Positions 1 to 64,000 of a stretch of 64,000 bases of DNA are shown here, piece after piece. The notes below the pieces were generated by a model. It did not search any database, had not been told where the DNA came from, and saw only the letters and a program-made list of their open reading frames with translations. Positions within the stretch are counted from its first letter, which is position 1. Every line of letters starts with the position of its first letter. This DNA is from an uncultured Ginsengibacter sp. (GTDB lineage Bacteria; Bacteroidota; Bacteroidia; Chitinophagales; Chitinophagaceae): NCBI GenBank assembly GCA_964526985.1, contig CAZGNJ010000004.1:94618-158617 (forward strand). The letters run 5' to 3'. The position numbers were made by a program, and so were the translations under genes.

Positions 1-196
1 GTAAAAGATGAAGCCCATCCTGCTTCAGGCTTTCCATGGCCGTAGCTGCATGGCCCACACCCGGAAAAATAATTCTGTCGGCTGTAAGTATCTCATCATG
101 ATCATTGCTTAGAATTGCGTCTATGCCTAACCGTTGCAATGCAAAACGGACACTTGTTACATTTCCGGAATTGTATTTTATAATGACCACTTTCAT
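1..196 (-). CDS. hisH: Imidazole glycerol phosphate synthase glutaminase subunit, 5' part (runs off the window start)
   Basis: Manual translation from ATG at 196, overlapping the hisB TGA (ATGA): [49 protein letters not shown]; matches the HisH N-terminal GN..S and PGVG motifs; position in the his operon. Confidence 0.93.
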
Positions 197-1335
197 AATA
201 TGCCCTTGGTTGTGGGTAATACTTCGCTCTCAGTATCTCTTGCTACCGCCATTTTCAACGCTTTGGCGAATGCCTTAAAAATGGATTCTATTTTGTGATG
301 TTCATTATCGCCTTCTACTTTTATATTGAGATTACATTTAGCAGCATCGCTGAATGATTTGAAAAAATGGAAGAACATTTCTGTGGGTACATCTCCGACT
401 TTCTCTCTTTTGAATTCTGCATCCCATACAATCCAGTTGCGCCCTCCCAGGTCAACCGCTACCTGTGCCAGCGCATCATCCATCGGAAGCAGAAATCCGT
501 AACGGCCAATTCCTTTCTTATTGCCCAATGACTTCAACAAAGCTTCGCCAAGTGCAATGGCCACATCTTCGATAGTATGGTGTTCGTCCACCTGCAGATC
601 ACCATTGCAATGAATGCTCAGGTCAAAACCACCATGACGGGCCAACTGATCCAGCATGTGATCAAAAAAATGCAGCCCGGTTTTAATATCTGCTACTCCT
701 TTGCCATCCGGATTCAGCCTGATTTCAATATCAGTCTCATTGGTTGTGCGCCGGATAGTTGCAATACGTGATTGAGCATTGAGGTATTCATAGATCTCTT
801 TCCATCCTGTCGTCTCCAATGCAATGATTTCTTCTAAATCATCCAGGGACTCTTTCACTTCATGTGCACCTAAATTTTTCTCGTTGTTGATAAAGATCGC
901 TTTGCAGCCTAAATTCTTTGCAAGTAAAACATCCGTTATTCGATCACCAATCACGAATGAATTCGCAATGTCGTACGCTTCATTATTCAAATAGGAAGTC
1001 AGCATTCCAATTCCCGGTTTACGGGTAGGTTTGTTTTCGAAGGCAAATGTTTTGTCAATAAACACCTTTTTGAAAAACACATTTTCATTTTCAAAGGCAT
1101 GGATCACAAACCGGTGCGGTTCTATGAATGATTCTTCAGGGAAGGCCTCCGTTCCCAATCCGTCCTGGTTGGTCACCATCACCAATTCGTAACCGAGTCG
1201 CGTAGCTATTTTATTGAGGTACTCAAATACATGAGGAAAAAATTCGAGCTTGGGAAACGAGTCTACCTGGTACGATGGCGGTGGATCCATGATGAGCGTA
1301 CCATCCCGATCGATAAACAATACTTTCTTTTTCAT
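193..1335 (-). CDS. hisB: Bifunctional histidinol-phosphatase / imidazoleglycerol-phosphate dehydratase
   Basis: HAD motif [21 protein letters not shown] motifs [21 protein letters not shown]. Confidence 0.97.
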
Positions 1336-2384
1336 TCTGAATAATTCTTTAAGGATTTGATGAGTGATTCATTTTCTGCAGGAGTACCTATGGTAATGCG
1401 CAGGCAATTATTTAAGAGCGGCTGACTGCTTTGATTGCGCACCACTATCTTTTGAGCCAACAAGTATTCGTACAACTTCTGCGCATTGGTAACTTTCACC
1501 AAAAGAAAATTGGCATCACTCGGATATATCTTCTTTATGAATGGAAAATCTTCCATTGCTTTTGCGAGCCTGCCACGCTGTTCTACTAATTGCCGTGTCC
1601 AATTCTCCATCCCACTTCTATTTCGCAATGCCTCAATGGCCAGTTGTTGAGTTAATGAACTGACATTGTAAGGTGTCTTCACACTGCTCAGGTAGCGAAT
1701 AATTTCCGGTGCAGCAAATGCAGCGCCAATGCGAAGTCCGGCAAGTCCCCAGGCTTTCGAAAGTGTCTGCAATACAATGAGATTATTGTGCTCAGAAAGC
1801 ATTTCAATAAATGATTCCCGGCTGCAAAAATCAAAATAGGCTTCATCTATTACAATGATTCCCCTGAATTGCTCTAATAAAATTTCAATGTCATTTTTAT
1901 GCAGCAGGTTGCCTGTAGGATTGTTAGGCGAACAAAGAAAGATCAATTTTGTGTCCTGGTCAATCGCATTGAAGATGCCTGATATGTCCAACTGGAAATC
2001 TTCCGTGAGTAACACTTCCTTCACAGCCGTATCATTGATTGCTGCTGCCACTCCATACATCCTGAAGGTAGGAGGTGAGGTGATGATATTATCAATTCCA
2101 GGCCTGCAAAAGATCCGAATGATATGATCGATGATTTCATCACTGCCATTTCCAATGCCGATATTAGATGTATCCACTTTCTTCAACCGCGCCAATGCCT
2201 GCTTCAGTTCCATCTGCAACGGATCAGGGTAACGGTTATAATCTTTCTCCAACGGTGAACCAAACGCGTTTTCATTGGCATCCAAAAAGACCTTAGCCGT
2301 TCCTTTGAATTCACTCCGGGCCGAAGAATAAGGTTTGAGTTCCCTGATATTTTTTCTTACTAATTCTTCTATATTCAACATCAT
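1332..2384 (-). CDS. hisC: Histidinol-phosphate aminotransferase
   Basis: [42 protein letters not shown] (PLP lysine). Confidence 0.96.
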
Positions 2385-3670
2385 GATTCTATCCTTTGTT
2401 TTTTTATTCTAATTAATGCCGCATTTCTGTGAGCTTGTAAACCTTCTGCTGCTGCGAGCGTCCCGATCGCATTTGCAACCCCGGCTATTCCTGCGGCAGT
2501 AATTTCCTGGAAGGTGATTTTCTTAACAAAACTATCTATCGAAACCCCGGAATATGTTTTCGCATATCCATTGGTTGGCAATGTATGGTTGGTGCCCGAA
2601 ATATAATCCCCTGCACTTTCAGGAGCATAATGCCCCAGGAAAACGCTTCCTGCATTGACAACAAGCTCGCTCAGAGTTGATGCCCTGTCTGAAGCAATGA
2701 TCAGGTGTTCCGGTGCATAAGCATTCAGCAAATCGAAACTGTCCTTTTCATTCTCCATTATAAAACATCTGCTGTGAGCGATGGATGATTCCATTTCCTT
2801 TTTCCTGTCTAACTGTTGCATTTGTACTTCCATCGCCTTCATCACTTTCACTCCTATTGCCTCACTACATGACACCAGGATCACCTGGCTATCCATACCA
2901 TGCTCTGCCTGGCTGAGCAGGTCGGCAGCCACAAATTCAGGATTCGCATGTTCATCTGCAAAGACAGCAACTTCACTCGGCCCTGCCGGCATGTCAATAG
3001 CCACGCCTTCTGAATTGACAATCTCCTTGGCTCTTGTTACAAAGCGGTTACCCGGACCAAAAATTTTATTTACAGGTTTGATGGTTTCTGTACCATAAGC
3101 CATTGCAGCAACCGCCTGGGCACCACCGATCTTGAAAAAATTCCGGATACCCAAAAGATATGCTGTATATAACATGGCCGGATGTACGAAATTGCTTTTT
3201 GCAGGGCTGCACACCACGATCTCTTTGCATCCGGCTATTGAAGCAGGAATCGCCAGCATCAAAAGTGTAGAAAACAAAGGCGCAGTTCCTCCTGGTATAT
3301 ACAGCCCTACTCTTTCGATAGGTACTGATTTTCTCCAGCATCGGATGCCGGGAGAAGTTTCTATATCAGAAACAGGTTCTACCTGGGAACAGTGAAATTT
3401 TTCAATATTGTTTCTTGCAGTTTCAATTGCAGATTTCAAATGGGGATCTATTTGCTTGGCGGAAGCTTTCATCAAATCTTCCGGCACCCAAAAATCCTTT
3501 CCTTTCCATCCATCCAATTTTTCATTGAACTCCATCAACGCCTGATCACCACCATTCCTGACATCCTGTAAAATCTCCTGTACCTTCCGGTCAATGTCGG
3601 CAAAATCAGTTTGCGGGCGCCTGAGTAATTCGGGCCAATCTTTTCTATCCGGGTTTTTATAAACTTTCAT
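2381..3670 (-). CDS. hisD: Histidinol dehydrogenase
   Basis: [51 protein letters not shown]. Confidence 0.97.
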
Positions 3671-4530
3671 CAGATTACCATTTTTTCGATGGGCACTACC
3701 AGGATTCCTTCTGCTTTCAATGCTTTCAGCTTTTCAATTACTTCCCAGAATACATCTTCACTCACTACGCTTTGTACACTGCTCCATCCTGCCTCTGCAA
3801 GCGGTACTATCGTTGGGCTTTTCATACCCGGCAGGATGTCGATAATTGACTTCAGGCTTTCATTGGGCGCATTTAGCATGATGTATTTCTTGCCGTAGGC
3901 ATTTTTTACAGATTCAATTCTGAAAAGAAGTTTCTGAAAAATCTCAGCCTGTGGATGATTCTTCAATGTCTTATTGGCTACCAGTATCGCCTGAGACTGA
4001 AGCACCGTCTCTACCTCTTTCAGGCCGTTAGTAAGTAATGTACTACCGCTGCTTACCAAATCGCAAATAGCGCCGGCCAGCCCAATTCCCGGGGCGATCT
4101 CCACAGAGCCGCTGATGATATGAATTTCCGCGGACAATTGGTTTTTCTTCAGGTATTTTCCTAACAGGTTAGGATAGCTGGTTGCGATCTTTATTCCCCG
4201 GAGGTCTTCAGGCCCGTTGTAGGCCTGGTTTTTCGGAATTGCGATGCTGAGCCTGCAATTACCAAAGCCGAGGTCAGTTACATTTTTTATGTCCCTGTTC
4301 TTTTCCATGAAGACATTCTTTCCGACAATGCCCACATCCGCAACACCATCTTCCACGTATTGTGGAATATCGTCATCCCTCAGAAAAAATGCTTCCAGCG
4401 GGAAATTATTCGCAACAGATTTTAATTGACCGTTGCCATTGGGTATGTTGATACCACATTCTTTCAGCAAAGCAATGCTGTCATTGTGCAGCCGGCCTGA
4501 TTTCTGAATCGCTAATTTTAGTTTCTCCAT
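3670..4530 (-). CDS. hisG: ATP phosphoribosyltransferase (long form)
   Basis: AIQKSGRL, RDDDIP, IATSYP, SGSVEIAP, DLVSSGSTL, C-terminal regulatory domain (PGMKSPT). Confidence 0.97.
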   Translation of the reverse strand: MEKLKLAIQKSGRLHNDSIALLKECGINIPNGNGQLKSVANNFPLEAFFLRDDDIPQYVEDGVADVGIVGKNVFMEKNRDIKNVTDLGFGNCRLSIAIPKNQAYNGPEDLRGIKIATSYPNLLGKYLKKNQLSAEIHIISGSVEIAPGIGLAGAICDLVSSGSTLLTNGLKEVETVLQSQAILVANKTLKNHPQAEIFQKLLFRIESVKNAYGKKYIMLNAPNESLKSIIDILPGMKSPTIVPLAEAGWSSVQSVVSEDVFWEVIEKLKALKAEGILVVPIEKMVI

Positions 4531-4541
4531 GTCTATAAAAT

Positions 4542-4569
4542 AAAAAAGGCTTACAACAAAATGTAAGCC
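4542..4569 (-). terminator. Attenuator terminator hairpin of the his operon
   Basis: Minus strand GGCTTACA-TTTTGT-TGTAAGCC followed by TTTTTT, just upstream of the hisG start. Confidence 0.88.
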
Positions 4570-4592
4570 CTGTTAATTCGTTAATTGATACA

Positions 4593-4658
4593 TCATTCCG
4601 GCTTACACCCTGTGCATGCGAAATGATGATGATGAATATTTAAATTACTTAGTACCAT
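4593..4658 (-). CDS. hisL: His operon leader peptide (21 aa, MVLSNLNIHHHHFACTGCKPE)
   Basis: Manual translation; four tandem CAT codons; contains TGTAAGCC (4600-4607), which can pair with the terminator 5' arm as an antiterminator. Confidence 0.88.
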   Translation of the reverse strand: MVLSNLNIHHHHFACTGCKPE

Positions 4659-4669
4659 TTTTTGTCCGG

Positions 4670-4677
4670 CAAAAATA
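4670..4677 (-). promoter_or_regulatory. Bacteroidota housekeeping -7 promoter box (TATTTTTG) for the his leader
   Basis: Matches TAnnTTTG, 12 nt before the leader ATG. Confidence 0.6.
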
Positions 4678-4790
4678 AATAAATAGAATCCAATTATCCT
4701 AAAAAAAATATCTTTACGATATCAATATTTCAATATCCCCCTGTAGTGCTGAATATTTTGAGCTTACTGAATTTAAAACCACACAACTGC

Positions 4791-4798
4791 TAAATTTG
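4791..4798 (+). promoter_or_regulatory. -7 promoter box TAAATTTG upstream of the sensor kinase
   Basis: Matches TAnnTTTG ~30 nt before the ATG at 4831. Confidence 0.5.
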
Positions 4799-4830
4799 AA
4801 TATTAGACCAGCAAACCTGCCCCCATACAA

Positions 4831-6981
4831 ATGAAAAAGAAAACGACAAAAAAGGTACTGATCATTAAAGACGCTGTTGTCAACCAAATAGGACTACCTG
4901 TTGTCATTCTTGGAAAGAAACTCAATAGTATTCAATTCAATAAGAAAGCAGCCGAATCCTTTAAAGGCATCACATCTGCTGAAGAATTCATGGCATTAAT
5001 GGGTACCGATTCTGCAAAAAGGTTTAGGAAAATTTTTGACCATGCAATAAAATCGGGGAAGGAAAAATCCTTAACCTTACCATTTAAAAAGTATCATTGG
5101 AGTATCAAACTATTCCCGGGCAAGGCAGCGATAACACTTGTATGCGAAAAACTTTCCAGGGCGGATCATTCAAGCTATGTGTTGCAAAACAGAATGATAC
5201 TGGATGCCATGGGAGACAGTTTTATGCTGACTGACAAAGACCAAAACATCATTGATGTGAACCCTGCCATTTGTAAAGCACTGGGATATTCAAGGGATGA
5301 ATTGCTCACCATGAATGCAGGCCAGTTTGATAAGTTTATTTCAAGAGAGGAAATCCGCGCTATCCATCGGTTGGCTGATAAGAAGCCTGTCATCTTTGAC
5401 ACCAAAAATATCAATGCTGATGGCAAAACAGTAGATGCTGAGGTGAACATGTTTGCAGTAAGAATAAACGGGAAAAAATATTACGGATCTTTCGGTAGAA
5501 ATATTACAGAGTACAAACGGGTACAGACAGAACTTGAAATAACCAACAAAAGGCTGAGTGATATCACTAACTCAGCCAATGACGCATTGTGGGAATTGGA
5601 TATAGCCACCGGCGAGCGATGGGCCAATGAAATCCACCAAAAATTATATGGGCTCACCACCAACGATCCCATGCCCGATGGAAAAGAATGGGAGAAACAT
5701 ATTCACCCGGAAGACCGGAAGGAAGTTGTGAAAACTCTCGACACGGCTATCAATGCAAAACACCACACCTGGAATGCAGAATACAGATTCAGAACAGGAA
5801 GGAATAAATGGATCTATATTTATGACCGTACATTGCTTCATTTCGGGGAAGACGGGAAGTTGGAAAAAATGATGGGTAGCATGGTGGATGTCACAGAATT
5901 AAAAATTATCCAGGATGAATTAGAAGTACAACGCAATTTCAGTGAAAGTATCATCAACGCACTGCCAGGTATATTCTACCTGTTAGACAAAGATGGCAAT
6001 TTCCTCCGTTGGAACAAGAACTTTGAAACCATTACAGGATATAGCTCAGAAGAAATAACAAGTATGAACCCTTACGATTTCTTCTATAGCCGTGAAACAG
6101 ACAAACTCTCCAATAAAATTGATGAGGTTTTCCAAAAAGGATGGGCAGAAATGGAAGGTACATTGCTCAGTAAATCCGGAGAAGGAAAGCCTTATTACCT
6201 GAGTGGATGGAGGACGGTAGTAGATAACAAGGAATGCCTCATCGGAACGGGAGTCGACCTTTCGGAAATCAAAAATGCGCAAGAAAACATCAAACGAATG
6301 GAACTGAAAATAGCCGAACAAAAGATCCAGGATCAGAAGGTGATTTCCAGGGCTATCATTTCCGCACAGGAAAAAGAAAGGAATCATATCGGAAAGGAAC
6401 TGCATGATAACGTGAACCAATTGCTCGCAGGCACCAGGCTCTACCTCACTATGGGAGGAAAGAAAAATCCGGAGATCGCAGAAATGCTGAAGTACCCGAT
6501 CGAATTATTGGATAATGGTATCCAGGAAATCCGGGCGCTCACACATCGTCATATTTCACCGGCAAAAGATGTGGATCTGAAACAACTTGCAGAAGGCATT
6601 GTAGAACTGTTGAAGGCTGCATCTATCAAATGCGAATTAAAATATTCTCTGGATCTGAATATTCCCGAAAACCTGATGATCAATATATACAGGATACTTC
6701 AGGAACAGGTAACCAACATTCTCAAACACTCTGCCGCTAAAAAAGTTACTTTCAACATCAGTTCCAATGAAGGCTCGGTATTCCTCACCACTACGGACGA
6801 CGGTAAAGGATTTGACATCAACAAACAGCGGGAAGGAATCGGCATCTCCAATATTTTCAACAGGGTAGAATCCTACAACGGAATCATTGAAATAAAGTCA
6901 TCACCCGGCAATGGCTGCACAATTGACATTCAGATACCGGTACCGGATTATATGTATCTGCTTACGTCTTACACAGGTTGA
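4831..6981 (+). CDS. Cytoplasmic multi-PAS sensor histidine kinase (HisKA_3/HATPase_c type)
   Basis: Three or more PAS/PAC repeats (VNPAICKALGYSRDELL; HIHPEDR; WNKNFETITGYS); H-box ERNHIGKELHDNVNQ; N-box QEQVTNILKHS; G-boxes DDGKGF, GIGISN; no TM segment. Confidence 0.92.
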   Translation: MKKKTTKKVLIIKDAVVNQIGLPVVILGKKLNSIQFNKKAAESFKGITSAEEFMALMGTDSAKRFRKIFDHAIKSGKEKSLTLPFKKYHWSIKLFPGKAAITLVCEKLSRADHSSYVLQNRMILDAMGDSFMLTDKDQNIIDVNPAICKALGYSRDELLTMNAGQFDKFISREEIRAIHRLADKKPVIFDTKNINADGKTVDAEVNMFAVRINGKKYYGSFGRNITEYKRVQTELEITNKRLSDITNSANDALWELDIATGERWANEIHQKLYGLTTNDPMPDGKEWEKHIHPEDRKEVVKTLDTAINAKHHTWNAEYRFRTGRNKWIYIYDRTLLHFGEDGKLEKMMGSMVDVTELKIIQDELEVQRNFSESIINALPGIFYLLDKDGNFLRWNKNFETITGYSSEEITSMNPYDFFYSRETDKLSNKIDEVFQKGWAEMEGTLLSKSGEGKPYYLSGWRTVVDNKECLIGTGVDLSEIKNAQENIKRMELKIAEQKIQDQKVISRAIISAQEKERNHIGKELHDNVNQLLAGTRLYLTMGGKKNPEIAEMLKYPIELLDNGIQEIRALTHRHISPAKDVDLKQLAEGIVELLKAASIKCELKYSLDLNIPENLMINIYRILQEQVTNILKHSAAKKVTFNISSNEGSVFLTTTDDGKGFDINKQREGIGISNIFNRVESYNGIIEIKSSPGNGCTIDIQIPVPDYMYLLTSYTG

Positions 6982-7140
6982 AAAAATTGTCAAATCATTA
7001 GAGTCAACTCTTATCAATCCAGGACTGTCCATTTCATTCAAAGAACAATCACAGTTTTTAGTATCGGCTAAATAAAAATGAACTCCTTTTAACCATTGTT
7101 TTTTAAATTGTGGCCTCAATTCCACATTTTTAAAATTCTG

Positions 7141-10119
7141 ATGAAAAAATTTATTGCGTTCTTCGCACTTCTTTGTTCTTTTCAATTCCTTTTCGCACAA
7201 ATTCAAAACAACCGGGCAGCCACACATTGGGCTGACAGCGTGTTTCAATCACTCACAGACGATCAGCGTATTGCTCAATTGATGGTATTGCGCCAAAGCA
7301 GTTTCACTTCGTCCGGACCGGTTTATTACGATAGTCTGATTACAGATGCCATCAAAAAATATAACATCGGCGGTATTTGCCTTTTCCAGGGCGCTCCGGT
7401 GAAACAGGCGGAATTCATCAACAAGTATCAAAGTATTTCGCAAACTCCTGTAATGGTGTGTATCGATGCGGAATGGGGACTGGGTATGCGCTTAGACAGC
7501 GTGAAGTCCCTGAATCACCCGATGATGTTAGGCGCGATGAATGACTCAACATTGGTGTATGAATATGGAAGCCTGATCGGTAGACAATTAAAGAGAATGG
7601 GCATCCAGGTGGACTATGCGCCTGTAGTGGATATCAATAACAATCCTGCCAACCCGGTGATCAATGATCGCTCCTTCGGAGAAAATAAATATAAAGTGGC
7701 GAGTTATGGGCTTGCCTACATGCACGGACTGCAGGATGAAGGAATCATCGCCTGTGCCAAACATTTCCCGGGACATGGTGATGTATCAGTTGACTCACAC
7801 CTCGATCTTCCTGTCATCAACAAAAGCCTGGAAGCCCTGGACACACTGGAATTGTATCCCTTCAAAAGATTGATACAGGGTGGTGTGGCCAGCATTATGA
7901 TCGCACACCTTTATGTACCGGCAATAGACCCTACACCCAATACAGCGACATCTATCAGCAAAGCAACGGTAACCGGCTTGCTCCGCGACAAACTGCATTA
8001 TGATGGATTGACATTTACGGATGCATTAGGGATGAAAGGTGTTGCAAAGTTTTTTCCGGGAGGTACCATCGCTGCCCAGTCACTCATTGCCGGTAATGAC
8101 ATGCTGTGCCTTCCTGAAAGTGTACCTGATGCTATTGCCGCTATTCGCACAGCTATTGATTCAGGAAAACTTTCGTGGAATGATATTTATGAAAAATGTA
8201 AGAAAGTATTGCGCTACAAATACAATTATGGTATTGCACAGGTACAGCCTGTAAACATCGACAATCTTACCAATGATTTGAATGCAGGAATCGATGACCT
8301 GAAAAAACAAGTAGCGGAAGAAGCCATTACCCTATTGAAAAATGAGGATAAGAATTTCTTCACACTACTTCAACAAAACAAAGGACAAAACAAGATCGCC
8401 TACATCGGCATTGGTATCGACAGCACTAACACTCTTGCCACAAAACTGCACACTACACTTGGCACAGATAACTTCTATTTTGATTACGATGAAGATAACC
8501 GCCGTATCCTGAGTACCGTAGAATTGATCAGGAGAAGATATCAGCAGGTAGTGATCGGCGTTCATAAGTACAGACGTTATCCTGCCAGCCAGTTTGGTAT
8601 ATCAAATGAGGCATTGGATTTATTGAAGCAGGTCATGCAAAATAATAGCACCATTGTACTCGACTTCGGAAACCCTTATGCCATACAGTATTTCTGTGAT
8701 GCAAAGAATTTAGTCGCCTGCTACGAAGATGATTCCATCACCCAGTCAGTAGCGGCAGACATGCTCTTAGGTAAGTTGCCATTCAAAGGTACACTCCCTG
8801 TTACGGTTTGTCCGCAATATCCTTCAGGTTCGGGAATCATCACAAAAGAATCGTTGATGCCAACAGTAGCTCCCGCTACAGTAGGTATGAATGCAGAAAA
8901 GTTATTGGATATTGATTCCATTGCCAAAGCAGGGATCGCTGCCGGCGCATTCCCCGGTTGTGTGGTGCTTGCAGCAAAGGATGGAAAAATATTTTATGAA
9001 AAAGCCTTTGGTAAATATAATTACGATGCACCTGAAAGAATGAGAACCAGCTCCATCTTTGACCTTGCGTCTGTAACAAAAATACTTGCGACTACACTGA
9101 GTGTGATGAAACTCTATGATGAAGGAAAAATAAAACTCAACAAGACATTGGGCACTTACCTGCCCTGGGTAAGAAAAAGTGATAAGAAGAATTTGCGGAT
9201 AGACAAAATTCTACTGCACCAGGCAGGCCTGGTAGCCTTTATTCCATTTTACAAAAAACTCATTGACGCCGAAACCGGAGCGCCGCTTCACCAATATTTC
9301 AGAAATGAAAAAAGTGACAGTTTCGGAATCCGTGTAGCGCAAAATATCTACCTCAGAACTGATTATGAAGACTCATTGTACCAGATCATATTAGACAGTA
9401 AACTGGGTCCGATGGATAAATACATTTACAGTGATAATGATTTTATCTTCCTCGGTAAAATCGTAGAAGCTGTATCAGGACTTACATTGGACAAGTACGC
9501 TGAAAAAAATTTCTACAAGCCGATGGGATTGGCATCAACCGGATTCCTGCCAAGAGAAAAATTTGACACAAACAGAATAGCTCCGACAGAATATGAAAAA
9601 TCATTTCGTATGCAGCACCTGCATGGGGATGTACACGATCCGGGTTCAGCTCTCTTTGGAGAAGTAGCCGGACATGCAGGATTGTTCAGTGATGTAGATG
9701 ACATGGCGGTATTACTTCAAATGCTATTAAACGGAGGCACTTTCAAAGGACAACGATACATCAAAGAATCAACAATACAACTTTTCACATCGTACAATTC
9801 AACTATCAGCCGCAGGGGATATGGGTTTGACAAACCTCAGAAAGACAATTACACCACCACAGAAGAACGGCCTTACCCTTCAAGATATGCTTCACCGCTC
9901 ACTTACGGGCACACAGGATACACAGGCACATGTATATGGGTTGACCCGAAATACAATTTAGTTTACGTATTTTTAAGCAATCGTGTAAATCCTGATGGTG
10001 GTGAGAACCTGAAACTATCTACCATGAATATCAGAGGCGCGATAGAAGATACGTTGTACAAGGCAATGATACCGGTACCTGAAGAGGTATTGAAGAGAGA
10101 ATCGGAAAATAAGCAATAA
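7141..10119 (+). CDS. GH3 beta-N-acetylglucosaminidase fused to a beta-lactamase-family serine hydrolase (secreted)
   Basis: Likely start MKKFIAFF (signal peptide) at 7141; DAEWG, APVVD, KHFPGHGDVSVDSH, FTDAL; C-terminal ASVTK (SxxK), YSD, HAGLFS, GHTGYTG. Confidence 0.92.
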   Translation: MKKFIAFFALLCSFQFLFAQIQNNRAATHWADSVFQSLTDDQRIAQLMVLRQSSFTSSGPVYYDSLITDAIKKYNIGGICLFQGAPVKQAEFINKYQSISQTPVMVCIDAEWGLGMRLDSVKSLNHPMMLGAMNDSTLVYEYGSLIGRQLKRMGIQVDYAPVVDINNNPANPVINDRSFGENKYKVASYGLAYMHGLQDEGIIACAKHFPGHGDVSVDSHLDLPVINKSLEALDTLELYPFKRLIQGGVASIMIAHLYVPAIDPTPNTATSISKATVTGLLRDKLHYDGLTFTDALGMKGVAKFFPGGTIAAQSLIAGNDMLCLPESVPDAIAAIRTAIDSGKLSWNDIYEKCKKVLRYKYNYGIAQVQPVNIDNLTNDLNAGIDDLKKQVAEEAITLLKNEDKNFFTLLQQNKGQNKIAYIGIGIDSTNTLATKLHTTLGTDNFYFDYDEDNRRILSTVELIRRRYQQVVIGVHKYRRYPASQFGISNEALDLLKQVMQNNSTIVLDFGNPYAIQYFCDAKNLVACYEDDSITQSVAADMLLGKLPFKGTLPVTVCPQYPSGSGIITKESLMPTVAPATVGMNAEKLLDIDSIAKAGIAAGAFPGCVVLAAKDGKIFYEKAFGKYNYDAPERMRTSSIFDLASVTKILATTLSVMKLYDEGKIKLNKTLGTYLPWVRKSDKKNLRIDKILLHQAGLVAFIPFYKKLIDAETGAPLHQYFRNEKSDSFGIRVAQNIYLRTDYEDSLYQIILDSKLGPMDKYIYSDNDFIFLGKIVEAVSGLTLDKYAEKNFYKPMGLASTGFLPREKFDTNRIAPTEYEKSFRMQHLHGDVHDPGSALFGEVAGHAGLFSDVDDMAVLLQMLLNGGTFKGQRYIKESTIQLFTSYNSTISRRGYGFDKPQKDNYTTTEERPYPSRYASPLTYGHTGYTGTCIWVDPKYNLVYVFLSNRVNPDGGENLKLSTMNIRGAIEDTLYKAMIPVPEEVLKRESENKQ

Positions 10120-10157
10120 AAATTCTAAAGAATTTATTTTTAAAACCAAGCTATATT

Positions 10158-12065
10158 ATGAACTATCCTTATCAGATCACCAGCCAGGAGGCTTACAATG
10201 CGGCCTATAAAAAAAGTGTAGAAGACCCTGAAGGTTTTTGGAGTGAATTAGCATCCAATTTTGTGTGGCGGAAAAAATGGGACAAAGTACTGGAATGGAA
10301 TTTTACAGAGCCAAACGTGAAATGGTTTATTGGCGGCAAACTGAACATTACGGAAAACTGCCTGGACCAATGGGCTAAGAAACAACCTGATACACCTGCC
10401 ATTGTATGGGAGCCCAATGATCCTAATGAAAAGAGTGTGTCTCTTTCCTACAAAGAATTACTGAATAAGGTGATCGAATTCGCGGTAGTTCTCAGGAATA
10501 ATGGTGTAAAAAAAGGAGACAGGGTTTGTATCTATATGCCAATGATACCTGAACTGGCTATTGCCATGCTGGCGTGTGCGCGAATAGGAGCTATTCACAA
10601 TATTGTTTTCGGTGGGTTCAGCGCCAAGAGCATCCGCGACAGGATAGAAGACAGCCAATGCAGCTTTGCCATCACATCAGACGGCGCTTACAGAGGTGCG
10701 AAATCTATAGACCTGAAGGCTGCTATGGACAAGGCTCTGGAGGGAGAGACTACGGTAAAAAAAGTAATCGTATTTAATCGTACAGGCAATACCGTTACCA
10801 TGAAAGAAGGCCGCGACCTTTGGTGGCATGATGAGATAGCAAAATTGAAAGGACAAAATCTCAGCGACCCCATTGAAGAGATGGATGCTGAAGACATGCT
10901 TTATATACTATACACATCCGGATCTACCGGCAAGCCGAAGGGTGTTGTTCATACTACAGCAGGATACATGATCTACACTACCTACACCTTCGTCAATGTA
11001 TTTCAGTACAAACCCGGCGATATGTATTTCTGTACTGCCGATATCGGATGGGTAACAGGTCATAGTTACATTGTTTATGGTCCATTGGCAGCGGGAGCTA
11101 CCTCACTGATGTTTGAAGGTATCCCTACCTATCCTGATGCCGGCAGATTTTGGGATATTGTAGATAAATACAAAGTGAACATCATCTACACTGCACCTAC
11201 AGCTATCAGAAGCCTGATGGCACATGGACTGGATCCTTTGAAGGGAAAAGACATGAGTTCACTGAAAGTAATCGGCAGCGTGGGAGAGCCGATCAATGCA
11301 GAGGCATGGCAATGGTATTTCGAACATGTAGGAAAAAGCAATTGCCCTGTAGTAGATACCTGGTGGCAAACAGAAAACGGAGGAATCCTGATTTCAACCC
11401 TTGCAGGTATAACACCGTCGGTACCAACATTTGCAACGAATCCACTCCCTGGTGTACAGCCGGTATTAATGGATGAGCACGGTAATGAATTGAAAGGGAA
11501 TAATGTGGCAGGAAACCTGTGCATCAAATTTCCGTGGCCTTCCATGTTACGCACCACTTATGGAGACCATGAAAGATGCAGACTCAACTACTTCACAGCA
11601 TATCCCGGATATTACTTCAGTGGCGATGGAGCGTTGAGAGATGAGAACGGATACTATCGTATCACGGGCCGTGTGGATGATGTATTGAATGTGAGCGGCC
11701 ACAGGATAGGAACTGCCGAAGTAGAAAATGCGATCAACGTGCAGGATAGCGTGGTAGAAAGCGCTGTCGTTGGTTTTCCGCATGATATCAAAGGACAGGC
11801 ATTGTATGCATTTGTGATACTCGATGGAAAGATTTCTGAAGCCGACGCCCTCGCAAAGATCAATGACGCTGTCAATAAAGAGATCGGGCACTTCGCCCGG
11901 CCTGATAAAATTCAGTTTGTAAAAGGACTTCCCAAAACAAGAAGCGGAAAGATCATGAGAAGGATCTTGCGAAAAATAGCCGAAGGTGAAATGGACAATC
12001 TCGGAGATACAACAACACTGCTGGATCCGGAAGTGGTGGAAGAGATCAAGAAGAACAGGCTATGA
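10158..12065 (+). CDS. acs: Acetyl-CoA synthetase
   Basis: YTSGSTGKPKG, ADIGWVTGHSY, SVGEPIN, DTWWQTE, GRVDDV, PKTRSGKIMRR. Confidence 0.97.
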   Translation: MNYPYQITSQEAYNAAYKKSVEDPEGFWSELASNFVWRKKWDKVLEWNFTEPNVKWFIGGKLNITENCLDQWAKKQPDTPAIVWEPNDPNEKSVSLSYKELLNKVIEFAVVLRNNGVKKGDRVCIYMPMIPELAIAMLACARIGAIHNIVFGGFSAKSIRDRIEDSQCSFAITSDGAYRGAKSIDLKAAMDKALEGETTVKKVIVFNRTGNTVTMKEGRDLWWHDEIAKLKGQNLSDPIEEMDAEDMLYILYTSGSTGKPKGVVHTTAGYMIYTTYTFVNVFQYKPGDMYFCTADIGWVTGHSYIVYGPLAAGATSLMFEGIPTYPDAGRFWDIVDKYKVNIIYTAPTAIRSLMAHGLDPLKGKDMSSLKVIGSVGEPINAEAWQWYFEHVGKSNCPVVDTWWQTENGGILISTLAGITPSVPTFATNPLPGVQPVLMDEHGNELKGNNVAGNLCIKFPWPSMLRTTYGDHERCRLNYFTAYPGYYFSGDGALRDENGYYRITGRVDDVLNVSGHRIGTAEVENAINVQDSVVESAVVGFPHDIKGQALYAFVILDGKISEADALAKINDAVNKEIGHFARPDKIQFVKGLPKTRSGKIMRRILRKIAEGEMDNLGDTTTLLDPEVVEEIKKNRL

Positions 12066-12100
12066 TCTGTCAATCTTAAACAAAACATTGTAATAAAAGG

Positions 12101-12132
12101 AAGACCATTGTCAATAAGGCAATGGTCTTTTT
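12101..12132 (+). terminator. Rho-independent terminator after acs
   Basis: AAGACCATTG-loop-CAATGGTCTT then a T-run. Confidence 0.7.
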
Positions 12133-12307
12133 CTACCGGGAAGAATATGCCACGCATTGCTAGAGAAGGATCGTAGTCCTTCGAAATCCAATTTACCCAA
12201 AAGCAATTCTCACAATACCATTTCAAATCTGCAAAAATTAGTGGCAAGGTATGCAGTCCACCTTTCACCTGATACCTGCCACTAAAAACAACCTACTTTC
12301 TCATTCA

Positions 12308-12961
12308 TCAATTAGTTTTGACCAGGCCTCCTCCCCTTTTTCTCAGAAAAATCAATACGCCGCCAACAAGGACCAGGAGAATCCCGAAGCCGGTAATAAT
12401 GGTATTCATAAATCCAACACTGGTATGGTAAGTGAGGACAGCCTTTCCAAAACTATCCTTCTCCACTTTACCATCCTTTGCACCTGCCGGAAGATAGATC
12501 TGCTGGGTTTGCTCAACCAAACCTCCGTTAACAGCATAATTTGCATCCAATTTAAATTGCTGATCATTGATCTTCATGATATCCGGGTCTTTGGTATCCA
12601 GTTCCGCTTTCCACTTGCCAGCCTTATCCACTGAAGCTACTGCCAGCGCTTTCATCTCCAGCGTGTAGGTACGTTCCATCTGATCTTCATTATACTTAAA
12701 GTCTTTTAGAAAAAACTTTGGCATTCCTTTCTCTATCTGGCGTTTGAGTAAAGAAGTATTGTTGCCCAGGCTTCTCTTGAACATATCCCATTGTGATGCA
12801 TTCAGTTTCATAGTCACAGAAATAGAAGCATTGCCCAATTCATCCAGTTTGATTTCCATTTTCTGTTTCGTTCCTTTGATTTCTTCCTGCCCTGCTGCTG
12901 AGAATCCCGCGAAGGATATTCCACTAAATAGAATGCATATACGAAAAATATTTGTTTTCAT
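12308..12961 (-). CDS. Exported protein of unknown function with a C-terminal TM anchor and basic tail
   Basis: N-terminal signal peptide; beta-rich body; IITGFGILLVLVGGVLIFL followed by RKR; starts 5 nt after the upstream gene. Confidence 0.8.
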   Translation of the reverse strand: MKTNIFRICILFSGISFAGFSAAGQEEIKGTKQKMEIKLDELGNASISVTMKLNASQWDMFKRSLGNNTSLLKRQIEKGMPKFFLKDFKYNEDQMERTYTLEMKALAVASVDKAGKWKAELDTKDPDIMKINDQQFKLDANYAVNGGLVEQTQQIYLPAGAKDGKVEKDSFGKAVLTYHTSVGFMNTIITGFGILLVLVGGVLIFLRKRGGGLVKTN

Positions 12962-12966
12962 GATTG

Positions 12967-14694
12967 TTATCTTAAAGAGTTGAGAATATTCTGAATAGAC
13001 TGTTGAAATTTATTTCCATATCCACTGGTAGTGCCCACCGCAATACCTGCCATTCCTCCATTTGCAGGCTTGAATGCAGCCACCCATTGTATAGACATTT
13101 CGCCTCCCCCGGACTCGCCCTGTATCAAGGTGAAATTTCCACTCTGCCCGGCAGGTGCATATTGCAGGTATCCTCCTCTCGCCTGCACATTCTGTTGTAC
13201 AATCCGGATAGCCTGTTCTGCGCTCTGCACACCGGGAAACTGATATACTTCCAGGTAAGCATTGCCTGACGGATCTGAAAATAATTTCTTCAGTTGTCGT
13301 ACCGCGTCCGGCGATGCCTGGATGCTCTGCCATGATCCGGGATACGCGAAGGATACCGCACCATTGTAGGTACGATAACCCGATGGTGCGCCGGAATTAT
13401 TACCTGTGTTTCCACCACCCGTATTTCCACCACCACCCGCATTACCGCCACCGTTGTCCGTCGTGTTTTGCTGCATATTTCCCTGCGGCATGTTGTTGGT
13501 GTTTAGGGCATAGTTCAGTTCAAAACTCTGAGCTATCTCATCAATTTTCTGTCGGAGAAATTGATCATCTTTTAATTCCATTGCCAGCGCTCCGTTCTTA
13601 ATTGCTTCACGAACGTCCAATACCTGGTAACGATCATCGCCCGACTGTACCCCTTTCATAAACTCTCCCAATTCCTTCATTCCTGTCGCAAAAGCTTGCT
13701 GAGCGGTAGCTCTGCCTCCCATTCCCTCGCCGCCGATGCCCGTAGCCTCTATTGCGTAATATTGTCCTTTCATTCGGAAACCCGGATAAGCATGCCCCGG
13801 AATAAAATAAATAACAGGATCTAACCCTGCATTCATCATAACACTTGCATACAATATTGACAATTCAATACACAACCCTGTTTTGCCCGTAACTACTTCC
13901 CTCGGCAGCCGGATGCTTTGTGTAACTGAAGAAATACCATTATCCTGGGAGGGGACACCGCTGGTACCGCTATAAACCATGTGGCTCAGGTAAGTAGCAT
14001 CATAAATTCCACCCAGGAACCGTACGCCTTCTTCGGGCTTGTTCTCTACGCTGGCAGCTTCACCTTTCAAAATCTTCTCCTGTATTTTCTGGGTGAAGTA
14101 TTTTATAATGGGATCTTCGGGAGTTACAAAACAACTGATAAGGGTATTGTTGTCAAAAAATTCTCCGGGAGTTCTGATCTCATCATAGGGAATAAAAGTG
14201 TACATGAATTCATTGCGTCCTTTTATTTCTATAGGAAAAGTTTCTTCCACGTCATTCAGGTTACTCCCGGTAATTTTGATGTTTACCTTTTCTTTGGAAG
14301 GAGTCGTTTTTTCAACAATCTTCTGATCAAAGGCAGGATAACAATTGACTACTACAGATTGGTTGGGAAGTAATACCGGAATCTTCTGGATGGATTTTTT
14401 TTCGATATATCCCGGAATCTCTATAGAAACATCAACGTTTCTCGCCGTTGCACTACTGTTATTTGTTACAAGCATTTTGAACAATGAATACTTGCCTTCG
14501 AGGGCATCTTCATTTTCATAAACTTTGTAAACCGCCGGCATGATGACTGGCGCATGATCGATTTTAATCTCCAGGTTGGCTTTTGAAACCAGTCCTGTTA
14601 ATGGCTTTCGGAATAGAACCCCTGCTCCTAATAGTATCAGTACCACGGGGACAACGATACTCTTGCTTTTTGTTAATTGATGAATGGCTTTCAT
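12967..14694 (-). CDS. Membrane-anchored transglutaminase-like (papain-fold Cys) protein with a Gly/Asn linker and a C-terminal PsbP/Mog1-like domain
   Basis: N-terminal TM; Ig-like segment; QSIRLPREV..GLCIELSILYAS, PGHAYPG, AIEATG (putative Cys-His-Glu triad); GGGNAGGGGNTGGGNTG linker; VSFAYPGSW start of the last domain. Confidence 0.72.
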   Translation of the reverse strand: MKAIHQLTKSKSIVVPVVLILLGAGVLFRKPLTGLVSKANLEIKIDHAPVIMPAVYKVYENEDALEGKYSLFKMLVTNNSSATARNVDVSIEIPGYIEKKSIQKIPVLLPNQSVVVNCYPAFDQKIVEKTTPSKEKVNIKITGSNLNDVEETFPIEIKGRNEFMYTFIPYDEIRTPGEFFDNNTLISCFVTPEDPIIKYFTQKIQEKILKGEAASVENKPEEGVRFLGGIYDATYLSHMVYSGTSGVPSQDNGISSVTQSIRLPREVVTGKTGLCIELSILYASVMMNAGLDPVIYFIPGHAYPGFRMKGQYYAIEATGIGGEGMGGRATAQQAFATGMKELGEFMKGVQSGDDRYQVLDVREAIKNGALAMELKDDQFLRQKIDEIAQSFELNYALNTNNMPQGNMQQNTTDNGGGNAGGGGNTGGGNTGNNSGAPSGYRTYNGAVSFAYPGSWQSIQASPDAVRQLKKLFSDPSGNAYLEVYQFPGVQSAEQAIRIVQQNVQARGGYLQYAPAGQSGNFTLIQGESGGGEMSIQWVAAFKPANGGMAGIAVGTTSGYGNKFQQSIQNILNSLR

Positions 14695-14983
14695 AATAAT
14701 TATTTTTCAGGTAATAAATGGACGAGAACCAAAACCTAATTGTTATTTGTTTTAAATCGTAGAAACACTCCCGATGTCATCAAAAAAGAAAAGGATTAAT
14801 AAAAAATATTTTGACTGTTTCTTACACCATCCTGAAATTCAAAATCGTCCGTAGATTTTCGGGTATTATCCCTGGTCTTGGCAAGGGTACCGGTTAATCG
14901 AGATATTGTTTCAGAATAATCCATTCTCCTGAACCTAGATTTTGCAGTGAATATTTGATTTGCTTCAATAATTACATAACCAA

Positions 14984-14991
14984 TACATTTG
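14984..14991 (+). promoter_or_regulatory. -7 promoter box TACATTTG
   Basis: TAnnTTTG 18 nt before the aminopeptidase ATG. Confidence 0.6.
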
Positions 14992-15009
14992 TGCCCAAAA
15001 TAAATATCA

Positions 15010-17451
15010 ATGAAAAAGATTTTGCTCCTGATCCCTGTGCTGTTTTTCGTCTCATTTTCCAATGCACAGAAAACGGATTTTTCTGATACGGCATGGAAAC
15101 ATGAGTATCGTGGCTCCTATCCTATCATCAACAACCTGGTACATACCAAACTCGATGTACGTTTTGATTTTCCAAAACAGATCATGTACGGAAAGGCGTG
15201 GTTGACTTTGAAACCGCACTTCTATCCTACCGACTCTCTGGAGTTGGATGCAAAGTATATGGACATAAAAGAAGTAGCCATTTTAAAAGGCACCGTGAAG
15301 TCTAAATTAAAATACAGTTACGATAGCCTGAAGTTGTACATTACCCTGGACAAGACTTACAAAAAGGATGAGCAATACACCGTTTACATCGATTACATTT
15401 CACGACCGGAAGATGTGAAGTCTGTAGGAAGCGCCGCAATCACAGAAGCCAAAGGATTGTATTTTATCAACGGCGATGGCAAAGGAAAATACATGACGCA
15501 ACTGTGGACACAAGGCGAAACAGAAGCCAACAGCGTATGGATGCCTACCATCGACAAACCTGATCAGAAAACAACGCAGGAAATCTCTATGACAGTACCC
15601 GGCAACATGGTAACACTGAGCAACGGACTGATGACTTCTCAAAAAAAGAATGCAGACGGCACACGCACCGATACCTGGAAAATGAACCTGCCCAATTCTC
15701 CGTATCTCTTCTTTATGGGTGCCGGCGATTTTGCCATCATCAAAGACAAATACAAGAACATTCCTGTCAATTATTATGTAGAAAAGGAATATGCTTCTGT
15801 GGCCAAGAAAATCTTTGGAGAGACACCTAAGATGATTGAGTTCTTTTCCAAAATTTTGAATTATCCTTTTGCGTGGCCCAAGTATGATCAAATGGTGGGA
15901 AGAGAATATGTAAGTGGCGCAATGGAAAATACTACGGCTACCTTGCACCAGGATGGCGCATATCAAAACGCCCGTGAACTCGTGGATGGCAACCGTTGGG
16001 AAAGCGTCATCGCTCACGAACTATTCCATCATTGGTTCGGAGACCTTGTTACTACAGAGAGTTGGAGCAACATAACCGTGAACGAATCCTTTGCTAATTA
16101 TTCTGAATACCTGTGGAACGAATACCGCCATGGCAAAGACTATGCAGATGACAAAGGATTCGAAGACATGCAGGGCTACCTGATGAGCAATAGCAGCAAC
16201 AAGGATTTAGTAAGGTTTTTTTACAAAGACAAAGAAGATGTTTTCGATGCTGTGAGTTATAATAAAGGTGGAAGAATATTACACATGCTTAGAAACTTTG
16301 TAGGTGATGATGCTTTCTTCGCTTCATTGCATAAATATCTTACCGATAATAAATTTCAGCCGGCCGAGGCACAGCAGCTCAGGTTGGCATTTGAAGCCGT
16401 TACAGGAAAAGATATGAATTGGTTTTGGAATGAATGGTACTATGGCAGTGGAGAACCTCATCTCGATATTTCCTACAAATACGAAAATGGCAACCAGGTT
16501 GTGTATGTAAAGCAAACGCAGAAAGGCCAGATTTTTACAATACCCGTTTATATTGATGTCTATAGTACTGCCAGTCAGAAAACAAGATATAAGGTATGGC
16601 TTAAAAATGCTGTTGATTCCTTCTACTTCCCTTCGGTACAAAAACCTTCATGGGTGAATGTAGATGCAGACAAAGTATTGCTTGCCATCAAGGACGATCA
16701 CAAGACACCTGATGAATTCGAACTGCAATACAAGAATGGAAGCAATTATTTAGACCGGCGTGAAGCATTGGAATTTTTTGCAGCCAGGGAATCATCAAAC
16801 CTGGTTTTGGGATTGAATGATAAATATTCCGGACTTCGTTTGCTGACACTCGAACTTCTGCAAAATACTCCGCTTATACAGGCGCCATCTACACTTTCCA
16901 TCATTGCACAAATTGCAGCAAAAGATCCGGACAAACTGACCCAGGCCAAGGCATTGGAAGTCCTTGCGGCTACCAAGTCACCTGAGTATAGTTCAATTTT
17001 TGAAAAGTTTTTGAACGACTCTTCTTATTCTGTTTCCGGCGCAGCACTGGAAGGGTACGCAACTACGAATCCGGACAAGGCTTACGAAATGGCAAAGTCT
17101 TTGGCTAAAGATGCAAAGGGTGGGAGTGGCCAGGCCGTTTCCAAAATACTGTTTGGTATGGGCAAAGAAGCAGACTTCGACATGCTGCTTGGTATCTTCA
17201 ACGGATTGCCACTCAGCAATGACAAGATCATGGCTGCCATGAGTTTTGCGAGGTACCTGACTAAAGTGAGCGACGCTGAAAAAGCAAAGAAAGGTGCTGA
17301 TGCCATTTTAGAAACAAGAAATGGTGTACCTGAACAATATCGTTCTTATGTCGATCCTGCATTCCAAAAAGCATTGGATGCCATTGCTGATGCGCAATTA
17401 AAAGCTGGTCATACTGATGTAGCCAATTACATCAGGAATTTGCTGAAATAG
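15010..17451 (+). CDS. M1 family Zn aminopeptidase with a C-terminal HEAT-like region
   Basis: Signal peptide; WTQGE; GAMEN; HELFHHW-x-NESFA (HEXXH-18-E); YNKG. Confidence 0.95.
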   Translation: MKKILLLIPVLFFVSFSNAQKTDFSDTAWKHEYRGSYPIINNLVHTKLDVRFDFPKQIMYGKAWLTLKPHFYPTDSLELDAKYMDIKEVAILKGTVKSKLKYSYDSLKLYITLDKTYKKDEQYTVYIDYISRPEDVKSVGSAAITEAKGLYFINGDGKGKYMTQLWTQGETEANSVWMPTIDKPDQKTTQEISMTVPGNMVTLSNGLMTSQKKNADGTRTDTWKMNLPNSPYLFFMGAGDFAIIKDKYKNIPVNYYVEKEYASVAKKIFGETPKMIEFFSKILNYPFAWPKYDQMVGREYVSGAMENTTATLHQDGAYQNARELVDGNRWESVIAHELFHHWFGDLVTTESWSNITVNESFANYSEYLWNEYRHGKDYADDKGFEDMQGYLMSNSSNKDLVRFFYKDKEDVFDAVSYNKGGRILHMLRNFVGDDAFFASLHKYLTDNKFQPAEAQQLRLAFEAVTGKDMNWFWNEWYYGSGEPHLDISYKYENGNQVVYVKQTQKGQIFTIPVYIDVYSTASQKTRYKVWLKNAVDSFYFPSVQKPSWVNVDADKVLLAIKDDHKTPDEFELQYKNGSNYLDRREALEFFAARESSNLVLGLNDKYSGLRLLTLELLQNTPLIQAPSTLSIIAQIAAKDPDKLTQAKALEVLAATKSPEYSSIFEKFLNDSSYSVSGAALEGYATTNPDKAYEMAKSLAKDAKGGSGQAVSKILFGMGKEADFDMLLGIFNGLPLSNDKIMAAMSFARYLTKVSDAEKAKKGADAILETRNGVPEQYRSYVDPAFQKALDAIADAQLKAGHTDVANYIRNLLK

Positions 17452-17477
17452 GAATAGACCGATTGGATAAATTTCAT

Positions 17478-17510
17478 ACCCTTTGCTTTTGAAAAAGGCA
17501 AAGGGTTTTT
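17478..17510 (+). terminator. Rho-independent terminator after the aminopeptidase
   Basis: ACCCTTTGC...GCAAAGGGT followed by TTTT. Confidence 0.75.
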
Positions 17511-17680
17511 GTTTTGACTGCATTTGCTTTTTATGGTACATACGAGGCGATTACGTTAACTTTTGCTTCTTATATTATGTCCTTCAACTAAGAAGTTTTA
17601 ATGTTAGCGTTTTGAAATTGCCATCTTTGTTACCATTGGCTATTGTTGCAACACAAAGTAGAATATCCGCATATCCATTA

Positions 17681-17799
17681 CTTCCCCGAAGCGGCTCCGG
17701 CAAGGGATGCTGCGGTCACATGAATTTCCACTTGTACATGGTATGACTTTTTTTATTGATTTGCAGCGTCCTCTTTGGGAGAGACGCTGCTTTGAAGAA
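17681..17799. repeat. Degenerate repeat copy 1, ending in hairpin GCAGCGTC-CTCTTTGGGAGA-GACGCTGC
   Basis: 37 nt (17754-17790) identical to 18561-18597; upstream CTCCGGCAAGGGA also shared. Confidence 0.85.
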
Positions 17800-17897
17800 A
17801 TTATTGCACTCGGATACTCACCCTTAATTTTATTTGGATTTGTCCACTCAGCTTTTGAACTTTCATGATACCTTACTTTATTTCAGCCGGCGTCTGG

Positions 17898-17929
17898 CAT
17901 ATTTGCGTATTCTATGATATGCAAATATG
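17898..17929. repeat. Palindromic hairpin downstream of the SnoaL gene
   Basis: CATATTTGCGTAT-TCTATG-ATATGCAAATATG. Confidence 0.6.
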
Positions 17930-17961
17930 TTTGCTGGGCGTAGTTTTTTATTTTAAGGAAA

Positions 17962-18378
17962 TTATCTAAATGCTTCTCCAGCAATATAGGTGTCGAAAAA
18001 TTCTTGAAACTTTTTTATTTTATGATTTTCAAGCACAACATAATGGACGAAGTCTGAGGAGTAAACCTTTTGAGTCTTTATAGCTTTGCATGTCATACTC
18101 CCGATTACTGCAACAGAATCAACATCTGTTAGAAACCTTTTAGGCAAAAGTTCTAATATTTCTTCTGAACCTTTGCCAATATTTATCCAATCTAAGAAGC
18201 CTTTATGCCCATGTCTGGTTCCTCCGGCAGGGTTATATGGATTTTCAGGCTCCCCCCATTCAACATTTTCATCCAAAATATCCAAGATTCTGTCTATGTC
18301 TCTTTTTGAAAAGGCGTCATAAAGAGACTTTACAGTAGCGATATTTTTATCTGTCTTATTCACAACTTGTTCTTTCAT
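17962..18378 (-). CDS. SnoaL/NTF2-like (ketosteroid isomerase-like) protein
   Basis: VKSLYDAFSKRDID..ILDENVEW, GGTRHGH, FVHYVVLENHKIKKFQEFFDT. Confidence 0.88.
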   Translation of the reverse strand: MKEQVVNKTDKNIATVKSLYDAFSKRDIDRILDILDENVEWGEPENPYNPAGGTRHGHKGFLDWINIGKGSEEILELLPKRFLTDVDSVAVIGSMTCKAIKTQKVYSSDFVHYVVLENHKIKKFQEFFDTYIAGEAFR

Positions 18379-18460
18379 TTGTCTTACCCTGAAATAGGTT
18401 GACCATTTTTTATTTAAAAATAGGGTTTAAAATTGTAACCAGGAACATTGATATGTTTTG

Positions 18461-18607
18461 CTTCCTCACAGGTCTCCGGCAAGGGACACTGAGTTCAAAG
18501 GATTTTCCGTTTGTAATAGCATGGCTTCTTTTATTGGAATGAAGTACAATTAATCGTTCGTATTGATTTGCAGCGTCCTCTTTGGGAGAGACGCTGCCAT
18601 GAAGAAT
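18461..18607. repeat. Degenerate repeat copy 2 with the same hairpin
   Basis: Shares CTTCC, CTCCGGCAAGGGA, TATTGATTTGCAGCGTCCTCTTTGGGAGAGACGCTGC and TGAAGAA with copy 1; has a ~27-nt insertion. Confidence 0.85.
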
Positions 18608-18711
18608 ATCTTTTCATGGTTTTCCTTGTCTATAATGTCCATAAAAACGACAAACTTCTTTTGATTAAAAAGAGAACCGTATTCAAATAGTTCTTTAAGA
18701 ATCTCTTTCAT
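18550..18711 (-). pseudogene. 53-codon ORF, possibly a gene fragment running into the repeat hairpin
   Basis: Manual translation MKEILKELFEYGSLFNQKKFVVFMDIIDKENHEKIFFMAASLPKRTLQINTND; the last ~15 codons come from the repeat. Confidence 0.3.
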
Positions 18712-18753
18712 CTGTCTATTTGTTTCTGTTTGGCGTCACTCTTTTTCTGACCG

Positions 18754-18990
18754 CTAACGATTTTGGCGTTTATTTTTTGAGATTAAAATTCTGATGTCTA
18801 GAAACAAGTAAATACAAGCAGCTACAATTACTCCAATTCCTTTCAATTTATCTTTAAGAGTTATCGGAGAGCTTGTCAATTTATCAATCCCGAACCAAAT
18901 GAGGAACACACAAAATAGATAAGCAAAAACCCGAACAATAGTTTTTTTTAAAGTCCATTCGGTATTTTCCTTTTGCGACAAATTTTGCAT
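18754..18990 (-). CDS. Small two-TM membrane protein, hypothetical
   Basis: Two hydrophobic helices and a basic C-terminus; AT-rich. Confidence 0.6.
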   Translation of the reverse strand: MQNLSQKENTEWTLKKTIVRVFAYLFCVFLIWFGIDKLTSSPITLKDKLKGIGVIVAACIYLFLDIRILISKNKRQNR

Positions 18991-19284
18991 TTATTGATAT
19001 TTTGTTCGTTAATTTATTTTTGTCATTTAGCAGGTTTCATAGGCGGTTTCAAATTTCTATTGCAACGCTTACATGAAAATAGGATTTGTTTTGGAATCTG
19101 CTTTTTCGATTCATGAATCCTCAGAATTTTAGGTTCAGAAAAAATCCCTTACCAGTCCATCGATATGTCCTTTTAAATACCATCACTTATCCTGGAAAAC
19201 ATAATGTGATCCTCTTGAAGCAAATGGTTTCACCTACCTGCACTAATCCCAGGTTCTTAATGATTGCAATAAAGATTCAGATGA

Positions 19285-20388
19285 TTACGACTTCCCTTTA
19301 CTCTTGTAAACGGTTCTGGAGTCGATACGTGTGTTATTCAGCAATTCCTCCACCGATTGATTGAGAATATCGTATTTCTTTGTCTTGAATAATTCCATCT
19401 TTTCTCGGGGCAATTGCAATTTGAAATCAGCGCCGGTTGACAATACATTTTCCATCTGCGGATTCAACAAAGTGAAGGTGGACATCTCCATGCCTGTCTC
19501 TTTTGCAATGACAGATGCTTTGAACCTGCCGGATATCATTTCAGTTGTTAAGTTTTCCTTTAGTGAGTCGGGAATGTTGGCAGTGATGGCATCCTGCGAA
19601 TAGATGGTTCCTTCGCCCTGGTTGCCATTCTCCATGATAAAGTGTGTGGCAATAAATTTCTTCACATGATTGCGCGATTCTTCGGGCAAGTAGTATTGCA
19701 ATTTCCAGAAGTCGTGGCTGCCGCTTCTCCTGATGGCGCTGTACACCCTCCCGGGTCCGCCATTGTATGCGGCAATGACTAGCAGCCAGTCATCGAGGTC
19801 ACGGTACAATTTCAAAAGATATTTCGCTGCAGCGTTAGTGCTCTTGGTGTAATCAGTTCTTTCGTCTATCGTAATATCCACCCGCAGTCCATAACCACGT
19901 GCCGTACCCGGCATAAACTGCCACGGCCCGCGTGCGCCGGCTACAGAAAGCGCGTACGATTTCAAATCACTCTCTATGACGGCAAGGTATTTCAACTCAT
20001 GAGGCAATCCATATTTTGAAAGTATGCCATCAATCAGATTAAAATAAGTCTCAGAACTCTTACCCAGTTTCTTGAGATACTCCGTATGCGACCTCAGGTA
20101 ATCCTGCATATAACTCTCCGCATAAGGATTGATCTGTTGTGAATATGGAATGAGCGGATTGTAAGTATAGTTCTTGAAAAGATTTTTGAACCCATATTTC
20201 GTGACCTGGCTCAGGTAGTCCACATTTTTCTTATCGGAAGGGCCGGAGGCGATCACATCATCTATTGCTTTCACTTCTACTTTGGGCATGGCGCTATCAC
20301 TGATCATGGCACTGTCCTTTACTTGCGCAAAACCAGTAACACCGGCCTGGCAAAAAACCAACAACAGTATGATCTTTACAAATCTCAT
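19285..20388 (-). CDS. Lytic murein transglycosylase (MltD-like SLT domain)
   Basis: LKYLAVIES (catalytic Glu), ARGPWQFMPGTA, DERTD, AAYNGG, LPEESRNHV. Confidence 0.92.
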   Translation of the reverse strand: MRFVKIILLLVFCQAGVTGFAQVKDSAMISDSAMPKVEVKAIDDVIASGPSDKKNVDYLSQVTKYGFKNLFKNYTYNPLIPYSQQINPYAESYMQDYLRSHTEYLKKLGKSSETYFNLIDGILSKYGLPHELKYLAVIESDLKSYALSVAGARGPWQFMPGTARGYGLRVDITIDERTDYTKSTNAAAKYLLKLYRDLDDWLLVIAAYNGGPGRVYSAIRRSGSHDFWKLQYYLPEESRNHVKKFIATHFIMENGNQGEGTIYSQDAITANIPDSLKENLTTEMISGRFKASVIAKETGMEMSTFTLLNPQMENVLSTGADFKLQLPREKMELFKTKKYDILNQSVEELLNNTRIDSRTVYKSKGKS

Positions 20389-21828
20389 TTACAATGATTG
20401 CTTGTGATGCTGCATCAGGTACGTTGAAAACTCCAGTAAAGTTACTTCATTCTGCCTGCGGGAAATCAGTTGCACACCAAAGGGCATTCCGTTTGAGTGG
20501 CGAAACAGCGGAAGCGAAATGGCGGGAATACCTGTAAGGTTTGCATAAACTGTGAAGATATCTGCAAGGTACATTGCCACAGGGTCTTTCTCTACATTGC
20601 CGAGGCTGAATGCAGTAGCAGGCGCTGTTGGCAATATCACCACATCATATTTATCAAAAATATTTGCCGCTTCATCCGAGAGCATCTTCCTCACCTTCTG
20701 TGCCTTGGAAAAATACGCATCAAAATATCCTTCGCTCAGTACATAGGTGCCCAGCATGATACGCTTCTTCACCTCCCAACCAAATCCATTGGACCTGTTT
20801 GCCTTGTAAAATGATTCAGGATCAGGTTGCTTCCCGGGATGACGGTAGCCATACCGGACTCCATCATAACGGCTAAGGTTAGACGAAGCTTCCGCGGTGG
20901 TCAAAATATAGTATGCAGGAACAATATAATCTATCAGGTCAAGAGAGATATCATCGACAGTAAGTACTTCCGGTCTCAGCGCTTCGCACAACCCGGAAAT
21001 AGCTCCTTTGATTTCACTATCAATGGACGGATGCTCCACTGCATTTCGGAATACGCCGACGCGTAAACCGTTGATGTCTTTTACTTCCTTATATAAATCA
21101 GGCTTTGCAGGATTTGTAGTACTGTCATGTACATCAGGGCCACTGATCACATCCAAAATGAGTCGCGCATCTTCCACATTGGTTGCAAATACGCCGATCT
21201 GATCAAAGGAAGAAGCATAAGCGATCAGCCCATACCTGCTGATGGTACCGTAAGATGGTTTGATACCTACCACACCACAGAAATCTGCGGGTTGCCGCAC
21301 ACTGCCTCCTGTATCGCTACCCAGGCTGGCCATGCACAAACCCGCGCTTACGGCAGCAGCCGATCCACCGGATGACCCCCCGGCTACTTTATTTTCATCA
21401 AAAGGATTTTTGGCAGAGCCATAACAGGAATGCTCATTCGTATTTCCCATTGCAAACTCATCGCAATTGCAACTACCGATGATGATGGCATCTTCACTCA
21501 GGAGATGCTGTACTGCTGTAGCATGATACAAAGAGGTAAATCCTGAAAGCATTTTGGAAGATGCCGAAAGTGGATGGTCTTTATAACTGATCACATCTTT
21601 CAGGCTGATGACCACTCCATGCAACCGGCCAACAGGCGCTCCGGACATCCTCTTCTTGTCCAGCGCTTCAGCACGAGCGAGGGCTTCTTCAGCAAATACA
21701 TGCACATAAGCATTCAAAGATTTCTTTGATTCAATCTGCTGAAGATAATGCTTCACTGCATCAGTACACTGTACAATACCTGCAATTAATGCCTGCCGGT
21801 ACCCGGAAATATTATGAAACTGGAACAA
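20389..21828 (-). CDS. gatA: Glu-tRNA(Gln)/Asp-tRNA(Asn) amidotransferase subunit A
   Basis: KD, NCDEFAMG, GGSSGGSAAAV, LGSDTGGSVRQPA, EASSNLSRYDG, EVKKRIMLG. Confidence 0.96.
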   Translation of the reverse strand: MFQFHNISGYRQALIAGIVQCTDAVKHYLQQIESKKSLNAYVHVFAEEALARAEALDKKRMSGAPVGRLHGVVISLKDVISYKDHPLSASSKMLSGFTSLYHATAVQHLLSEDAIIIGSCNCDEFAMGNTNEHSCYGSAKNPFDENKVAGGSSGGSAAAVSAGLCMASLGSDTGGSVRQPADFCGVVGIKPSYGTISRYGLIAYASSFDQIGVFATNVEDARLILDVISGPDVHDSTTNPAKPDLYKEVKDINGLRVGVFRNAVEHPSIDSEIKGAISGLCEALRPEVLTVDDISLDLIDYIVPAYYILTTAEASSNLSRYDGVRYGYRHPGKQPDPESFYKANRSNGFGWEVKKRIMLGTYVLSEGYFDAYFSKAQKVRKMLSDEAANIFDKYDVVILPTAPATAFSLGNVEKDPVAMYLADIFTVYANLTGIPAISLPLFRHSNGMPFGVQLISRRQNEVTLLEFSTYLMQHHKQSL

Positions 21829-21855
21829 AAGCGGGAACGGATAATGATCAAAAAA

Positions 21856-22089
21856 TTATTTTTCTGCCTGATCTGAGATAGAACCTTTGGCAGCAGTATC
21901 GGAATCCACTTTCTCATTCTTGTTCTTTCCCCGCGCATCATTGAATTCCTTGACACCACGGCCTAATCCGCGCATGAGGTCAGGTATTTTTCTGCCGCCA
22001 AAAAATAACAGAACGATCAGACCGATCAATACCCATTCAGTACCTCCCGGCATTCCCCATAAAAATTGTGGATGGACTAAAAAGTTCAT
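21856..22089 (-). CDS. tatA: Twin-arginine translocase TatA/E subunit
   Basis: GGTEW-TM-FGGRKIPDLMRGLGRGVKEF. Confidence 0.93.
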   Translation of the reverse strand: MNFLVHPQFLWGMPGGTEWVLIGLIVLLFFGGRKIPDLMRGLGRGVKEFNDARGKNKNEKVDSDTAAKGSISDQAEK

Positions 22090-22473
22090 TGGTGTATTAA
22101 ATTATTAAGAGTGTAAAGGTAGATGAAAATGGACAGAATACAGTCTGAACAAACGAAAACAAAAGATTTTCAGTGGATAGCTATGTCCAGTACTAAAAAA
22201 AACAGCCTGAAATCTGTATCAGCAAACAGGTGGTCGTACCATAGGGACAAGAGCTATCATAGAACCTACGGTCACATTTCAGTTGTCTGCAATTTGATGA
22301 AGGGGAATTCATAAAATGGGGCGTTTTCTTGGAGACATTGGTTGCTATAGTTTATTTGTGCAAGCGCCAGCTTTTCTTTTGACTATGACACTGACCACAA
22401 AAACACTTCTTGCACTAAGCATGAATTACCTTGCTTATGAAAAAATCATCATTTATTACAATGGATTGTGACT

Positions 22474-23790
22474 TCAATTGCTGAGTGCACTATCCAATAT
22501 TTTCCTAATTTGCACTAAATCCTCATTACCGGAACTACGGAAAATAATTTTACCCCCTGGATTTAAAAGAATGTAGGTAGGATACGCCTGGACTAAAAAC
22601 CTTACTGAAGTAAGCGTATCTATTTTATCACCTGTTGCCGGTTGGTAGATTAAATGCCATGGAATTCCATGTTCTTTCTCAAACACTGCGAACTTTTCTT
22701 TATTGTCTTCGTGTTCAACAGCTATACTTGCCATGCTAAAATTAGAATTGCTGCTAAATCTTTCATAGATTTTTTTTAACTCTGGAATCGCTTCAATGCA
22801 GGGCTTACACCAAGATCCCATAAAATCTAATAATACATATTTCCCTTTATTTCGGTTTGTTGAAAATACATGCCCTCTGGTATCAATATGGTACATCATT
22901 GGTGCAGAAAGACCAATATCACCACCTGCGGCTGTAGATGAAACCGATGTCAGAAAAGCTTTGCTCAAATCAGGAGCTACAGAATCCACCTTGTAAAATT
23001 CATGCCTGCTCAGGAAGGGGTCATGCAGCTTATAATATTTATCATTATTTATACTATCTATTGTTCCAGCATAAAATGTAGAATAGCCGGTAAACCTGGA
23101 GATAGGTATCTGGTTGCTGATATATAAAAACCCGCCATCAGGCAATTTTGCCTTCCATATATTATCACCGGATATCAGAATGTAAAGATTCTCTTCCTGA
23201 GGATCAGGGTAGGTTATGTTTACCAATTTTGATGGGTGGAAATATAAATTCTGAGTTTCTTGATAAATTTTCCCTTGATAAAAATATTCGAGAGTTGGGT
23301 TTATATTAATAGCTGCTTTAAACTTGTTGGGATAATTTTTTAGTGAATCAATATTAAAAGAGAAAACCGAGTCGTCCTCAAAATTTTTATCGTTGTTGCA
23401 ATCGAAGATATAAAAGCGATTATTTCCTTTTCTATAAATCAATATGCCTATACTGCTATTTACAGATGATTTTGAAAGAGACAGGGTGTCGAGCCTGAAT
23501 AAATTAATCCATTTTAATAATTTAATTTTTTTTTCCTTACCAAGCAGATAATTCGAATATAATGTTTGCTCAGGCTGAATATCGTACAGCTTGATAACAT
23601 AGTTGCTATCTATGCTGGATGGTATTTTATACATGCCCCGATCATTTTCAAGTTTCTGAACACCCATATAACTCCACAAATTATTAAAGGATGACACCTG
23701 CCTTAAAGGAACACAAAACGTATTCTGTGATTGAGAACTGGATGTGAAAAATATCTGGAGAAATACTATTACAACACGTGACTTTAACAT
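22474..23790 (-). CDS. TlpA/ResA-family thiol-disulfide oxidoreductase with an uncharacterised N-terminal region
   Basis: Signal peptide-like start; DCNNDKNFEDD (Ca-binding-like); KGKYVLLDFMGSWCKPC; QAYPTYILL cis-Pro loop. Confidence 0.88.
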   Translation of the reverse strand: MLKSRVVIVFLQIFFTSSSQSQNTFCVPLRQVSSFNNLWSYMGVQKLENDRGMYKIPSSIDSNYVIKLYDIQPEQTLYSNYLLGKEKKIKLLKWINLFRLDTLSLSKSSVNSSIGILIYRKGNNRFYIFDCNNDKNFEDDSVFSFNIDSLKNYPNKFKAAININPTLEYFYQGKIYQETQNLYFHPSKLVNITYPDPQEENLYILISGDNIWKAKLPDGGFLYISNQIPISRFTGYSTFYAGTIDSINNDKYYKLHDPFLSRHEFYKVDSVAPDLSKAFLTSVSSTAAGGDIGLSAPMMYHIDTRGHVFSTNRNKGKYVLLDFMGSWCKPCIEAIPELKKIYERFSSNSNFSMASIAVEHEDNKEKFAVFEKEHGIPWHLIYQPATGDKIDTLTSVRFLVQAYPTYILLNPGGKIIFRSSGNEDLVQIRKILDSALSN

Positions 23791-23859
23791 ACTATATAAA
23801 TACCTATTTATCTTATATTGAAATACCTTAAAGAAAAATACAATGATAGTTTCTTCATA

Positions 23860-24209
23860 TTACACATCGACATGTCCCCTGCTTCCGCAAACACTGTCAT
23901 TTACACATCTGGTTATATTGCCATCACAAATAACTGCTACAACAAAACTATAATCCGCTCCCCCGTTTTCATCTTTGCAATATCTCGTTTTACAATCAGA
24001 GCCACTACAGCTAACAGTAAGCAATCCTGTTTTACATTTAACGGAAATTGAGCAGCCTTCTCCCCCACTTCCACTTTGACAAAATCCATTTACACATATT
24101 TGCCCGGGAGGGCAATCTGCATCGTTCATACATGGACCCCAAGACCACTTGTTACATTTTGTCGTTCGGTTTTACTAAGACTTCTGCCTAATTTTTTCTG
24201 TTGTTTCAT
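23860..24209 (-). pseudogene. Cys-rich peptide precursor with a double-glycine-type leader, split by a 1-nt frameshift at a G4 run (24137-24140)
   Basis: ATG at 24209 gives MKQQKKLGRSLSKTERQNVTSGLGVHV*; adding one G gives ...VTSGLGGPC fused to the 89-aa ORF MNDADCPPGQICVNGFC...; 12 Cys in the restored core. Confidence 0.75.
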
Positions 24210-24227
24210 TTTTTTAAATTTTTAAGA

Positions 24228-25841
24228 TTAAAAGAAATATATGATGTCCTTGAGTTCATACATTCTTGGTAATTCATATCCGTCAACAAAACAGGTCGGG
24301 GTATATCTAATATTCATCTTTTCGCACCAGCTACTCATAGCCTCCAGTTCCTTCCCAAATAACAGCAAATTTTCTTCGATGGGGTAACGTTGCTCAAATG
24401 TAGCATAATTCCTTCTTTCCGCGCCATACCAATCCTTCAACGCGGCCTCGACAATTCTTTTGTCCTTGAGATTATTTAAAGCCATGAAATGTTTGACAGG
24501 AGCAGCCTTTATATCCTTCTCACTATTTTCTGCTGTAAAAATAATTTGAAGCTTAATGTCCGGATTCGCTTCCAATATTTCTTCAATATCCCTATGGGCT
24601 TTTGCGCAGGGACCACAATATGGATTACACACCTTAACTAAAGTATGCTTAGCGTCCGGATTCCCTATCATAATACCTAACCCTGCTGTTGGTTCACTTA
24701 TTTTCCTTTGACTTTGAAGAATAGAATGAAATACCTGAGGATGATACTTTAACCTGGCAGCTTCTTTTTTATAATTACCGGCACTTCTCGCTTTTCTCAA
24801 AAGAGGTTTTAAAAATCCCCCGATTAAAAGAGGAAAAATAAAGGAAATAAATACCGATATAAATAAAGACATATTAAAAGACGAAAGAGGTATCAGATAT
24901 GGGGTATTGGCGTTATAACACACAACCATTTGTGACATTAATATGACCTGTACGGTAATGCACAAATGACACCACTGTCTTACTTACCATTGATAAGTTA
25001 CGGAATAAATAACAAAGGGAAGAGCTACGACGTTTAACCACGAAAAAAGAGGCATTGATAACCCGGGCTGCCCAAAAAAAGACAATAAAAAAATAAACTC
25101 TCCTGTAAAATACAAAAACCCTATTTCACTCCAACCAATTACCCCGAAAAGCTTTGCTGCTTTAGAATCTAAAATTGCGTTACAACCGGCATTTTTTTCC
25201 GAAGTGCAAAATTGCTGCAATACTGTATTGTCGTGAGTAATCCCAGTCCACGATAATATACCACTTATAATAACGCCTAAAAAAGTTAAAAACATTAAGA
25301 TACCCGGCCATAAACCGCCCGCATCGAAATTAATTACCCCATATAACAAGACCGCTACAAAACCGAACCCTAATGAGATAGGAATGTAATTTCTACGCCA
25401 AAATTCTTCTCTTCTCTTTTTATCATATTCCGGTTCACCAGCATCTGGCTCAGGATAAGGCAACAAAACGATACGGCTCCATTCTTTAAAAAAATCTTCT
25501 CGGCTCTTTGTTTTTGCCTTTCCTCCATTATCCAGATACGTAATATCTGTTTTGATATCAGTTACTACAAAAAAATACCCGCCGCTATCATCTGTATAGG
25601 CAATGAACGGAACTGGTAAATCGTTCAATCTATTTTCTTCTACCTCTATACAAGCATTATTAATTTTCCATTTCCTGAGACTGTCGCTTATGCTATCCAA
25701 ACTTGGAAAAAAAGGGTGATTCTCTAATGTTTCCTCAACAGTAGAAGCCGTAACATTTATAGATAAGCTGTTAATTAAATTTACCGTTACGGCTGATACA
25801 TTCGATTTTTGAGAAGGATAAAAGACTTTTTTCAAGAGCAT
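24228..25841 (-). pseudogene. C39-like domain / VKOR / thioredoxin (DsbA-like) fusion interrupted by an in-frame TAA at 24984-24986
   Basis: The two ORFs share a frame: YQW*VRQWCHLCITVQ; N-terminal HPFFPSLDSISDSL and LPVPFIA (C39-like); VKOR loop pair CTSEKNAGC..S; VKOR CxxC (CHLC); thioredoxin NPYCGPCAKAH and YTPT. Confidence 0.85.
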
Positions 25842-25957
25842 AAAAGAAAATCTTTTAAAATTACATCCTGGCTAAAACTGTAAAATCCACACAATTCATT
25901 TTCACTGCTTATAAAGTTAACTATTTCAACTGTAACCGAAACCTGACAGATTAATTA

Positions 25958-27145
25958 TCACTTCATTATCTCATCAATTTTTTCATAAATAGCTTCATCT
26001 TCTCCCACATACCTTGCAACGATATCCCCTTTTGGATCTATGATGATCTTCGTAGGAAACCCTGCGACGCTGTATTTGAGAATCAGATCATCATCGGGCC
26101 TGCTGAGTACCTGGTGCCATTGATAATCCTTATTCTTATCAAGAAACCTTCTCCAATTTGTGCCGTCATCAGATTCCTGTGCTATGCCAACGATTGTCAT
26201 TTTGCTTTTGTACTTGTCAAAGTATTCTTTCATTTTCGGCATACCGGATACGCAAGGCCCACACCAAGTACCCCAGAAATCCAGGACAACATATTTCCCT
26301 TTTAATGATGATAAATCAAATTGCTTTTTATCATAGGTGTGCATCGATTTTATCTCCGGTGCAGGTTTGCCGATAGCCGTAGCTCTCAGTCCCTCAATAC
26401 GTTTTACTACCTCAATGAAAAAAGGATTGGTATTGAGTTTCTTGTGATCCATTTTGTCGTACAGCGAAAATGATTCTTCTTTTGTAACCTGCGTTCTCAG
26501 CATCATATCGCCTAACAGCCATGCAGACGCGTAAGAGGAGGGATTGTCTTTGATAAAATTCTTTTTGATTTGGTCAACTTCCGCATCCAATGCATCCGCT
26601 TTCGCTTGCATCGACTTCATTTCAACCGTATCTTTAAATTGCTTTTTGGCAATCTTTACAGCCAGGTTAACACTTTCATTCATCAACGGATACACTGCTT
26701 TATTTAACCTTGCGAGGTCATTATTTGCCGGATCCCCTGACGGGTATGCATCTACGAAATCCGTGATCTTTCCGGTGATTTTCACGTGTGCACCGGGATA
26801 GACGATACATTGAAACTGGGAAGACTTTGCAGGAAAGTATCCACGATCAACTCTTTTCATCACGCTTTCGTTGGGAGGCCAGAAATTCAGCATTTTCATC
26901 TCATCAATTTTGCGGCTGTAAGTAAAGGCTCCATCCCTCACAATTGCAGAATCTCTTACAGTCGTTCCACTTTTGTTTTTGTAGAAAAAACGAATGGGTT
27001 TGGATTCGAGTCCGTCAATCTTTCCTGAAATCGTGAAGGTGCCTTCCTGCGCAAAGAGGGATGGGGAAAAGGCCAGCAGCAAAATGGTCAATAAATTTTT
27101 CATGATTACACTTGTTTTATGTTGTTTTTTGTTCCAAAATTTCAC
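25958..27145 (-). CDS. DUF4369-type N-terminal domain plus TlpA disulfide reductase (likely start 27103)
   Basis: Signal peptide; FTISGKIDG..DSAIVRDGAFTY; LKGKYVVLDFWGTWCGPC; AGFPTKIIID. Confidence 0.92.
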   Translation of the reverse strand: MKFWNKKQHKTSVIMKNLLTILLLAFSPSLFAQEGTFTISGKIDGLESKPIRFFYKNKSGTTVRDSAIVRDGAFTYSRKIDEMKMLNFWPPNESVMKRVDRGYFPAKSSQFQCIVYPGAHVKITGKITDFVDAYPSGDPANNDLARLNKAVYPLMNESVNLAVKIAKKQFKDTVEMKSMQAKADALDAEVDQIKKNFIKDNPSSYASAWLLGDMMLRTQVTKEESFSLYDKMDHKKLNTNPFFIEVVKRIEGLRATAIGKPAPEIKSMHTYDKKQFDLSSLKGKYVVLDFWGTWCGPCVSGMPKMKEYFDKYKSKMTIVGIAQESDDGTNWRRFLDKNKDYQWHQVLSRPDDDLILKYSVAGFPTKIIIDPKGDIVARYVGEDEAIYEKIDEIMK

Positions 27146-27167
27146 GTTCTCACTGTAAACACCTTTA

Positions 27168-28703
27168 TTATGAGTGTGCCATCACTATTTCGATCATATT
27201 CTTCAGTACATCCTCATTGTGTTCATCTGTCCTGAAATTCTTGTAGATGATTCTTCCATCTTTATCCAGCAGGTAATTGGTTGGCGCACCGATGTATCCC
27301 ATATTTCCTCTTTCACGCCCTTTAAAATCTTCAAGCGGGACAAAAGTATAGCCACTGTGCTGCATGAATGGAATTACATAATCATTCTGGCTGGCTTCAA
27401 TATTGATCCCGATATACTCCAGATTTTTACCTTTGAACTGATCCACCACATTCTGGAAGTGCGGAAATTCACCCCTGCACGGTCCGCATCCCGGAAACCA
27501 ATAAGTAAGCAACACTACTTGTCCTTTCAGGTCATCCAATGACATTTTACTATTCGCAGGATACCTGTTGAGGGAGAACGATGTTGCTTTTTGTGCAGCC
27601 TTGTCAAGGATCGTCCACGTTTCATTACTGACTTCGTTCTTATTTTTATTCAACAACGCACCATAAGCATATACCTGTTCTTTGATCTTGTCGGATGGAT
27701 TGACTGCATAATAATTCAACAACATATCGTAGGCATCATTCAGCCTGTTGTTTTCCTTATATGCCTGTGCTTTCAGAATCAAGAAATCCTGTTTTGCATC
27801 CATTCGCTTATTTAATTGAATCGTGTCCAATATTTTAATCGCATCACCATACTGTCCAGCCTGCATCAACTCCTTTGCTTTCTCAATATTAAGTGCCCAG
27901 TTCAATTGCTTTGCCCACATTGCCTTGCTTTTCTCATCTTTGGAACCATCCAGTACTTCCTTCGCAAGAGAAGCAGCCTTCTTTGTTTGTGGCATTAATA
28001 CCAGGTCGTAAAATGATTCCTTCATATAATCACCTATACTTGTAAGAGGGTATTTCTCTTTCAATAGCTCATAAAATTTGACACGTGTATCAAAATTTTT
28101 ACTTGCTAATGCCACAATGGAAATAGCTGTTTTTGTACGATCACTGTTTGGAAATTTCTTTACCATATCTAAAACGAGTGCTTCCCTTCTGGCTGGGTCA
28201 TCATCGAAGGACAAAGCATAGTAAAATGCATAGTCAGGATCTTCGGGTGCGATCTCCTTTGCTTTGCGCAGATATTCAAAGCCTTCTTTAAATTTCCCCC
28301 AGCGGTCTGCATCGATCCATAATTCAAAATAGGCTTTGTCCATCTTTGGATTTAGTTCGAGTGCCTTTAGCAAGTAAGGTTTTGCGGCAGGGCTTTCTTT
28401 GGACCAGTAAGCATTTCCCAATGCAAAAGGTAAAATGGCCGATTTCGGATATTGCTTCATCCATTTCTTATACTGTTCAACGAATGCCGGATCATCCTTG
28501 GCACCATATTTACCAAAACCAGTGGCTTCCAAATAACGCTCGTGAAGGCCGATGTTGTCTGGATCCTTTGAAATAGAATCTGCAATTTTTTTCATCAGTA
28601 CAGGATCTGATTGTGAATTTTTATCAGTCTGTGCAATAGATGCCTGCCTACCGCTTACTAAAAAAAGTAATGGCAACAAAATGGTCTTAAGAAATAATTT
28701 CAT
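27168..28703 (-). CDS. TPR-repeat plus TlpA-like redoxin, paralog 2
   Basis: Signal peptide; TPR helices (LLKALELNPKMDKAYF); VVLLTYWFPGCGPCRGEFPH; GAPTNYLLD. Confidence 0.9.
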   Translation of the reverse strand: MKLFLKTILLPLLFLVSGRQASIAQTDKNSQSDPVLMKKIADSISKDPDNIGLHERYLEATGFGKYGAKDDPAFVEQYKKWMKQYPKSAILPFALGNAYWSKESPAAKPYLLKALELNPKMDKAYFELWIDADRWGKFKEGFEYLRKAKEIAPEDPDYAFYYALSFDDDPARREALVLDMVKKFPNSDRTKTAISIVALASKNFDTRVKFYELLKEKYPLTSIGDYMKESFYDLVLMPQTKKAASLAKEVLDGSKDEKSKAMWAKQLNWALNIEKAKELMQAGQYGDAIKILDTIQLNKRMDAKQDFLILKAQAYKENNRLNDAYDMLLNYYAVNPSDKIKEQVYAYGALLNKNKNEVSNETWTILDKAAQKATSFSLNRYPANSKMSLDDLKGQVVLLTYWFPGCGPCRGEFPHFQNVVDQFKGKNLEYIGINIEASQNDYVIPFMQHSGYTFVPLEDFKGRERGNMGYIGAPTNYLLDKDGRIIYKNFRTDEHNEDVLKNMIEIVMAHS

Positions 28704-28821
28704 GGTATTCTAAATTTAATTTTTATTAATTCATTTTATTAATTTGAAGTGCAGTATTAGTATTGCGAAAAGATTATCTTTCATCCGGATTGACTGACAA
28801 TCAAATGCAAATAAGGTATTC

Positions 28822-28843
28822 AAAAAAGGGGCTTTCGCCCCTT
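28822..28843 (-). terminator. Rho-independent terminator inside the TlpA array
   Basis: Minus strand AAGGGGC-GAAA-GCCCCTT-TTTT (GNRA loop). Confidence 0.8.
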
Positions 28844-28886
28844 CATCACCTAAGGGAACACATGAGAAAACTTTTCCAAAAATTGA

Positions 28887-30014
28887 TTATTCAAATATTT
28901 CCTGCAACTTCTTTGACAACTCTTCCCCGCGTACATTTTTTGCAATGATCTTTCCTGATGGATCTATCAATAAATTCTGAGGGATGGCCCGGATCCCATA
29001 TTGCTTCGCAACAGCATTATCCCAAAACTTCAGATCACTTACATGATTCCACCACAATCCGTCTTTGTGAATTGCGTCTAACCATAACTGTTTCTTACCG
29101 GGCTGATCCAATGATACTCCGAGTATGGTAAAGTTTTTATCCTTGTATTGATTGAATGCCTTTACAACATTAGGGTTTTCAGCACGGCACGGGCCGCACC
29201 AGCTTGCCCAGAAATCTACCAGCACATATTTGCCTTTGAAATCCGAAAGCGATACAGGTTTGTCCAATGTATCGTTCTGTGTAAAGTTCATAGCCATGGC
29301 GCCCACTGCTGTCTTCTTCGCTATCTCGATCCGATCGTGCAGTGATTTACCTGAAAATGAATTTTTATTGGCTTCTGAAAGTCCCTTAAACAAAGGTTCA
29401 GCAACGGCCGGGTCTATATCATAGCCTACAAATTGATTCAGCAATGTCACTACAATCGGAGATGATGGATGTGACTGAATGTAAGGCTTCACTACCTTTT
29501 CATTCTTGTCTTTTACCATAGCCTCGTATTCATCCTGTATAGACTGCATACCCGCAAGGTCTTTTGCTTCCCTGAATTTATTGTACCTGGGGCCGAATGT
29601 CGCTTCCTGCTTGTCGTAAGGCTCCAGGAGTTTATTATAGGCTTCATATTCTTTCTGCGCTTTGGAGCCGGTTACTTTCGCAGACTCAAGAGAATCCTTA
29701 GCGATTACCTTGATGTTTCCAGCCTCGAGAAAGATATTCATATTTTCAGTCTTAGCTCTTTTCTCATTTTCCTTTTTGGGAAATCTGATGACAAGTGTAG
29801 CAAGTGTAGGCTCCTGTATTTTTCCTTTGAAGGCAAATACACCATTTTTTATATCAGCACTATCGGTGATTCTTTCATCACCGTTTCTGAAATAAAGCAG
29901 TGCTTTTTCTACCGGCTCTTTGAATGAGATTTTGCCGTTCAATTCAAAACTCTGTGCGTGCACATAAGAAAAGCCGGTGAAAAATAAGAGAAGGAATAAA
30001 ATGATCTTTTTCAT
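28887..30014 (-). CDS. DUF4369-type domain plus TlpA disulfide reductase
   Basis: Signal peptide; DSADIKNGVFAFKG; FKGKYVLVDFWASWCGPCRAENP; RAIPQNLLID. Confidence 0.94.
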   Translation of the reverse strand: MKKIILFLLLFFTGFSYVHAQSFELNGKISFKEPVEKALLYFRNGDERITDSADIKNGVFAFKGKIQEPTLATLVIRFPKKENEKRAKTENMNIFLEAGNIKVIAKDSLESAKVTGSKAQKEYEAYNKLLEPYDKQEATFGPRYNKFREAKDLAGMQSIQDEYEAMVKDKNEKVVKPYIQSHPSSPIVVTLLNQFVGYDIDPAVAEPLFKGLSEANKNSFSGKSLHDRIEIAKKTAVGAMAMNFTQNDTLDKPVSLSDFKGKYVLVDFWASWCGPCRAENPNVVKAFNQYKDKNFTILGVSLDQPGKKQLWLDAIHKDGLWWNHVSDLKFWDNAVAKQYGIRAIPQNLLIDPSGKIIAKNVRGEELSKKLQEIFE

Positions 30015-30061
30015 TTGTATTGATGTTTAGAATATTTTTTTTAAAATCAGATTCGTGGATT

Positions 30062-31687
30062 TTAATTCCCTTTGCTTTCCATTCCTCTCTCCAGCATTTG
30101 ATGTATCATGGCTTCCAATACATCCTCATTACTTCCATCAGTACGGATATTCTTAAACACAATTTTTCCATCCTGGTCTATCAGGAAATTCACCGGAGCT
30201 GCGCCGCCATTGTCTAAGTTGCCTTTCTTTCTTCCTTCAAAATCTTCCAATGGCAAAAATGTGTATCCGCTGGATTTCATGAATGGAATGACATAATCAT
30301 TTTGTTCCGGCACAATGTTGATACCTACATAAGCAAAATCTTTTCCTTTGAACTTATCCACTACATTCTGAAAATGCGGAAACTCTCCCCTGCATGGCCC
30401 GCAACCGGGAAACCAGTAAGTCAACAAAACCACTTTGCCTTTGAAATCAGAGAGCGATGTTTTTCCCTTAGTGAAATAATTGTTCAGCGTAAATGGTGTG
30501 GCAGTCTTTGCAAGTGTATCCCTGATCTCCCACACATCATTCATAACCTGCGATGCATTCCTCCCTAACTGTGCTCCATATTTTTTCAAATCCTGTCCAA
30601 TCTCTGTTTCGGGCGATTTAGCATAGCTGAACTTTAAATCATCGTAAGCTTTCTCTACATTTCCTGAAGCGGCGAGTGCATTCGACTTCAGCAAGAGGAC
30701 TATATCTCTCGCGCTGGAATACCTGCCAAACTTCATGCTGTCCATTATAGCGATAGCTTCATTGTATTTCTGCTGTTTCATCAGACCTTTTATCTCAACA
30801 AGATCTTTGGCAGTAGCAGCAGATTGTTCCCAGCTTTTCTTATCTCTGCCTTCCTTCGAGATGGTGACCATATAATCAGCAAGGCTTTCAGCTTTTTCTG
30901 GTGATTGCTTTTGCAACAGTTCAAAATAATTGTACATGCCTGATGACGACCATCCAAATTTCGAAGGTGGAAACTTGTTTTTCAGCATTTCAAAATACTT
31001 CACCTTATCAGCATTGTCCTGGCTTCTCACCGCCACCCAATATAATGCCTGTGCGCCTCTCTCACTATCCGGAAATTTATCGGCAACTGCTTCACTCAAT
31101 GTTACATACTTTGCAAAATCTTTATCATCCCATGTACCTGCATAATAAAAAGCATAGTTTGGGTCATCCGGTTTTATTTCGGATGCTTTCCTGATATATT
31201 CTGCCCCTTTATCAAATTCACCCCATCTTTCCGCATCTATCCACAGGTCAAAATATGCCTTATCAAATTTCGGATCTATTGCAATCGCTTTCAGCAACCA
31301 GGGCTTTGCTTTCGGACTTTCTTTGTCAGCATAGGCATTGCCAAGCGCGTAAGGAAGTGCTGCAACTTTAGGATACTTCTTCATCCACTTTTCATACTGA
31401 TTGCTAATGGCAGGATCATCCTTAGCACCCCACTTTGTGAATCCGGATGCTTTGAGATAAGCTTCATGCAGATCAAGATTCGAAGGATTTTTTTCAATGG
31501 CCATTTTCAGGCTATCCATTGTTTTTCGGGAATCATCCTGAGCCTGGGCATGAAGGCAACACAGCAATAGGCCGATCACCAATGTGCTAAAAACAATTTT
31601 TAAATTTTTCATCAAGATTAGTTTTTTTGTGAAGAAATTATAAGCAGCATGTTGGTAAGGAGTTGAATAATTCTTTACTAACATCAT
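30062..31687 (-). CDS. TPR-repeat plus TlpA-like redoxin, paralog 1 (likely start 31612)
   Basis: Signal peptide; TPRs; KGKVVLLTYWFPGCGPCRGEFPHFQNVVD; AAPVNFLID. Confidence 0.9.
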   Translation of the reverse strand: MMLVKNYSTPYQHAAYNFFTKKLILMKNLKIVFSTLVIGLLLCCLHAQAQDDSRKTMDSLKMAIEKNPSNLDLHEAYLKASGFTKWGAKDDPAISNQYEKWMKKYPKVAALPYALGNAYADKESPKAKPWLLKAIAIDPKFDKAYFDLWIDAERWGEFDKGAEYIRKASEIKPDDPNYAFYYAGTWDDKDFAKYVTLSEAVADKFPDSERGAQALYWVAVRSQDNADKVKYFEMLKNKFPPSKFGWSSSGMYNYFELLQKQSPEKAESLADYMVTISKEGRDKKSWEQSAATAKDLVEIKGLMKQQKYNEAIAIMDSMKFGRYSSARDIVLLLKSNALAASGNVEKAYDDLKFSYAKSPETEIGQDLKKYGAQLGRNASQVMNDVWEIRDTLAKTATPFTLNNYFTKGKTSLSDFKGKVVLLTYWFPGCGPCRGEFPHFQNVVDKFKGKDFAYVGINIVPEQNDYVIPFMKSSGYTFLPLEDFEGRKKGNLDNGGAAPVNFLIDQDGKIVFKNIRTDGSNEDVLEAMIHQMLERGMESKGN

Positions 31688-31745
31688 ACTGAAATTCCAA
31701 TAATTAAAATTGAGGTTATCATTATTTTTAATTCATCATTAAGTC

Positions 31746-32888
31746 CTATTTAATAATATCACCCAATCGCTTTAACAAGTATTCACCATGCAGGCCTCTT
31801 TCTATAATTTTACCTTGCGGATCAATCAGGAAGTTATCAGGAATAGGTTGGACACCATATAATTCCGCAACCTTATTCGGCGACTTCAAATCCGAAATAT
31901 GTGTCCAGTGTAATTGATCTTTGGTGATCGCTTGCTTCCAACTCTTACTATCCTGATCTACGGAAACACTAATGATTGTAAAATTCTTGTCCTTGAACTT
32001 TTCATAAGCAGCTTTTAAAAACGGGTTATCCTTGCGGCAGGGGACACACCAGCTTGCCCAAAAATCCAATAAAACATATTTGCCTTTATAATCAGAAAGA
32101 GTAACAGGTTTCTTATTTACGTCATTCATTGTGAAGTCAGGAGCAGTCGCTCCAATCACACTTCTTTTTCTTCCTTCTATTTTTGTTGGCAACTTTGAAA
32201 GTATGGCTAACTGCTTTACCTTGTCCCCGAGATTATTGTAGTACGTTTCCAGTTGGGATACAGGAATGTTATCTGCGATCAGCATTAACAGCATTCCGCT
32301 GGCAAAGGAGTTCGGATGCTCTGCCACAAATTCATTTTCAAATAGGGCGACAGAATCTGTAAGTGCCACAATTTCATTCATTAAATTTTTATATTCCACA
32401 GATGATTTGTCAGTAATCGTTGCAATTTTCTTTTGGAGAACACTCCTGCGATCATAGTAAATATTCATTTTGCTCATCGCGTAATTGTATTCATCATTGC
32501 CAGTAGTTCCGTTTACAATTGTATGTGTGAGGTCCTTATTGTTTCCATTGATTGTAATATCTCCCTTTTCAATTAAGAAAGTGAAATTTCCATTTGTTGA
32601 CCTTCCGGCTGTTGTCTGGGCCCATACAAAGGAGGGGATAGACGCCGTACCCTTATAATGAAAATGATCATTTTTTGTAGGAATAATAATCATCTCCCGC
32701 TTTTGATTTTCGGAAAAGACACTCAGGAAAAGTGTATCATTATTCATCCCTTTTATCTGTCCTTTGATGGTATAGTTAAAGGAGGTTTGTCCGAAAACTG
32801 TTCCACCCAGTGTCAGACAGATTATTACTAGCAAAACTCTTAATTGCAAAAAGATCGAGACGAATCCAAAATTGACATTTAAAACCAT
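31746..32888 (-). CDS. DUF4369-type domain plus TlpA disulfide reductase
   Basis: YTIKGQIKG; IGATAPDFTMND; YKGKYVLLDFWASWCVPCRKDNP; QPIPDNFLID. Confidence 0.93.
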   Translation of the reverse strand: MVLNVNFGFVSIFLQLRVLLVIICLTLGGTVFGQTSFNYTIKGQIKGMNNDTLFLSVFSENQKREMIIIPTKNDHFHYKGTASIPSFVWAQTTAGRSTNGNFTFLIEKGDITINGNNKDLTHTIVNGTTGNDEYNYAMSKMNIYYDRRSVLQKKIATITDKSSVEYKNLMNEIVALTDSVALFENEFVAEHPNSFASGMLLMLIADNIPVSQLETYYNNLGDKVKQLAILSKLPTKIEGRKRSVIGATAPDFTMNDVNKKPVTLSDYKGKYVLLDFWASWCVPCRKDNPFLKAAYEKFKDKNFTIISVSVDQDSKSWKQAITKDQLHWTHISDLKSPNKVAELYGVQPIPDNFLIDPQGKIIERGLHGEYLLKRLGDIIK

Positions 32889-33050
32889 TTCTGTTATTAA
32901 TTAATAATTCTAAGGGATTATGCTCTAATAAGAATCATCCTTTTCAGATATTCGCGTCATACACTCGAACTATTCCGGCTTAAAGGGATGGATTTTTAAA
33001 GTAGCTTCCACCCCTTCCTTTCCTAAAGAGCACATTTTATTACTAAGATC

Positions 33051-34604
33051 CTAATAACTATTTTGTTCAATCACACCCTGGCTACTGATAATTTCAGTAC
33101 GAGGAATCGGTGTAGCATATCTTTTTGAATTCTTATCCAGCGTATAAGTAATTGGAGCCTGGTTTGCCTGCACACTTGATGCAGTGAATGGATAAAAAGT
33201 CTTGGTCACTACTACATCATCATTCGGATCATCATTATTGTTGATCCTGCGCAGATCGAACCAGCGCATAGTGAAAGGCATCTCTCTTCTTCTCTCTTCC
33301 AAAATAATTTTGATGGCTACATCTTTTGATTCAGCAGTGAGCGCCGGAGTACCTGTTTTCATTCTCTTGACACGAAGCATATTCAATGCAGACATAGCAC
33401 CAGGCACATCACCTGTACGTGCAAGGCACTCTGCTTTGATCAGGTACATTTCTGCAGTGGTAGGCCCGCTTGGTACCCTGTCTTTGAAAAAGAAGATATA
33501 ACCCGGATAGCTATAGGACGGTTTTACCATACCCCGGTCGTAAGAGTAATCTTCTACTATGTGATACTGATATCTGAGGTCATTGTCTTTATCATAGAGA
33601 TCGAGCAATTCCTGACTTGGCACATACCACCAATAACCGAAGTTCAACATTCTAAAGTACAGAAATTCTTTCCATCCGATCATATCAGTTACAGCTATCT
33701 GGTTGTCGTGGGTATAAGGATACTTTAAGGTTACCGTTTGCTGCTGTGGGGTGCCAGCGTCAACAGTTACTGACCTATCCCTCCCATAATACATTTCCGT
33801 ATTGTAATCTACGAGAACGTTATACTTGTCAAGAGCCGCGTTAGCGTATTTGAGCGCTTCCGTATAGTTATTTCTTTGCAAGTAATACCTGGCTGCAAAT
33901 CCATTCACTGCTGCGGTATTGGCTCTCCAGTTTCGGTTCACGCCATTTTGAACAAGTGCCACGTTTATCTTTAAAGCTTCAGCCAGGTCGGACTCTATCA
34001 GATCATACACTTCAGAAAGGGGCACTCTCTTCACATTCTCTTCAAAACTTACACTCTTTTTTAATGGGAGGCCAGGTGAATTTTTGTTAGCATCAGTATA
34101 AGGTAGGCAATAAGTATTGGCCAACTCAAAATAACTATATGCTCTGATAAAATGTGCATCTGCTCTTAAATTATCCTTATCAGTTGCCGGCCCTGAAACT
34201 TTGTCTAAGTTTGCTAAAACCATATTGGCTCTGAAAATTTTACCATATTCATCACTCCAGAAGGTACCGTTGTATCTATCATCTGAGATGAAATCATTCT
34301 CCCAAAACGCATACTGCGCTAATGGTACAGGGAAAATTCCCGGGTTGGCATTGTATAAGTCGAGAGCCAGGCCATAATCATCTGTACTGAGCATGGCTGT
34401 AAGGTTAGACTCTGAGTAAAATGAAGCATAATTGTTGAGAAGCGCATTCAACTGCTGCGTGGTAGTCACCACTAACGAAGTGGTTTTTGAAGGCTTCTCA
34501 TCAAGAAATTTCTTACACGACTGCGTGGTTATAACGAGCACAGCAACCATTGAGATGTTGAAAATATTTGAAATATTTTTTTTGAATGTGTTATACATGT
34601 TCAA
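33051..34604 (-). CDS. RagB/SusD family outer-membrane lipoprotein
   Basis: Lipobox TQSC followed by KKFLDEKP; WSDEYGKIFRAN; AHFIRAYSYFEL; EMYLIKAEC; EERRRE..RWFDLRR; directly after SusC. Confidence 0.93.
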   Translation of the reverse strand: MNMYNTFKKNISNIFNISMVAVLVITTQSCKKFLDEKPSKTTSLVVTTTQQLNALLNNYASFYSESNLTAMLSTDDYGLALDLYNANPGIFPVPLAQYAFWENDFISDDRYNGTFWSDEYGKIFRANMVLANLDKVSGPATDKDNLRADAHFIRAYSYFELANTYCLPYTDANKNSPGLPLKKSVSFEENVKRVPLSEVYDLIESDLAEALKINVALVQNGVNRNWRANTAAVNGFAARYYLQRNNYTEALKYANAALDKYNVLVDYNTEMYYGRDRSVTVDAGTPQQQTVTLKYPYTHDNQIAVTDMIGWKEFLYFRMLNFGYWWYVPSQELLDLYDKDNDLRYQYHIVEDYSYDRGMVKPSYSYPGYIFFFKDRVPSGPTTAEMYLIKAECLARTGDVPGAMSALNMLRVKRMKTGTPALTAESKDVAIKIILEERRREMPFTMRWFDLRRINNNDDPNDDVVVTKTFYPFTASSVQANQAPITYTLDKNSKRYATPIPRTEIISSQGVIEQNSY

Positions 34605-34610
34605 ATAGAT

Positions 34611-37600
34611 TTAAAAGGTGAATCTTGCGCCGAAAGTGTACTGAGGCATTGGTTTCATAAATCCTTTGGGATACTCCGGATCTTCGCCATATTTGTTGGC
34701 AAGGACAGTGAACAGGTTATTTCCCTGTGCATAGACTTTGAAATCACCCTTCATGCGAATTTTTTCCAGCAATCGGTGAGGAATGTTGTAGGTCAGGTTC
34801 ACTTCCTGCATTCTCAGGTGGGAAGCGCTTTGTACCAGATAGCTCATGAACGGATAGAAACGATCCCAGAAGTAAAACCTGCCTTCATCCTGGTTGAGGG
34901 GGAGTGGAACTACCTTATTCGGATCTCCATTCATTACTTCTGAGATTGCACTGTTAGGTAATACCCGGGTTGTCCACAAAGGAGGATAATTGAATGACAT
35001 CCTGTTAAACACATGGCCGAACTTGCCGGTAATAATGAATGAAAAGTCAAAATCATAAATCTTGAATTGGCTGGTAAATCCAAACCCGTAAGGTGCCACA
35101 GTAGTCCCCATATCAAGTAAGTAGTCGCGCCCATCGCCAGGTGTCCATGTTGAAAAGTCATATACATCTTTCCCTGAGCCTTTTACTGTAGGTTCTTTGT
35201 CGGACTCCCTGATTCCTGCATATTGAAAAGCCCAAAGCGTATTGGCGTTCTTGCCTTCAACATAGGCGGAAGTTCCTCCATAAAAGAGCGAGTAGGCAGC
35301 GTAGTTAGCTACAAACAGTTTGGTGATCTTATTACTGTTGTAGGAAAAGTTCATACTTCCCCGCCATACAATATCATTTCCTTTCAGTCTCGTTGTAGTA
35401 CCAAGGGTCAATTCAACTCCCCTGTTCGCCATCTCTGCATTGTTCAATTTTTGAGATGTGGTACCATTTGCTGCAGGAATTGAAATGACAGCAATCAAAT
35501 CTTTTCCTTGCTTATTATAAACATCCAGTTTTCCAAATAACTTGTTATTCAGCATACCAAAATCGATACCCAGATCCCAGGTTCCGGTACGCTCCCAGCG
35601 AAGAGTCGGGTTTCCAAAGCTTGAAATGGTTGCAGTAATATCTCCTGTATAAACATTGGGACTGGAACCCATAGAAATGAGTGGACGGAATGCAGTTGAT
35701 TTGTCAACATTACCGTTGTACCCATAAGTCAAACGAACACGCAGCATATCCAACCAGTTAGCACTTTTCATAAAATCTTCCCTTAGTATATTCCATCCTG
35801 CACCTATGCTCCAGAAGGGTTCATACCTGTATTTGGGATCATCGGTGATCAGGTTGGAAGCATCTGTTCTGGCACTACCTGAAATGGTATATTTCTTATT
35901 GAAGGTATAGGCAAGGTTGCCATATAAGGAGAAGTACCTGTCTGTCCTGTACGAAAAAGAATTTGTGTAGGAAAAGTTCTGAGTAAAACCCTGCCAATCG
36001 ATCAATCGATTTACTCCGCCCGGGCCATTTGGAAAATTTCCAACGGTTAATGTTTCGTCATTGTATCCGTAGGTAACAGGATATCCATTCGTTTGAGAAA
36101 CGATATTATTAATTTCCGAACCTGCAACAAGAGTAACCTCATGTTTGCCGGCAAATTCCCTGTTGAAGTTCAACTGATTTCTGAAATTGTACGCGTTCAC
36201 ATTCTGCCTGCTCTGGGTAAGGATACCTCCCATCGGTAGATTACGTGTAAATTTATTTGCAGCAGGATCCCACGTAGTGCTTTGATTCACTGTTTGCCTT
36301 ACATAAAATGTCTGGTCATTATACAATCCCCTGTTATCATAGGATATATACTCATACTGCAATTTACTGTCAAAACTTAATCCCCTTATGATATGAAATG
36401 TCAACCCACCCTGCAATCTCATATTGATTTGTTTGGTAGTAAGATTCCTGTTCCTCATTTCCTGCACGGGATTGTACGCCCAATTTGCATAAGGAAATTT
36501 ATCCATAGGCACATATCGCACCATCGCAGGCCAATAATACCGGTTGATATTGGTGTAGTTACCATCATTATCCAACAACATATCATAGGGAGCCAGCCCT
36601 TGAATATCATCTAATGACACACCACTATTGTGAATGTCATTGAACTGTACCATACCGTTTAGATTGAAATCAAGCCACTTGAAAACTCTCGCAGAAGAAC
36701 GATAGTTCAACATGTAGCGGTTGTTGTAAGTCCTGGTAAAGTTGGATTGATTGGTTTCATAGAGCAACGAAAACATGTTGCTCATGCGTTCACTACCACC
36801 ATAGAGTGTCAGGTTCACTTGCGTACTTGCCGGATTGGAAAGTAATAAATCAGAGATTTGTTTTTTATTGCTTAATCCTCTGAGTTTGTCCAGTTCTGTA
36901 TTCATCTCAGATTCTGTGAGGAACCCGAGATTGTATTCATTGATAGCTGTCGAAGCCGGAGAATAAGCGAAAAAAAAGTTATCAAGGCTTCCATTATTTA
37001 CAAGTGGGGACCAGTTCTTGCTAAAGAGGAGTTTTTCATAGTCAACAGTCTGAGAAGAGGATGCCAGAGGATTTACATAATCCAAATCAAATTTTTGCCC
37101 AACTCTTCTGAATACATTCAGATCAATTTTCAATGGCATCCCATTCTTTGCTCTCTTTGTCGTGATTACAATTACGCCATTTGCAGACCTTGCTCCCCAG
37201 ATAGAGGCTGCTGCTGCATCTTTCAATATGGTTACACTTTCCACATCATTTGGATTGATAGAATTCAAATCACCTTGTATGGCAAATCCATCTACAACAA
37301 TCAATGGCTGTGCATTTGCATATAAGCTTGTTTGCCCACGAATCTCAAAAGTAGGATTGCCATTTACATCCACAGTCGCCTGTACGCCTGCGGCCTGCCC
37401 GATCAATCGTGAACCAATATTGGTAGATGGGTTGTCCAACTGCTGTGTGTTGATAACATCAAATGAACCTGTGGCTCTTTCCTTAGAAATTGTTTGATAA
37501 CCTGTGCTCGCTACAACTATTTCTTGTTGCTTCGTAATATCTATGGACAATTTCACATTGATTTGTGCACGCCCTTTTACAGCAATAGTTTGGGAAGAAT

Positions 37601-38156
37601 ATCCTACTCTCGAAAAAACCAATGAACTGTTATTGTCCACAACGATAGAATATGAACCATCTGCTCCGGTGCTGGTTCCCTGGTTCGTGCCTTTCACAAC
37701 AACACTTACTCCTTCAAGAGGGTTTCCTTCTTCATCAGTCACAATTCCTGTAATCCTGATGGGTGGGGATGGCAGTGGTTCACTCAACTCCATTAACCGA
37801 TTCTCAACCGGTTTGTTAATTATGGTTACAGTCCTGTTCTCCATAATCCATGCTAAAGGCTGATCTTTTAAGGCTAAATCCAGGGCCTCTGTAACTGATA
37901 CCCCTTTGACATCGATGGTTACAGGTTTTGCCTTTTGGATCAGTCCCTGATCATAAAAGAAAACGTACCCGGTCTGGTCTTTGATTTCCTTAAAGACTTT
38001 GGTTAAAGACAGATCCTTTCCTGAAATGCTCACCTTCTGCGCATTCGTTTTAGCAGAAACATTCAGGAATCCCAAAATCATAAAAATTATCACAAACTTC
38101 ATAGACAGAAGGATTTGCCGTGGTACCGGCGGAACCCGGTAATAAGAAAAATGCAT
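34611..38156 (-). CDS. SusC/RagA TonB-dependent transducer with an N-terminal STN signalling domain
   Basis: STN (QKVSISGKDLSL..IKDQTGYVFFY); CarboxypepD-like domain (GNPLEGVSVVVKGT); plug PLIVVDG, ILKDAAAASIWGARSANGVIVITTK; C-terminal Phe. Confidence 0.96.
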   Translation of the reverse strand: MHFSYYRVPPVPRQILLSMKFVIIFMILGFLNVSAKTNAQKVSISGKDLSLTKVFKEIKDQTGYVFFYDQGLIQKAKPVTIDVKGVSVTEALDLALKDQPLAWIMENRTVTIINKPVENRLMELSEPLPSPPIRITGIVTDEEGNPLEGVSVVVKGTNQGTSTGADGSYSIVVDNNSSLVFSRVGYSSQTIAVKGRAQINVKLSIDITKQQEIVVASTGYQTISKERATGSFDVINTQQLDNPSTNIGSRLIGQAAGVQATVDVNGNPTFEIRGQTSLYANAQPLIVVDGFAIQGDLNSINPNDVESVTILKDAAAASIWGARSANGVIVITTKRAKNGMPLKIDLNVFRRVGQKFDLDYVNPLASSSQTVDYEKLLFSKNWSPLVNNGSLDNFFFAYSPASTAINEYNLGFLTESEMNTELDKLRGLSNKKQISDLLLSNPASTQVNLTLYGGSERMSNMFSLLYETNQSNFTRTYNNRYMLNYRSSARVFKWLDFNLNGMVQFNDIHNSGVSLDDIQGLAPYDMLLDNDGNYTNINRYYWPAMVRYVPMDKFPYANWAYNPVQEMRNRNLTTKQINMRLQGGLTFHIIRGLSFDSKLQYEYISYDNRGLYNDQTFYVRQTVNQSTTWDPAANKFTRNLPMGGILTQSRQNVNAYNFRNQLNFNREFAGKHEVTLVAGSEINNIVSQTNGYPVTYGYNDETLTVGNFPNGPGGVNRLIDWQGFTQNFSYTNSFSYRTDRYFSLYGNLAYTFNKKYTISGSARTDASNLITDDPKYRYEPFWSIGAGWNILREDFMKSANWLDMLRVRLTYGYNGNVDKSTAFRPLISMGSSPNVYTGDITATISSFGNPTLRWERTGTWDLGIDFGMLNNKLFGKLDVYNKQGKDLIAVISIPAANGTTSQKLNNAEMANRGVELTLGTTTRLKGNDIVWRGSMNFSYNSNKITKLFVANYAAYSLFYGGTSAYVEGKNANTLWAFQYAGIRESDKEPTVKGSGKDVYDFSTWTPGDGRDYLLDMGTTVAPYGFGFTSQFKIYDFDFSFIITGKFGHVFNRMSFNYPPLWTTRVLPNSAISEVMNGDPNKVVPLPLNQDEGRFYFWDRFYPFMSYLVQSASHLRMQEVNLTYNIPHRLLEKIRMKGDFKVYAQGNNLFTVLANKYGEDPEYPKGFMKPMPQYTFGARFTF

Positions 38157-38217
38157 AGATTTGGTTTTTAGTTTGAAATGAATGATACTAGCAAGTTTTA
38201 TTTTATTTTGAACGCTG

Positions 38218-38242
38218 CCGGAAATGTTCGCTGCATTTCCGG
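38218..38242 (-). promoter_or_regulatory. Hairpin between fecR and susC
   Basis: CCGGAAATG-7nt-CATTTCCGG; no U-tract on the coding (minus) strand. Confidence 0.55.
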
Positions 38243-38263
38243 TTTTGTTTTTCTTTAAATCCT

Positions 38264-39478
38264 TTATGGTGATACAATGATCTTCTTACCTACAATATTG
38301 AAGTGAATATTATTCTTACTCAATAAATTCAACACTTGTGAGAGTGAAAGGTTCCTTTGCATTTCCCCTTCAAACCTCCGGTCAGGAATATCTCCCTGGT
38401 AAATGACATCCACATCGTACCACCGGCTCAATTGTTTCATCACCATTTCCACATCTGCATGCCTGAAGAAGAAGTATCCGTTTTTCCAGGCCATTACTTC
38501 ATCTAAGTTTACATCGTTTAAAACTACGATGCCCTTATTCTGATTACTTGTCACAGCCTGCTGCCCCGGAGTGATCCTGCTTTTCTTGCCTGATGATTCA
38601 ACCGCAACTGAGCCTTCCAACAGTGTAGTCCTTGTTTCTCCATCATATCCTTTGATATTAAAATGAGTACCCAGCACTCTCACATCCGTATTATTTGCAG
38701 TAACAAAAAATGGCTTTGAAGCATCATGTGCTACTTCGAAATACGCTTCGCCTGTCATGGATACCTTTCTGTCATCACCAACAAAGGCTGTCGGAAATGT
38801 GACTGATGACTCCGCATTCAGCCACACCTTACTTCCATCAGCCAATACCAGTTGATATTGTCCGCCGCGGGGTGTTGAAACTGTGTTATAGGAAACTGTT
38901 GTATTGGATGAGGATGATGAAAAATCATATTCTATCTTACCATCTTTCAGTTTGGTAACGGTTACATTGCCCTGTTTGGAGATAGCGCCATTGTTTGCTG
39001 AATCCAATAATATTTTTGTTCCGTCTGCCAGAGTAAGAACTGCTTTGTTACCCCCCGGAGCCACATCCTGTCCTGTATTGGCCATTGACTGAGTCTGAAT
39101 CCTATTTTGGGAAGTCTTATTCTGATAAAAATATCCAACCAGGAGTATCAGCGCTACCGAAGCTGCGGCTGCATAAGCAATGATTCTTCCATACCTGCGG
39201 CCAGGATGCATTACTACTACATTATCACCTAACTGCTTTTGTATTTTTTCCCAAATTATTCGCTCTTTACCTTCTGCCGGTGTTGCATGGCTAAGTGTGA
39301 TTTCATCCAGTATAGCTCTCGCTTTTCGTATTTCATCTGCTTTATCAGGATTGGCCTCCTCGTAAGCATTCCAGAATTTTTCATTTTCCGCATCAGGGAA
39401 CTTTACCCACGAAATAAAATGATCATCTACTACGAACTCTGCCGCAGTATAATGAGCATATTCTTTGATTCTTGCCAT
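38264..39478 (-). CDS. FecR-family anti-sigma factor
   Basis: FVVDDHFISWV; TM AAAASVAL; TPRGGQYQLVLADGSKVWLNAES; GEAYFEV; VLGTHFN; AWKNG. Confidence 0.95.
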   Translation of the reverse strand: MARIKEYAHYTAAEFVVDDHFISWVKFPDAENEKFWNAYEEANPDKADEIRKARAILDEITLSHATPAEGKERIIWEKIQKQLGDNVVVMHPGRRYGRIIAYAAAASVALILLVGYFYQNKTSQNRIQTQSMANTGQDVAPGGNKAVLTLADGTKILLDSANNGAISKQGNVTVTKLKDGKIEYDFSSSSSNTTVSYNTVSTPRGGQYQLVLADGSKVWLNAESSVTFPTAFVGDDRKVSMTGEAYFEVAHDASKPFFVTANNTDVRVLGTHFNIKGYDGETRTTLLEGSVAVESSGKKSRITPGQQAVTSNQNKGIVVLNDVNLDEVMAWKNGYFFFRHADVEMVMKQLSRWYDVDVIYQGDIPDRRFEGEMQRNLSLSQVLNLLSKNNIHFNIVGKKIIVSP

Positions 39479-39552
39479 AATTTTCCTATTCCTTGTTAAT
39501 AAATTGAGGAATCGATTCAGGAAAATGCCCCACTAAATGGCAACTTTTTTTT

Positions 39553-40122
39553 TCAGAAACTACCAATAAAGAAAATGTTGAACAATTTCGACCCTAAAAT
39601 CATGCGCAATGCAATGATAGACCTGGCAGCGAGCTTGTAGGTAGCTCTGGTCTGCATGTTCATAATCTCGGCAATATGGTCATAAGAGAGGCCTTCAAAA
39701 AAACGGTAATAGACTATTTCTCTTTGGCGTGGAGTGAGTTCTTCAAGAGCTTTATTTATCCTGGAGGAAATGGCAGATGAATTTTCTCCTTCTATAACTC
39801 TTTGTTCTATCGAAACATCAAAATCAAATCGCATCACCTCTTCTTTATATATAGTACGAGAGCGCTCCCGAAACAATTGAATGACCTGGTTTCTGTATGC
39901 ACGCAGGAGATATGCTTTTTCCGATTGCGGAGTTGACATCCTGGCTCTGTATTTCCAAAGATTCAGAAAGGTCTCTTGTATGGCATCTTCCACGAGGTCG
40001 ACATCTTTGCTCATGCGCAATCCATAATTGTACAGATCATTAAAATATTTCTTGTACAATGCTTCTAACGCAGTAGTATCATCATCTTTTATTCTATCCC
40101 AAATCGCATTGGCTTCAGCCAT
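39553..40122 (-). CDS. ECF sigma-70 factor (Bacteroidota expansion family)
   Basis: ALEALYKKY..LYNYG; DAIQETFLNLW; LTPRQREIVYYRFFEGLSYDHIAEIM. Confidence 0.95.
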   Translation of the reverse strand: MAEANAIWDRIKDDDTTALEALYKKYFNDLYNYGLRMSKDVDLVEDAIQETFLNLWKYRARMSTPQSEKAYLLRAYRNQVIQLFRERSRTIYKEEVMRFDFDVSIEQRVIEGENSSAISSRINKALEELTPRQREIVYYRFFEGLSYDHIAEIMNMQTRATYKLAARSIIALRMILGSKLFNIFFIGSF

Positions 40123-40266
40123 TTTACACGTGGTTTGTCAATTACTGATTTGATGCGAAGGCGATATTTGCAACAATCCTCCAAGTATGCATGAAGTCAC
40201 AGGTTTCCTTGCTTTTACTATCATGCAGTGGCAAAAATCATTTAATATCCCCAACCAAACTGAATG

Positions 40267-40274
40267 CAAAGTTA
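40267..40274 (-). promoter_or_regulatory. -7 promoter box TAACTTTG upstream of the ECF sigma gene
   Basis: Matches TAnnTTTG; would imply a ~140-nt 5' UTR. Confidence 0.5.
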
Positions 40275-40371
40275 GAACATAATTGAAGGAAGAATGAAAA
40301 ACAACCATGTGGGCCAATCCAATTCATGATTTGGAATCCGGGAAATGAGATAAACTTCACGCAGGAGAAAA

Positions 40372-41640
40372 CTATCGCAGCACTTTCAGCCTTACGGCTT
40401 CGATTCTGGTTTTTGCCACACTCACGATATCAAACTGGTAATCGTCGATGATGATCCGGTCCTTTTGTTTGGGTATGGTGCCGCTTTGATTGATAATATA
40501 CCCACTCAAAGTTTCACTTTCGGTATCGTGTTTAAAATGAAGATTGTATTTTTCTGCAATGGTGTGTACACTCAGTCTTCCACTGAATAGAAATTCATTG
40601 GGCCCTATTTGCTTCTCCACAAAGTCTTCCGTTACATCAAACTCATCATAGATATCTCCAAAAATCTCTTCCAGCAAATCTTCCATAGTAATGATGCCGG
40701 CTGTGCCTCCAAACTCATCAATTACCCATGCTATACTTTTCCTTTCTTTGGAAAATTTATTCAACAGGTCCGTTGCATTCATGCTGTCTGGTATTACGGG
40801 GATAGGCAGCAGAATAGACCTGATATTCTGTGGTTTTTTAAATAGATCCAATTGGTGCACATATCCTTCTATGTTATCTATCGTACCATTATAAACGATT
40901 AGCTTACTCAGTTTGGTTTCACCAAAAATGGTTGACAGCTTCTCCATTGAAGTATTGATATCCACACCCACAATTTCTTTGCGAGGAATAAGGCAGGCTT
41001 TGACTTTAGTATCCGATAGCGAAATGATATTTTCAAAAATCTCATTATTCTTGTCCAGCTTATCGCCCTGTTCATTTCCTTTTATTTGCTGAGCAAACAA
41101 ATCCACATCTATCCTGGAGAATGCTTCTGTCTTGGGATTCAATTTTACATTGAGGATGTACTTCAATGTCCATTCTGATGCCTTTACCAAATACACTGCT
41201 ATCCACGAAAACAATGAAAACAAACTGCTGGTAAGGAAGGTTACGAATCCGCTGCCCAATATTGCATTAGGCCTGGCATGAAAAAATATTCTCATCAGGA
41301 ACCCAACGATCAGTAAAGAGAAACATCCTGCTACTGCCGCTGCCGCCAACTTCAGGTAAATATTTTCGATACCCCAGTAATCCCACACCGTACCCAGTAA
41401 AAGCCACCATAAGTAGCAAAATAATATCAGGCATACATTATATACAAGAATGCTGGTGGCTACAAATTTTGGAGTGTTTTGAAAATAATTGTGCCACACC
41501 CTGCCGCTGTACTTCGCCTGCTTTTTCTTCAATTCAATGGCCAGGCGGCTGGCAGAAAAAAATGCCGCGTCTATTCCACTCAGGAAACCTGTGAGTAGCA
41601 ATAAAAAACCAAGGATCGCTATGAGATAGTTAAACTCCAT
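40372..41640 (-). CDS. Hemolysin/CNNM family membrane protein (DUF21 + CBS pair + CorC/HlyC)
   Basis: N-terminal TMs; PRKEI; VIDEFGGTAGIITMEDLLEEIFGDIYDEFD; ETLSGYI. Confidence 0.9.
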   Translation of the reverse strand: MEFNYLIAILGFLLLLTGFLSGIDAAFFSASRLAIELKKKQAKYSGRVWHNYFQNTPKFVATSILVYNVCLILFCYLWWLLLGTVWDYWGIENIYLKLAAAAVAGCFSLLIVGFLMRIFFHARPNAILGSGFVTFLTSSLFSLFSWIAVYLVKASEWTLKYILNVKLNPKTEAFSRIDVDLFAQQIKGNEQGDKLDKNNEIFENIISLSDTKVKACLIPRKEIVGVDINTSMEKLSTIFGETKLSKLIVYNGTIDNIEGYVHQLDLFKKPQNIRSILLPIPVIPDSMNATDLLNKFSKERKSIAWVIDEFGGTAGIITMEDLLEEIFGDIYDEFDVTEDFVEKQIGPNEFLFSGRLSVHTIAEKYNLHFKHDTESETLSGYIINQSGTIPKQKDRIIIDDYQFDIVSVAKTRIEAVRLKVLR

Positions 41641-41670
41641 TAAGCAAATGTATCATTTTGCCTGAAAGGT

Positions 41671-42255
41671 TTAGTTGTGCAGAAAATTTCCAATGATCGC
41701 ATCAGCTTCGCGGCAGGCCTGATCAAAGTCACTGTTGACAATAATATGTTCAAAATTATTTTGAAACGACATTTCGTACGATGACTTACCGAGGCGTGCC
41801 TGCAGGCTTTCGGGGGTCTCTGAGCCACGGCTGACCAGGCGTTCGCGCAAGGCCTCAATAGATGGTGGTTTAATAAATAGTGCAATGGTATTAACCGGGT
41901 ATTGCTTTTGTACATGAATAGCACCATGCACATCGAGGTCTAATATTGGCACTTTTCCCATCGACCACAACCTGTTCATTTCAGATTTCAATGTGCCATA
42001 ATATTTCCCTTCATACACCATCTCCCATTCCAGAAAATCCTTGTTTTTGATCTTCTCCTTAAAACTTTCTTCATCAAGAAAATAATAATCCACCCCGTCC
42101 TTTTCTGAGGCCCTGGGTTTGCGGGTAGTAGCAGAAACAGAAAATGCCAACCTGGGATATTGTTTCATCAAATGTCTGACAATTGAAGTCTTGCCTGATC
42201 CTGAAGGCGCTGTTACCATGATGATCTTCTTATAATCTTTCTGACTTGCTTCCAT
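41671..42255 (-). CDS. gmk: Guanylate kinase
   Basis: APSGSGKTS, SATTRKPRASEKDGVDYYF, YYGT, RGSET. Confidence 0.96.
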   Translation of the reverse strand: MEASQKDYKKIIMVTAPSGSGKTSIVRHLMKQYPRLAFSVSATTRKPRASEKDGVDYYFLDEESFKEKIKNKDFLEWEMVYEGKYYGTLKSEMNRLWSMGKVPILDLDVHGAIHVQKQYPVNTIALFIKPPSIEALRERLVSRGSETPESLQARLGKSSYEMSFQNNFEHIIVNSDFDQACREADAIIGNFLHN

Positions 42256-42264
42256 GCTATTGCT

Positions 42265-43569
42265 TTAAACTCTATTGATGTCTGCTCCTAATTTTTTCAG
42301 CCGCTCTTCGATGTACTGATATCCGCGATCTATCTGCTCTATATTCTGGATCGTACTCTTTCCTTCCGCACTCAATGCGGCAATAAGCAAAGCCACACCT
42401 GCCCTGATATCGGGGCTGGTCATGGTGATTCCTCGCAGCGGTATTCTTCGCTCCAACCCAACCACCACAGCACGATGCGGATCACACAATACAATTCTCC
42501 CACCCATCTCTATCACTTTATCGACAAAAAACAGGCGGCTTTCAAACATTTTCTGATGAACCAAAAGACTGCCTCTTGCCTGGGTTGCTACCACCAGGAT
42601 CACACTCAGCAAATCCGGTGTCAATCCCGGCCACGGATGATCGCTGATCGTAAGCATAGAGCTATCCATGAAGGTTTCTATCTCATACAATTCCTGCGAT
42701 GGTATTAAAATATCATCACCTCTGAATTCCATTTTGATGCCCAAACGTGAAAAAGTATCCGGAATGATTCCGAGATGTTCGACACCTGCATTCCTGATGG
42801 TGATCTCACTCTGTGTCATTGCTGCAAGACCAATGAAAGAACCCACTTCAATCATATCTGGCAGAATCGTGTGCTCTGTACCCGACAATGCCGAAACACC
42901 TTTTATATGCAACATATTACTACCGATACCGGAGATACCAGCACCCATTCTGTTGAGCATACGGCACAACTGCTGAATGTATGGTTCGCATGCAGCATTG
43001 TAAATAGTAGTAACTCCTTCTGCAAGTACTGCCGCCATGATGATATTTGCAGTGCCTGTTACACTTGGTTCATCCAATGTCATGGATGTACCCCGGAGGC
43101 CATTGGTCTCGAGATGAAAAAAAGATTCATCATTGTCAAAAACAAAGTCAGCGCCTAATTTTCTAAAGCCAACTATGTGTGTATCCAACCTGCGTCTTCC
43201 GATCTTGTCCCCACCAGGCTTGGGCATAAAGGCTTTCCTGTAACGAGCGAGCAACGGACCTGCCAGCATTACACTTCCTCTCAGTTTGCCTGTTTTCTGA
43301 CGATAGGCAACAGAGGAAAGAAAATCGGTATCGACCGTAGCCGCCTTAAATGTACAAGTATGTGCATCGTGCCTGTGCACGGATACACCCATATCGCTCA
43401 ATAACTCTATCTGCAGATTTACATCTACGATGTCAGGTATGTTCCGAATGGTAACTTCATCAGCAGTGAGCAACACTGCAGAGATTACCTGCAATGCCTC
43501 ATTCTTTGCCCCCTGGGGAGTGATCTCTCCTTTTAATTTTTTTCCGCCGGTGACCACAAAACTTCCCAT
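42265..43569 (-). CDS. murA: UDP-N-acetylglucosamine 1-carboxyvinyltransferase
   Basis: GAKNEAL, LRGS, PGGDKIGRR, SVTGTAN, EP, PGLTPD, DIRAG, IDRGY. Confidence 0.96.
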   Translation of the reverse strand: MGSFVVTGGKKLKGEITPQGAKNEALQVISAVLLTADEVTIRNIPDIVDVNLQIELLSDMGVSVHRHDAHTCTFKAATVDTDFLSSVAYRQKTGKLRGSVMLAGPLLARYRKAFMPKPGGDKIGRRRLDTHIVGFRKLGADFVFDNDESFFHLETNGLRGTSMTLDEPSVTGTANIIMAAVLAEGVTTIYNAACEPYIQQLCRMLNRMGAGISGIGSNMLHIKGVSALSGTEHTILPDMIEVGSFIGLAAMTQSEITIRNAGVEHLGIIPDTFSRLGIKMEFRGDDILIPSQELYEIETFMDSSMLTISDHPWPGLTPDLLSVILVVATQARGSLLVHQKMFESRLFFVDKVIEMGGRIVLCDPHRAVVVGLERRIPLRGITMTSPDIRAGVALLIAALSAEGKSTIQNIEQIDRGYQYIEERLKKLGADINRV

Positions 43570-43638
43570 ACCTTACTTTTTATAATAATTAAAAACCCCG
43601 GTGTGTACCAGGGTATTCTTTTTAGTCTGAATGACTCG

Positions 43639-44295
43639 TTAGTATTTTTTCTTTCCAAATTTCCTGTTGCGTCCGTTGTTTCTACCGTTGCGTGAAAAAT
43701 TCTTATTGCGATTGTTCTTGCCGATATTGCTTACAAAATCTTCACGGTGTGGAGTGTTTCTGTGTTTGATAAAAGGCCTGGTATCAAATTCCAGTTCACC
43801 ATTGGTGATTGCAGACAATTCAGACTGAATACTATCATCATGTACCAATTCCTTATGCCAGGTACTGTAGGTAAGTTTCATGTAGTATGCAATAGCATTG
43901 GCCAGTCCCTGCCGCTTTTCTTCATCCTCTTCTTTCATAGCCTTTTCTATCAAAGATTGCAGGTTTTTACCCAAGTGGTTGTATTTCGGATGCTGCTTGG
44001 GATACGCTACCGGCTCCGGCTTTTCTGTATAGGATTCCTTATCCGGCATGGGGTATGGGCTATCTACATCCAGTTTAAAATCACTGATGTAATATAGATG
44101 ATCCCAGAGTTTGTGTTTGTAATCTTCCACTGTTTTCAGGGAAGGATTCAGGAAGCCCATCAACTCTACAACAGTATGGGCATTACGGGTACGTTTTTCA
44201 CGGTCTTCAATAGTGAGCATAAAATCAACCATCTTCTGAATATGGCGTCCATATTCACGAATGATCAAATGGTCTCTTGTAGTATTGTACTCCAT
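43639..44295 (-). CDS. DUF4290 family protein
   Basis: MEYNTTRDHLIIREYGRHIQKMV, KLWDHL, LDVDSPYP; a typical neighbour of murA in Bacteroidota; -7 box TACTTTTG at 44318-44325 favours the start at 44295. Confidence 0.85.
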   Translation of the reverse strand: MEYNTTRDHLIIREYGRHIQKMVDFMLTIEDREKRTRNAHTVVELMGFLNPSLKTVEDYKHKLWDHLYYISDFKLDVDSPYPMPDKESYTEKPEPVAYPKQHPKYNHLGKNLQSLIEKAMKEEDEEKRQGLANAIAYYMKLTYSTWHKELVHDDSIQSELSAITNGELEFDTRPFIKHRNTPHREDFVSNIGKNNRNKNFSRNGRNNGRNRKFGKKKY

Positions 44296-44516
44296 GAGGT
44301 CAAAATTTATCATTCAGCAAAAGTATTATTTCTAGACAAGAAAAATAAGTACCCGGGGACATATTCTAAGATAATTCACGAAATTAGAACTACGGCAGAG
44401 ATACTCAACTCAAGGAACTTCACATAAAGAGTATCCAAAAATTGAATCTAAAAGTTCAATCAATTCAAGTACTATTACCTTTAATACCCCTATCAATTTT
44501 CAATGGAGATATCAAC

Positions 44517-44948
44517 ATGAAAGAAAAATTAATTAAAATATTCCTGAGGTTATCAGTTGCTGCAGGATTTTTATCTGCCGTAGCAGACAGATTTGGATTA
44601 TGGAATGCCCGCGTATCGGTATGGGGCAATTGGGAGAATTTTCTCAATTATACTCAATCACTTAACCCTTTGATGCCATCGGAAATGATTCCTTTCCTTG
44701 GCTGGGTATCTACAATCCTGGAGTTAGTTCTTGGAATTTGTCTTTTCATCGGATTCAGGACCTCACTTGCAGCCAAACTCAGTGGGTGGCTGTTGCTCTT
44801 GTTTGCTTTGGCAATGACTTTTTCCCTGGGCATCAAAAAGCCATTAGATTATTCTGTATTCGCAGCATCAGCAGCTGCATTTGCAATAAGCCTGCTCAAA
44901 GAAAAATTTCTGGAAGTGGACACATTGTTTTCAGGAAAACATTCTTAA
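44517..44948 (+). CDS. DoxX-like membrane protein
   Basis: FLRLSVAAGFLSAVADRFG, WGNWENF, ELVLG, K.PLDYSVF. Confidence 0.8.
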   Translation: MKEKLIKIFLRLSVAAGFLSAVADRFGLWNARVSVWGNWENFLNYTQSLNPLMPSEMIPFLGWVSTILELVLGICLFIGFRTSLAAKLSGWLLLLFALAMTFSLGIKKPLDYSVFAASAAAFAISLLKEKFLEVDTLFSGKHS

Positions 44949-45015
44949 TCCTTGTTTGCGAAGATGGATTTCTTGTCGGCATTACCGGAATATTTTTCTG
45001 GAAGAAAGCTTGTAG

Positions 45016-46044
45016 TTACGGAACAATCACTGTCCGTACATTACTGCCAAACTTTTCCAGGTCATCCAAAACCCCATTGATAGCATCAGCATCCAAAGGA
45101 ACCGTACGGGTGACCACCTTTGAAACATCCAACCTCTTCCTTTCTACAAAATCAATAAGCAATGGCAGTTCATGCAGGCAGTGGTCATTAGAACCAATCA
45201 TCTCCACTTCATTTCCTAATATTTCAGAATAAGTATTCACTTCAATAGGTTTGCTGCAAAGCCCCACCAGCACAACTCTTCCCATCACTCCTGCGCTTTG
45301 AAGCGCCTGTTTTTGCGTTTGCTGTAAGCCAATCATTTCTAAAACTACATCAACACCATTTCCCCCGGTATTTCTTTTGATTGCTGCTACTGCATCTTCA
45401 TTTTTTGCGTTAACAGGAGTAGCTCCAAAAGATGCTGCAAGTTTCAATTTGCCTTCATTGATGTCGACTGCAAACACTGCAGAAGCGCCAAATGCAAATG
45501 CGAGTTGCACCGCCGACTGACCCAATCCGCCTGCTCCGAATATGGCGACCTTATCTCCTGCCTTAATCCTGCTTTTCATCAGTGCATGGAGTGCAGTTGC
45601 TGATGCACACATTAACGTGGCACCTTGTGTGAAAGGAATGTCATCCGGCAACCTAATGGCATTACGTGCAGGTATCGCAATATATTCTGCATATCCACCA
45701 TCCGCATGATGGCCTATCATTTTTCCCTTTGCACAAAATTGTTCGTTCCCCGAACTACAATAATAACAATCTCCACAAGTAATGAGGTAATGAAGACATA
45801 CCCTGTCTCCGGGTTTTACATTAGTAACAAGAGATCCTGTTTTCTCTACTACTCCAGCCACTTCATGACCGAAGGTAAGCGGTGTGAAACTCACAGGCGA
45901 TACACCTGACCGGTAATGTGCATCAGAATGACAGATGCCGGCAGCTTTCACTTTTACAAGTATATCCCGATTCCCAATTTCAGGAACAGGAATTTCCTGC
46001 AATTCCAATGGCTTGTTGACGCCAACAAATCGAACAGCTTTCAT
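45016..46044 (-). CDS. Zn-dependent medium-chain alcohol dehydrogenase
   Basis: GICHSD, GHEVAG, CGDCYYC..C, GAGGLG. Confidence 0.93.
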   Translation of the reverse strand: MKAVRFVGVNKPLELQEIPVPEIGNRDILVKVKAAGICHSDAHYRSGVSPVSFTPLTFGHEVAGVVEKTGSLVTNVKPGDRVCLHYLITCGDCYYCSSGNEQFCAKGKMIGHHADGGYAEYIAIPARNAIRLPDDIPFTQGATLMCASATALHALMKSRIKAGDKVAIFGAGGLGQSAVQLAFAFGASAVFAVDINEGKLKLAASFGATPVNAKNEDAVAAIKRNTGGNGVDVVLEMIGLQQTQKQALQSAGVMGRVVLVGLCSKPIEVNTYSEILGNEVEMIGSNDHCLHELPLLIDFVERKRLDVSKVVTRTVPLDADAINGVLDDLEKFGSNVRTVIVP

Positions 46045-46121
46045 CTTCAGAATTTTAGCAGGCTAATATACTCTGATAATTTCGAGAAGAGTTTTGAAAT
46101 GCGAAAATTGAATGGAAGGAT

Positions 46122-46311
46122 TGAATTATGAATTATGAATTATGAATTATAAATTGTGAATGATCAATGTTTAATGGATAATGCGCAAAGAATAACAGAC
46201 AATCCCAAATCTTTCATCCGTGTACAGGCAAACGAGCTGGCACTATTCATTTTCAATAAAGAATCAACTCCACAACGGTGGAAACCATTAAACATTAACC
46301 ATTAACCATTA
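46122..46311. repeat. Intergenic element bounded by inverted heptamer tandem repeats
   Basis: (TGAATTA)4 at 46122-46149; (A[C/A]CATTA)4 at 46284-46311; perfect 12-bp inverted match 46166-46177 / 46285-46296. Confidence 0.75.
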
Positions 46312-46325
46312 ATAATTGCCTATTC

Positions 46326-47168
46326 TTATTTCGAAGTAGGACACCTGTAACTGGTGATATTGAATGAAAGTCCTACCTCTGCGATCATGTACTGATCTTT
46401 CTGCTTGCTGAATCCCCGTTGCCTGCCTTCAATGCCAATAGGAGTGCCGGTTTCGTAAGAACGATCCTGTAATAGCCCGGCAACATTTTTTCCACCTGTA
46501 GGAGGAAATTTATCAATGCCCACATAAGTAGTGCTCACATCATCCAGGTAATCTGTAGTAGTGAAGCGGTAACCCAATTCAAAAGACACATTCATTTTGT
46601 CCGTTATCGCATACTTTACTCCAAAACCAATTGGAAAGCACAATGCCATGGTGCCATAGGTTTTCCTGTTTTGATAAAAAGTTTGTCCTTCAGTGTGCAA
46701 TGGCCTCAGATAATATTTTTCACCATCAAGAAGTGCATAAGGATCATAGTTAAAAATCCCGATGCCAATAGATGCATAGGGTGTGAAAGCATAATCGTAA
46801 TCTGTTGGAATAAACCTGAAAAAATTAAAATCGCCCTGTAAGGCAATTTCAAAAACATTACTATTGAAACTCAGGTTTCTCCGGTTCTCAAATTCATTCT
46901 TATTATAGCGGTCACTGTAGCCTAACTGCAAAAAGTGCCCGGAGAGCCTTGCAGAAATATAATTACTGAATTGTTTTCTGAAGAAAACACCAAGATCAAT
47001 TTTAGGACGATTGATCCTGTAATGATTATTGAGGTCGCCAAAATAGTGTGCGGCGCCTGCCGTTATTCCAAATTCAGCATCCTGCACATATTCATACTGG
47101 TCCAACTGTGCCATAGATTTTACTGAACACAATGATGCTATTATCAGGATAAGTAAGTTCTTTTTCAT
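46326..47168 (-). CDS. Outer-membrane beta-barrel, PorG/DUF6089-like (T9SS-associated family)
   Basis: EFGITAGAAHYFGDLN, RNLSFNSN..E, PIGFGVK, YRFTTTDYLDDVS; follows nadK. Confidence 0.75.
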   Translation of the reverse strand: MKKNLLILIIASLCSVKSMAQLDQYEYVQDAEFGITAGAAHYFGDLNNHYRINRPKIDLGVFFRKQFSNYISARLSGHFLQLGYSDRYNKNEFENRRNLSFNSNVFEIALQGDFNFFRFIPTDYDYAFTPYASIGIGIFNYDPYALLDGEKYYLRPLHTEGQTFYQNRKTYGTMALCFPIGFGVKYAITDKMNVSFELGYRFTTTDYLDDVSTTYVGIDKFPPTGGKNVAGLLQDRSYETGTPIGIEGRQRGFSKQKDQYMIAEVGLSFNITSYRCPTSK

Positions 47169-47242
47169 CGGGTATAATAAAATGTTCCGGGTATAGATAT
47201 TAGCAGAAGCAGAATCTTTATTAGTGGGGATAAAAATAACAT

Positions 47243-48118
47243 TTAATTCCTTTTGTCAAGACCCCATGAAAGCTTATTTCTTAAAGTTTGTAAAAAATTA
47301 TTCTCATTCAATCGTACCAGGTTGATATGAAACGCCTCCTTGCGAACAGCCAGCAGGGTTTCCATTGATGCGATCTCCCTCCGGCTATCCAGCGTACATT
47401 GGAATCCATCTGCCCTACCCTCTATTTCAAAAGATATCACCGAGGTGTCTGGTACAACGATGGGCCTAACATTCAAATTGTGTGGCGAAACCGGAGTGAT
47501 CACAAAACTCTTTGAATCCGGAAAGAGAATAGGGCCGTTGCAACTCAGGGAATACCCTGTAGAACCGGTTGGTGTGGACACTATCAATCCGTCTGCCCAA
47601 TACGTATTCAGAAATTCTCCATTCAGGTACGTATGGATCTTGATCATCGGTGAAGCATCCTTCTTATGTATTGCAAATTCATTGAGTCCATAAGGCATCC
47701 CATTAAACAATGGCATATTTGCATCCAGGTGTACCAGGGTTCTTTTGTCCAGAACGAATGTTCTGTTCAGCAATGCCTTCACTGCTGAATGGATTTCCTC
47801 CTTTCCGATATTAGCAAGGAAGCCCAGTCTTCCATAATTGATCCCAATAACAGGGATATCACTATTGGCCACAAATGTGATGGCATCCAGCAAGGTGCCG
47901 TCTCCGCCCAGACTGATCATGAAGTCAATATCTTCCAACTCTTCAGGTTTATTGAACGTGTTGTACTCCCTGCGAATAGGTAGCGAGCAATAGAACAGGT
48001 TAAAAAAATCCTGATGAATCACAGGTTCTATATTGGACTTTTCAAACTCAGCAAGCAATGCCTTCATACCTTCCAACTGGTCTGATTCTAATCCACGGCT
48101 GTAAACTGCTATGCGCAT
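47243..48118 (-). CDS. nadK: NAD kinase
   Basis: SLGGDGTLL, GINYGRLGFL, LNE, DGLIVSTPTGSTGYSLS, PHNLNVRP; -7 box TACTTTTG at 48138-48145. Confidence 0.96.
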   Translation of the reverse strand: MRIAVYSRGLESDQLEGMKALLAEFEKSNIEPVIHQDFFNLFYCSLPIRREYNTFNKPEELEDIDFMISLGGDGTLLDAITFVANSDIPVIGINYGRLGFLANIGKEEIHSAVKALLNRTFVLDKRTLVHLDANMPLFNGMPYGLNEFAIHKKDASPMIKIHTYLNGEFLNTYWADGLIVSTPTGSTGYSLSCNGPILFPDSKSFVITPVSPHNLNVRPIVVPDTSVISFEIEGRADGFQCTLDSRREIASMETLLAVRKEAFHINLVRLNENNFLQTLRNKLSWGLDKRN

Positions 48119-48504
48119 ATCGATTGATTCTTAGCTGCAAAAGTAAGGCAATGGAACAAAGCATGGATTGTTGAGGGATACCTTACCATTTCACCGAAGT
48201 AATTTCTATTTCAAAGAAATACTTCATTCTGATCTTAATAATGAAATTGCCAATTATTGAGATCAATAGCCAGGATCAATTATTTTTCTGTCAGGAAATG
48301 GATCATTGTCCATGTAGTACCTCGCAGGTTATTTTCCCGGAATAAAAAATGATAACGCATCCAATTGAAATTTTACTTATCTATTTCTGATAAAGGCTCT
48401 ATAAATAATTCAAGAATTCAATGTCTTCAGTTGATTCGCGCTCTTAACTGCACTACAATGAAATAGCCCACATCACACTACAATAAGACTCGTCTATCAA
48501 TTCG

Positions 48505-51504
48505 CTAACGGGCTCTACGTTCACATTTCTCCCACATCTCTACAAAATGTTCACATCCTAAAAACAGATTATTCATTTCAACCATTGACATTCCATTTTT
48601 TGACAGTGATTCAAAGAAATCCGGATAAAGGCCAATGTGTGCCATTCCTTCTCTATTAAAATCCCATTTACGGCTGGTGCCAGCCATTCCGCACATAGTT
48701 AATGCGTCATGTTGAACATTTTCAGTATAATGAACCATTTTAGACCGGTCAGTAGTCTCGGGCTTTCTAATCGTCATGGCATACCCATCAATATCTGACC
48801 CGAAAGATATTCTACCATTTACCAATGTTGAGTGCCTTCTGAGATTCGCTGCAAATTGAACAGGAGTTTGATCTTCCCAACCAATTCCAAACATGCCTCC
48901 GGTCCGGTTGATGGATTGCATTTGTTCAATTGTCCTGGTTTTCTCATTATCATGATTTCCTCTCAATCCATTGTGACCCGAATTTATAGGATAGTCATTA
49001 TCTAATCCGATCTGAAGCATTTCATTCACCGCTTTTTCAGAAGCATGATCCGCATCTATCATCATTCCCTGCCTCATCATTTCTGTAATGGCAAATCTTC
49101 CGAGAACTGACAAGCCTTGCTGGTTCCTTTCTCCACCGGGGGTACCATCGCTCCGCCTGATTTGAGAATACGTATCTAACTGCGGATGAAGATCAAGAAA
49201 TATTTTTTTTGCCAATTGGTATTGTTGTGAATTTTTCAATGCTAATAATACCGGATCTACTAAAGGCTTTAGTGGCAATAATAGTGGATCAGGCGGCAAT
49301 CCTCCAAGATCAATCAAGTCCAGCAACGGTCGTATTGCCCTGATTTTAGCGACTACACTTGTTATTTCCCCGGTTTCTAAACGGAAAGTAACTCTTGGAT
49401 CAGGGGCTGATTCTGCATGATACAAATGCCCGGGCAATATAGAAGGGTACATATCAACCGGAACGCTACCTGTAACAGGTTGCCCGGTTGCATATTTATT
49501 ACTAAAATTAAAAAGTTCATTGTAGAGGGCTGATCCGCCGAATTTATTATCCACAACATGAATCGGAAAAATATAACGGACCCCTTTGTTCTTCAACCTT
49601 GTAATCTCATTTCGTATTTGATCTTCTGTTACCGGTACATTCTCATAAAAATTTCCAATGTTGTCAATTTCCATTCCAATGATTACCGCCATTTTTCCTT
49701 CGTTCACTACCTGTCTCATCCTCGCAGGTGTGGTAACAGTATCTAAGAAATCATTGTGTCTGTGTACAAATGCAATGAGCCCATCTATTTCCCTGTCTGC
49801 TGTTGTTTTATCATCATAAGGAGGGTCGCCACCAAGTACTCTGCCAAGCACCTCGCTATTTACGGTAAGGGCTATGATAGCCTTCAAACCTCCGTCTCTT
49901 GCTCTCCTCAGCCACTCATACCACATCTGTTGGTGCGTCATGGTATTTTGAGCAGGCCAATACCTGAATTCAGGAAACCCTTCATGCGGATGATCTGTGT
50001 GCGGAATTTTGCCGTCCTCTATTTTGTATTTGAATTGGAGTGGATATCCCGCATCCAGCATATTTACAGCTTCTGCCCTAAGATAGTTCCCATTCGGATT
50101 ATCCGTGCCCCAACCGCCATGCATGGCATTGCAATTATTCAACTCAACTGCCGGGTTCCCATCTAATTTTCCATACATGAGTTTGCCCCCCATTCCCATA
50201 TAACTCATAGGGTGCGTGTGCATATCAATAACCCCCCAAATAGGCTTGGTGGACGGTATGTCTGGAGATGGAGGTACCGGATCTGAGAGAATGTGGCCTC
50301 TCGAAGTGAGATCAATATCATCAATAATTATATGACCGGTCGTTGAATTGTCAGTAATTCTGAAACGACATGGTTTGAAAAATTGTTCACTGGTGTTCAA
50401 CACTACTATACGGGAAATATCATTGTTGTGTCCTGTAAAAGATTGTACCAACTTATAATAGCCATCTGAAAAAAGTTCTGCTCCGGGAGTTCCCTGTGGC
50501 ACTCTTTGAAAGAATTCAAATTTAATCCTTGCCGCGTCCTGTGTTCCGCCTATTCTGAAGGAGATTCTGTCTGAACAAATCATAAACGGCAGACTTGTCA
50601 GAACACCGGTTCTGGTTTCATCGGGTGCACGATAACGCTCACTCCAGGGGCGTGATGTATTGATATATCCCCCACTGGTGTAGCTGGAATAAGAATACAA
50701 TTTGTCTTCTATACCTTTCCAGTAGCTACCTCCCAATGGCATGTTAGGCACTACCGGACTGGAGAAGTATGGAATGGTATTTACCTGCGAAGGCTGTCCT
50801 GAAAATGCATTGACAGCAGAAGGTGTTGATGCAGTACTTTGCTCCCATCCGGTCAGGTTGGTAAAATTATAATCAATTTGATTGATCGGGATACCTGCTG
50901 TAGCCCACAGTTTTACCTGGAATGAGTCTTTTCTGTTATCAGCCACTAACCAATACAGGTCGCCGGAAATTTTATTCAATCGCCATTTATAATTAACTTC
51001 AACATAATTTGAATTGGCAGGGTTGGCTTGTACATAAAGCCCGTTCTGCGTGTTAGGGCTCCCGGAAAGGCCGGTCCTTCCCGGAACCCTGAAAGTAGAT
51101 CTTTGGTACACCAATTTTTTATTCGTATTTGATTGCGTACTGATTGTGCAGGTACCATCCGGGTTGGTGGTAACGTTCCAGCGCAACTGGCCATCATCCA
51201 CAAAACAATTGAACATTACTACCTTGTCTGTCTGGCTGTTTGCTGCCCACAAACTTCTGCCACTATGATCAAGAATATAATAACTTCCATTCAGAACCGC
51301 CAGATTGAGTATAGGATGATTGTCCATGTTCTTTATAACCCTATTGTCAATAGGATACACCTTTCTCTGATCAATCGGCTTTGGTTTGTTATCCTTTGGG
51401 TTTATTATAGGTCTTTTTACAGGTTTTTTTAAGACATCTGGTTTGATCTGACCAAACATATTGAGCGAAATAAAAACAACAGGTAAAAAAAGTAGTCTTT
51501 TCAT
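48505..51504 (-). CDS. Secreted multidomain amidohydrolase (M19 membrane-dipeptidase / ceramide N-deacylase-like) with N-terminal lectin-like modules
   Basis: Signal peptide; ricin-B-like QLRW/YKW repeats; TGVLTSLPF..ISFRIGG..GHIIIDDI module; WGVIDMHTH, GMEID, DADH, SGH, FGSDIDG, GMAHIGLYPDF. Confidence 0.75.
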   Translation of the reverse strand: MKRLLFLPVVFISLNMFGQIKPDVLKKPVKRPIINPKDNKPKPIDQRKVYPIDNRVIKNMDNHPILNLAVLNGSYYILDHSGRSLWAANSQTDKVVMFNCFVDDGQLRWNVTTNPDGTCTISTQSNTNKKLVYQRSTFRVPGRTGLSGSPNTQNGLYVQANPANSNYVEVNYKWRLNKISGDLYWLVADNRKDSFQVKLWATAGIPINQIDYNFTNLTGWEQSTASTPSAVNAFSGQPSQVNTIPYFSSPVVPNMPLGGSYWKGIEDKLYSYSSYTSGGYINTSRPWSERYRAPDETRTGVLTSLPFMICSDRISFRIGGTQDAARIKFEFFQRVPQGTPGAELFSDGYYKLVQSFTGHNNDISRIVVLNTSEQFFKPCRFRITDNSTTGHIIIDDIDLTSRGHILSDPVPPSPDIPSTKPIWGVIDMHTHPMSYMGMGGKLMYGKLDGNPAVELNNCNAMHGGWGTDNPNGNYLRAEAVNMLDAGYPLQFKYKIEDGKIPHTDHPHEGFPEFRYWPAQNTMTHQQMWYEWLRRARDGGLKAIIALTVNSEVLGRVLGGDPPYDDKTTADREIDGLIAFVHRHNDFLDTVTTPARMRQVVNEGKMAVIIGMEIDNIGNFYENVPVTEDQIRNEITRLKNKGVRYIFPIHVVDNKFGGSALYNELFNFSNKYATGQPVTGSVPVDMYPSILPGHLYHAESAPDPRVTFRLETGEITSVVAKIRAIRPLLDLIDLGGLPPDPLLLPLKPLVDPVLLALKNSQQYQLAKKIFLDLHPQLDTYSQIRRSDGTPGGERNQQGLSVLGRFAITEMMRQGMMIDADHASEKAVNEMLQIGLDNDYPINSGHNGLRGNHDNEKTRTIEQMQSINRTGGMFGIGWEDQTPVQFAANLRRHSTLVNGRISFGSDIDGYAMTIRKPETTDRSKMVHYTENVQHDALTMCGMAGTSRKWDFNREGMAHIGLYPDFFESLSKNGMSMVEMNNLFLGCEHFVEMWEKCERRAR

Positions 51505-51617
51505 GATGTTTATTTGGTTGAATTAAAATTGGGGGTTTATAGTTGGCTCCCGATAAGTTTCCTTTTTTGAAAAATATCCGGCAAAGCAGCATTGATCCTT
51601 TAATTACTTAATTTTCT

Positions 51618-52178
51618 TTAATCACCACCTACATTCAAACACTTCACATGCTTTGCATTGACATATTGAAATCTTAACTTGTCCCTGTTGCACAGCCACG
51701 CACGCTTCACATACTTTGCGTATTCACCTTTGCCGGGATATATCAATGCCACGATGATCTGGCCTTCTGTTTCTCCTTCCTGGCAACCGGCTACGCTGAT
51801 AGCCCACCCTTTGGAAATGTAATTCACCTCAATGACATCAACGATGTAATGAACCTTCTTCACTGTATCATCTACCTGGCTCATGACGACCACACCTTTG
51901 TCTCCTTTCAGTAATACATCAACAAACAGAGGTTGCGGATCATCTATATCTGAAATAAGCGTCCCTTCACAATGACTGTATCCTTTCAATCCCGGTATTT
52001 TATGCTCATCGATGAACGATTTCCCAATAATGGTTTTCAGCTTTGGGGCATATCGCCCCTGAGCATGAGCAGGCGTTAATGATGACAGCATCACCAGCAT
52101 TGAGATAGAAAAAGCATAGGAAATAAGTCCGGAAAGTTTCATTGCCAGAGTTTGGTTGAGAATACTTTTATTTTTCAA
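51618..52178 (-). CDS. Hypothetical exported protein
   Basis: Signal peptide ending AHA; four Cys; no recognised motif; the start may be further downstream (MKLSGL). Confidence 0.65.
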   Translation of the reverse strand: MKNKSILNQTLAMKLSGLISYAFSISMLVMLSSLTPAHAQGRYAPKLKTIIGKSFIDEHKIPGLKGYSHCEGTLISDIDDPQPLFVDVLLKGDKGVVVMSQVDDTVKKVHYIVDVIEVNYISKGWAISVAGCQEGETEGQIIVALIYPGKGEYAKYVKRAWLCNRDKLRFQYVNAKHVKCLNVGGD

Positions 52179-52481
52179 TCTCTCTCATTATAGAAGAAGA
52201 GAACAAATTACTTTTTGATAACCAGAACCCTTGGTTACCGTTGATGGGCGGCAGATATTATCAGGTTTGCACTGTTCATTCTTACAAAAGGTCACCGAAA
52301 GAAGATTCAAAATATTTCAAATACGAAATACAATCTCTCCATCAATTTGACTGCAAACTAATACCTGCACCGGGTGTTTGCAACTACATAATGATGTAGT
52401 GATGTGGCTTGACTTTTTGACCAGGATTTCAACTATCGACTGTGCAAAAAGGTAAAATACCCAGCCGGCAGAAAAAAATAT

Positions 52482-52512
52482 TTTGAATTATTAACACTGT
52501 TAATTAGTTTTG
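52482..52512 (+). promoter_or_regulatory. Bacteroidota promoter (TTTG-N19-TAGTTTTG) with an embedded TetR operator ATTAACACTGTTAAT
   Basis: -33 TTTG 52482-52485; palindrome 52490-52504; -7 box 52505-52512. Confidence 0.85.
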
Positions 52513-52528
52513 CACTTTAATTAAAAAA

Positions 52529-53176
52529 ATGATTTTGAAATCAAAGCGAAGGGAGATATCCAGGGAAAGTATTCTGAAAGCAGCTAAGGAGTTGTTTTTG
52601 AAAAATGGATATGAGGCCACCTCGATCCGCAATATTGCGGCAGAGATTGGAATCAGCCCTACCACCATTTACCTGTACTACAAAGACAAGGCAGAAATCG
52701 TCCATGCGCTTCACCAGGAAGGATTCAAAATGCTGGCTGCACAATTTCAGGCACTGAGCCACGTGGAAGAACCTTTTGAACGGTTGAAAGCGATGGGGCG
52801 CTGTTACATGAAGTTCGCTATGGAGAACCGGGACTTCTATGAGATCATGTTCGTGATGAGAGAGCCTTTGGAGCATTTACAGGAAGAAAATAAGAAAGGA
52901 AAAGGTGTTGTTGATTCCTGCTGGATGGAGGGCGATGCAGCTTTTCAGTCATTGATCAATACTGTAACGGATTGTCAGAAGCACGGTTATTTCAAAGGCT
53001 TTGATTCCCACATTCTCGCTTTACTGATATGGTCCAACATGCACGGCTTGTGTGTACTGAAAAATGATGGCCGCCTGGAACTGCTTTCCAAGAAAGCCAT
53101 CGGAGAGAAAACGGATGTGTCGCAAATACTGCATAAGAGTTTTGAGATTTATGCAAGTATGCTGAAGAAGATTTAA
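52529..53176 (+). CDS. TetR/AcrR family transcriptional regulator
   Basis: ILKAAKELFLKNGYEATSIRNIAAEIGISPTTIYLYYKDK HTH; W..MHG in the C-terminal domain. Confidence 0.95.
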   Translation: MILKSKRREISRESILKAAKELFLKNGYEATSIRNIAAEIGISPTTIYLYYKDKAEIVHALHQEGFKMLAAQFQALSHVEEPFERLKAMGRCYMKFAMENRDFYEIMFVMREPLEHLQEENKKGKGVVDSCWMEGDAAFQSLINTVTDCQKHGYFKGFDSHILALLIWSNMHGLCVLKNDGRLELLSKKAIGEKTDVSQILHKSFEIYASMLKKI

Positions 53177-53191
53177 TTTTTTACATAACTA

Positions 53192-53206
53192 ATTAACACT
53201 GTTAAT
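53192..53206 (+). promoter_or_regulatory. Second identical TetR operator before tolC
   Basis: ATTAACACTGTTAAT, identical to 52490-52504. Confidence 0.85.
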
Positions 53207-53210
53207 AATT

Positions 53211-54569
53211 ATGAAGTCAACATATATAATATTGAACTTGTTGTTTACACTGTTTACCATGCAGGCATTTACTCAAACCGTACCTGGAAAATATTTGGAC
53301 AGTGCTCTGAAAAACAACATTGTGTTGCAACAAAAAAATATATCCTTGCGTGAAGCTGCACTCGCTTTGGATAATGCAAGGAGTTTGTTTTATCCCACGG
53401 TAGGATTACAGGCAGGATACACAACCGGTGCAGGGGGCCGTGATATTGATATCCCTTTGGGCGATTTATTGAATGGCGCTTATTCAACACTGAATGACCT
53501 GACCCAATCACAAAAATTCCCTCAATTGAAAAATCAGAAGATCAATTTCTTCCCAACTAATTTTTATGATGTAAAAGTCCATTCAGAAGTTCCGATCATC
53601 AACGCTGAACTAAAGTATAACAAGCGGATCAAAGAACAACAGGTACAGTTGAGTGATTATGATGCGGACATTTATAAAAGAGATTTGGTTGAAAAAGTAA
53701 AGACGGCTTACTTCCAATATTTACAGGCTTTGGATGCAGTCCATGTTTATACTTCGGCGCTGTCTCTTGCAGAAGAAGGCAGGCGGGTCAATCAAAAATT
53801 ATTGGACAATGGTAAGGGGCTTCCGGCATACCTGCTGAGATCGGAAAGTGAAATAGAAACGGTACAATCAAAAATAACGGAGGCAACACAGAATGCAGAT
53901 AATGCCAAACGCTATTTCAATTTTTTATTGAACAGAGACCAGCAGGATTCCATACAGGTGGCTGACCAATCAGGAAATGCCGGCGATATGGTGTTGCCAC
54001 TTTTAGGTGAGGATCCCAACACTTCCGGCAGGGAAGAGTTGAAGCAATTGGATGAAGTGATCACACTGCAAAAAAATGTTTCCCTGCTAAACAAGGCTTC
54101 GCAATATCCAACGCTCAATGGTTTTCTCGATGTAGGCTCACAGTCTGAAAACTGGCAATTCAATAAACAGACGAGATATTACCTGGCCGGTGTTCAACTG
54201 AAAATTCCTTTGTTTGAGGGTGGGCGCAATAAAAACAAATTGAAAGAATCTGATCTTTCAATAGAAAATGCGCAACTGAACCTGGACCTGGTGAAAAAGC
54301 AATTAGAACTGAGTAGTAATGTTGCTAAGAACAAATTGAGATCGGCCAATCAGAATTATTTGTCTGCACAAAAAAGATTAGAATCTGCAAGTACCTACCA
54401 ACGCCTGATTGACAAAGGTTATCGCGAAGGCGTCAATACTTATTTAGAAACCATTGATGCCCGCAATCAATTGACCCAGGCTCAGATTGATGTGAGTATA
54501 AACCGGTACAAAATGCTGGAGGCTCGTGTAAAATTAGAAAGAGAAACCGCTTCATTCCCAATAAAATAA
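53211..54569 (+). CDS. TolC-family outer-membrane efflux protein
   Basis: Signal peptide; ALKNN, YPTV/YPTL, IPLFEGG, YREG..YLETIDA. Confidence 0.92.
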   Translation: MKSTYIILNLLFTLFTMQAFTQTVPGKYLDSALKNNIVLQQKNISLREAALALDNARSLFYPTVGLQAGYTTGAGGRDIDIPLGDLLNGAYSTLNDLTQSQKFPQLKNQKINFFPTNFYDVKVHSEVPIINAELKYNKRIKEQQVQLSDYDADIYKRDLVEKVKTAYFQYLQALDAVHVYTSALSLAEEGRRVNQKLLDNGKGLPAYLLRSESEIETVQSKITEATQNADNAKRYFNFLLNRDQQDSIQVADQSGNAGDMVLPLLGEDPNTSGREELKQLDEVITLQKNVSLLNKASQYPTLNGFLDVGSQSENWQFNKQTRYYLAGVQLKIPLFEGGRNKNKLKESDLSIENAQLNLDLVKKQLELSSNVAKNKLRSANQNYLSAQKRLESASTYQRLIDKGYREGVNTYLETIDARNQLTQAQIDVSINRYKMLEARVKLERETASFPIK

Positions 54570-54582
54570 AATTCCATCACAA

Positions 54583-55629
54583 ATGAAAATAAGAATATTT
54601 GTTGCGCTGCTGTTGTTGGTAACCATCGTCAGTGCATGTAAGGACAGCAATACAGAAAAAGAAGTGATCAATGAAGACATCATTCCTGTAAAAATTATGC
54701 CGGTAATGAGAGACACTTTGTCCACTTCGTTCAAATCGTCCGGATACTTTACAACAGAAAATGAAACACCGCTTTCATTCAAGAACGGTGGAATCATTCA
54801 GGCTGTTTATGTAAAGGAAGGTGACGCGATCAAAGCAGGTCAGTTGCTGGCTAAGGTGGATGGCGCTGAGATTCGCGCTGCCACTCAACAGGCAGAACTC
54901 GCTTATCAAAAAGCGTTGCGCGATCTTCAAAGAGCTACAAATTTGTATTATGATAGTGTAGCCACTTTAGAGCAGATGCAAAATGCAAAGACGGCTTTGG
55001 AACTGGCGAAGCAACAAAAGGCTGCTGCTGATTTTAATAATAGACATTCGGAGATCAGGGCATTGAGTAATGGCGTTGTCCTGAAAAAATATTTGAATGC
55101 AGGGCAGATAGCAGGGCCGGGTATGCCGGTATTGTTGGTAAACAGCACGGCTAAGAGCGGATGGATATTAAAAACAGGAGTGAGCGATTATCAATGGTCT
55201 TCTGTTCGGGAAGGTGATGATGCAGAAATCACAACGGATGCGGCGCCGGGAAAAATTATTCATGCAACCGTATTGAAAAAGAGTGAAGGCATTGATCCGC
55301 AAACCGGCGCTTTCACCATTCAACTGTCCATCAAAAATTCCGGTGGTGTACCGCTTGCTTCAGGGCTATTTGGTAAGGCTACCTTATTTCCTTCCAAGAA
55401 AATAAATGGTTGGAGTATTCCTTATGATGCGCTGCTGGATGGAGATGAAAACTCAGGATTTGTCTTTATTACCAATGATAAAAAAACAGCACAAAAAATC
55501 AAGGTGGATATTTCTAAGATCGCACACAACAACGTGATTATTGATAATGGTCTGGCAGACGCAAATTACCTGATTGTTTCAGGAAGTGCATATCTGAAAG
55601 ATGGTTCTTCTATCAAAGTGATCAATTAA
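54583..55629 (+). CDS. RND efflux periplasmic adaptor (MFP) lipoprotein
   Basis: Lipobox VSAC; LSFKNGGII..VKEGD; coiled-coil hairpin; IPYDAL. Confidence 0.93.
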   Translation: MKIRIFVALLLLVTIVSACKDSNTEKEVINEDIIPVKIMPVMRDTLSTSFKSSGYFTTENETPLSFKNGGIIQAVYVKEGDAIKAGQLLAKVDGAEIRAATQQAELAYQKALRDLQRATNLYYDSVATLEQMQNAKTALELAKQQKAAADFNNRHSEIRALSNGVVLKKYLNAGQIAGPGMPVLLVNSTAKSGWILKTGVSDYQWSSVREGDDAEITTDAAPGKIIHATVLKKSEGIDPQTGAFTIQLSIKNSGGVPLASGLFGKATLFPSKKINGWSIPYDALLDGDENSGFVFITNDKKTAQKIKVDISKIAHNNVIIDNGLADANYLIVSGSAYLKDGSSIKVIN

Positions 55630-55688
55630 TATCACAGTAGGGTAATCTAAACTTTCTAAACAACCTAAACCATCTCAACCATCTCAAA

Positions 55689-58600
55689 ATGAAAATTACA
55701 AACTACGCGATAAAAAATTATCAGTTCACACTCATCATGGTACTGATGGTAGCAGCGCTTGGTGTTTCCAGCATTTTGAAAATGCCGCGGGCCGAAGATC
55801 CTACAATGGATGCGCCTAAGTTTCCGGTTACGGTGATCTATCCCGGTACCAGCCCACAGGACATGGAAGAGTTAGTGGTAAAGCCTTTGGAGAAAAAAAT
55901 TTACGGCCTTGATAATATCAAAAGAATCAAAACTACCATTGACGACGGTCTTGCATTGATCTTTGTAGAATATGAATACAGCAGCAATGTAGATGATAAA
56001 TACCAGGAACTGACCCGCGAAATCAACAGCATGAGAAGCCAGTTACCACCGGATATCTACAGCATTAAAGTGGATAAGATAGACCCTTCATCTGTCAACG
56101 TATTGCAGATGGAACTGGTATCTGAAAATGTTTCAAGAAATAACCTGAGAAAGGCAGCTGATAACTTACAGGATGCTCTCGAAAAAGTGAGCGGGCTCAA
56201 AGATGTAAAGATTGACGGATTGCCCGACCCGGTGATCAGGGTGGATTTGCAATTGGAAAAAATGAGTCAACTGAAAATTCCTGCAGATGTTGTGGCCAAT
56301 GTATTAAAAGCTGATCTTACCAACATTCCGGGTGGAAGTATCAACGAAGGCAACAAGACTTTCAACATCAAGACCAGTGCGGATTTTGAGTCCATTGACC
56401 AGGTACAAAACATCATCATCACCGGATCAGAAAAAGGTAACATCCGTTTAAAAGATATAGCCAACGTGTATTTTGATTATGCGCAGCAAAAACATATTGT
56501 GCGCCTCAATGGTCATCGTGCCATAACGGTAACGGCTGCACTAAAAAAAGGCGAGAATATTACTGATGTGCAAAAGGCTTATCTGCCTGTGATCAAAATT
56601 TTCAAAGAAACCCTGCCATCCAATATAGACCTTGTATTACATTTTGACCAGGCGGATAATGTGAGCCATCGTTTGGGCGGATTGGGAAAAGATTTTTTGA
56701 TCGCTATCGGTTTGGTATTGCTTACGTTGTTGCCATTGGGCAACAGGGCTTCCTTTGTAGTGATGATGGCCATTCCATTATCGTTAGCCATTGGTGTTAT
56801 ACTATTGAATGTTTTTGGATATAGCCTGAACCAGTTGAGTATTGTTGGCTTTGTAGTGGCGTTGGGCTTGTTGGTTGACGACAGCATAGTAGTGGTAGAA
56901 AATATAGAACGATGGATGCGTGAAGGACACAGCCGGCTGAACGCAACGTTGAAGGCCACCGGGCAAATCACCAAAGCTGTGTTGGGTTGTACGGCTACAC
57001 TCGTCATCGCATTTATGCCTTTATTGTTTTTACCGGAAGAGTCGGGAGATTTTATCAGGAGCCTTCCTGTGGCCATCATTTCTACAATAGTCGGGTCTTT
57101 GATTGTAGCGCTTACCGTTGTTCCGTTTTTTTCCAGCAGAATATTGAGGCCTTCTGAAAATGAACACGGTAATATTTTCCTACAGTATTTACAAAAAGGA
57201 ATTCACAAAACGTATGCACCACTGTTAGACAGAGGATTGAAACATCCGGTGATTACCTTGCTCATTGCAGCAGCTATCTTTGGTGGGGCGCTGGCACTGA
57301 TTCCTGTGATTGGCGTTAGCTTATTCCCCGCTTCAGAGAAGCCACAATTTATTATTGACATTGCAGCGCCATTGCAATCCAATATCTATTACACAGATTC
57401 TATTACGCAGGAAATTGAAAAAGACCTGAAGAAAATTCCGCAGGTGGAATATTACACTTCCAACGTAGGAAAAGGAAATCCGCAGATTTATTACAATGTG
57501 ATTCAACACAACGAAAGCAGTGAGTTCGCAGAAATATTTGTGCAGTTGAAAGAAGACATCAATGCCAAAGAAAAAACTAAGATCATCGAATCGCTGAGGA
57601 ATCAATGGACACCTTACCCGGGAGCAAAAATAGAAGTGAAAGATTTTCAACAGGGCGTGCCGATGATCGCACCCGTAGAAGTAAAACTGTTGGGAAATAA
57701 CTTAGATACATTGCGCCAGTTGGCAGCAAGAGTGGAAACACTTTTGGATAGTACTCAGGGCACCATTTATGTCAACAACAACATCCGCAATTTCAAATCC
57801 GATATCAGGGTAAAGGTGAATAAAGAGAAAGCACAATCACTCGGAGTGCCGATGATCAATGTAAGCCGTGCAGTTCGTATGGCTATCGCCGGAATTCCTG
57901 TAGGAAAGTTCAACAGCCCTGATGAAGAGAGTACGGATTATGAAGTACTCATCACTACTTCACATCCCGACTATCCGAATCTGAATGTGTTCAATAATCT
58001 GAATGTAACCGGTGTGGCAGGAAATGCAGTGCCACTAAGCCAGATAGCACAACTTACCCTGGAACGCTCACCCGTAAGCATAAATCATTTGGATAAGGAA
58101 AGAACTACATCCGTTACGGCTTATGTACGCAAGGGTTTCATCAATGACAAAGTCATTAAAGATGTGATGGACAAAATGAATACTATTCATTTGCCCAAAG
58201 GTTATACCTACCAAATGGGAGGTGAGATGGAAAGCCGGCAGCAATCATTTCATGGATTTACCAATGTCATTCTTGTAGCGTCGTTTTTATTCATTGCTGT
58301 GCTCATTCTTCAATTCGGAACCATCAAGAGTACTTTGATTGTTTTGTCTGTAATACCATTGGGAATTGTTGGAGCAGTGATTGCATTGCTGATCACAGGA
58401 CAAACGCTTTCATTCGTAGCAACCATTGGATTGATTGCGTTAGCAGGTATCGAAGTCAAGAATACTATTTTACAGGTGGACTTCACCAATGAATTGCGAC
58501 AGCATGGAATGCCGCTCATTGAAGCCATTGAAAAAGCAGGAGAGGCGCGGTTTCTGCCGATTCTGTTGACCACCTTCACAGCGATTGGTGGATTGACTCC

Positions 58601-58766
58601 GATAGCTTTGTCCAGCAATCCATTGATATCACCATTGGCTATTGTGATGATCGGGGGATTGATCAGTTCGACTTTGCTATCTAGAATTGTTACACCGGTG
58701 ATGTATAAAATTATTCCACCGAAGGTGGAAGAGAAAGCTGTCGGAACCGCAGGTCAGACAGCGTAG
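55689..58766 (+). CDS. RND efflux permease (AcrB/AcrD/AcrF family)
   Basis: YPGTSPQDMEELV, AIPLS, ALGLLVDDSIVVVENI, RFLPILLTT. Confidence 0.95.
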   Translation: MKITNYAIKNYQFTLIMVLMVAALGVSSILKMPRAEDPTMDAPKFPVTVIYPGTSPQDMEELVVKPLEKKIYGLDNIKRIKTTIDDGLALIFVEYEYSSNVDDKYQELTREINSMRSQLPPDIYSIKVDKIDPSSVNVLQMELVSENVSRNNLRKAADNLQDALEKVSGLKDVKIDGLPDPVIRVDLQLEKMSQLKIPADVVANVLKADLTNIPGGSINEGNKTFNIKTSADFESIDQVQNIIITGSEKGNIRLKDIANVYFDYAQQKHIVRLNGHRAITVTAALKKGENITDVQKAYLPVIKIFKETLPSNIDLVLHFDQADNVSHRLGGLGKDFLIAIGLVLLTLLPLGNRASFVVMMAIPLSLAIGVILLNVFGYSLNQLSIVGFVVALGLLVDDSIVVVENIERWMREGHSRLNATLKATGQITKAVLGCTATLVIAFMPLLFLPEESGDFIRSLPVAIISTIVGSLIVALTVVPFFSSRILRPSENEHGNIFLQYLQKGIHKTYAPLLDRGLKHPVITLLIAAAIFGGALALIPVIGVSLFPASEKPQFIIDIAAPLQSNIYYTDSITQEIEKDLKKIPQVEYYTSNVGKGNPQIYYNVIQHNESSEFAEIFVQLKEDINAKEKTKIIESLRNQWTPYPGAKIEVKDFQQGVPMIAPVEVKLLGNNLDTLRQLAARVETLLDSTQGTIYVNNNIRNFKSDIRVKVNKEKAQSLGVPMINVSRAVRMAIAGIPVGKFNSPDEESTDYEVLITTSHPDYPNLNVFNNLNVTGVAGNAVPLSQIAQLTLERSPVSINHLDKERTTSVTAYVRKGFINDKVIKDVMDKMNTIHLPKGYTYQMGGEMESRQQSFHGFTNVILVASFLFIAVLILQFGTIKSTLIVLSVIPLGIVGAVIALLITGQTLSFVATIGLIALAGIEVKNTILQVDFTNELRQHGMPLIEAIEKAGEARFLPILLTTFTAIGGLTPIALSSNPLISPLAIVMIGGLISSTLLSRIVTPVMYKIIPPKVEEKAVGTAGQTA

Positions 58767-58772
58767 TATTGA

Positions 58773-58814
58773 TTTCAACATAGCCCACGGTTTAAACCGA
58801 GGGCTATGTTGAAA
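58773..58814. repeat. REP-like long palindrome
   Basis: TTTCAACATAGCCCACGGTTTAAACCGAGGGCTATGTTGAAA, near-perfect inverted repeat with one mismatch. Confidence 0.8.
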
Positions 58815-58831
58815 CATTAAAACAAATCATC

Positions 58832-59265
58832 ATGAACAGAACATCAAAAAAATCAGCAGGAATCCTGATTATCACATTGCCAAAGGTTGCTTATGGTGCA
58901 CCGCTTTACTTTCCATGCTGACCAATGCAGGATCAGGATATATGGATAATCCGTTACGGCAGAATTTATTCAGGGCAGGCCATGCACATGCCGGTGTGTT
59001 GCTGATCCTTTCATTAGTAATTCTGAAATATGTGGACGACACATTCTATTCAGAAAAAATTAAAAGCCTGATAAGAGTGGGTGTTCCGATATGTGCTATT
59101 CTGATACTGGCAGCATTTTTCTTTTCTGTGTTAAGCCCCGATGCAACAGCACCGAATGGATATATCAATCTGGCATACATTGGATTTGCAATTCTTGCGA
59201 TTACCTTCTTCGCTTTGGGAATAGGGTTAGTAAGAGAAAATAAAAAAGTCGAAGGCCAGGTTTAG
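58832..59265 (+). pseudogene. Four-TM hypothetical membrane protein with an apparent 1-nt frameshift near 58895
   Basis: ATG 58832 gives MNRTSKKSAGILIITLPKVAYG; adding one G (GGTG[G]CACC) joins it to TALLSMLTNAG...LFRAGHAHAGVLLIL. Confidence 0.65.
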
Positions 59266-59453
59266 GATAATCATGCATTAACCATTCCCAATGTTTAACC
59301 GGTTATTTCAAATGAACCTGAAGACAAAACTTTTTTTATGCAGTTACAAAGGATCACGGTACAAATTATAAGGTTTAGAACATTCCGAATTTAAAAATTA
59401 ATCAAAACCTCGCACTTCCATTTACATTATCTTTCAGAAAAATCTTAAACTGC

Positions 59454-61103
59454 ATGTATTACGACAACATCATTATTGGTGGCGGACTTGCGGGACTGGT
59501 TGCTGCTTACGAAATAACAAGCGCAGGTAAGAAAGTTTTAATACTCGATCAGGAAGGAGAACAGAATCTTGGTGGACAGGCATTCTGGTCGTTGGGTGGA
59601 TTGTTTATGGTAAACACACCACAACAAAGAAGAATGGGTATTAAAGACAGTTTTGATCTTGCGTGGCAGGATTGGATGGGCACGGCACAGTTCGACAGGC
59701 CCGAAGATGAATGGCCGAAAAAATGGGCAGAGGCCTACGTGAAGTTTGCCACGTTTGAAAAATATGAATACGTTACTTCATTGGGAATAAAATTCGTACC
59801 GATACCTGGTTGGGCAGAACGTGGGGATGGCTGTGCATCCGGGCATGGCAATTCGGTTCCAAGATTTCATGTCTCGTGGGGTACCGGCCCCGGAGTTATC
59901 AGGCCGTTTGTCGAACACGCTTACAAAGCAAAGGATAAAGGCCTTCTCGAAATGAAATCCCGCCATCGCGTAACCGGGCTGATCACCAATGGAAAAAAGG
60001 TAACAGGTGTGAGAGGAGAAATTCTTGAAGATTCAAAAGAACCAAGAGGTGTTGCTTCAGGCAGAAAGTTGGTGGGCACTTTTGAGTTCGAAGCAAGAAA
60101 TGTATTAGTAGCAAGCGGAGGCATTGGTGCCAACCCGGAACTTGTCAGAAAAAACTGGCCATCTGGAAGATTAGGTAATCCTCCGGCAACAATGATCTGT
60201 GGTGTACCTGCCTATGTGGATGGGAAAATGCTGGGCATCACTGAATCTGCAGGTGCAGCGATTATTAATCGCGACAGGATGTGGCACTACACAGAGGGAA
60301 TCAAAAACTTTGATCCTATCTGGCCGAACCATGCTATCCGGATTCTTCCTGGGCCATCATCACTCTGGTTTGACGCAGAAGGCAATCGCCTGCCAGCACC
60401 ATACCTGCCGGGATTCGATACACTCGGTACACTCCAACATATTTTATCTACCGGTTATGATTATTCGTGGTTTATCCTGAATCAGAAAATTATCAAAAAA
60501 GAATTTGCGCTTTCTGGTAGTGAACAAAACCCTGATATTACCAACCGAAGTTTGAAGAGCACACTAAAGAGAATATTCAGCAAGAACGCTCCGGCTCCGG
60601 TGGAGTCGTTTAAGGATAAGGGAGAAGATTTTTTGGTTGCGAATGATTTGAAATCCCTGGTAGAAAAAATGAATGCACTTGCCGGTAATAAGTTACTCGA
60701 TCATGAAAAAATAAAAAGACAAGTTGACGATCGAGACAGGGAAACGGAAAACAAATTTTGTAAAGATGTGCAGGTCACTTTCATTAAAAGCCATCGGAAA
60801 TACTTAGGCGATAAATTAATGCGTGTAGCGCCTTTGCATAAAATATCAGATCCCACATGCGGCCCGCTCATCGCAGTGAAACTGCATATCCTCACACGTA
60901 AGACATTGGGCGGATTACATACAAACCTCAACGGACAAGTGTTGTGTCCGGATGGTGAAATATTTGAAGGATTATTTGCGGCAGGTGAAGCCTCCGGTTT
61001 TGGCGGTGGCGGAATGCACGGCTACCGTGCACTGGAAGGAACTTTTTTAGGAGGTTGCATTTTTTCAGGCATACAGGCAGGAAGGTCAATGGCGGCAGAT
61101 TGA
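59454..61103 (+). CDS. FAD-binding dehydrogenase (KsdD-like / FAD_binding_2 family)
   Basis: IIIGGGLAGL, NLGGQAFWSLGG, GHGNSVPRFH, TRKTLGGL, GYRALEGTFLGGC. Confidence 0.9.
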   Translation: MYYDNIIIGGGLAGLVAAYEITSAGKKVLILDQEGEQNLGGQAFWSLGGLFMVNTPQQRRMGIKDSFDLAWQDWMGTAQFDRPEDEWPKKWAEAYVKFATFEKYEYVTSLGIKFVPIPGWAERGDGCASGHGNSVPRFHVSWGTGPGVIRPFVEHAYKAKDKGLLEMKSRHRVTGLITNGKKVTGVRGEILEDSKEPRGVASGRKLVGTFEFEARNVLVASGGIGANPELVRKNWPSGRLGNPPATMICGVPAYVDGKMLGITESAGAAIINRDRMWHYTEGIKNFDPIWPNHAIRILPGPSSLWFDAEGNRLPAPYLPGFDTLGTLQHILSTGYDYSWFILNQKIIKKEFALSGSEQNPDITNRSLKSTLKRIFSKNAPAPVESFKDKGEDFLVANDLKSLVEKMNALAGNKLLDHEKIKRQVDDRDRETENKFCKDVQVTFIKSHRKYLGDKLMRVAPLHKISDPTCGPLIAVKLHILTRKTLGGLHTNLNGQVLCPDGEIFEGLFAAGEASGFGGGGMHGYRALEGTFLGGCIFSGIQAGRSMAAD

Positions 61104-61238
61104 ATTTTATTTTATTCGGCACAAACAAATAGCAATCAAAAGCCATTTGTTAATTAAGTGCAATGAAGTCCTGAAGTTCCGTTTTATCCTTTTTGCTACA
61201 ATACATTTGCGGCCATTTTAATCCTCAATAAACTCAAA

Positions 61239-61865
61239 ATGAAAAAGATCGTACTCTCATTGATTGCTATCAGCGGATTTGCATTTGCATCAAAAGCTCA
61301 AAATTTCGGATTTCAAAAAGGTGATGTGATTCTGGAAGGATCAATTGGTACCAATGTAATTGACAACAAGGATACCAAGACCAAATCAACTAATTTTAAT
61401 TTCTCTCCCAAAGCAGGATACTTCCTGTCCGATAAGTTTGCAGTGGGAATTGCTCCGGGTTACGGTGAATCCAAAAATGCTAACTATTTAGGCTCTACAG
61501 ACAAAACAAACACTTTAAGCATCGGATTATTCGGACGGTATTATTTCCTGGAGGCAGGCAAGCGTTTCAAAGTTTACACTGAGTTGGACCTGACCTTTTC
61601 TCAAACAGGCGGAGAAACCTCTAACGGCATCACAACCATCAAGTATGATAAAACAAACACAATTGGAGCGAATGCAGGAATTGGAGCCAACTTCTTCATT
61701 ACGAAAAAAATTGCTGTTGGGTACCAGTTTGCAGATGTTTTGGGCTACTCCTATTCAAAGGTGGACAAAAGATATTCTGAACCTACCAATTCATTTCATA
61801 TTAACCTCAACAATTTTGGCAACTTCTTCAACACCGGCCAGTTCAGTCTGACATTTAAATTGTAG
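61239..61865 (+). CDS. Outer-membrane beta-barrel protein
   Basis: Signal peptide; FNFSPKAGYF, FGRYYF, GANFF; -7 box TACATTTG at 61202-61209. Confidence 0.85.
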   Translation: MKKIVLSLIAISGFAFASKAQNFGFQKGDVILEGSIGTNVIDNKDTKTKSTNFNFSPKAGYFLSDKFAVGIAPGYGESKNANYLGSTDKTNTLSIGLFGRYYFLEAGKRFKVYTELDLTFSQTGGETSNGITTIKYDKTNTIGANAGIGANFFITKKIAVGYQFADVLGYSYSKVDKRYSEPTNSFHINLNNFGNFFNTGQFSLTFKL

Positions 61866-61890
61866 GAAAAATATATTGAGCATTCCTTAC

Positions 61891-61927
61891 AAAAAAGAGA
61901 TAGCGAAAATGCTGTCTCTTTTTTTTT
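61891..61927. terminator. Bidirectional Rho-independent terminator
   Basis: AAAAAAGAGATAGC-GAAAAT-GCTGTCTCTTTTTTTTT between convergent genes. Confidence 0.8.
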
Positions 61928-61965
61928 ACTGCCTGTATTCGCCGTCTGAACTGCGGTACCGACGG

Positions 61966-62005
61966 CTACATTACGGTCGGCACCGGAGGTCAGACCGTAA
62001 TGTAG
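61966..62005. repeat. REP-like GC-rich palindrome
   Basis: CTACATTACGGTC-14nt-GACCGTAATGTAG, 13-bp perfect stem. Confidence 0.7.
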
Positions 62006-62008
62006 TTG

Positions 62009-63961
62009 CTAAAGCCTTTCAAAAAAATTCAATGACTCCGGATTCCTCATCGCGCCTTTGTTAGCAGCTTTTTCTACTGGTTTTCCCATAAGAATTTTTT
62101 TCACCGGTGCTTCCATTTTTTTACCACTGATGGTATAGGGAATATCAGGCACTACAATTATCTTATCAGGAACATGACGCGGGGAACATTCTGTTCTTAA
62201 TTGCTGATTGATACGGCTGACAATTTCGGGTGTTAATGATTTGCCTTCCTGCATCACTACAAACAAAGGCATGTAGTCACCGCCATGAGTCAATTCAATA
62301 TTTACGATCAGGCTGTCTTTCACTTCCGGTATTTTATCTACTGCCCTGTAGATTTCAGCCGTGCCTATGCGCACACCCTGTCGATTCAGTGTCGTATCAG
62401 ACCGGCCCAGGATCACTACTCCACCTTCTGAGGTGATCTTCACCCAATCACCATGTCGCCATACTCCGGGATACATTTCAAAATAACTCGACTCATAGCG
62501 TTCATAATTTTCATCATTCCAAAAATAAACCGGCATACATGGCATAGGATTGACAACTACCATCTCTCCCACTTCATCAGTAACTGATCTTCCTTCCTCA
62601 TCATAAGCATACATCGCACATCCCAATGATCGCGATTGCAATTCACCTTCCAAGACCGGTTTCCACGGATTGCCTCCAACCCATGCGGTACAGATATCGG
62701 TACCCCCACTCATAGAGCACAGCCACACGTCTCTTTTGATATGCTCATACACATAATCGAACCCTTCAGGTGGTAATGGCGACCCTGTGGAGCCAATGGA
62801 ACGCAATGCGGATAAATTAAAATCCTTTCCCGGATGCAATTCATTTTTCATACAGGCAATGATGTACGGTGCGCTGGTGCCAAAATGATGAATGGGTAAC
62901 TCTGATGTAAGTTTCCACAATACATTCATATCCGGATATCCCGGGCTACCATCATACAATACTATGGTTGCACCGACTAACAGCGACGCATGAACGAAAT
63001 TCCACATCATCCATCCGGTAGTAGAAAACCAGAAGAAATTTTCTCCGGCGTGTACATCATTATGCAATGAAAGATATTTCAAATGCTCCAGCAACATACC
63101 TCCATGCGAATGAGTGATTGCCTTTGGCATACCTGTGGTACCGGATGAATACAATATCCATATCGGATGTGAGAAAGGAACTGGTGTAAAGTTGAGTTCT
63201 GCCCTATCACCAGCCATCACATCATTCCATAAGACAGCTCTTTTTAGATTGCTGATATCCGGTTTTGAATTGAGATAAGGGATTACAATTACCTTTTCTA
63301 CAGAAGGAAGGTTATCACAGATTTCCTGTACCACATCTGTCTTGTCATAAGACTTCCCACCATATTGGTAACCATCCACAGCTATCAAAACCTTTGGCGC
63401 TATCTGTCTGAATCGATCCAGCACACTGCCTGCGCCAAAATCAGGTGAGCAACTGCTCCAAACAGCCCCCAGAGAAATGGTAGCAATTAAGGAAACCGTC
63501 GCCTGGGGAATATTTGGAATAAAAGCCGCTACCCTGTCACCCGGATTAACTCCGTGTTCCTTCAGAAATTGTTGCAGCGCAGCAGCATCCCGTTCTAATT
63601 CCAACCAGGATATTTTCTTCGCGGATGATCTTTCTGAAATAAACAAAATTGCGGGACGCTCATCCGTGTTATTTCTCATAATATGCTCCGCATAATTCAA
63701 AGAAGCGCCTTCAAACCATTTTGTATGTGGCATGGCATCTTTCGACATCACTTCCTTATAAGAAGTGTAGGATTTTATTTCAAAAAATTGCCAGACGCTC
63801 TTCCAGAAATCGGCAGGATTATCAACTGACCATTGCCATAGTGCATGATAATTTTTTAATGTGAATCCTTTCTTTTCATTCAGCCATTCTGAATAACGTG
63901 TGAGGTTAGACTGTTGCAGAAATTTTTCAGATGGTGTCCAAAGTTTGCGAGAAGAATCCAT
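62009..63961 (-). CDS. Acetoacetate-CoA ligase
   Basis: YHALWQWSV, LNYAE, WSSCSPDFG, YSSGTTGMPK, TTGWMMW, SGGTDIC, WRHGDW, GRSDTTLN, SGKKME. Confidence 0.94.
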   Translation of the reverse strand: MDSSRKLWTPSEKFLQQSNLTRYSEWLNEKKGFTLKNYHALWQWSVDNPADFWKSVWQFFEIKSYTSYKEVMSKDAMPHTKWFEGASLNYAEHIMRNNTDERPAILFISERSSAKKISWLELERDAAALQQFLKEHGVNPGDRVAAFIPNIPQATVSLIATISLGAVWSSCSPDFGAGSVLDRFRQIAPKVLIAVDGYQYGGKSYDKTDVVQEICDNLPSVEKVIVIPYLNSKPDISNLKRAVLWNDVMAGDRAELNFTPVPFSHPIWILYSSGTTGMPKAITHSHGGMLLEHLKYLSLHNDVHAGENFFWFSTTGWMMWNFVHASLLVGATIVLYDGSPGYPDMNVLWKLTSELPIHHFGTSAPYIIACMKNELHPGKDFNLSALRSIGSTGSPLPPEGFDYVYEHIKRDVWLCSMSGGTDICTAWVGGNPWKPVLEGELQSRSLGCAMYAYDEEGRSVTDEVGEMVVVNPMPCMPVYFWNDENYERYESSYFEMYPGVWRHGDWVKITSEGGVVILGRSDTTLNRQGVRIGTAEIYRAVDKIPEVKDSLIVNIELTHGGDYMPLFVVMQEGKSLTPEIVSRINQQLRTECSPRHVPDKIIVVPDIPYTISGKKMEAPVKKILMGKPVEKAANKGAMRNPESLNFFERL

Positions 63962-64000
63962 GACGAACTTTTTTCACAAAGTACCGAATTGTGAGAAACA

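Follow-up and report, generated by a model that had tools for sequence, protein, structure and literature searches.

A decayed cassette for a Cys-rich peptide in an uncultured Ginsengibacter, with a broken oxidase fusion and an intact TlpA-type gene

Bacterial VKOR-thioredoxin fusions of the Synechococcus type have a Cys pair in a VKOR loop, a CxxC motif and a fused thioredoxin, on the periplasmic face. Polymorphic toxin-immunity cassettes have a constant N-terminal export part and a swappable core that moves with the next gene; they form tandem arrays, and orphan partners are found.

Bacteroidetocins are described as toxins with a double-glycine (GG) leader and Cys residues, encoded together with a transmembrane protein, a thiol oxidoreductase and an exporter (PMC6671954). 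Their target is reported to be BamA (PMC8546649).

The window analyzed here is a stretch of 64,000 nt from the genome of an uncultured Ginsengibacter. It contains the remains of a cassette in which a C39-like/VKOR/thioredoxin fusion is followed by a Cys-rich precursor and a TlpA-type gene. The cassette family resembles polymorphic toxin-immunity cassettes in all of the traits named above, but would have a small disulfide peptide as toxin and a redox enzyme as immunity factor. The closest known system is that of the bacteroidetocins (class IIf), which is also found in Bacteroidota and also combines a GG-leader Cys peptide with a membrane protein, a thiol oxidoreductase and a C39-ABC exporter. 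In contrast to that system as published, the cassette has a single C39-like/VKOR/thioredoxin fusion as its oxidase, hypervariable modular cores, and a TlpA-type gene for each core. It also lies outside the size and Cys range: the description of bacteroidetocins gives leaders of 15-16 aa and mature peptides of 42-48 aa with about 4 Cys (PMC6671954), compared to a 22-aa leader and a mature peptide of about 93 aa with 12 Cys in this cassette. No immunity gene was seen at bacteroidetocin loci, according to the same description.

Our search of the open literature, which did not extend to subscription journals and supplements, found no description of a fusion-peptide-TlpA cassette. Three papers deal with neighboring GG-leader systems (PMC12219008, PMC8939145, PMC12457901), and the portions of them consulted do not describe this cassette; two others (PMC10352776, PMC4555120) contained no relevant terms. 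Taken by itself, the broken gene is an ordinary pseudogene, but it leads to a large and apparently undescribed family of disulfide-rich peptides with a portable oxidase. What is new here, at the level of sequence, is that the cores co-vary with the downstream TlpA-type gene and not with the oxidase, and that this gene is intact in an apparent non-producer.

A frameshifted precursor with a two-module core

The initial annotation described an ORF starting at an ATG at 24209 (minus strand) and a Cys-rich core one base out of frame, and restored a 116-aa precursor by adding one G to a run of four. We found both parts. The ATG starts a 27-aa leader ORF, MKQQKKLGRSLSKTERQNVTSGLGVHV, that stops at 24126, and the core is in a different frame, which stays open between 24171 and 23860 (minus strand). 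The annotation of the first module and of the Gly linker also holds (Table 1). Joined with an X at the break, leader and core comprise 116 positions with 12 Cys, all of them in the core.

Table 1. Features of the decayed cassette, in window coordinates
Position	Strand	Feature	Basis or comparison
24984..25841	-	N-terminal half of the broken oxidase fusion: C39-like domain (no catalytic Cys) and VKOR	Pfam C39 and VKOR; P0016
24984..24986	-	Premature stop (TAA), five codons ahead of the VKOR CxxC; fixed lesion	His at this position in P0016; same TAA in X4, X5 and X7 contigs
24228..24983	-	C-terminal half of the fusion, with the VKOR CxxC, two TM helices and a thioredoxin (CGPC); the CxxC contains the first usable start	Pfam
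24126..24209	-	Leader ORF of 27 codons in its present form; residues 1-22 form a divergent leader of the double-glycine type, with ...NVTSG at its end	LGRSLSKTE common to the L085 leader
24137..24140	-	G4 run at the leader/core frameshift; fixed lesion	Intact relative P0002; same ungapped G4 in contigs of runs X4, X5 and X9
24079..24132	-	Core module 1: 4 Cys, C-x5-C-x5-C-x4-C, mobile Cys-rich repeat-like unit	Weak Dickkopf_N/EB/Squash (Pfam) matches below cut-off
24055..24078	-	Gly/Ser linker QSGSGGEG	P0002 linker one residue shorter
23860..24054	-	Core module 2, with 8 Cys and a predicted beta-rich structure	P0056 has it alone, after a GG leader; AlphaFold2 pLDDT 71-88, residues 51-115
22474..23790	-	Intact 438-aa TlpA-type protein: variable N-domain and WCKPC thioredoxin; likely cognate partner	Family covariation

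A search for intact leader-core relatives found P0002, a natural protein of 115 aa that belongs to the cluster of the window's 89-aa core ORF and is 86% identical to that ORF. P0002 aligned end to end with the window leader plus core over 116 columns, with all 12 Cys kept, and reads SGIGGPC across the position of the break. Thus, the one-base reconstruction was right. As a sequence comparison, the alignment could hardly arise by chance and confirms how the two frames join. A DNA search of 40 relatives gave only chance matches of 32-45 nt, P0002 had a single weak match, in a spurious frame, among 126 same-genus genomes, and metagenome scans with the window core and with P0056 (below) had no matches. 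A scan for promoters and terminators was at chance level.

The leader is of the double-glycine type and its signal is modest, as judged from scores against the family. On a matrix built from 61 family leaders it scored 12.9 bits, whereas none of 1000 shuffles exceeded 6.4; leave-one-out scores of the family leaders were 9.6-53.5 bits, which puts this leader among the weaker ones. With HMM scoring, 3 of 1000 shuffles reached the same score. The available LahT150 data give a rule of Leu-12, Glu-8 and a hydrophobic residue at -4, and indicate that Arg-7 and Ser-Gly are unfavorable or non-canonical (PMC6363468). In the register ending at G22, L11, E15 and V19 satisfy the rule, as in the double-glycine leaders of PCAT systems (LahT150; TIGR04149, NF047798). 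In contrast to those leaders, both the window leader and P0002 have Arg at -7 and Ser-Gly at -2/-1, with no Leu-7 and no GG, GA or GS in the main register, and so the leader departs from the canonical double-glycine type. Because P0002 has both, Arg-7 and Ser-Gly are older than the frameshift. A later GG, at residues 24-25 of P0002, is not accompanied by Leu-12 or a hydrophobic -4. Cleavage could occur after SG or after the GG three residues further on. The family leaders have G or A at -2, a feature partly built into the search pattern.

The leader had been likened to TIGR04149, and this was not supported. No NCBIfam model matched P0002 or the window leader ORF, and TIGR04149 gave no match to P0002 or the window ORFs at E values up to 10. 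Of 26 same-genus peptides, 25 had at least one weak NCBIfam match, mostly to NF047798 or TIGR04149, and one passed the TIGR04149 cut-off of 25 bits. There is no radical SAM/SPASM maturase near the precursor, where the neighbors (22474-34604) are of thioredoxin, VKOR and SusD types, and none of 11 window proteins scanned matched a radical SAM family.

The core had been described as two-domain, and relatives bear this out. We searched 1.84 billion representative proteins with the core (phmmer) and obtained 62 matches. Most covered module 1, and most were repeats of it within long proteins. Five leader-bearing precursors (P0042, P0073, P0076, P0078 and P0085) have module 1 followed by differing C-terminal parts, and module 1 is also present in locus L043. 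P0056, in contrast, is a precursor in which a GG leader precedes module 2 only (61 aa aligned at 48% identity, with the same 8 Cys). Since module 1 is found before other C-terminal parts and module 2 alone, the precursor is a natural fusion in which a 4-Cys module is joined to an 8-Cys one.

An AlphaFold2 model from 11 sequences had a mean pLDDT of 68 (71-88 in module 2) and was beta-rich; the single-sequence model of the core was unusable (pLDDT 45). No fold match to the 11-sequence model was significant (best Z 2.8), and module 2 had no clear match. The Cys spacing of module 1 is similar to that of the two-disulfide beta-hairpin sub-core of squash knottins, Dickkopf CRD1 and the myxobacterial Cys-rich repeat TIGR04201. 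Pfam and NCBIfam matches were below threshold, and none of the matches was significant: Foldseek aligned module 1 to 2po8 with an rmsd of 1.1 over 26 columns (E 0.99), and VIA-align aligned it to squash/knottin with Z 2.3 (rmsd 2.5, 28 aligned). Module 1 has four Cys, compared to the six of the knot, and therefore would not form one. The ESM Atlas yielded only leads of 0.78-0.79, to Bacteroidota clusters with a bacteriocin signal.

Lesions in the oxidase fusion, the precursor and the exporters

The neighboring VKOR fusion that the initial annotation pointed to is present upstream of the precursor, as a C39-like/VKOR/thioredoxin protein. What was overlooked is that a TAA breaks it, that both exporter genes of the genome are relics, and that a likely cognate partner is encoded by the TlpA-type gene downstream of the precursor. 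The closest relative of the fusion, P0016, is intact, 537 aa long and 76% identical, and in same-genus genomes most of the best matches to the fusion are in open frames of 537-596 codons. P0002 and P0016 are each found on one Logan contig of 7247 nt, probably the same one. From the gene context, the peptide is probably a client of the fusion.

The genome has two C39-ABC exporter genes. The one on contig C5 stops after 103 codons, and the one on contig C55 is frameshifted and shortened. We found no full-length C39-ABC exporter in the window or in the genome, which is 99% complete in 123 contigs and in which one could be unassembled. Among the orthologous sites tested genome-wide, 2 of 49 were broken; one was the C55 exporter and the other probably came from a spurious query. 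Based on these numbers, we infer that the decay is focused on the cassette pathway.

The cassette is a separate, probably acquired module, because GC3 of its three genes (22474-25841) is 0.27-0.36, compared to 0.38-0.45 in the flanks, and because the ECF/FecR/SusC/SusD block that lies upstream in the window is beside the fusion in 0 of 79 related loci. We rejected this block, with its higher GC, as part of the cassette.

We compared both lesions to contigs of four runs (X4, X5, X7 and X9, of 24 runs listed) from studies P2-P5, none of which is flagged as the source of the genome. The G4 run was bridged with no gap or mismatch in contigs of X4 (2017), X5 (2020) and X9 (2023). X7 also matched at the run and was not counted since it had only 29 letters on one side. 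The TAA was bridged identically in contigs of X4, X5 and X7. That is, each lesion was reproduced in three of four independent runs, in contigs of low depth (2.8-5.5) that can hide rare variants. Over 23500-25900 of the window, the matching contigs of the four studies, from 2017 to 2023 and from activated sludge and wastewater runs, had no differences, as in a near-clonal lineage.

Three origins of the frameshift had been left open: pseudogenization, phase variation of the homopolymer, and an assembly error. It is extremely improbable that one or both lesions are assembly errors. The genome is metagenome-assembled, one lesion is at a homopolymer and the confirming contigs are shallow; against this, the same letters are found in contigs from studies P2, P3, P4 and P5, a homopolymer error cannot account for the TAA, and the truncated products recur on 3-4 contigs each in the protein collection. 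We rejected assembly error on the identical G4 in contigs from three other studies. A phase-variable switch or a programmed frameshift at the G run is very unlikely, and so is a leaderless core that acts in the cytoplasm. The lesion does sit in a homopolymer, and contigs drop rare variants. In addition, the TGA of the leader ORF overlaps an ATG of the core (ATGA at 24129-24126), so that a leaderless 89-aa core with 11 Cys could arise by translational coupling. However, a run of four is short and common (7003 G4/C4 runs in this genome), it was ungapped across three studies spanning six years, there is no X-XXY-YYZ slippery site on inspection, a dead oxidase and dead exporters would make a switch useless, and the leaderless product is missing the first Cys. 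We rejected phase variation on the ungapped G4 in those three studies. With assembly error refuted and phase variation unlikely, pseudogenization is left. Because the upstream fusion is dead and both exporter genes are relics, precursor, fusion and exporters together are a fixed, decayed cassette rather than a phase-variable one. Taken alone, loss of function in this strain is very probable.

The cassette family and its TlpA-type partners

At least 589 genome loci have the fusion, and we surveyed the best 79 of them; the named records are Bacteroidota, mostly Chitinophagaceae. In 65 of the 79, a Cys-rich precursor of the double-glycine type (at least 4 Cys, within 700 nt) comes right after the fusion, so the position that had been proposed for the peptide is conserved. 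The Cys count was even in 62 of 66 family precursors. The largest core among the 79 loci has 82 aa and 10 Cys, smaller than that of P0002 (93 aa, 12 Cys). An exporter was present in 25 of the 37 loci with 6 kb on both sides. There were 51 genes next after a peptide, and 18 of the 25 scanned were TlpA-type. Tandem peptide-TlpA units occur at seven loci (L047, L051, L053, L079, L086, L093 and L108), often alternating; the gene classes in the array count of 81 were 43 TlpA, 30 other, 5 peptide and 3 exporter. Two loci, L064 and L065, labeled Dyadobacter and Bacteroides and nearly identical, have the fusion followed by a probable glycosyltransferase, with the peptide lying 3.1 kb upstream; they may represent a glycocin-like variant.

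The six redox Cys (loop pair, CxxC and thioredoxin), shared with the Synechococcus-type fusions, were invariant in 72 of 72 fusions, and there was no conserved Cys in the C39 catalytic region. The set consisted of fusions with an ATG ORF of 500 aa, which left out 8 loci, and helix bounds were set by hand. In contrast to the Synechococcus type, these fusions have an extra protease-dead C39-like domain, two extra helices and a predicted cytoplasmic face. Mean K/R counts over successive loops alternate (4.3/0.1/4.7/0.2/1.9/0.2/5.8), which places the loop Cys, the CxxC and the thioredoxin on the same side as the N-terminus. The redox cysteines are therefore predicted to face the cytoplasm.

We found that the similarity of cores tracks that of the downstream partner. 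Over 67 pairs, core similarity correlated with the non-thioredoxin region of the partner, controlling for VKOR (0.25, 0/999 permutations). After thinning of kin, 34 of 43 triples gave 0.31 for the core and the partner N-region, again controlling for VKOR (0/999 permutations). In these 34 triples, in which VKOR is as close to the peptide as the partner is and kin are not independent, the locus with the most similar core had a partner ranked in the top 3 in 19 cases, compared to 3 cases for VKOR (chance, about 3). With TlpA-type partners only, the value was 0.38 (0/1999, n=22), and 0.29 after strict thinning (35/1999, n=12). In contrast, VKOR did not track the core (0.04 and -0.05). Sequence comparison thus shows that core and partner move as a single unit, something that linkage alone could also produce. 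The thioredoxin domain of the partner co-varied with the core too (0.18 and 0.31). Covariation of leader and VKOR, 0.58, fell to -0.07 under strict thinning (n=12), and we rejected it as a sign of docking.

Among 16 loci with a homologue of the window partner, a GG-type Cys peptide was directly upstream in 6 (L090, L130, L131, L155, L156 and L158) and not in the other 10, some of which have weak homologues. The cores upstream ranked 10, 12, 50 and 70 of 109 in similarity to module 2, and although the cores of L090 and L130 looked like module 2 by eye, this impression was discarded because in a shuffle test they were outside the top 7 of 106. The N-region of the window partner had no match among 999 candidates. 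The L131 core has the exact Cys spacing of module 1; its frame starts ATG-TAA, and an in-frame TTG might rescue it. This precursor (L131:5880-6100, genome G637) precedes an intact partner homologue, far from the intact fusions and exporter of that genome. In G1041, a module-2-like peptide found in an independent search is in the same cassette as a partner homologue, and in G479 there is a partner homologue and we found no fusion or exporter. The 90% protein cluster of the 22474-23790 product has unrelated-looking 55-aa proteins as representatives, probably a clustering artifact.

Possible functions of the cassette

We think there is an even chance that the intact form of this cassette makes a secreted, disulfide-stapled antibacterial peptide with the TlpA-type partner as immunity factor, and that this strain lost production and kept the partner. 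The protease-dead C39-like domain would keep the leader in the cytoplasm, where the fused VKOR/thioredoxin relay, predicted to face inward, would introduce as many as six disulfides into the two modules of the core. Removal of the leader and export of the peptide past the periplasm would then fall to a C39-ABC transporter with HlyD. The exported partner would recognize an incoming cognate peptide through its variable N-domain and reduce it with its CxxC. Core and partner would be swapped jointly behind a shared leader and oxidase. A strain that has lost oxidase, precursor and both exporters and still has the partner would be a resistant non-producer. The covariation of cores with the downstream TlpA-type gene and not with the oxidase suggests a toxin-immunity-like pairing, and on these sequence patterns the partner is likely an immunity factor.

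Several observations count against a peptide toxin with a cognate immunity reductase. Core and partner are adjacent and linkage alone yields covariation, in which the partner's thioredoxin domain also takes part. Fewer than half of the partner homologues (6/16) have a peptide directly upstream, with cores only moderately like module 2, and the leader has no Leu-7 and no GG, GA or GS in the main register even in P0002. The partner gene may be intact only because no lesion has reached it so far, and with the genome in 123 contigs and a second fusion at the start of contig C86, an exporter could be unassembled. In addition, the thiol oxidoreductase of bacteroidetocins is reported as needed for activity and as giving no immunity (PMC6671954). 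The main rival is that, in the same decayed cassette, the partner acts as a receptor or as a foldase/isomerase dedicated to the peptide, which would mature outside the cytoplasm or serve as a signal rather than a toxin. We regard this as possible and rather unlikely. Glycocin clusters are described as having thioredoxin-like isomerases (PMC12457901), twelve Cys need isomerization, and covariation with the core is equally expected of a foldase. However, type I export bypasses the periplasm, where a TlpA-type protein with a signal peptide (judged by eye in the partner) would be. There are also partner homologues with no peptide, one of them (G479) with neither fusion nor exporter, and all three partner-type genes beside relics in this genome are intact. 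It is more doubtful still that the partner has a peptide-independent redox job in the envelope, that the pairing is linkage only, and that the precursor is no more than a pseudogene from a bacteriocin-like cassette. The 10 of 16 partner-homologue loci with no upstream peptide fit this notion, as do the five further TlpA genes in the SusC/D block of the window. However, VKOR is equally adjacent to the peptide and does not track the core, and arrays alternate one peptide with one distinct TlpA.

If the partner is indeed a cognate reductase acting as immunity factor for each core, this form of immunity would be chemically new. What deserves testing is the pairing of core and partner, and since P0016 and P0002 are a natural intact pair, the cassette can be tested with no repair. 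A leader-guided cytoplasmic disulfide catalyst that takes cores of 4 to 12 Cys would help in making disulfide-rich peptides. Somewhat short of an even chance, in our estimate, is a wider picture of a widespread polymorphic weapon of Bacteroidota. An inward-facing VKOR oxidase that docks the leader would staple any core behind a shared leader, Cys modules would swap and fuse (as in this 12-Cys core), a thioredoxin-type immunity enzyme that moves with each core would disarm it by reduction, and the sludge strain would be a cheater that no longer produces and keeps the antidotes.

Other regions of the genome and the window resemble parts of the cassette. Contig C86 opens, at 1-634, with the C-terminal half of a second VKOR fusion that runs off its start. 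On contig C55 (G000:C55:18950-23578), the broken exporter, with repetitive non-coding filler, is accompanied by an intact HlyD and by an intact 65-aa precursor with 6 Cys at the contig end; C55 and C86 may adjoin. C55 also has an HTH-like gene whose product ends in a leader-like LSANQLRKISGG. A similar small protein of the HTH-like kind is encoded downstream of the fusion in locus L012. It has the leader-like motif LTREEAAKVGG and a 2-Cys tail at its end, and may be a regulator that senses or mimics leaders. A second decayed cassette (G000:C5:49054-52118, L038 region) has a 66-aa peptide with 7 Cys and a leader ending in EG rather than GG, an intact TlpA gene, the 103-codon exporter stub and another intact TlpA gene. 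In the window, 25958-40122 (minus strand) encodes an ECF sigma factor, an FecR-like protein, SusC, SusD and five TlpA-type proteins with CxxC (three with DUF4369, two with TPR), a SusC/D locus with thioredoxins where glycoside hydrolases would be.

Follow-up and report, generated by a model that had tools for sequence, protein, structure and literature searches.

The gene at 25841-24228 on the minus strand of the analysed stretch of DNA (the window, 64,000 nucleotides from an uncultured Ginsengibacter sp.) is a pseudogene, with an ordinary nonsense lesion just ahead of the VKOR CxxC motif of a C39-like/VKOR/thioredoxin fusion. We consider it probable that this copy is a nonsense pseudogene whose intact relatives would be cytoplasm-facing membrane oxidases, gripping the leader of a Cys-rich peptide and adding disulfides before its export.

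A nonsense lesion ahead of the VKOR CxxC

The 285-aa ORF (25841-24984) and the 245-aa ORF (24965-24228) lay on the minus strand and, as the first-pass annotation had claimed, in one frame; TGG TAA GTA AGA CAG TGG TGT CAT TTG TGC read W*VRQWCHLC, with the TAA at 24984-24986. When the stop was read through as X, the 537-aa product matched three Pfam models above cut-off, bearing out the proposed tri-domain layout: Peptidase_C39 at residues 22-131 (42.1 bits, cut-off 22), the VKOR domain (PF07884) at 181-307 (48.7 bits, cut-off 27.5) and Thioredoxin_4 (PF13462) at 389-524 (35.0 bits, cut-off 23.2). The same read-through had zero NCBIfam model matches. By ORF and Pfam evidence, the 5' ORF (24984..25841, minus strand) encodes the C39-like domain, an extra TM helix and VKOR TM1-TM3 with the loop cysteines C212 and C220 (25182..25208, minus), and ends at the premature TAA, codon 286 (24984..24986, minus). 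Its 285-aa product was present on 3 contigs in the protein collection. The orphaned 3' part (24228..24983, minus) holds the VKOR CxxC helix with the redox motif CHLC (C291, C294; 24960..24971, minus), TM5 and the DsbA-like thioredoxin domain. The loop and CHLC positions were Cys in 120/120 homologs. The CGPC of the thioredoxin domain (C409, C412; 24606..24617, minus), preceded by a third invariant cysteine, C405, was placed by the homolog alignment and the model domain match, and the Thr-Pro loop of this domain was conserved (T514 in 119/120 and P515 in 117/120 homologs). C405 (24627-24629, minus; 120/120) and C506 (24324-24326, minus; 115/120) are possibly a structural pair.

Only the codons GTA AGA CAG TGG separate the TAA from the first CxxC cysteine, so no restart can retain the CxxC. 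The four VKOR cysteines are not on one chain in this copy, the TAA parting the loop cysteines from the CxxC, and the stop costs the product both the CxxC and the CGPC domain, as predicted from the letters alone, since both lie beyond codon 286 and no restart precedes C291.

Contigs from three other studies, dated 2017, 2020 and 2023, bridged the TAA with 0 other letters and 0 gaps: X3 (24843-25094), X5 (23821-25424) and X7 (24906-25068). X1, a possible source of the assembly, carried the same letters. Eight of the 24 listed runs were compared, all as contigs, which lose rare alleles; four of them cover the stop, and the other four had no piece over it among the pieces listed (531 more lay beyond the listing). 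The exact match in contigs from three independent studies ruled out an assembly error, showing that the stop at 24984-24986 is genuine on this contig-based check. The host organism was found mainly in activated sludge and wastewater runs, with no RNA run among those listed. The residue aligned to the stop was R or K in 111/120 homologs and H in P0002. Run X9 contributed a contig of low depth with one gap at 25636-25905, either another indel or an error.

The closest homolog among those listed, P0002, is intact, 537 aa long and 71% identical to this copy. All 120 homologs listed were 487-579 aa long, in a protein search of 295-940 aa only (7999 candidates) that had split forms outside its reach; by exact look-up, the clusters of the 285-aa and 236/245-aa pieces had no full-length member. 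A metagenome scan with P0002 returned one locus at 40% and did not recover P0002's own contig. The main copy was broken in 5/81 other loci, by frameshifts or stops at three other positions, and relics were present in 5 more of the 81. This set (the best 80 of 575 genome matches plus one) includes related genomes that are not independent, and its selection by score favours intact copies. Of 300 genomes sampled from the bacterial family, 57 contained the gene, and 3/77 other matches carried stops. The marks of a recoded or naturally split gene, namely a conserved stop position, a suppressor tRNA and a usable second start, were absent: TAA was the commonest stop of the genome's long ORFs (811/1639), and TAA is read by no tRNA gene in the incomplete set of 23 that was recovered.

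This copy departed from the conserved columns at 11+10 positions, compared with 12+12 in P0002 and a family median of 2+3, of 53+70 columns; departures no greater than in the intact P0002 suggest a fairly recent lesion. Between YQW and WC the copy was one residue short relative to 119/120 homologs. The first-pass annotation had correctly suspected the missing residue, but it is no part of the lesion: P0002 (YQWHARKWC) lacks it too, indicating that the deletion is older than the stop and ruling it out as a second lesion.

Lesions elsewhere in the peptide pathway of this genome

The adjacent precursor (23860..24209, minus) starts at 24209 and stops after 27 codons of leader; its core, with 12 Cys, lies in another frame, and the shift falls at a G run (24137-24140), as shown by ORF reading and comparison with P0126. 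This intact 115-aa relative spans both frames, matching the leader at 20/24 and the core at 79/92 positions, and the same letters were present in X1, X3, X5 and X9 (X7, with 29 letters on one side only, was excluded); the precursor lesion noticed earlier is thus genuine. P0002 and P0126 each lie on a 7,247-nt contig, a pairing that rests on equal size and source only. The 'SG' of the leader was ruled out as a lesion, since the intact P0126 has SG too.

No PCAT or PCAT remnant was found in the 64-kb window by tblastn to E=1, in agreement with the initial reading. The genome-wide search for a PCAT in the source assembly (G000, 99% complete by markers) gave two remnants, both outside the window and both truncated: a 103-aa C39-only stub on contig C5 and, preceding an open HlyD gene on C55, a copy that shifts frame at a G run and breaks off near residue 260. 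The assembly contained no whole PCAT and no other match above 39% identity to the family PCATs. With the oxidase stopped, the precursor frameshifted and both PCATs truncated, peptide production looks lost, which upholds the earlier proposal of a decaying producer arm; its loss in this lineage appears to be fairly recent.

The C55 remnant belongs to a second peptide locus (C55:18950-23578), where the PCAT shifts at a run of 14 G and is then interrupted by non-coding, partly duplicated DNA of about 1.1 kb; the 14-G run could be a sequencing artefact. This locus also contained a 113-aa ORF resembling the family's HTH-type neighbours and, close to where the contig ends, an intact precursor of 65 aa and 6 Cys. 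At a third locus (C5:49054-52118), two TlpA-like genes, both open, flank the PCAT stub; a Cys-rich ORF of 66 aa and 7 Cys is also present there, and its worn leader escaped the leader profile. A second VKOR-thioredoxin paralog, 42% identical to P0002, is represented by its 3' end at C86:1-634, upstream of the S10 ribosomal protein operon. It is cut by the contig start and may be intact. C86 carries the assembly's only S10, L3 and L4 genes, indicating that it belongs to G000.

The C39-like domain and its predicted leader binding

The C39-like domain (residues 9-131; 25449..25817, minus), assigned from Pfam PF03412 and a model match, is catalytically dead and putatively leader-binding. Its catalytic positions hold V15 for Cys and Y89 for His in the alignment, confirming the reported absence of both. 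Among the homologs, the catalytic Cys was kept in 12/120, the His in 2/120 and both in 0/120. A dead protease is therefore a family-wide trait, so it fails as the sign of decay for which it had been taken, and it was ruled out as a lesion of this copy. The domain has the fold of a C39 peptidase (PF03412) without the catalytic Cys and His, and it is not part of a PCAT, no ABC membrane or ATPase Pfam match lying behind it. P0047, P0061, P0064, P0076 and others form a sub-branch with Cys at the C39 catalytic position (12/120) and without the His.

The C39-like domain in the P0002 model matched 6MPZ with Z 15.4 and rmsd 2.5 over 122 aligned residues. When the C39-like domain of a homolog was modelled together with its own leader (the L045 pair), the complex scored 0.49, against 0.02 for the best control, with 88% contact agreement and a partner pLDDT of 63. 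The mark set for such complexes was reached by 116/157 solved and 2/215 mismatched pairs, and at or below 0.60 by 18/157 solved pairs and both mismatches. C39-leader look-alikes such as 6MPZ have been solved in the PDB, so the score may reflect likeness to them. The model hints that the C39-like domain may bind a GG-type leader.

Conserved gene order and cysteine-rich precursors in the family

The named homologous loci came from Bacteroidota, mostly Chitinophagaceae and Sphingobacteriaceae. Across the 81 loci (best 80 of 575 plus one), 122 leader-bearing small ORFs were found with a leader profile built from these same loci; 116 had at least 4 cysteines and 6 were dropped. A GG-leader precursor lay at most 450 nt downstream of the oxidase in 61 of the 72 loci with enough flank. 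The Cys count was even in 110/116 precursors, compared with 54-74/116 for seven control residues, and in 102/108 after redundancy removal. The cores were hypervariable and mostly carried 6-8 Cys.

The conserved gene order was oxidase, precursor, TlpA, PCAT, HlyD. In the 48 loci that had 8 kb of flank on either side, a precursor was present in 46, PCAT in 38, HlyD in 36, TlpA in 34 and SusC in 6; a PCAT within 10 kb was absent from 10/48 and a detected precursor from 2/48 of these full-flank loci. Three congeners have the gene, with a full PCAT about 3 kb away in two and the third on a 2-kb contig. The gene order, the even-Cys bias and the transporter linkage support the role of dedicated disulfide maturase that was first proposed from this single locus, here for GG-leader peptides. 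Among 36 family precursors, NCBIfam matches at E<=0.01 were weak (NF047798 in 11, TIGR04149 in 6 and NF047792 in 3).

A knottin-like C-C-CC-C-C spacing, by a loose pattern, occurred in 10/122 precursors (L071:11722, L068:2310/2592/2864, L054:11779, L094:12076 and others). Glycosyltransferases (17/48 loci), DUF6625 (7/48) and DUF6734 (4/48) recurred in the family clusters; such neighbours, for example L055:8568, L047:16290 and L087:7686, hint at tailoring such as glycosylation. Short GG-leader ORFs with 0-1 Cys lay directly upstream of the oxidase at L084:9800, L056:9798, L019:500 and L077:9709, possibly encoding signalling peptides.

The redox relay and its predicted orientation

The four VKOR cysteines together with C405, C409 and C412 were invariant in 120/120 homologs. 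The AlphaFold model of P0002 (pLDDT 92, pTM 0.83) showed six long helices across the membrane region. Residues 176-322 of the model aligned with residues 17-162 of the Synechococcus VKOR 4NV2 (Z 13.3, rmsd 3.5, 141 aligned), leaving one extra helix before TM1. The thioredoxin domain matched ScsC 6MHH with Z 17.1 and rmsd 2.5 over 152 aligned residues, followed by BdbD (Z 15.9) and MdbA (Z 14.2). CGPC is the motif of reducing thioredoxins, which leaves the oxidising direction of electron flow in the family a putative one.

An N-terminal hydrophobic stretch was absent in 120/120 homologs, so the C39-like domain is expected to be cytoplasmic. Two helices lie between this domain and the Cys loop, and six in all precede the thioredoxin domain. 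Mean K+R was 18.5 on the side with the C39 link, Cys loop, CxxC loop and thioredoxin link, versus 0.9 on the opposite side; the bias had the same direction in 120/120 homologs, also when only the two internal loops were counted. These topologies came from our own hydropathy and charge counts. The VKOR and thioredoxin sites of the family are thus predicted to face the cytoplasm: the extra helix, the lack of a signal peptide and the charge bias together place the entire relay on the inner side. Judged by prediction alone, the family departs from the periplasm-facing arrangement of bacterial VKOR-DsbA fusions. With a relay predicted to be cytoplasmic, complementation of dsbA/dsbB mutants would be expected to fail even with a working enzyme. 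No match to DsbB or to a second VKOR domain was found in G000.

According to the accessible part of a 2026 paper, bacterial VKORs are outward-facing and only some archaeal ones face inward, and VKORs from viruses, humans and rats do not obey the positive-inside rule (10.64898/2026.03.26.714578). Since such rule-breaking VKORs are known, charge bias is no proof of orientation for a VKOR fold.

Comparison with known systems

The C39 domains of PCATs (PCAT1, LahT 6MPZ, ComA) and the C39-like domain of HlyB share the fold of the family's N-terminal domain (Z 13-16). HlyB-type C39-like domains are non-catalytic substrate binders. Unlike the C39 domains of PCATs, that of the family lacks the catalytic Cys/His pair and the ABC membrane and ATPase domains, and is joined to a redox enzyme. 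The Synechococcus VKOR-thioredoxin fusion (4NV2) has the same VKOR fold, four VKOR cysteines and a C-terminal thioredoxin-fold domain after the fifth helix. It differs in that the family has an extra N-terminal helix and the C39-like domain, which invert the predicted orientation, as well as a DsbA/ScsC-like partner with CNPYCGPC and linkage to peptide-export genes; the present copy is, moreover, broken.

The catalytic cysteines of Aeropyrum pernix VKORi face the cytoplasm, as is only predicted here; compared by its description in the accessible part of the source, VKORi is archaeal and is not described there with a leader-binding fusion or with peptide clusters (10.64898/2026.03.26.714578). 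Bacteroidetocin clusters, as far as the accessible text describes them, likewise belong to Bacteroidetes and encode GG-leader peptides, which probably contain disulfide bonds, along with an ABC transporter bearing a peptidase and a dedicated thiol oxidoreductase (PMC6671954). Their leaders are 15 aa long and their 42-aa cores hold 4 Cys, and separate genes encode a 5-TM protein and an oxidoreductase (PMC6671954, same portion). That portion names neither 'C39' nor VKOR, and the likeness is by description (PMC6671954). In contrast to the bacteroidetocins, cores in this family mostly have 6-8 Cys, are hypervariable and are paired with TlpA and HlyD. The leader type is catalogued in NCBIfam, as NF047798 (leader_Chryseo), TIGR04149 and NF047792 (CCPGW), with weak matches.

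The C39-like/VKOR/thioredoxin fusion was not found in the literature searched, which took in a minority of subscription papers and not the main ones on VKOR topology, and it is not named in the accessible parts of 10.64898/2026.03.26.714578, PMC6671954, 10.1101/2024.07.15.603639 and PMC12453122. No description of an inward orientation for a bacterial enzyme of this type was found in the same literature. The family is a variant of the VKOR-DsbA fusions, probably one that faces inward and is dedicated to disulfide-rich exported peptides. The broken copy itself represents ordinary gene decay and would make a poor subject for experiments. If the orientation holds, the family would extend to bacteria a catalysed disulfide formation in the cytoplasm that, for VKORs, the accessible part of the source describes only in archaea (10.64898/2026.03.26.714578). 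A protease domain would then have been reused as the substrate gate of an oxidase, and the family would open up a large natural pool of disulfide-rich peptides, whose production in E. coli it could serve as a leader-targeted tool.

Proposed mechanism and alternative explanations

In the mechanism that we favour, the C39-like domain would bind the GG-type leader in the cytoplasm and the DsbA-like CGPC would receive electrons from the core thiols, passing them via C212/C220 and C291/C294 to menaquinone. The PCAT would then cut the leader and, with HlyD, export the folded peptide past the periplasm; gating by the leader would spare ordinary cytoplasmic proteins from the oxidase. Export by PCAT and HlyD (type I secretion) is expected to bypass the periplasm, and an inward oxidase fits this peptide family because of that route and because G000 has no DsbB match. 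A wider picture is conceivable, although we regard it as doubtful: Bacteroidota would make widespread, undescribed disulfide-rich ribosomal peptides, some knottin-like; an inward VKOR-DsbA enzyme, gated by the leader and driven by quinone, would fold them in the reducing cytoplasm for export as whole peptides; the cognate periplasmic TlpA would be a disulfide-breaking immunity protein, and this genome would be a non-producer keeping its immunity genes.

Two alternatives accept that the copy is dead and differ on what the family does. An inward-facing enzyme might instead keep the precursor reduced or reshuffled for export, or sense redox, with disulfides formed after export by air or by periplasmic TlpA. 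The thioredoxin-like CGPC and the isomerase ScsC among the top fold matches speak for a reducing or reshuffling role, and the hydrophobic N terminus of 72/74 full-length TlpA neighbours for disulfide formation after export. However, the fold matches to the oxidases BdbD and MdbA are almost as good (Z 15.9 and 14.2), PCAT and HlyD export is expected to skip the periplasm, and neither DsbB nor another VKOR was matched in G000. VKORs, moreover, move electrons from thiols to quinone, as stated in the accessible part of 10.64898/2026.03.26.714578, and the cytoplasm is already reducing; we judge this role quite unlikely. We consider it improbable that these enzymes share the outward orientation of other bacterial VKOR-DsbA fusions and oxidise peptides or TlpA partners on the periplasmic side: their soluble N-terminal domain of 140 residues lacks a signal sequence, the two helices after it return the Cys loop to that domain's side, and the charge bias points the other way in 120/120 homologs. 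A gene still functional, through read-through of the TAA or a natural split, would accord with a stop fixed in every compared run that covers the position and with a frame past the stop that is still open and keeps all catalytic cysteines. We nevertheless hold it to be extremely improbable: no start codon lies ahead of C291, TAA is the genome's main stop with no suppressor tRNA in the incomplete set of 23, the three main-copy in-frame stops of known context elsewhere in the family are at other positions, and the substrate gene and both transporters are also broken.

The remaining alternative, compatible with the mechanism that we favour, concerns why production was lost. The first-pass annotation had suggested a cheater, or immune-only, state, in which production would be lost by selection and TlpA kept as putative periplasmic immunity that reduces cognate peptides. 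An intact TlpA-like gene (22474..23790, minus; 438 aa, hydrophobic N terminus, WCKPC) follows the broken precursor in the family pattern. The pairing is strong across the family (TlpA after 65/116 precursors, a precursor before 65/86 TlpA genes), and the TlpA proteins look exported. In G000, where lesions affect the oxidase, one precursor and both PCATs, each of the three precursor-linked TlpA genes is open. Against this, the target-length chance that the lesions miss all three is 0.19 for 3 point lesions and 0.06 with 2 truncations added; the HlyD gene is likewise open, 12/86 family TlpA ORFs are shorter than 330 aa, so that some may decay too, and the peptides of this family have no known toxicity. 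In the bacteroidetocin cluster, by the accessible text, the thiol oxidoreductase, a different protein, is required for the toxin and gives no protection (PMC6671954). With a chance of about 0.19, an open HlyD gene and upstream TlpA genes beside non-core SusC/SusD, the cheater state is unsupported and we judge it unlikely; the TlpA gene may merely have escaped lesions so far, or may have a different redox role.

Those upstream genes, five TlpA-like genes behind SusD and SusC at 25958-40122 (minus), include two with TPR repeats and three with DUF4369, and resemble the family TlpA proteins at 25-34%. As parts of the system, they and SusC/SusD were not supported, SusC occurring in 6/48 loci. Further upstream, 38264-39478 and 39553-40122 appeared by eye to encode a FecR-like protein and an ECF sigma factor-like protein.
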